Virus record (IMG/VR): IMGVR_UViG_3300025270_001776
Length of the DNA: 20,000 nt
Source of the DNA: an uncultured virus (IMG/VR IMGVR_UViG_3300025270_001776)
Lineage: Duplodnaviria; Heunggongvirae; Uroviricota; Caudoviricetes
Reading direction: 5' to 3' (one strand)
Shown here: positions 1-20,000 of the stretch, piece after piece
Position numbering within the stretch: position 1 is the stretch's first letter
Layout: every line of letters starts with the position of its first letter
The notes under the pieces: model-generated
The model's database searches: none
Seen by the model: only the letters and a program-made list of their open reading frames with translations
Told to the model about the DNA's origin: nothing
Translations under genes and position numbers: made by a program

Positions 1-562
1 CTTCCAAATAATCTATATTTCTGCGCGTACTTTTAGTAATAAATGTTAATGATTCTGTAACTGCTTGTCCTACAGATATATTATATGATACATTTGTTAA
101 AAGGCAATATTCATAGGTAATAGATTCGACTAAGTCTGGAGTTGGGTCAGTCGGATCAATAACTTTACCTATATAAGCAGCCGCGTCTGCCCCGTATAGT
201 AGAACTATATTATATTGAGGTAATTCGTTGCCTGACATCCCAAAGTTAGCAGTATTCAGAAAATAACTGGCGTCATAGGCTACAGGAGGAGATGTAGTAG
301 GCGTGTAAAAGGGTGTAGTATTTTCGTCTAGGACACGCTCAATAGTTATTTCTATATTTGGTTGTTCATACCATAAATAATTTCTTTGGGATCTTCCGAT
401 ATCGGGAAGACTATAAGAGGGCGTATCGACATTTACGCCTACAGATTGAATCCCACTTAGAAATGTAGCGTCAGTGGGATCACTAATATAAGATGTGGGG
501 CTTACTTTCTTGTACAAAACCCCTTGACAGGCATAAAATATCCTGTTATTATTATTTACCAT
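1..562 (-). CDS. Partial ORF (>=187 aa, runs off the window edge), putative virion structural protein, tail-tube-like
   Basis: Not in the ORF track. ATG at 562 overlaps the nrdJ stop (TAATG) and the frame is open to base 1: MVNNNNRIFYACQGVLYKKVSPTSYISDPTDATFLSGIQSVGVNVDTPSYSLPDIGRSQRNYLWYEQPNIEITIERVLDE...ITYEYCLLTNVSYNISVGQAVTESLTFITK. The beta-strand pattern suggests a tail-tube/Hcp fold (inference). Confidence 0.75.
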   Translation of the reverse strand, partial: MVNNNNRIFYACQGVLYKKVSPTSYISDPTDATFLSGIQSVGVNVDTPSYSLPDIGRSQRNYLWYEQPNIEITIERVLDENTTPFYTPTTSPPVAYDASYFLNTANFGMSGNELPQYNIVLLYGADAAAYIGKVIDPTDPTPDLVESITYEYCLLTNVSYNISVGQAVTESLTFITKSTRRNIDYLE

Positions 563-2742
563 TACAGGATCTCACAGGTTCCACCGGAACAAGCTAATTC
601 TTGTTGCAGCTTGGTGTTGTCTTCTTTTTCCACTACAGAAATATAATCTACATCCTGATATTCCCGGTTTAATTCAGTCCACAACTTATAATTATACACA
701 TCTTTCATACAATAAGTCAACTTCTTGATGTCATCATCAAAATATTTTTTAGTGAATCTATGGCATCTTTTTACCCAATTTCTTTTAGAGGACCCTTTAA
801 CCGGACCCCCTAGATTGAGTAGGGTATCACATGCAGCCCACAAATTATCTTCCCAAAGCGTTAAAGCTACTTCGATTAGCCCACTTACAAACATTACGCC
901 ATCCCCATGATGGGACACCATTTCACTAGGCAAATAGATGGTTGTAAAAGGGGCCTGAGGATAATCTTTATCGCCGGTAACAGGTAATAGAGAAATCCCA
1001 CAGAACCATTTTCTATTTCTGTAAATAAATTTTTCTACATCATCCCATTCACTCTCTTTGATATTAATAGTATTACTAACATTATGGCTAAGCCATGGCT
1101 GAGTGCATAAATCTTGATTTGTACCAGTAATCACCCAATTTTGTTGTGTAGATTTTACAGCGATTAGGAGGTCTAAAGCCCCCACTTTATTCTTGGTTTT
1201 TGAGCCTGCTGCCACTTCAATACAAAAGGATATCACGTCATCGCTATCATTAGCGGACCACACAGACTCCTGACAGGCTCTAGGATTAATTTTTTTAAAA
1301 TGCTTATATATATCTTCCATTTTGTTAGCCTGAACGCGCCTAATGTACCTTTTTGCGTGATGTGGGTGTATTCCAGAGCTAGTTCCTAGTATACAACTAG
1401 CAGTACCTTCTGGCTTAACACACGTACATCTGGCAGCTTGATTAATACCAATTTTTTGGGCTAATTCTTTATTCACTTGCTTTACTGTTCTAGCTGCTCT
1501 TCTTTGGAACTCAGGAGATAGACATACCTCGTGTGCCTCCATTATACCAGTCATAGAAACGCCAATAAGCGCTTCCCGTTCCATAATGTTTTTGCTGGCA
1601 TGTTCCAAATAGCCCACATCAGTAAAACCAGCTTGTAGAGTCCCAATAATAGCAGCAGCCCTTGCTGACTCATAAAGATCCTCTTCACTCTTAATTCGGG
1701 CACAATTAATTGTAGACAAATTACAGGCCTGCCATCCAGACTGACCAGTTTTTTGATCAACAGGCCAAAATCCTATTTCTACACAGGGATTCACTAAAAA
1801 CTCAGTGGAGTCTGCCCAAACAAAACCGGGCTCGCCAAACTCTCTAACTGATTGCATCAAGTCAGAAAATTGTTCTGGCGTCGTAGTCTCTCTAAGCAGT
1901 AAGGCTGAGTTATTAGAACGTCCTCTTTGAGGATTCTCATGAAACCAGTTACCTGTTTTTGCGGACGCCATTTTTGTGTCATCTGGTGAAAACAGGCATA
2001 TAGTAGCGCTTCGCCTAACACCACCACTAATAACAGCGTCAGCAGAATGCATAACAATATCATAAGCATCAATTGGACTAAGTTGTTTATTACCATGTTT
2101 AACTGTTTCATCTAAAAGACTCTTTATATTTTTAAGTGACTTTTTAAGAGGTTCCGGTCCCGGAGCCTTTCCCCCATGAGAAAGAGGGGCGCCCGCTTCT
2201 CTTATTTTTGTAAAATCAAATACTACATTTTTACCGGAGTATTCTTTAAAATCTTTTGGTCTATTAAAATAAGAATTAACCAACACACCAACTGCATCTG
2301 ACCACCCCTCTATATTATCTTCTACCGTAAACCTTTTGGTGCCTTCTTTATTTTTTACTAAATTAGGTAACTTAGCTACATGATGTTTCTGTACAGAAAA
2401 TCCAGTCCCACACCCACAAAGAAGGAGATACATGCATTCTTGAAAGAATTGTGGGCGATCACAGAAGGAGGAAATACAATTATACATCCTCATGTTATGT
2501 TTAAGAATGGGTTTTCCACCAAATTGTAAGGCACGTTGAGATCCTAAAACACGTCTCTTCTTCATCATATCATATGCCCACTCGATATCCTCATGTATCT
2601 CTGAAATATCTTCGTATTTTTTGAGCATCATTTTTTTTACACGATCTACAGTTTCATGCCATGTTTCTCTTCTTTTTTTGTCTGATATCCATCGGGCATA
2701 TTTAGCGACAAAAGTATAATCCATCAGCGATTTGATCGACAT
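562..2742 (-). CDS. nrdJ: Class II (adenosylcobalamin-dependent, monomeric RTPR-type) ribonucleotide reductase
   Basis: 726 aa with YNC, GxGTGFSV, GGVRRSA, NPCVEI active-site loop, ACNLSTIN, VKPEGTAS...GTSSGIHP and C-terminal redox pair ACSGGTCEIL. No intein seen. Confidence 0.95.
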   Translation of the reverse strand: MSIKSLMDYTFVAKYARWISDKKRRETWHETVDRVKKMMLKKYEDISEIHEDIEWAYDMMKKRRVLGSQRALQFGGKPILKHNMRMYNCISSFCDRPQFFQECMYLLLCGCGTGFSVQKHHVAKLPNLVKNKEGTKRFTVEDNIEGWSDAVGVLVNSYFNRPKDFKEYSGKNVVFDFTKIREAGAPLSHGGKAPGPEPLKKSLKNIKSLLDETVKHGNKQLSPIDAYDIVMHSADAVISGGVRRSATICLFSPDDTKMASAKTGNWFHENPQRGRSNNSALLLRETTTPEQFSDLMQSVREFGEPGFVWADSTEFLVNPCVEIGFWPVDQKTGQSGWQACNLSTINCARIKSEEDLYESARAAAIIGTLQAGFTDVGYLEHASKNIMEREALIGVSMTGIMEAHEVCLSPEFQRRAARTVKQVNKELAQKIGINQAARCTCVKPEGTASCILGTSSGIHPHHAKRYIRRVQANKMEDIYKHFKKINPRACQESVWSANDSDDVISFCIEVAAGSKTKNKVGALDLLIAVKSTQQNWVITGTNQDLCTQPWLSHNVSNTINIKESEWDDVEKFIYRNRKWFCGISLLPVTGDKDYPQAPFTTIYLPSEMVSHHGDGVMFVSGLIEVALTLWEDNLWAACDTLLNLGGPVKGSSKRNWVKRCHRFTKKYFDDDIKKLTYCMKDVYNYKLWTELNREYQDVDYISVVEKEDNTKLQQELACSGGTCEIL

Positions 2743-2757
2743 GAAATATATTTTCCT

Positions 2758-3213
2758 TTAGGTAATCTTTAAATCAAGATTTGTTTTAACATTGTAGATC
2801 TCTAGACCGTTCTTAACTAAAAATTGATGTACAGATGTATCGTTATCATTCTTGGAAGATACAAAAGAATCTTTTTCTATGTACCACTTATTAATGCCAT
2901 TTTGCCATAATAGTTTAGCACACCGAAAACATGGATAATGTGTGACATACGCTTTAAGGGGACCAAAATATCTGCGTTCCATATTAGATACGGCATTTTC
3001 TTCAGCATGAACCATAAACGGATATTTTTCTGGACGAAAAGTAGGAAGGACAGAGTCGTTACAACCTGCTGGAAAACCATTGTAACCCATACCTACTACA
3101 TGATTAAGTGTATTAACTAAAACGCACCCAACCCTAGTCTCGCTATCGTGACTACGGATGGATGCGTAATGAGCCATACCCATAAAATACTGATCCCAAG
3201 ACGGTCTGTCCAT
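2758..3213 (-). CDS. dCMP deaminase (ComEB/cytidine deaminase family)
   Basis: RPSWDQYFM N-terminus, GYNGFP, HAEENA and PCFRC zinc-binding motifs. Confidence 0.93.
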   Translation of the reverse strand: MDRPSWDQYFMGMAHYASIRSHDSETRVGCVLVNTLNHVVGMGYNGFPAGCNDSVLPTFRPEKYPFMVHAEENAVSNMERRYFGPLKAYVTHYPCFRCAKLLWQNGINKWYIEKDSFVSSKNDNDTSVHQFLVKNGLEIYNVKTNLDLKIT

Positions 3214-3249
3214 TGTTTATTCCAAATTAAGAGATAGCCTGACACTTAC

Positions 3250-3278
3250 ATTATCTACAATTATCTAGCTTTTGTCAA
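3250..3278 (-). promoter_or_regulatory. sigma70-type promoter for dCMP deaminase and nrdJ
   Basis: Minus strand TTGACA-N17-GATAAT with an A/T-rich upstream tract, 36 nt before the ATG at 3213. Confidence 0.8.
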
Positions 3279-3295
3279 ACATTTTTTTGTAAAAA

Positions 3296-3604
3296 CTATC
3301 GGTTTCTCAATGTATTAATCATAACATCAAACTTTTCATTAAGTTTATCATTTAAGTGTAGTTTGCAGTCTGCCACGCTACTTTCTAGGTTGTCTATTTT
3401 TGTTTCTATTTTGCCTTCTAGGCTATCGACTTTATTTTCTAAAGATGTTAATCTTCTATTTAATGAATCGTTCACTCTCTCCTCCAGTAAAATAATTTTT
3501 TTACCATGAGTCATAATAGTAAACAACATCCAGCCCATTAAGGGTATAAATACCATACCGACAACTTCAGCTATACTTTTAAGCAGTTGCCATGTATCAG
3601 TCAT
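3296..3604 (-). CDS. Hypothetical protein with N-terminal TM helix and coiled coil
   Basis: Hydrophobic stretch IAEVVGMVFIPLMGWMLFTIM followed by heptads (LENKVDSLEGKIETKIDNLE). Confidence 0.8.
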   Translation of the reverse strand: MTDTWQLLKSIAEVVGMVFIPLMGWMLFTIMTHGKKIILLEERVNDSLNRRLTSLENKVDSLEGKIETKIDNLESSVADCKLHLNDKLNEKFDVMINTLRNR

Positions 3605-3625
3605 AACAAGCCTTTCATATAAAAT

Positions 3626-3660
3626 AAAAAAAAAAGGGGGAGAGAAATTCCCTCCCCCTT
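3626..3660 (-). terminator. Rho-independent terminator
   Basis: Minus strand AAGGGGGAGGGAATTTCTCTCCCCCTT hairpin running into a T10 tract, just after the stop at 3675. Confidence 0.9.
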
Positions 3661-3674
3661 CTTATAAGTTTAGA

Positions 3675-4373
3675 TTACATACCAGTAATTGGTGAATAAT
3701 CGAAGAAGTCACCGCCAGTTGCGACAGTAAGATCAACGAAATCAACTTTCATTACCAACTCACCCGGAATGGCTCTAGTTGGATTAGCAGCCTTGTCTGT
3801 TCTAGCACCAGTAGCACCAGCAATCGGGTCCCACATATTGGTAGTAGACAGGGTGTCTGGAGCAGTCGCGGTATCCATACCACCAGTAGCCACGTCTAGC
3901 CAGTTAATTCTGGAGTCGGTCATTTTGGCTCCAGTACGTGTGGTATGTGTCCAGCTAAACCGATCAGCACGGAATGCCGTGACAATCTTAGCCCCATAAT
4001 CATGCTGGAATTGAAGAATCGCTTGATTCGAGGTGCCAACGCCCATGAATAGCAAGTTTGTTTTAGCCACACCAGAAAGGGTGGTGGATTGACGAGCAAT
4101 AACATATTTGCCCTCAGCTTCGTAGGCAAACGTACCAGCGCTTAAAGCCTTTTGAGCATTATAAGCGCCATTACCAGTAATAATTCTAGGTAGCGTGTTA
4201 GAGTCTGCGGCGAGCGATACGCCATCTTTAAGAGAGAGCGCTTTGGTGATAACTGCACCAAGTCCGCTGGTCACAGCTGAATTCTGTAGAATGCATCCAC
4301 CTTCTACTGCAAAAATAAAAGCGCCGCCCGTCGTGTTAACTAAATAAGCACTTGTAGATGTAGGAACTGCCAT
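3675..4373 (-). CDS. Hypothetical Ala/Thr/Gly-rich protein, putative virion structural protein
   Basis: ORF track start is 4388, but GGAGG lies 8 nt before the ATG at 4373 (MAVPTSTS). Low-charge composition, its own upstream motif and a strong downstream terminator suggest high expression. Structural role is inference. Confidence 0.8.
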   Translation of the reverse strand: MAVPTSTSAYLVNTTGGAFIFAVEGGCILQNSAVTSGLGAVITKALSLKDGVSLAADSNTLPRIITGNGAYNAQKALSAGTFAYEAEGKYVIARQSTTLSGVAKTNLLFMGVGTSNQAILQFQHDYGAKIVTAFRADRFSWTHTTRTGAKMTDSRINWLDVATGGMDTATAPDTLSTTNMWDPIAGATGARTDKAANPTRAIPGELVMKVDFVDLTVATGGDFFDYSPITGM

Positions 4374-4446
4374 TAGATAAGCCTCCATAATGGAAATAAA
4401 TATATGTTCCTACAATATCCAAAAACGGTCCGGTTCCTATCTAACA

Positions 4447-4453
4447 ATACACA
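4447..4453 (-). promoter_or_regulatory. Putative phage-specific promoter motif TGTGTAT (copy 1)
   Basis: Intergenic TTTTGTGTATTGTTAGATAG; the same 7-mer is intergenic at 5583-5589 and 17842-17848. Confidence 0.5.
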
Positions 4454-4463
4454 AAAAGCCGTC

Positions 4464-4916
4464 TCATCGGTTTATTTTTTCAAATGATTTTAAGGCTTTT
4501 TTAAATCTTCTTCTAGCGGTTTCTCGACTGTAACCGTTTTGCCGTCCCATTTCTTCCATGGTCATGCCGTATACATATTTTTGTTTAATCAAAATAGTAT
4601 ATTCATCACTTAAACCGTCTAGCACATGATCTATATCGTCTATAACCTCACTAGACTTTTCGATATTTTTACAGCTGAACTCCCTTTTCTTTTTTTTCAT
4701 AGTATTTTTTATAGCATAGTCAAGCTGTTGATATAGAAACGTAGTAAACTTAGTTTTTTTAGATGGATCATATCTGTTAAGACATCTCCAAAGTGTAGTT
4801 AATTTTAGTGAATACAAATCGTCTGCGCTTAAAGCAGTAGAATATCTTGCGCAAACCTTATTCATAACCTTAATATTATCAATATTGCTCAAGGATTCTT
4901 CAAAAGTTCTATCCAT
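4464..4916 (-). CDS. Phage-encoded sigma-70 family RNA polymerase sigma factor (regions 2 and 4 only)
   Basis: Region-2-like DDLYSLKLTTLWRCLNRYDPSKKTKFTTFLYQQLDYAI and region-4 HTH LSDEYTILIKQKYVYGMTMEEMGRQNGYSRETARRRFKKAL; 150 aa. Confidence 0.85.
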   Translation of the reverse strand: MDRTFEESLSNIDNIKVMNKVCARYSTALSADDLYSLKLTTLWRCLNRYDPSKKTKFTTFLYQQLDYAIKNTMKKKKREFSCKNIEKSSEVIDDIDHVLDGLSDEYTILIKQKYVYGMTMEEMGRQNGYSRETARRRFKKALKSFEKINR

Positions 4917-5544
4917 TCGTGCTCCTTAATATAACACCACCTAATTTTTGCTTGAGGGCTTCCAATTCACTAAGTTCATCTAAATACTGTTTATTCATAT
5001 CGTCTGAAACTATATAATCTATTTCTCCTTGTGGTGAAACAAATATAGACCAATATCTATTGGTGTCCAGTTGTTCTTTAACCAAATCAACAGCCAACAT
5101 TATTTCTGCGTCGTCGAGAACTTCGCTCACGGTGTAATTACATATTGTATCTTCTATTTCTTTTCTGACTTCGGAAGTATTGAACATTTTTGCAATACCC
5201 ACAAAAAATGTATATCTTCCAAGAGGTTTTAAGGCCTCAATACCGTTAACATCTTCTAGCACTTCAATTATTTCATTAGTTAAATCAAAATTGGTATAGC
5301 ACATCCAACAATCCCACCTATCGGATGGTTTAAGTGAGGACTCTGCTGGGTAAGGCCCATATGGGGTGTACACTACCTTTTGTTTGACGGGAACAAAATA
5401 TTCTTTCAAAAGTCCTTCTGGATCAGTGTCCATCATACCAAATTCTTCGTTTTCTTCTTCTGGTTGGGGTTTCTCTTCTCTTAATATTTCTTCTATTTTG
5501 GCATTCCAGCTCTCCCAGCCTATTTTTTTAGATGTGGACATCAT
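4909..5544 (-). CDS. Hypothetical acidic protein
   Basis: Start revised from 5580 to the ATG at 5544 because of an AAGGAG Shine-Dalgarno upstream. Its stop overlaps the sigma gene start by 8 nt. Confidence 0.8.
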   Translation of the reverse strand: MMSTSKKIGWESWNAKIEEILREEKPQPEEENEEFGMMDTDPEGLLKEYFVPVKQKVVYTPYGPYPAESSLKPSDRWDCWMCYTNFDLTNEIIEVLEDVNGIEALKPLGRYTFFVGIAKMFNTSEVRKEIEDTICNYTVSEVLDDAEIMLAVDLVKEQLDTNRYWSIFVSPQGEIDYIVSDDMNKQYLDELSELEALKQKLGGVILRSTNG

Positions 5545-5582
5545 ATATCTCCTTAAAGCTAGGACTATATATACTATCAAGT

Positions 5583-5589
5583 ATACACA
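5583..5589 (-). promoter_or_regulatory. Putative phage-specific promoter motif TGTGTAT (copy 2)
   Basis: TAATGTGTATACTTGATAG immediately after the stop at 5590 and about 40 nt before the ATG at 5544. Confidence 0.5.
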
Positions 5590-5931
5590 TTATGGCTTGA
5601 CTTGTAGTGGAGATACTGCCACATCATCCTTATTTTTATTTGACACATGAAGTTCCTGTAATTGGGTATATTTAACTAAGAGTTTATTGAATTCTTCTTG
5701 TCTACCACCAGACACACATTTTTCATAAAGATCCTCTAATAGAATAGTAACCAAATTATCATATTTTAATTTATACAATATGGTAGCTAAAAAATCAATG
5801 TTTACTTCTCCATCTTGCCACCCACATTCAAAAAAAACCATACCTTCGTGATCCGTAGATACTGTTACGAAACAGCTTTTTTCGTCATCTTCTGAAGGTG
5901 GAAGATCCGAATTTTGAGATAAGTTCGACAT
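5590..5931 (-). CDS. Hypothetical protein
   Basis: ORF track 5590-5991; the ATG at 5931 (MSNLSQNS) reduces the overlap with the upstream gene. Tiles with neighbours. Confidence 0.7.
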   Translation of the reverse strand: MSNLSQNSDLPPSEDDEKSCFVTVSTDHEGMVFFECGWQDGEVNIDFLATILYKLKYDNLVTILLEDLYEKCVSGGRQEEFNKLLVKYTQLQELHVSNKNKDDVAVSPLQVKP

Positions 5932-6289
5932 AGTAAGGGTCCAGCTCCGGTAGGTGGGATTTTTCCATTTTATCAAAAGTATAAAAATCACCCTTTTTTT
6001 CTATTACACCAGAAAGAGATAGTGTTGTTATGTAAATCACTTCGGCCTCAGATAGGTTTAATTTTCTGAAACCGCACAACATCTTTGTAGCCCATTCATA
6101 GTCTACATTTAAATATTTTTCATGTATAGAGCGAAGGGTGGATGACTCATCTCCTGTTCCCATATATGCGGAAGGTAAAAACCCCTCATTAGTTAGGAGG
6201 GTCTTAATGTAATTATCATCGGTAGGAAACAGAGATTTATTCATTGTTATCACAAGATAACTAATTTTAATCTTCATTTGTTGACTCAT
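5885..6289 (-). CDS. Hypothetical protein
   Basis: 134 aa ORF tiling between neighbours; the true start may be the ATG at 6277. Confidence 0.7.
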   Translation of the reverse strand: MSQQMKIKISYLVITMNKSLFPTDDNYIKTLLTNEGFLPSAYMGTGDESSTLRSIHEKYLNVDYEWATKMLCGFRKLNLSEAEVIYITTLSLSGVIEKKGDFYTFDKMEKSHLPELDPYYVELISKFGSSTFRR

Positions 6290-6521
6290 CGAGATCTTGT
6301 GCTGACTGTAACTGTTGCATCATTTGTGACTTCATCTCTTGAATCACATTAAAATTGCTTTGGGCCGATTCATACTTCTTAACGGCATTTATAAATTCCC
6401 CAAAAACATCGGGGTGTTCACCAATACCTACCGAACTGGTCATGTAGAGATTAAGAGTAAGAGCGTGCTCATCCATAAGAGCCTTAAAGAGTGATTCGGC
6501 AGCGTTCAAAAAATTATTCAT
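6267..6521 (-). CDS. Small conserved phage hypothetical protein (VGIGEHPD motif)
   Basis: GGGAG SD before the ATG at 6521. The helix-VGIGEHPD-helix pattern is one I recall from small proteins of large myoviruses. Confidence 0.8.
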   Translation of the reverse strand: MNNFLNAAESLFKALMDEHALTLNLYMTSSVGIGEHPDVFGEFINAVKKYESAQSNFNVIQEMKSQMMQQLQSAQDLDESTNED

Positions 6522-6534
6522 GTTTTCTCCCAAT

Positions 6535-6578
6535 AAAAAAGAAAAAGTGAGTCGCTATACTCCATTATAGCAACTCAC
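6535..6578 (-). terminator. Rho-independent terminator overlapping a promoter
   Basis: 13-bp stem GTGAGTTGCTATA / TATAGCGACTCAC (one U-G pair), 6-nt loop ATGGAG, then TTTTTCTTTTTT. Confidence 0.8.
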
Positions 6579-6592
6579 CTTCAATATGTCAA
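6564..6592 (-). promoter_or_regulatory. Perfect-consensus sigma70 promoter
   Basis: Minus strand TTGACA-N17-TATAAT preceded by two A8 tracts (UP-element-like). Confidence 0.92.
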
Positions 6593-6643
6593 TTTTTTTT
6601 ACTTTTTTTTGAAAGTAACTTGGAATTGACTTACCTATATTAT

Positions 6644-6823
6644 TCAGACGGTTTCCCGTACCGTGTCGCCAATAATCCATGCAGCGACAATAGTCGTAAC
6701 ACCCACAATTTGCTCAGTGTCGAATTCCATACCAAAAATTTCTGAGCCAACCACAGCGATAACGCCAGCAGCGGCTACCCAAAAACGACGCGATTTAAGC
6801 AACGAAACAAGTTTATCTTTCAT
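6644..6823 (-). CDS. Small two-TM membrane protein, holin-like (59 aa)
   Basis: Not in the ORF track (<60 aa). AGGAG SD; MKDKLVSLLKSRRFWVAAAGVIAVVGSEIFGMEFDTEQIVGVTTIVAAWIIGDTVRETV. LKSRxFW start plus two hydrophobic helices resembles small phage holin-like proteins. Confidence 0.8.
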   Translation of the reverse strand: MKDKLVSLLKSRRFWVAAAGVIAVVGSEIFGMEFDTEQIVGVTTIVAAWIIGDTVRETV

Positions 6824-6848
6824 AACAGTTCTCCTATAAAGTAAAATT

Positions 6849-7496
6849 TTAGCCGTCCGTGTTCACACAAATACTAGGTCCATACAGTTTCTGTATTTTT
6901 TGTATATCGTCTGCCTGTGGCCCCAAAGAGTTATTTATATAAGGAAACATTAACGCATTTTCATCATTAGAATGGTCGAGACCTAATAAATGTCCGATTT
7001 CATGAGCGGCTACAGATCGTAATACGATACCCTGAAGATAATCCTCAGGTATTACCCATTTTTCAGCGAGGTCAAACTTAGTCAACAGCTGACCATCAAA
7101 ATCTTTGTCATTCGGCATTTGTGCCCAAGCTAATATGCCTCCCCTTCTACCGAAACCCTCACGCCATCTACGTCCCACGCTAATGATAATATCGGCTTCA
7201 TTTGAACGGTTGGTGTGCTCAAAAACAAGTGGAGTTATTGCAGACCAAGCGTCAAAAGCGAGCTTAAATTCGTGATCCCATACATCTCTTTCTAATTCTC
7301 TCGTGTCCCTGCCTTGCATATGATAAGAAAGATTATTTTTTCCCCATTTTGATTTTTTTCCAGATACATCCTCTATTGAATCTTTAACGCCACATCTTGG
7401 ATAGTTTTTTGATATCGAGTATGCTTCGTTTTGATTATATATTGAAAAACCTAAAAATGCCGACAAGGTACCAGCACAAAATTTTCTTCTTCTCAT
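6849..7496 (-). CDS. Matrixin / MMP-like zinc metallopeptidase (M10 family) with N-terminal leader and cysteine switch
   Basis: HEIGHLLGLDHS metzincin motif, ALMFP Met-turn, AFDAWSAITPLVF, ADIIIS, PRCGVKD and an MRRRKF leader. Confidence 0.92.
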   Translation of the reverse strand: MRRRKFCAGTLSAFLGFSIYNQNEAYSISKNYPRCGVKDSIEDVSGKKSKWGKNNLSYHMQGRDTRELERDVWDHEFKLAFDAWSAITPLVFEHTNRSNEADIIISVGRRWREGFGRRGGILAWAQMPNDKDFDGQLLTKFDLAEKWVIPEDYLQGIVLRSVAAHEIGHLLGLDHSNDENALMFPYINNSLGPQADDIQKIQKLYGPSICVNTDG

Positions 7497-7507
7497 CGTA
7501 ACCCCCT

Positions 7508-7546
7508 AAAAAAGCACTAAAGCCCCCAATCCATTGAGAGCCTTAG
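7508..7546 (-). terminator. Putative intrinsic terminator or hairpin
   Basis: Minus strand CTAAGGCTCTCAA-TGGA-TTGGGGGCTTTAG (three G-U pairs) followed by TGCTTTTTT. Confidence 0.6.
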
Positions 7547-7556
7547 AGTTTACATC

Positions 7557-7739
7557 CTAGTCTTTTACAAACAGCTGTTTGAAAGAATCTACAGACCACC
7601 ATCCCTGCCACACACCACCGAAAAACACACCAGCGCCGACACAAGCCAAAAAGAGCAACGGTCGACGGTTTGCTAATTCGAGGGGATGCGTGAGGCCATA
7701 AATTAGGCTTCGTAACGGTTTTTTTTCGTCAAAACCCAT
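7557..7739 (-). CDS. Small membrane protein
   Basis: 60 aa with TM segment LLFLACVGAGVFFGGVW; AAGGGG SD. Confidence 0.75.
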   Translation of the reverse strand: MGFDEKKPLRSLIYGLTHPLELANRRPLLFLACVGAGVFFGGVWQGWWSVDSFKQLFVKD

Positions 7740-7767
7740 GATTACCCCTTTGTAAACAGGAAATTAA

Positions 7768-7962
7768 TTAAAACACCCTAAAAACGCCATATGCAATTAC
7801 AGCAACGGCAGCAGCTATCGCAAACCACTTAAATACACTCGCTAGAGCTAAAAGTAAATCACGAAGTGGTCTGGGTCGCTTTATTCTCCACTCTCTATAT
7901 CTATCTACTCGTTTTCTATAGGCCTCCCTACGTTTTTCTGCCTTTTCTGCAAATGATGCCAT
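7768..7962 (-). CDS. Small membrane protein with basic N-terminus
   Basis: 64 aa; Arg/Lys-rich helix then a long hydrophobic C-terminus; GAGG SD. Confidence 0.75.
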   Translation of the reverse strand: MASFAEKAEKRREAYRKRVDRYREWRIKRPRPLRDLLLALASVFKWFAIAAAVAVIAYGVFRVF

Positions 7963-7979
7963 TATATTTCCTCATTTTA

Positions 7980-9035
7980 TCAAATACCACCCAGTAACTC
8001 ATTAGCCGAATTTTTCCACGAAAATTTTACAGCCGTATTGATGCCTGATGTATTAGGTGATAAGGAGCCCTCATTTTTTTTGTGATATATTGATCTCATA
8101 TGTTCTATGGTTTGGTCTTTTTGATTTTCAGATATTTCCGCCCAAAAACCTCTGTCACCGTGAAACCAAACGCCATCATAGGCGGTTTCTAGGTTATCAA
8201 TATTTATCAAATGGGCATTTTCTGTGGTACAAAATTCCGTGTGACCGGAGTAATTGGTAGCTATAACGTGTTTACCGCAACTCATCATTTCAAGTAATTC
8301 TAAGTTCCAGCCCTCCGCTCTGGCGGGAAAAATACCACAATCTGTTTGTGTCATAATATTATACACATCTTTTTGTGTTTTTTGACGGGGAATGACGCGG
8401 ATTTTGTCTCCGAGAGGAGACGATTTGTATGTATCAATCCATTTTTGATTATCAACATTAGGAAATGGGTTATCGCACATCATCCACAATTCCACATTAT
8501 CGTTATAGTTAAATGCTTCATTAAAATAATCCACCAAAACATCATGTCCCTTTCTAACTTCCCATTTTCCACAATTAAAAAAAATAGTCTGTTGTCGGGA
8601 AGATGGTTTTTCCTTAAAAATATTTCTATCAACACCCAAAGGCACAACGTGAATATTGTCACCGTTAAAACTTGTATTTTGAGCAACAATTTCCTTGGCC
8701 CACCTAGAACAAACAAATATTTTATCACAGTGTAACATACTGGCAACTTCAGTAGGACTAAATTTAGTTAATTCAAAAACGGGAAAGCCAACATGCACCC
8801 CTTTACCTACATGATGATGTAGCTCATGCTGATGCCATAATCGCACAGAAGGAGAAGACGTGCTAACCGATTGTTGGTTACTAAGGCATTTTTCTACTAT
8901 TGCCATATCGGGCATTTGTTCTGGTTGCCCAATGGGATACAGGGCAACACCATTATTTTTGTGTAGCTCTTTCATAATGTTATAGCCAGCAATACCATAT
9001 CCCAAATTATTAATTGGGGCTGTTAAATTTATCAT
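7980..9035 (-). CDS. Glycosyltransferase, GT-B fold (GT4-like)
   Basis: VVPLGVD, GKWEVRKGHDVL and FPARAEGWNLELLEMMSCGKHVIATNYSGHTE (EX7E-type motif). Confidence 0.9.
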   Translation of the reverse strand: MINLTAPINNLGYGIAGYNIMKELHKNNGVALYPIGQPEQMPDMAIVEKCLSNQQSVSTSSPSVRLWHQHELHHHVGKGVHVGFPVFELTKFSPTEVASMLHCDKIFVCSRWAKEIVAQNTSFNGDNIHVVPLGVDRNIFKEKPSSRQQTIFFNCGKWEVRKGHDVLVDYFNEAFNYNDNVELWMMCDNPFPNVDNQKWIDTYKSSPLGDKIRVIPRQKTQKDVYNIMTQTDCGIFPARAEGWNLELLEMMSCGKHVIATNYSGHTEFCTTENAHLINIDNLETAYDGVWFHGDRGFWAEISENQKDQTIEHMRSIYHKKNEGSLSPNTSGINTAVKFSWKNSANELLGGI

Positions 9036-9486
9036 TTTTGATCCTTTGCGTTATTACAGTAGTAGATATCGCTTTAGCGTAAGGAATAAACAAAATTTCA
9101 CACTTCATATCGTCCAGTAATTCTTGTGTTAGATTTAAATAACTCAAATAATTTTTTGTTTTCCAGTTTGACCCCAAAACAATGTAATGGGGCTTACACA
9201 CCTGTTCTATAAGATATCGCTGGTTGTGTTCAGAAGGAACTATAAACGCTTCGTCTACATATTGACATGCTTGAACGACTTCTAGGCGCTCATTACCATG
9301 CATAATTGGCGTATTTTCCTCAGAAAAATGATCTCCTTCAATAGCCACAATCAGCTTGCAGCTCTGACTGAAAACATAGGCGCGATTTTTTTTTCTAAAA
9401 TATCTTTTGATGTTTCTAAGAAATTTGACATGTCCGTAATGGAACAAATCAAATGTGCCTCTGGTGTAAACTATGGGGGGGCTCAT
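9010..9486 (-). CDS. Cytidylyl/adenylyltransferase (TagD/RfaE domain II-like)
   Basis: GTFDLFHYGH (HxGH), ERLEVVQACQYVD and IPYAKAISTT. Confidence 0.88.
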   Translation of the reverse strand: MSPPIVYTRGTFDLFHYGHVKFLRNIKRYFRKKNRAYVFSQSCKLIVAIEGDHFSEENTPIMHGNERLEVVQACQYVDEAFIVPSEHNQRYLIEQVCKPHYIVLGSNWKTKNYLSYLNLTQELLDDMKCEILFIPYAKAISTTVITQRIKNDKFNSPN

Positions 9487-9563
9487 GTCTATGCCTTTGT
9501 GTGTGTGTTCTTAAATCTTGGAGAAGAAAGGACTCAGTCGGAAAAGAAGAGGTAGGACATACC

Positions 9564-10397
9564 TTAATTATCTAGTATTTTTTTTATTACCGGAGCCAAC
9601 GTATCATATACCGCAAAATGTTCTTCTGTAGTGGGATAATAACTATTATGGGTCATAACTCGTTTTGGCTCCCCTAAAAACTCTTGTGCGTACTTATTTT
9701 CTTGGGGAAAAGGGAATCTTTCGGGCTCAGACTGATATATTATTTCTACGAATTCGTCGGCTTCTTCAGCAATATTCATTATGGTGTCTTTGTCAATCAA
9801 TTGGGGGAACCTACCAAATAAAGTATTTGTATCAGTTGTATCTATAGTGTTATCTGAATATCCAAATTTTGACATGAATAAAAATATGACTGGCACAGTA
9901 ATAGCCCTAAAAAGTTCTTTGAACTCCTTCATGTATTGCACACGAGTTTCCAAAACTAATTCTATAATTTTATCCGTTTCAAATTTATTAATTATATATT
10001 CCCAAAAGACTTGTCCTACACAGTGCTCACCGGTTATTTCATTTTTTCCATGATTAGACCACGCTGTCCAATATTTATTACTCACGCTTCTTCCAGACAT
10101 AACTGTTACAACCGCCAACTGACCTCTATTAATAACATCTAAATTATCCACAAAAAAGGGACTGGAAGGCCCATGGCCAGCAGTTCCAAAGTTTGCACAT
10201 TCAACACCTAAAAAATTATGAATAAGTGTCGGAAAAGGGAACGACGCATATCTTCCAAAAACTTGTCCAGCCCCCAAAAACGAAATATAATCTTTCTCTA
10301 ACATAGGAGCAGGACCCCTAAAGGGATGCCTATTGGAATGCCATATTTCATAATTAAACCAAGGGTCTTCTTTTTGATAGTATCCGTAGTCTAGCAT
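9564..10397 (-). CDS. DUF6473-like protein (SGNH-like, surface-glycan-associated)
   Basis: FRGP...YISFLGAGQVFGRYASFPFPTL...CANFGTAGHGP, VMSGRSVSN, FPQLI and C-terminal YYPTTEEH match my recollection of DUF6473. Confidence 0.7.
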   Translation of the reverse strand: MLDYGYYQKEDPWFNYEIWHSNRHPFRGPAPMLEKDYISFLGAGQVFGRYASFPFPTLIHNFLGVECANFGTAGHGPSSPFFVDNLDVINRGQLAVVTVMSGRSVSNKYWTAWSNHGKNEITGEHCVGQVFWEYIINKFETDKIIELVLETRVQYMKEFKELFRAITVPVIFLFMSKFGYSDNTIDTTDTNTLFGRFPQLIDKDTIMNIAEEADEFVEIIYQSEPERFPFPQENKYAQEFLGEPKRVMTHNSYYPTTEEHFAVYDTLAPVIKKILDN

Positions 10398-10398
10398 C

Positions 10399-11124
10399 TC
10401 AATTATTTCCTATGGTGTTTCTAAGTTCGGTTGCGTTGGGTATTAATTCATATTTAATATTACCTAAATTAAATTTGTCAGCAGGCGAGAGGAATTGCTT
10501 CCACTGATCATTCTTTATGCGGCACTCTAGAAAATTACAAAGTCCAAGAAAATTTTTTTGCACATTTTCATTGTACCATTTTTCATAAGTTATATAATAT
10601 GTCTGTTTACGTTGTGCCATTCTACGGTATATTTTTAAATTTTTATTCAGCAGCCTGTGCCTATGGTTGACAAGACCCATAGGCATCGGGTCTCTCATGA
10701 GAGTATGGAAATCTGAAAAATCTTTTTTCGTATGACCACCTTCGGCCTTGTCCCATTCATTCCAAAATGAGTGTCCAGTTTTTTGTTTATAGTTAATAGA
10801 CATCCATTCTGATAAAGCAACCTCCAGCTGGTCTTCTCTGTGTATAAAAACAATTTTGTGAGCGATGTCAAACAGTCTCTTCAAATCAGCCATTGGGATT
10901 TGGTGAGACAAATGTTTGATACCTTCGTTTGACATAGTTGCTAACATCTCAAATACAGATTCAATATCCTCATGCACAATAAGGTTATCTGGCCCCTTTT
11001 TAATATTCTTGTTGCAGTCTGGATTAAAGGGTTCTACTAAAATATTAATGTCCGTAGACTTGTTTAAAGATTTGTTTATTGATGTACTTCCACATCTGGG
11101 AGTTGTTCCAAATAGTAATATCAT
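10399..11124 (-). CDS. PAPS-dependent sulfotransferase (Stf0-like)
   Basis: 5'-PSB loop TPRCGST, EPFNP, 3'-PB-like IHREDQLEVALS and ITYE motif. Confidence 0.8.
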   Translation of the reverse strand: MILLFGTTPRCGSTSINKSLNKSTDINILVEPFNPDCNKNIKKGPDNLIVHEDIESVFEMLATMSNEGIKHLSHQIPMADLKRLFDIAHKIVFIHREDQLEVALSEWMSINYKQKTGHSFWNEWDKAEGGHTKKDFSDFHTLMRDPMPMGLVNHRHRLLNKNLKIYRRMAQRKQTYYITYEKWYNENVQKNFLGLCNFLECRIKNDQWKQFLSPADKFNLGNIKYELIPNATELRNTIGNN

Positions 11125-11125
11125 G

Positions 11126-12097
11126 TTACCCGCTCACAATATATGATAACGACTTTACTAATGATTGCGAAAACAAATGGCCACTAAGCCACCTTTTATC
11201 CATTTGCTTAAGATAAGTATGGGCTTTTATTATATTGTTAGTATTCGATAGCAATTGGGCCGCATGATTAAGATTATTGAAATACAAGGGATAATCTTCT
11301 CCTAGGTATTCTACAACTGCGTCTATCTTATTTATTAGAATGGGAGTATTGCTGGCCACACATTCAATTACGGCGTTATTAGCAGAACTATCGTACAGAT
11401 CTAAAAAGACAACAGATGATGACATTAGATAGTCGTACTCTTCGTTTGTTACGGTGTCACATATCGCCACTGAAGAGTCTTTAAATAGGTAGCTATGAGG
11501 CTGAGGTAGTAGTGACTTGTATTTATCAAATAAACCTATCGCGTGATCCTTCTCACTAGGAAGCCAAACTTTACAAAATTGTGGCGGCGATTGTAAATCA
11601 AATATGGATTCCAATTTTCTTAACCAATAACCTATTTGAATAATTTTTTTAGGGTGACAAGATAAAAATTTAGAAGGTGACCATTTGATCAAAGGGATTC
11701 GTGTAGGATGCTTGATTGATATCACTGGCACCTCTACCCTTTTACGAAGCCACTTACCAAGATACTCCGATAGCGTAACAAAGCATTTACAGGTAGATAA
11801 AGATTCCTTAAATACCTGCCTATCCAGTATGGCCTGTGGCGAATTATATATTTCAAACCAATCAGGAGGATTTGGAGGATTATGTAAGAACCCAATCCAA
11901 TCTTGTTTGTAGGGCAGATTGTGTGGATTGTTTCCACAGTAATATTCGTTTAGTTTCCATGAGAAACTTCTTTCCATGAAATCATCAAGAATAATACCCG
12001 CCTTAGAATGAAATGGGCGCAGAGAGTTTATACAATAAGACCACCCACTTCTATGGTGAGTAAACCCGCTGCACTGAGACAGGTTTAAAGATATCAT
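11126..12097 (-). CDS. Putative GT-B glycosyltransferase-like protein
   Basis: TLSEYL and C-terminal VVFLDLYDSSANNAVIECVASNTPILINKIDAVVEYLG resemble the GT-B nucleotide-sugar binding region. Confidence 0.65.
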   Translation of the reverse strand: MISLNLSQCSGFTHHRSGWSYCINSLRPFHSKAGIILDDFMERSFSWKLNEYYCGNNPHNLPYKQDWIGFLHNPPNPPDWFEIYNSPQAILDRQVFKESLSTCKCFVTLSEYLGKWLRKRVEVPVISIKHPTRIPLIKWSPSKFLSCHPKKIIQIGYWLRKLESIFDLQSPPQFCKVWLPSEKDHAIGLFDKYKSLLPQPHSYLFKDSSVAICDTVTNEEYDYLMSSSVVFLDLYDSSANNAVIECVASNTPILINKIDAVVEYLGEDYPLYFNNLNHAAQLLSNTNNIIKAHTYLKQMDKRWLSGHLFSQSLVKSLSYIVSG

Positions 12098-12963
12098 ATT
12101 ATCTTTCTACCTAACATTCCCTCAAAGAAGCCCACTTGATATTTACACTTCAGCAATACTAACTTTTCAGCATAACTATAATTTGTTTCCTCGTTATCCG
12201 ACAGAAGCCAGCGAGGAGATGTGTTATCAAACATTTCTGGAGACTCAATAAATCTATGCCATGTTTCTGCCAGTCTTTCCTTGTCCGTCTTATAAGATAT
12301 AAGTATACCGTCTTGATATCCTAAGTCATAATAATATTCAGAAATACTTTCTACATCAAATTCAGCCTCTGATATAAAATATATACTCTTTAAAGAAGAC
12401 GAATGTATTATCCGGCCCTTCGTGGACATCATTTTTATAAAATGTTTATTATTGCGTAAGTACCCTCTAGGAGAAGCCACAGGAGTATATCCACCCATAT
12501 CATTATACACTACTCCAGAAAAGAAGCATCCGTTAATGGGCGGAAAATTATGTTCTTCATCTGATATGTCAATCAATAACATCTCTTCTGTAACTGGTAT
12601 ATTATAGTTTTTATAATTTTCCTCAATCGCTTTTGTAAACCAATCGGAATTATTTTTATGTCGAGTACAAATTGGCCCACACAACACGGTCGCATCTCTA
12701 TGTAAATTATTTATAGAAACAACAGCCGCCAAATAATCACTTCTAATAAACATATTTTCATCTAATATACCCACTAACGAAGCATCACTAGTTGTAGGGA
12801 TATTCTCTACATCTACAAGAGTAACTATAGCATCAATACCAAATTGGGTAGCTTGTTTTTGAAGGGAGTCTGTACACGATTCCAAAACGGTGTCCTTTTG
12901 TCGTATACTGTTTTCCTTAACTGTATGTTTGTTTGGTATAACAAATATTTCAATTTGTTTCAT
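12094..12963 (-). CDS. Divergent GT2-like glycosyltransferase
   Basis: LVGILDENMFIRSDYLAAV and VLCGPI resemble the GT-A pattern xxFLDDDxxxxxxWL...GG, but the DxD is degenerate (DEN). Confidence 0.5.
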   Translation of the reverse strand: MKQIEIFVIPNKHTVKENSIRQKDTVLESCTDSLQKQATQFGIDAIVTLVDVENIPTTSDASLVGILDENMFIRSDYLAAVVSINNLHRDATVLCGPICTRHKNNSDWFTKAIEENYKNYNIPVTEEMLLIDISDEEHNFPPINGCFFSGVVYNDMGGYTPVASPRGYLRNNKHFIKMMSTKGRIIHSSSLKSIYFISEAEFDVESISEYYYDLGYQDGILISYKTDKERLAETWHRFIESPEMFDNTSPRWLLSDNEETNYSYAEKLVLLKCKYQVGFFEGMLGRKII

Positions 12964-13361
12964 ATTTTATTCCCATACCGATCACGGCCTTGTAAATTAT
13001 CAATTTCATCCCATACCTGTGTCCAGCCTTCCTCGCTATTTCCATTAACTCTTGCAGCCTTATCATCAATATACATTACTCCCGCTGGTTTTCCCATAAA
13101 TGCATGATGATATTTTACACCATGCTTAGCCAACCAATCAGTCCACTCTCTATACCCTCGTTCGTATTGTTTATGAAGGTTACCCTTTTCCCTATCTCCA
13201 TATCTAGCAGTATAAAGAGTAATCTTATATCCCATATCATATAACTTATTAACTTGAGCTATACCGTGAAGCAACGGCCCAGCTTTTGCATATTCTCCAC
13301 CATGTGCTTTGTCGGCTATCACACCATCACAATCTACTATAAGTGTTTGTTCGGATGACAT
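12960..13361 (-). CDS. HAD-family phosphatase (capsule biosynthesis EcbF/BcbF-like)
   Basis: IVDCDGVI (DxD), YTAR, MGKP and YIDDKA motifs. Confidence 0.85.
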   Translation of the reverse strand: MSSEQTLIVDCDGVIADKAHGGEYAKAGPLLHGIAQVNKLYDMGYKITLYTARYGDREKGNLHKQYERGYREWTDWLAKHGVKYHHAFMGKPAGVMYIDDKAARVNGNSEEGWTQVWDEIDNLQGRDRYGNKI

Positions 13362-13362
13362 A

Positions 13363-14004
13363 TTAATCCTCCCATTCCAGTGCTGCTGACACGTTAGAAA
13401 AGTTTTCTTGAAATATTTTTTTGATTCCGTTTGCGACCTCCCTATGTTCCTTTTGTGTCTCCTCCTTACATCTTAGTTGCAAGTAATGTACCCAACTCCT
13501 AATACTTCCTTTCATATACATAGTAGTCTGTATTCCCAATGGAAGAATCATTCTAGCGGATTCTTTTGCTACACCCATAGCAATCATGTCACCATAAACC
13601 TGAAGACATCTATCCATTGCTTGTTTTGCATGGGCGTGCCATTTTTGATCAGCAATATCCGTACTACTCTGCCGATTACTTTTGGCTTGGTTACGCAGTT
13701 CTAGGTCCTCTATTTCTTGGGCTACTGAATATCTTTGGGAAAATTCTTGGAAAGAAAAAGAGCGATGCCGCAAAATTTGTGCGGCTATCGCCCTACTAGT
13801 TTTTATCTCCACGCACATATCTACCATTTCAAATGGAGACCAGTGCTTATGTTTAATTAAATATTTAATAAGACGAGGAGCAGTTTCATTGTTAGACTGA
13901 TTTTCAGGATTACTGACCCTAGCACAATATACTATCAGCTCCTCTGGCAAAGCTAGATCTTCAATTAACGGAGCTGTTATACTAACGAGCTTTACTTCCA
14001 TCAA
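13363..14004 (-). CDS. thyX: Flavin-dependent thymidylate synthase
   Basis: CARVSNP, HWSPFEM, RHRSFSFQEFSQRY signature, ESARMILP and TQKEHR. Confidence 0.97.
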   Translation of the reverse strand: MMEVKLVSITAPLIEDLALPEELIVYCARVSNPENQSNNETAPRLIKYLIKHKHWSPFEMVDMCVEIKTSRAIAAQILRHRSFSFQEFSQRYSVAQEIEDLELRNQAKSNRQSSTDIADQKWHAHAKQAMDRCLQVYGDMIAMGVAKESARMILPLGIQTTMYMKGSIRSWVHYLQLRCKEETQKEHREVANGIKKIFQENFSNVSAALEWED

Positions 14005-14337
14005 TTAGTCCTCAGTATCATCTTCCTCTTCTACATTTAAACCTAACGCCACTATTTTTTGATACCAATATCTTTCATTACTCTTATCGTTTACTGGGCC
14101 ACCAGTATTATTATTAAAATGTGATCTAAGGAGATGTAGTTGCACTACAGTTCCTTGTGGATTTTTAGCGTGGACGATATATCCATCGTCTGTTGCATGG
14201 GGAAGGTTGAGTTTTACGGGATCGCCGCCGAACTCACCATCTTCTACATCCTCATCCCATTCGTCATTATGTACAACCACAGGGACCTCAGGTACGGGCT
14301 CGTTCGGTTCACGATGCCACTCAGGAAAGACAGACAT
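14005..14337 (-). CDS. Hypothetical acidic protein
   Basis: 110 aa; AAGGAG SD upstream; abuts thyX. Confidence 0.75.
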   Translation of the reverse strand: MSVFPEWHREPNEPVPEVPVVVHNDEWDEDVEDGEFGGDPVKLNLPHATDDGYIVHAKNPQGTVVQLHLLRSHFNNNTGGPVNDKSNERYWYQKIVALGLNVEEEDDTED

Positions 14338-14355
14338 ATCATTCTCCTTTTATTT

Positions 14356-14592
14356 TTAAGTTTTTCCCTTATATACTAAAACAACACCGTCTTTTTTATA
14401 CAAACCTCTTCGTGTATAAGTAAATACTTCGCCTGTTTTAGGATTTCGGTATTTATAGTCAGCACTTGACTCTTCCTCACACATAGATGCTTGATATTCT
14501 TCATCAGCCTTTTCAAAAAGACTTTTAGATTTTTTCCTATATCTCCATAAAATCCGATCGTTTTCATTTTTGCTTGGCGTTGGTAGAGGCAT
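14356..14592 (-). CDS. Short MPLPTP-motif protein, paralog of 16351-16953, apparently internally deleted
   Basis: GAGGAG SD; shares MPLPTP.KNE and RKK.S..L..K.D.EY with the 200-aa ORF. Confidence 0.75.
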   Translation of the reverse strand: MPLPTPSKNENDRILWRYRKKSKSLFEKADEEYQASMCEEESSADYKYRNPKTGEVFTYTRRGLYKKDGVVLVYKGKT

Positions 14593-14661
14593 AGCTTTCT
14601 CCTCTAAAAGTTATACTGAACTAGATAACTCATTGAATCGCAATAGCCATCGTCACACTCT

Positions 14662-14690
14662 ATACTAGACATAAATTCCAAATTTAGCAA
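14662..14690 (-). promoter_or_regulatory. Possible weak sigma70-type promoter
   Basis: Minus strand TTGCTA-N17-TAGTAT in a 98-nt intergenic gap. Confidence 0.35.
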
Positions 14691-15926
14691 CTATTTTTTT
14701 CCCCAACCCTCTCGTAATACACGTAAGGCATTACCCCCTAGTATGTGTTCCATCTGTTTTTCCGTGTACCCTAACGCGCATAAATAACTCGTAAGTCGAG
14801 GCATTTCTGACATATCTACAATTTCGTCTGGAGGATCAGTAAACCCATCCAAGTCACTACCTATTCCTACTACTTCTATTCCACCTACATTTATCATATG
14901 ATTAATATTATTTTCTATATGCTTTAATCCTAATCCACTGTGCGAATTAGATAAATAATAAGTCATCAGTATTACACCAATAACCCCTCCATTATCAGCA
15001 ATCCATTTAATTTCTTTATTGGTTAGGTTGATAGGGTCACGGTTAATATCAAAGGAGGCCATGTGACTAGCTATAATACAATTCTTTTTGCGATGGTGCT
15101 TGGCGATATCCATAACCTTAGCTCTGGCACTGGGCGTACAGTGTGTGATGTCTATCAGCATCCCCAACTCCAGCATTCTTTCTACTACCTTTTCGCCTAT
15201 GGATGTCAACCCTTTATTCATATCCCAACTGCCAGTTACTTTACGCCAGTCAAGCATCTTGCTAGAATATTCTGGATAAGGAAACACGGGATAAGCCACA
15301 TGGTTAGGATAGAAATGAGCCAAAGTGAGATAGGCCACACCCCGATTGAAAAGGTATACCAGATTAGATAATAATTCTTTTTCAACTGAATCGGCACACG
15401 CTCCATCTTCCACGGTTTTTCCGCCCTCTATACCATTAAGAGAATGGGCTCCTTCCACAGAATGCACAACACACATATCTCCAGCCTCAAGACCTTGGTT
15501 CAATGTTGAAACAGAATCAGACAAACATACTTTTCTAGAAGGCTTCTTCTTGTTATATGAAATAATCTGACGTTCCATTTCATCTAACATAAAATTTGTA
15601 GCATCAAAATAGGGAGGATCTACGATGGCGCGTCGTACACTGGGGAATATTCTAAAGAGCCACCTTATAAGGGAGATTTCTTTAATCCACTCTTGTTCTA
15701 AAATATAAGCAGTAGATAGTATTACATCTACACCACCCTTGTCCATCTTGGGAAACGTAACTCGATTACTAAGTGGCCAAAATTTCTTGTCAAACATTCT
15801 AGATAGCCAATTTCTTTTGGATGAGTCTAGACTGATTTCCAAAATAATAGCCTTGAGGGCTGGATGCGTATGTAGATCTACAAGCGTAGATTCTTTATGT
15901 AGATTTTGCCAGTTCATATCAATCAC
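14691..15926 (-). CDS. Membrane/renal dipeptidase family protein (peptidase M19, amidohydrolase fold)
   Basis: VDLHTH, HSVEGAH, LTLAH, GLTSIGEKVV, IDITHC, ASH, GGVIGV, GIGSDLDG and ILGGNALRV motifs. Confidence 0.9.
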   Translation of the reverse strand: MIDMNWQNLHKESTLVDLHTHPALKAIILEISLDSSKRNWLSRMFDKKFWPLSNRVTFPKMDKGGVDVILSTAYILEQEWIKEISLIRWLFRIFPSVRRAIVDPPYFDATNFMLDEMERQIISYNKKKPSRKVCLSDSVSTLNQGLEAGDMCVVHSVEGAHSLNGIEGGKTVEDGACADSVEKELLSNLVYLFNRGVAYLTLAHFYPNHVAYPVFPYPEYSSKMLDWRKVTGSWDMNKGLTSIGEKVVERMLELGMLIDITHCTPSARAKVMDIAKHHRKKNCIIASHMASFDINRDPINLTNKEIKWIADNGGVIGVILMTYYLSNSHSGLGLKHIENNINHMINVGGIEVVGIGSDLDGFTDPPDEIVDMSEMPRLTSYLCALGYTEKQMEHILGGNALRVLREGWGKK

Positions 15927-16347
15927 TGAATAAGATATTTAAGTTACCCCGAACAGTTGTTTCAACATCTTCCAAATGATCATCAGACATTGGATATAGA
16001 AAGGGAGAAACCTCGGCTCGCACCTCCGTGGGAGCGTCAGGAATCCATTCCAAATCTTTTACGGTAAGAACCACAGAAGCTCCCTTAGATTTAAAGTCGT
16101 GCCCTTCGATTTCATTTACAGACGTAATAGATACATGTACATCATCAGTGTATTTAGGGTTCCATACCTTACCGTCTTTATTCCACAGCGGAAGACTGCC
16201 CCTCCATTCGTTCTGAGTGGGACCAAGAATTTCACTGACATATGGTACACCGCTAGGCATTAATCCTAAAACGTTTATTTCAAATTCCTGATGATGAATA
16301 CCAGAAGGCGGCACCCACTGCACATGTATCTCTGGATATTTTCTCAC
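15919..16347 (-). CDS. Hypothetical protein, possibly fibronectin-III/Ig-like
   Basis: GTG start; IHVQWVPP...VHVSITSVN...S...PDAPTEV pattern is reminiscent of FN3. The fold call is weak. Confidence 0.65.
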   Translation of the reverse strand: MRKYPEIHVQWVPPSGIHHQEFEINVLGLMPSGVPYVSEILGPTQNEWRGSLPLWNKDGKVWNPKYTDDVHVSITSVNEIEGHDFKSKGASVVLTVKDLEWIPDAPTEVRAEVSPFLYPMSDDHLEDVETTVRGNLNILFSD

Positions 16348-16350
16348 ATT

Positions 16351-16953
16351 TTACCTTTCGTATTTAACATCTTTCTTGTCTTCTCTTTTATCTTTCTCCA
16401 AATCTCGAATTTCTCTTTCGATATTTTTGATAGCGTCCTTGTGATGCTTTAGGCGTTCACGAAGTGTTTCACTATCCATTTCTTTCTTGTCTTGATGATC
16501 TTCGTCTCGATCTAGTCTTTCATGTCTTTGACGATCAGAAGCATCTCTCTTGTCGTATCGCTCGTCTTTTTTCAGATCTTTAGTTTCTCTTTCTTTCTTA
16601 TCAGAAGGAGGATCTTTTTTAAGCTTTTTGAGTTTTTCTTTATCGTCTTTTATAGCGTCCTTTTCATGTTCTTTTTTTTCTTTTTTGGTATCACGTTTGA
16701 GTTCTTTTCTATCAATTTTATCCCAATCTTTTTTGGTTTTGCCTGATGTGCCATCAAGCTCTTCACTATATTTAGTAGCTCTATATTCATCATCAGTTTT
16801 ACCGAGAAGGCCTTGAGATTTCTTTTTTCTGAATTGACTCATACAAATAGCAATCGCTTGCTTATTATCTTTAGCCTCTTTGCTGGCAATAGGCATACAT
16901 CTTTGCACAAAATCAGATTCTTTTTCGTTTTTGTTAGGTGTTGGTAGTGGCAT
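16351..16953 (-). CDS. MPLPTP-motif protein with highly charged repetitive C-terminus
   Basis: N-terminal MPLPTPNKNEKESDFVQRCM...QAIAICMSQF, then a K/D/E/R-dominated region with internal repeats. Confidence 0.85.
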   Translation of the reverse strand: MPLPTPNKNEKESDFVQRCMPIASKEAKDNKQAIAICMSQFRKKKSQGLLGKTDDEYRATKYSEELDGTSGKTKKDWDKIDRKELKRDTKKEKKEHEKDAIKDDKEKLKKLKKDPPSDKKERETKDLKKDERYDKRDASDRQRHERLDRDEDHQDKKEMDSETLRERLKHHKDAIKNIEREIRDLEKDKREDKKDVKYER

Positions 16954-16954
16954 A

Positions 16955-17626
16955 TCAGATTCCTTTTAGTAAGTGCTGTTTAACATTATTCCACAGTACG
17001 TTTGCTAGAACTACACCAGCATCGTTATCAGAAGCATAATGAACTCCCTGTAAAACTCTCGCATAACCCGCTAGTAATCCCATCCTGTAGAACTCAGGTG
17101 CATGTTCTGGGTATATATCGCTCAGTATAGAAGCCACCAGAGCACCATAGGCAGCATGACCAGAAGGATAAGCGGGAGTTTGATGAGTATCAGTATTAAT
17201 AATATCTAGAGGGATATTAAAAATTTTAGCCAGCTGATAAGGACGTGGTCGTGAATACTGCCATTTTAATTGAATGGCGACAATTTCTAAGATATCGTTA
17301 GCTTTCTTAAATATATTATGAGGAAAAGAAAGGTTGTGTTTCTTTAAGAATGGCAGAAATAGATCGATGGGATCTTTATCCACGAGCTTTATAAGATCTA
17401 TATCTAATTTTGTACGATTACTCGTAGCCTCAGATACGTTTTTAAGCTCATTTCTGGTGATATCACTATCGTTTTGAGGAGGGGCTGGAAGGATATTTTT
17501 CCAGTCAATAGTGACAAGTTGAGATACACTTTTACGCAACAACCTACGGTAATGTGCGCTAGGTGGATAAGTGTATTTAATATTATTTATGTAGCCGCTT
17601 TCGGCGAGTAGGATCTGTTCTTCCAT
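16955..17626 (-). CDS. PAP2 superfamily phosphatase / vanadium haloperoxidase-like protein
   Basis: KWQYSRPRP, YPSGH and RVLQGVHYASD: all three PAP2 motifs. No TM helices evident. Confidence 0.9.
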   Translation of the reverse strand: MEEQILLAESGYINNIKYTYPPSAHYRRLLRKSVSQLVTIDWKNILPAPPQNDSDITRNELKNVSEATSNRTKLDIDLIKLVDKDPIDLFLPFLKKHNLSFPHNIFKKANDILEIVAIQLKWQYSRPRPYQLAKIFNIPLDIINTDTHQTPAYPSGHAAYGALVASILSDIYPEHAPEFYRMGLLAGYARVLQGVHYASDNDAGVVLANVLWNNVKQHLLKGI

Positions 17627-17819
17627 AGTCTATTTCCATTTCGATAATATCACCTTTTTGTTGGGTGCCACAAAATGGACATACAAATATGTATGATCTG
17701 CCAGATTTTGTTTCAACAATATCTACAAGATTACATAGTCTGGAATCGTATTCAGTCTTACAAGAACTACAATATAATCCATACTGACTGTGATTTATGT
17801 ACGTGTCAAACTGGCTCAT
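17583..17819 (-). CDS. Small zinc-ribbon protein
   Basis: CSSC...CPFC pairs; GGGGGTG SD. Confidence 0.7.
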   Translation of the reverse strand: MSQFDTYINHSQYGLYCSSCKTEYDSRLCNLVDIVETKSGRSYIFVCPFCGTQQKGDIIEMEIDYGRTDPTRRKRLHK

Positions 17820-17841
17820 AGTTTCACCCCCATTTTAATAT

Positions 17842-17848
17842 ATACACA
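17842..17848 (-). promoter_or_regulatory. Putative phage-specific promoter motif TGTGTAT (copy 3)
   Basis: TTTGTGTATATATTAAAAT in a 40-nt intergenic gap, 22 nt before the ATG at 17819. Confidence 0.5.
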
Positions 17849-17859
17849 AATTATGACTT

Positions 17860-18411
17860 TTAACCAAATACATCCTGAATTATACTTCCCGCATCTGTAT
17901 AAGATTTATCCTTGAGAAACCCCTTTACTGTGTCAGTGGCTTCTTTTTTGCGAAAACCAAGGGAAGTAAGGCCCTGAATTGCTTCCCGTGCCACCTGCGG
18001 GGGTGTATTATGCTTTGGTTGAGAGGGAGTCTCTACCTTTGGTTTGGGAGTAGCTTTTGGTTTCGCAGACACTGGCTTTGAGGGTGCTCGTTTTGGTTTC
18101 GAAGAAGCGGTCTTCGGTGGCCTTTGTTTGGTCACGGGTGAAGATTTAGGAGTTTTTGATGGAGACTTAGGTTGAAATACATTTTCTGTAACCCAGTCTC
18201 TAGCATCAGCATCTCCGTTAATAGCATTCTGTATGGTACGCTGTTTAATTTGTGTCCACGCTTCTGTTTCTGATTCAACAGAATTGTACTGACCAGATTC
18301 TATGTTTGACAGAATAGCTCCTACAAAATACAAAACTATAGGCACAAGAAGAGCAGCCGTAAAAATAAAAAGCAGATCAGAATTCCATGTCCCAATATTT
18401 TCCATTATCAT
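17860..18411 (-). CDS. Membrane-anchored protein with Pro/Lys linker and C-terminal RuvA domain III/UBA-like domain
   Basis: TM segment LLFIFTAALLVPIVLYFVGAIL, a P/K/S-rich linker, then EAIQGLTSLGFRKKEATDTVK...SIIQDVF. Confidence 0.75.
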   Translation of the reverse strand: MIMENIGTWNSDLLFIFTAALLVPIVLYFVGAILSNIESGQYNSVESETEAWTQIKQRTIQNAINGDADARDWVTENVFQPKSPSKTPKSSPVTKQRPPKTASSKPKRAPSKPVSAKPKATPKPKVETPSQPKHNTPPQVAREAIQGLTSLGFRKKEATDTVKGFLKDKSYTDAGSIIQDVFG

Positions 18412-18443
18412 TTTTCCCTAAATCGTGTACCAGAACCCAAATA

Positions 18444-18779
18444 TCAGACACTAAAGCTTTCCCCGCAGCCACAGGTGCGACTTGCGTTAGGATTGTTAAA
18501 GGTAAAGCCTTGTTTCATAAGGTCATTATACCAGTCGATAGTCGTGCCGTCTATATATAATTCAGATTTTTTATCAACTATAACTGTGATGCCATCCTGA
18601 TTATATTTATTGTAGATATCTTCTGTATATTCGCTTTTATCAACAAAAGAAAGTTTATAATCAAATCCTGCACATCCTCCTCCTGCTACTCCTATTCGAA
18701 GATAGGGATCGGAATCATATGAAGCATCTTTCATGACTCGTTTTACTTCTGTGACTGCCGCATCGCTAAGACTAATCAT
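18444..18779 (-). CDS. iscA: A-type Fe-S cluster carrier (IscA/HesB family)
   Basis: ISLSDAAV, LRIGVAGGGCAGFDY, GTTID and FTFNNPNASRTCGCGESFSV with all three conserved Cys. Confidence 0.95.
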   Translation of the reverse strand: MISLSDAAVTEVKRVMKDASYDSDPYLRIGVAGGGCAGFDYKLSFVDKSEYTEDIYNKYNQDGITVIVDKKSELYIDGTTIDWYNDLMKQGFTFNNPNASRTCGCGESFSV

Positions 18780-19198
18780 TTACCAACTCCTTCAAAGATA
18801 TTACCCACGACAGTTTTCTCGGCTTCATCCATGTTAATCCGATCTCCACCGGATAGAAGACACGCATAAAACATGCAGGCATCTTGATCCCATTTTACAA
18901 CCATCGTCTCCTGTGAAGCCCAATGGTCAGAAAGAATCAGATCCCCCTCATAAATCTCAACACCATTCTTATCTTTGAGTCCGGTGTATTGTTGAACAAC
19001 ATAATTCTCTGAATCTTCAACATTGGCAGCACCATTACCATACCCCTCATGGCACAAAAAACCATCGTGAGAAATTGCCAAAAAGTCTCCACTGTCTTTA
19101 TACTTTACTGGTCCTTTTCCGTATTCCCAATCCTCTTGAGACATTGTTACATATTTATTAGTTGGTTTGTGCCAAACCCTAAACTTTAGAAGTCTCAT
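18776..19198 (-). CDS. YopX family protein
   Basis: KFRVW, QYTGLKDKNGVEIYEGDL and VVGNIFE motifs. Confidence 0.92.
   Translation of the reverse strand: MRLLKFRVWHKPTNKYVTMSQEDWEYGKGPVKYKDSGDFLAISHDGFLCHEGYGNGAANVEDSENYVVQQYTGLKDKNGVEIYEGDLILSDHWASQETMVVKWDQDACMFYACLLSGGDRINMDEAEKTVVGNIFEGVGK
18941..19000. repeat. 60-bp dispersed repeat shared with 19806-19865 (YopX core)
   Basis: 54/60 identical by manual alignment; both copies encode VVQQYTGLKDKNGVEIYEGD. Confidence 0.9.
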
Positions 19199-19356
19199 TT
19201 GTCAATATCCTCTGCCCAATCTGAAAATAATAAATCACTATACCAATCTGCTTTTAAGAAACCCAGCGAAAAAACAGTAACTAAAGACTCTATAATTCGC
19301 ACCAAATGCAATACAACAAACTTACCTTTTCTTCGACATTTAGTTTTTTTAATCAT
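19195..19356 (-). CDS. Small hypothetical protein (53 aa)
   Basis: Not in the ORF track. MIKKTKCRRKGKFVVLHLVRIIESLVTVFSLGFLKADWYSDLLFSDWAEDIDK fills the gap exactly, overlapping the upstream stop and forming ATGA with the YopX start. Confidence 0.7.
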   Translation of the reverse strand: MIKKTKCRRKGKFVVLHLVRIIESLVTVFSLGFLKADWYSDLLFSDWAEDIDK

Positions 19357-19570
19357 TTTCTATCCAACTAGGAGGATACCAACTGTGAGCATCATCTTCC
19401 GCAATAAACTCTTTAATTTCAACAAAATCATGGTTAGATTCTTCACAGTCAACCGCCTGCCATTCATCGTAATGGTCAGACCATTCCCACCACTCGTCTG
19501 CGATATTTTGAATATAACACAGGTCAGTTTTTTTGTCAACAAACATTTTCCAATTAATTAGGTTTTCCAT
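19349..19570 (-). CDS. Small acidic Trp-rich hypothetical protein
   Basis: Start revised from 19603 to the ATG at 19570, just after the YopX stop, with AAGGAG upstream. Confidence 0.72.
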   Translation of the reverse strand: MENLINWKMFVDKKTDLCYIQNIADEWWEWSDHYDEWQAVDCEESNHDFVEIKEFIAEDDAHSWYPPSWIEND

Positions 19571-19571
19571 C

Positions 19572-20000
19572 TTATTTGTCAACTCCTTCAAAGATATTTC
19601 CAACTACTTCCCAAGATTTATCAGGAGGGCAACCGTAATAAAATTCTATTTCTGGCAGTTCTCCATCCTCTCCCTTTTCTGCATAAACCCATCCTTCTTT
19701 TTTATATGGGACGTATTGATATTGTAAAAGATTCCAACCAAGAATACCACCATAGTTTCTATCATTAAAGTCAACTAGACCTCTTTCTCGTCGTCTTTCT
19801 ACTATATCCCCTTCATAAATCTCTACTCCATTCTTATCTTTAAGTCCGGTGTATTGCTGCACAACAACGTGATCAGACACGTCTTCTTTTACAAGACCAG
19901 AAGTGAACATGCCACCGTGATCGTTCCCAAGCAGTACTACCATCAGTCGTGCTGTCAGAACGTCATGCCCTAGTTCATGTCTAAATTTATTGACTCGTTT
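19572..20000 (-). CDS. YopX family protein (5'-truncated by the window edge)
   Basis: QYTGLKDKNGVEIYEGDIV and EVVGNIFE motifs. The frame stays open from 19943 to 20000 (KRVNKFRHELGHDVLTARL) and the KFR.W start is not in the window. Confidence 0.9.
   Translation of the reverse strand, partial: KRVNKFRHELGHDVLTARLMVVLLGNDHGGMFTSGLVKEDVSDHVVVQQYTGLKDKNGVEIYEGDIVERRRERGLVDFNDRNYGGILGWNLLQYQYVPYKKEGWVYAEKGEDGELPEIEFYYGCPPDKSWEVVGNIFEGVDK
19806..19865. repeat. Second copy of the YopX core repeat
   Basis: 54/60 identical to 18941-19000. Confidence 0.9.

Follow-up and report, generated by a model that had tools for sequence, protein, structure and literature searches.

Can a matrixin be kept latent by a cysteine switch that follows an export leader almost directly, with no helical prodomain in between? 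This question is raised by a gene in a 20,000-nucleotide stretch of DNA from an uncultured virus of the Caudoviricetes (IMG/VR IMGVR_UViG_3300025270_001776), referred to below as the window. The open reading frame lies on the minus strand, and its start codon is the first ATG downstream of an in-frame stop; its parts and surroundings are collected in Table 1. As judged from sequence, the product is most likely a minimal pro-matrixin, composed of a Tat leader, a propeptide of ~20 residues in which the switch cysteine is the sole invariant residue, and an MMP-type domain. An initial annotation had listed an M10 domain and the motifs MRRRKF (residues 1–6), EAYS (24–27), PRCGVKD, GKKSK (a basic stretch at about residues 45–49) and KWGKNNLSY (50–58), all of which were found in the protein. 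A hydrophobic segment rich in Gly, Ala and Ser occupies residues 7–20.

Table 1. Features of the pro-matrixin locus, in coordinates of the window.
Feature	Position	Strand	Remarks
Complete CDS, 215 aa + stop	6849..7496	-	most likely a phage pro-matrixin; ORF list, Pfam, identical copies
Shine-Dalgarno-like AGGGGG	7502..7507	-	5 nt upstream of ATG; by inspection only
Leader, residues 1–27, twin-arginine-type	7416..7496	-	sequence and family statistics
Twin-arginine core RRRKF (RR-x-F), residues 2–6	7479..7493	-	family conservation
Cysteine-switch motif PRCGVKD, residues 33–39, Cys35	7380..7400	-	codons checked; phmmer alignment
Linker SIEDVSGKKS, residues 40–49	7350..7379	-	variable; basic end
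Matrixin catalytic domain, residues 50–206	6879..7349	-	Pfam, AlphaFold2, VIA-align
Zinc site HEIGHLLGLDH, residues 165–175	6972..7004	-	three His and general-base Glu; codons checked
Met183 of Met-turn (ALMFPY)	6948..6950	-	invariant in 48-sequence alignment
Terminator-like hairpin and T-run	7517..7546	-	between upstream small gene and M10 start; consensus scan; putative
Upstream neighbour, 60-aa single-TM protein (cluster c3, motif NLIYGxTHPL...GWW)	7557..7739	-	
64-aa protein, charged N-terminus, C-terminal TM segment (cluster c19, design as c54)	7768..7962	-	
Downstream neighbour, 59-aa, two hydrophobic segments, holin-like (cluster c8)	6644..6823	-	

A 100% identical protein is encoded by the virus record G001, which shows 99.77% identity to the window over the window, and by the viral contigs L002, L003, L004 and L006. 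The DNA is present in 20 sequencing runs from 18 studies (17 flagged as possible sources), and no RNA run is listed among those containing the gene. Searches against 50,697 phage records returned no match either by megablast with the whole window or by tblastn with the protein (E up to 1e-3), and a PHROGs scan of the M10 protein gave no family. The proposal that the protease is encoded by a phage, a marine one, was confirmed by the rIIA/rIIB and UvsX genes of G001, which also carries a DnaE-like polymerase, and by the tape-measure protein and head protease that a relative adds to this set. One tRNA-Arg and one tmRNA-like gene were observed in G001 as well. The nearest proteins of cultured phages are distant, the RNR being 48.6% identical to that of a Rhizobium phage and the DnaE-like polymerase ~27–34% identical to its nearest counterparts.

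The protease domain was assigned by Pfam to PF00413 (Peptidase_M10). The match spans residues 50–206 and the entire profile (1–159 of 159) and scores 119.6 bits (cut-off 24; E = 1.5e-34), and a full-profile score of this kind is not a chance match. Profile matches of the protein were confined to M10 and related zincins, with no murein-hydrolase domain among them, a result still compatible with a helper role in lysis. HExxHxxGxxH was recovered by regular expression in 118 of 120 relatives, while H165, E166, H169, G172, H175 and Met183 are invariant in an alignment of 48 sequences. A phmmer search of the PDB matched proMMP-9 (5ue3_A) at E = 1e-23. The second AlphaFold2 model, that of the mature form, reached a mean pLDDT of 88.9, with the catalytic domain mostly above 90. 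VIA-align matched this model to the catalytic domains of MMP-1, -2, -9 and -13 and of karilysin at Z = 21.5–22.7; the best match was 2tcl (Z = 22.7, rmsd 2.1 over 157 residues), identity with MMP catalytic domains at Z of ~22 amounted to 37–41%, and 362 chains were matched at Z of at least 8. A Foldseek search likewise supported the MMP fold (E = 4e-14). By profile, zinc site, Met-turn and predicted fold, the catalytic domain is an MMP-type matrixin. It is apparently not a textbook MMP, since three histidines of the structural zinc site appear to be replaced by W, W and K. This difference from the animal and plant pro-MMPs (MEROPS M10A) comes from the phmmer alignment, which sets W, E, W and K opposite the structural-zinc ligands of MMP-9 (His, Asp, His and His). 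The structural site is typical of animal MMPs, and neither Pfam nor MEROPS M10A requires it.

The cysteine of the proposed switch, Cys35, is invariant in all aligned sequences (48/48 and 111/111). Its distance to the catalytic Trp is 13–22 residues in all but one of the 107 relatives that have at least 30 residues ahead of that Trp. Phmmer places PRCGVKD on PRCGVPD of proMMP-9 ('nyPRCGVkD' opposite 'rtPRCGVpD') and on PRCGNPD of proMMP-2, and PRCGV also on the switch of proMMP-1. The VIA-align matches to proMMP-2 (1eak_C, model 7..182) and proMMP-1 (1su3_A, 7..185) reach into the switch peptide, and BLASTP homology with a phage long form (L036, 43% identity) begins exactly at K-x-x-PRCGV. The claim of a PRCG cysteine switch thus stands with respect to the invariant Cys and its colinearity with the proMMPs, but the motif itself fits only six of the seven positions of PRCGxPD. 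Across the 107 relatives, exact PRCG is present in only 20 and P-x-C in 51.

In the full-length AlphaFold2 run (48-row alignment), residues 1–45 fell under pLDDT 50. In the zinc-free model of the mature form, residues 31–37 are the only N-terminal part with pLDDT of at least 50 and include a beta-bridge at Arg34; the switch peptide is modelled at pLDDT 50–70 with a block mean of 58. Linker residues 40–49 are below 50 in both models. The modest confidence at the cysteine would suit a reading in which Cys35 does not block the zinc and instead carries a lipid, pairs in a disulfide or persists as a folding relic. So would the lipobox that follows the RR leader in the distant members P0115 and L029–L031 (LLTGCG) and P0119 (LLAGCE). 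A lipobox has the form [LVI][ASTVI][GAS]C, its Cys being the first mature residue. Among 106 relatives, the family cysteine is most often preceded by F (38 sequences), then by R (33), K (10) and Y (8), and only once by G; in the window's protein R stands there. The lipoprotein reading of Cys35 was rejected for this misfit. Moreover, the lipobox members keep a second, downstream Cys at the place of the switch, no other conserved Cys that could act as a partner was found in the 48- and 111-sequence alignments, and both the position and the flanks (P-x-C-G-V) fit the proMMP switch. A role of Cys35 other than zinc blocking is judged to be highly improbable.

The helical prodomain, supposed from the outset to be missing, is indeed absent. 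The motif has just 32 residues ahead of it, 27 of them leader, and ~8 residues lie between the likely signal-peptidase site and Cys35. A Pfam scan of the window's protein gave no match to PF01471 (PG_binding_1), which its relatives carry.

The leader has been read as a twin-arginine signal on the strength of MRRRKF, and conservation among homologs bears this reading out. Tat signals have the core consensus (S/T)-R-R-x-F-L-K. An N-terminus that could be scored was available for 99 relatives. All 99 have the first R of the pair, and in the next place 97 have R and two have K; at +2 there is F in 69 (F/I/L/V in 91) and at +3 L in 66, and the position-specific consensus of the family is x-R-R-x-F-L. 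In the 48-sequence alignment R3 never varies, and R4 is conserved to at least 90%. RR occurs within the first 30 residues of 98/107 relatives, and the remaining nine comprise one with RK, six ORF calls that apparently start inside the leader and two long-prodomain forms. The core of the window's protein, R-R-R-K-F-C, has Cys, not Leu, at +3. Its h-region is rich in G/A/S/T and stays under the Kyte-Doolittle 19-residue TM threshold of 1.6; across the relatives it measures 19 residues in the median, consists of G/A/S/T to 41% and has a median best 10-residue hydropathy of 1.86. By inspection under the −3/−1 rule, A25-Y-S27 is a possible signal-peptidase site.

Ordinary Sec export, in which RR would be no more than the basic start of a Sec leader, has to be weighed against these numbers. 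Sec n-regions take K as freely as R, whereas R is nearly exclusive at both positions here, and the frequent F at +2 and L at +3 likewise count against Sec. Basic residues often follow the h-region, and the median hydropathy given above compares with 3.33 in the phage's own Sec-type leader. Nevertheless, basic n-regions occur in Sec signals too, and the phage does have Sec-type leaders, that of its trypsin-like protease being an example. TIGR01409, a short and weak Tat model, was mostly silent; with an E limit of 1 it matched 6/48 family members (best 0.012), the window's protein not among them. Export by Sec is considered improbable. The G001 phage also encodes DUF1501 proteins with RR leaders, which suggests that it uses the Tat route for other proteins too. 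Phage-encoded Tat cargo was not found in the literature searched.

About 100 related marine viral genes share the layout of a leader and a bare switch. Within the best 150 representatives at 50% identity, 12 have the leader-plus-cysteine layout and 111 the prodomain layout (PG_binding_1 + PRCG + M10), and the former was seen in none of the 23 cellular relatives inspected; the layout is not common, and none of the computational grounds for refutation set out with the initial annotation applied. Cellular and other viral relatives have a PG_binding_1-type prodomain before PRCG. In the tree, the prodomain-bearing bacterial and phage matrixins share a clade with the leader-class phage proteins, of which they are the nearest relatives, and they differ from them in keeping PF01471 and having no signal peptide. 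Matrixins with a cysteine switch are known; what appears new from the sequences compared is the Tat-type leader in place of the helical prodomain, in a phage-encoded enzyme.

The following course of events is proposed for the pro-matrixin. Made during infection, it would fold and bind its catalytic zinc while still in the host cytoplasm, as we infer from the Tat leader. The thiolate of Cys35 would occupy the fourth zinc position as in the proMMPs, so that the folded enzyme would be inert in the cytoplasm; the colinear homology and the invariance of the Cys are the grounds for this step. The host Tat system would then move the protein to the periplasm, where signal peptidase probably cuts after A25-Y-S27. 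Taken jointly, cytoplasmic folding, latency through Cys35 and Tat export are regarded as probable. More speculatively, the switch may open there in one of two ways, through a cut in the basic linker ahead of Lys50-Trp51 or through thiol oxidation, the periplasm being an oxidising compartment; linker residues 40–49 are the likely site of an activation cleavage. The active protease would finally cut host envelope or periplasmic proteins.

The purpose of such a protease was approached through the neighbouring genes. The c3 protein is found in 8 of 40 non-redundant loci and directly adjoins M10 in the window, L007, L009, L010, L015 and L028. Neither c3 nor c8 proteins matched Pfam or PHROG. The ESM-Atlas clusters nearest to c8 carry the automatic names 'Holin family protein' (0.96) and 'putative Holin' (0.94); these names are no more than a lead. 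c8 recurs with c3 and c54, and the trio of small membrane proteins c19/c54-c8-c3 lies near M10 and/or M19 in the window, L005, L010, L027 and L028. Of the 24 non-redundant leader-class loci, only 8 have a small TM protein as direct neighbour. Neither G001 nor the 83%-complete G002 (136 ORFs) gave an endolysin-category PHROG hit, and PF00959 lysozyme is absent from G001–G004, records that are 43–83% complete, so that the absence of an endolysin is weak evidence.

The holin-like neighbour suggests a role in lysis. Our best guess, offered tentatively, is that the matrixin helps in envelope breakdown and virion release; the holin-like gene, the occurrence of the trio with M10 and the lack of an endolysin-category PHROG in G002 were counted for it. 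In a more specific form, the matrixin would be a pre-exported lysis protease, parked in the periplasm through Tat, folded and loaded with zinc, while the membrane is energised and silenced by the bare switch until a late trigger, when thiol oxidation or clipping would turn it on together with the adjacent holin-like protein. This form seems unlikely; if true, marine phages seemingly without a canonical endolysin would have a new class of latent lysis protease that is exported in advance.

SAR endolysins with pinholins serve phage lysis; the phage has them exported at an early stage, and they stay inactive until triggered. By analogy, the leader of the matrixin might remain uncleaved as a signal-anchor-release (SAR-like) tether, keeping the latent enzyme at the inner membrane up to the moment when the holin-like neighbour collapses the membrane potential, and the matrixin would be the lysis enzyme of the phage or a lysis accessory. 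A G/A/S/T-rich h-region below the TM threshold is what such a tether would have, and the holin-like gene directly downstream, the membrane trio that travels with M10 and/or M19 and the missing endolysin and lysozyme genes point in the same direction. The phage long forms, made of PG_binding_1 and the catalytic domain without a signal peptide, also resemble modular endolysins. However, these long forms adjoin secreted proteins, not holins, and no support was obtained for their being endolysins. A SAR anchor needs no strict conservation of RR-x-F-L, many members have small residues at −3/−1 after the h-region (by inspection), and no M10 enzyme or matrixin is known to cut murein. With the small TM neighbour confined to a third of the leader-class loci and the genomes incomplete, the tether is distinctly unlikely in our estimate.

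For a matrixin released from its leader and opened as proposed above, turning periplasmic protein back into amino acids is almost as likely a role as envelope breakdown, and must be put forward just as tentatively. The steps up to the opening of the switch are common to both and the purpose alone differs. As a nutritional auxiliary metabolic gene, the matrixin would digest abundant periplasmic proteins together with the Sec-exported trypsin-like protease, and the resulting peptides would be taken back up for the cytoplasmic M19 dipeptidase and the amino-acid-converting enzymes of the phage to complete their breakdown. The gene content of G001 is consistent with this, as it includes a trypsin-like protease with a Sec leader, a leaderless M19 dipeptidase, ornithine cyclodeaminase, two saccharopine-dehydrogenase-like proteins, a class III aminotransferase, an aldehyde dehydrogenase, a DDAH-like enzyme and AdoMet decarboxylase. 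M19 adjoins M10 in L027 and L028, and a trypsin-like protease lies near M10 in 6 of 40 loci. These gene sets are linked by co-occurrence only, though, and the gain in a short lytic cycle is uncertain.

Comparison with known systems sets the phage protein apart in several respects. It shares with animal and plant pro-MMPs the fold, HExxHxxGxxH, the Met-turn and PRCGV.D at the same distance from the catalytic domain. Unlike them, it has neither the ~80-residue three-helix prodomain, its Tat-type leader abutting the switch peptide, nor a hemopexin domain; it reads PRCGVKD in place of PRCGxPD, and it is encoded by a phage. AmiA and AmiC are zinc cell-wall amidases that are exported folded by Tat; these amidases and the SAR endolysins differ from the phage matrixin in fold and chemistry. 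Among the titles and abstract openings listed by a literature search, there was no Tat-dependent phage lysis enzyme.

Karilysin of Tannerella forsythia has a bacterial MMP-like catalytic domain to which the model is similar (Z = 21.6–21.8, 37% identity). In 2015 Lopez-Pelegrin reportedly found that karilysin blocks its zinc with Asp, not Cys. Its latency is provided by a 14-residue N-terminal propeptide after the signal peptide, a precedent for a short propeptide (PMC4404884). It differs from the phage protein in having a Sec signal and a C-terminal extension and in being cellular, not viral. In Listeria, the secreted metzincin Mtz, of phage or mobile-element origin, alters the envelope and raises phage-mediated lysis (PMC8235301). 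The account of Mtz in that paper does not place it in the matrixins. According to the same account, the Mtz/Tim system has a Sec/SPI leader, control by a TIMP-like lipoprotein partner instead of a cysteine switch, and a Gram-positive host. Rusticalin (PMC6339383), considered as a parallel, was set aside as an irrelevant M15-type peptidase.

The cysteine-switch principle of the MMPs has been described (PMC12027064), and the leader-class family offers a natural and widespread test of whether a short switch peptide is enough for matrixin latency when the three-helix prodomain is missing. The family also raises the question of whether the move from a reducing to an oxidising compartment could be an activation trigger. 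As far as the leaders indicate, a marine lineage of large phages would be sending its own folded enzymes, the matrixin and the DUF1501 proteins, through the host Tat system. A 2025 study read the abundance of marine M10 enzymes as bacterial use of animal collagen (PMC12587646), and a term search of its main text returned neither 'phage' nor 'virus'. Of the ESM-Atlas clusters listed for the window's protein, the two nearest (0.97) and one other bear the label 100% viruses; others are mixed, bacterial, archaeal or eukaryotic. The nearest match in a cellular genome has only 32–34% identity. In view of these viral clusters and this distant cellular match, part of the marine M10 metagenomic signal may be viral.

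The matrixin gene is an intact ORF of 215 aa with AGGGGG 5 nt 5′ of its ATG. Its product covers the whole Pfam Peptidase_M10 profile (residues 50-206, 119.6 bits, E 1.5e-34), and every N-terminal feature singled out in the initial annotation, from the RR leader to the first residues of the catalytic domain, was found in the ORF (see the table). The motif PRCGVKD departs from the canonical PRCGxPD by a single mismatch, K38. A search of 5.8 billion proteins returned 143 relatives at E ≤0.001. Nearly all of the best 120, which were listed, have lengths of 200-230 aa and derive from marine metagenomes, on contigs up to 166 kb. Among viral contigs, 57 matches were confirmed, at 52 loci. In prokaryotes, sampled at one genome per species, even the best match reached only 32-34% identity. 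Of the ESM-Atlas clusters listed, the two nearest (0.97) and one other are labelled 100% viruses, and others are mixed or cellular. Proteins of this kind are already named 'matrixin domain-containing' in databases.

Coordinates of the features discussed (L, contig loci; L134-L138 and L143-L144 are pieces of the virus records G001 and G002, respectively)
Feature	Location	Detail
Matrixin gene	window 6849-7496 (-)	
Tat-like start	matrixin residues 1-6	MRRRKF
Hydrophobic stretch	matrixin N-terminus	rich in Gly/Ala/Ser
Leader end	matrixin residues 24-27	EAYS
Switch motif	matrixin residues 33-39	PRCGVKD
Basic stretch	matrixin residues 45-49	GKKSK
Domain start	matrixin residues 50-58	KWGKNNLSY
Zinc site	matrixin residues 165-175	HEIGHLLGLDH
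Met-turn		ALMFPY
Small membrane proteins	window 6644-6823, 7557-7739, 7768-7962 (-)	c8 (holin-like), c3, c19
Promoter	window 6564-6592 (-)	
Hairpin	window 6543-6582 (-)	
M19 dipeptidase	window 14691-15926 (-); L027:6611-7930; L028:2261-3652	
ThyX-like and dCMP-deaminase genes	window 13363-14004, 2758-3213; G001 92912-93592, 95348-95812	two of each
Window in G001	69578-89576	99.77% identity
Amino-acid and polyamine block	G001 17135-24600 and 95796-97596	L134, L135, L138
DnaE-like ORFs, G001	L136:8502-10103, L136:10979-12526	
DnaE-like ORFs, G002	L143:13826-15439 and 16272-18197	
tmRNA-like gene	L138:14305-14563 (G001 94305-94563)	tag AEPSLALAA
tRNA-Arg(TCT)	L138:15284-15357 (G001 95284-95357)	
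DUF1501, G001	L137:6398-7666, L137:7680-8930, L138:10529-11779	
DUF1501, RR-type leader	L009:4086-5324	RRDFMK
DUF1501, RR-type leader	L010:1855-3066	RRNFL
DUF1501, RR-type leader	L037:7220-8446	RREFL
Thioredoxin-fold protein	L144:16407-16766; L028:5258-5563	CP[FH]C
Lipobox-like members	L029-L031 (6001-6630)	LxGC
Paired matrixin genes	L010, 4861-5433 and 5995-6633	
517-638-aa protein	e.g. L037:3807-5642	

The cysteine switch proposed for this protein is supported at the sequence level. Cys35 is the sole invariant residue upstream of the catalytic domain (48/48 and 111/111 aligned sequences) and precedes the catalytic Trp by 13-22 residues in 106 of 107 relatives. Its flanks drift, exact PRCG occurring in 20/107, P-x-C in 51/107 and Gly directly after the Cys in 61/106. 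In phmmer searches against the PDB, proMMP-9 was the top match (5ue3_A, E 1e-23; query residues 31-207), with PRCGV.D of its switch identical letter for letter, and proMMP-2 and proMMP-1 behaved in the same manner. A lipobox at Cys35 was excluded because the preceding residue is F, R, K or Y in 89/106 relatives and Gly in 1/106, and a fixed disulfide because the family has no second conserved Cys.

AlphaFold2 gave residues 1-45 of the full protein a pLDDT <50. For the predicted mature form (residues 28-215, 111 sequences) the mean pLDDT was 88.9, and the only N-terminal stretch at pLDDT ≥50 was residues 31-37 (NYPRCGV), with a beta-bridge at Arg34. In VIA-align, MMP catalytic domains matched this model with Z scores of 21.5-22.7, the aligned range for proMMP-2 (1eak_C) and proMMP-1 (1su3_A) extending to model residue 7, one before the Cys. 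A docked switch peptide agrees with, and is not proven by, this zinc-free model. What we take to be the structural-zinc ligand positions of MMP-9 match W, E, W and K of the window protein in the phmmer alignment, and the family is probably without the second (structural) metal site. In some distant members (proteins P0115, P0119, P0146 and P0125 and loci L029-L031) a lipobox-like LxGC directly follows the RR leader and a second Cys sits at the switch place; these may be Tat-exported lipoprotein versions. A thioredoxin-fold protein adjoins a trio of small membrane proteins in G002 and L028, and might be relevant to how the switch Cys is controlled by redox state.

The arginine pair of the leader proved to be conserved in homologues, as a Tat assignment had presupposed. 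R3 is invariant and R4 at least 90% conserved in the 48-sequence alignment. By pattern, 30 or more residues precede the catalytic Trp in 107 of the best 120 relatives, the other 13 being truncated or missed; 98 of the 107 have RR within the first 30 residues and one has RK, two are long-prodomain forms, and six, suggestive of short ORF calls, begin within or past the hydrophobic stretch. In the 99 relatives that could be set in register, R fills the first core position throughout and the second in 97 (K in the other 2), and the +2 residue is F in 69 (F/I/L/V in 91) and the +3 residue L in 66. The Tat core consensus is (S/T)-R-R-x-F-L-K. At the sequence level, the family motif is a textbook Tat core, much more distinctive than the unspecific positive charge found in Sec leaders. 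Median values for the h-region are 19 residues in length and 1.86 in best 10-residue hydropathy, and 41% of it is G/A/S/T; the Sec-type leader on the trypsin-like protease of the same phage reaches 3.33. The curated Tat model TIGR01409 matched only 6/48 family members. Apparently, DUF1501 (PF07394) proteins are a second class of Tat cargo in these phages: an RR leader was found by pattern on one of the three copies in G001 (SRRGFLS) and on copies at other loci, where a DUF1501 gene lies within the examined flanks of the matrixin in 9/40.

The matrixin would fold and take up zinc in the cytoplasm, where Cys35 would block the metal, and Tat would export the folded protein. Signal peptidase would probably cleave after A25-Y-S27 (by the -3/-1 rule only), and in the periplasm the short propeptide would be removed or its thiol oxidised. 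We regard this combination of export and cysteine latency as fairly probable. The proMMPs share the switch and the fold, but the window protein is without their prodomain; the prodomain-bearing bacterial and phage matrixins, among the closest known relatives, likewise differ from it in having one. MMP-like karilysin, whose block is reportedly Asp-based, resembles it in having a short propeptide but differs in chemistry. Karilysin is the precedent for latency of an MMP-like enzyme through a short propeptide, the N-terminal one of karilysin having 14 residues (PMC4404884). Listeria Mtz is also among the closest known systems. In a literature search that covered the key MMP papers in part, no phage matrixins, Tat-exported phage enzymes or prodomain-less cysteine switch were found described.

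That this layout is uncommon, as first supposed, agrees with two tallies. RR leader and switch occur together in none of the 23 cellular relatives inspected, at least nine of which (L054, L055, L056, L059, L064, L065, L066, L068 and L099) show [PSRA]RCGxxD after a helical N-terminal domain and carry no signal peptide. When 1.84 billion 50%-identity representatives were searched with a profile, 14,845 matched at E ≤0.001 (174 at 1e-30). Among the best 150 of these, 111 have 60 or more residues ahead of the catalytic domain (94 with a Cys at the switch place, 71 with PRC[GASN]), 12 have a leader-type short N-terminus and 9 a short one without RR, 8 are N-truncated and 10 were missed by the zinc-site pattern. 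Both layouts occur on viral contigs, leader and Cys in most; PG_binding_1, PRCG and M10 follow one another on six, and PF01471 passes its cut-off in L036, L037 and L038 but falls short of it in L034, L040 and L044. L010 was scored as carrying one gene of each kind. The window protein shares 43% identity with the long form of L036, the similarity beginning exactly at K-x-x-PRCGV. A quick maximum-likelihood tree was built from 86 catalytic domains, namely those of every third protein listed, of all distinct viral ORFs and of 18 cellular ORFs. Of its 55 leader-type rows, 54 belong to a single 57-row group (SH-aLRT 87, not starred), whose three remaining members are truncated ORF calls. This group has phage long forms and two Planctomycetota proteins as neighbours within a starred 70-row clade (support 96). 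The simplest history would be a single event in which a Tat leader took the place of the helical prodomain, with the root of the tree not fixed.

Locus L010 carries two matrixin genes 560 bp apart with two small membrane genes between them; one product has PRCGCPD and neither leader nor prodomain (190 aa), the other an RK leader. The long-form matrixin of L034, L036, L037 and L038 is always followed by a 517-638-aa protein without known family, on which a Sec-type leader is evident in L034, L036 and L037, and further signal-peptide proteins come after it.

The matrixin is a phage gene, in line with the initial annotation. Window genes of at least 70 aa taken as real are tightly packed on the (-) strand and include those for a class II ribonucleotide reductase, dCMP deaminase, sigma-70-type factor, GT4 glycosyltransferase, cytidylyltransferase, ThyX, M19 dipeptidase, PAP2 phosphatase and an IscA-like protein. 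The window matches virus record G001 (103,239 bp, 67% complete), which has a split DnaE-like polymerase, DnaB, primase, UvsX-like recombinase, SSB, PhoH and rIIA/rIIB; the related record G002 (125,570 bp, 83% complete), with the same matrixin family, adds a 2,848-aa tape-measure protein, tail fibre and head-maturation protease. Neither megablast of the window nor tblastn of the matrixin found a match in 50,697 phage records, and the best cultured-phage match of the reductase was 48.6% identical; judged by these comparisons, there is no close cultured phage. The stretch is present in 20 runs from 18 studies (17 runs flagged as possible sources), all labelled marine, seawater or hydrothermal-vent metagenomes except one run with a coded organism label. 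In both G001 and G002 the polymerase is two ORFs separated by an exonuclease-subunit-like gene and a small ORF. ThyX-like and dCMP-deaminase genes are each present twice, and ARAGORN located a tmRNA-like gene and a tRNA outside the window.

For the 59-aa product of the gene directly downstream of the matrixin, the nearest Atlas cluster (0.96) bears the automatic name 'Holin family protein', which is no more than a lead. It would suit a role in lysis, possible in our view but rather unlikely, and about as likely as the nutrient recycling considered below. The 59-aa protein is one of three small membrane proteins (clusters c19/c54, c8 and c3) that recur as a trio flanking the matrixin (M10) and/or M19 dipeptidase, ordered c19-c3-M10-c8 in the window, c19-M10-c8 in L005, M10-c3-M19-c54-c8 in L028, M10-M19-c54-c8-c3 in G002/L027 and M10-c54-c3-M10 in L010. 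The three window members matched no Pfam or PHROG family. A small TM neighbour is nevertheless present in only 8/24 non-redundant leader-type loci, and we know of no matrixin that cuts murein, which also counts against lysis. No endolysin-category family was found in G001 or among 136 G002 ORFs (scanned without one 3,222-aa ORF and ORFs <60 aa), but the incompleteness of both genomes weakens this absence. A precedent comes from Listeria, where a secreted metzincin of phage origin raises phage lysis (PMC8235301).

Nutrient recycling, in our view about as likely as lysis, would fit the Sec-exported trypsin-like protease and leaderless M19 dipeptidase that the phage also encodes, and the amino-acid and polyamine block of G001. 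This block comprises ornithine cyclodeaminase, two saccharopine-dehydrogenase-like proteins, a class III aminotransferase, a DDAH-like enzyme, aldehyde dehydrogenase, a glyoxalase-like protein and AdoMet decarboxylase. The M19 'membrane dipeptidase' (PF01244, E about 5e-50) has no signal peptide and in L027 and L028 is placed between the matrixin and the trio; possible tasks are the processing of peptides and cleavage of a cell-wall precursor dipeptide. Immediately 3′ of the holin-like gene lie a 17-pair terminator-like hairpin and, overlapping it, a promoter with perfect sigma-70 consensus (TTGACA, 17 nt, TATAAT, with TG).
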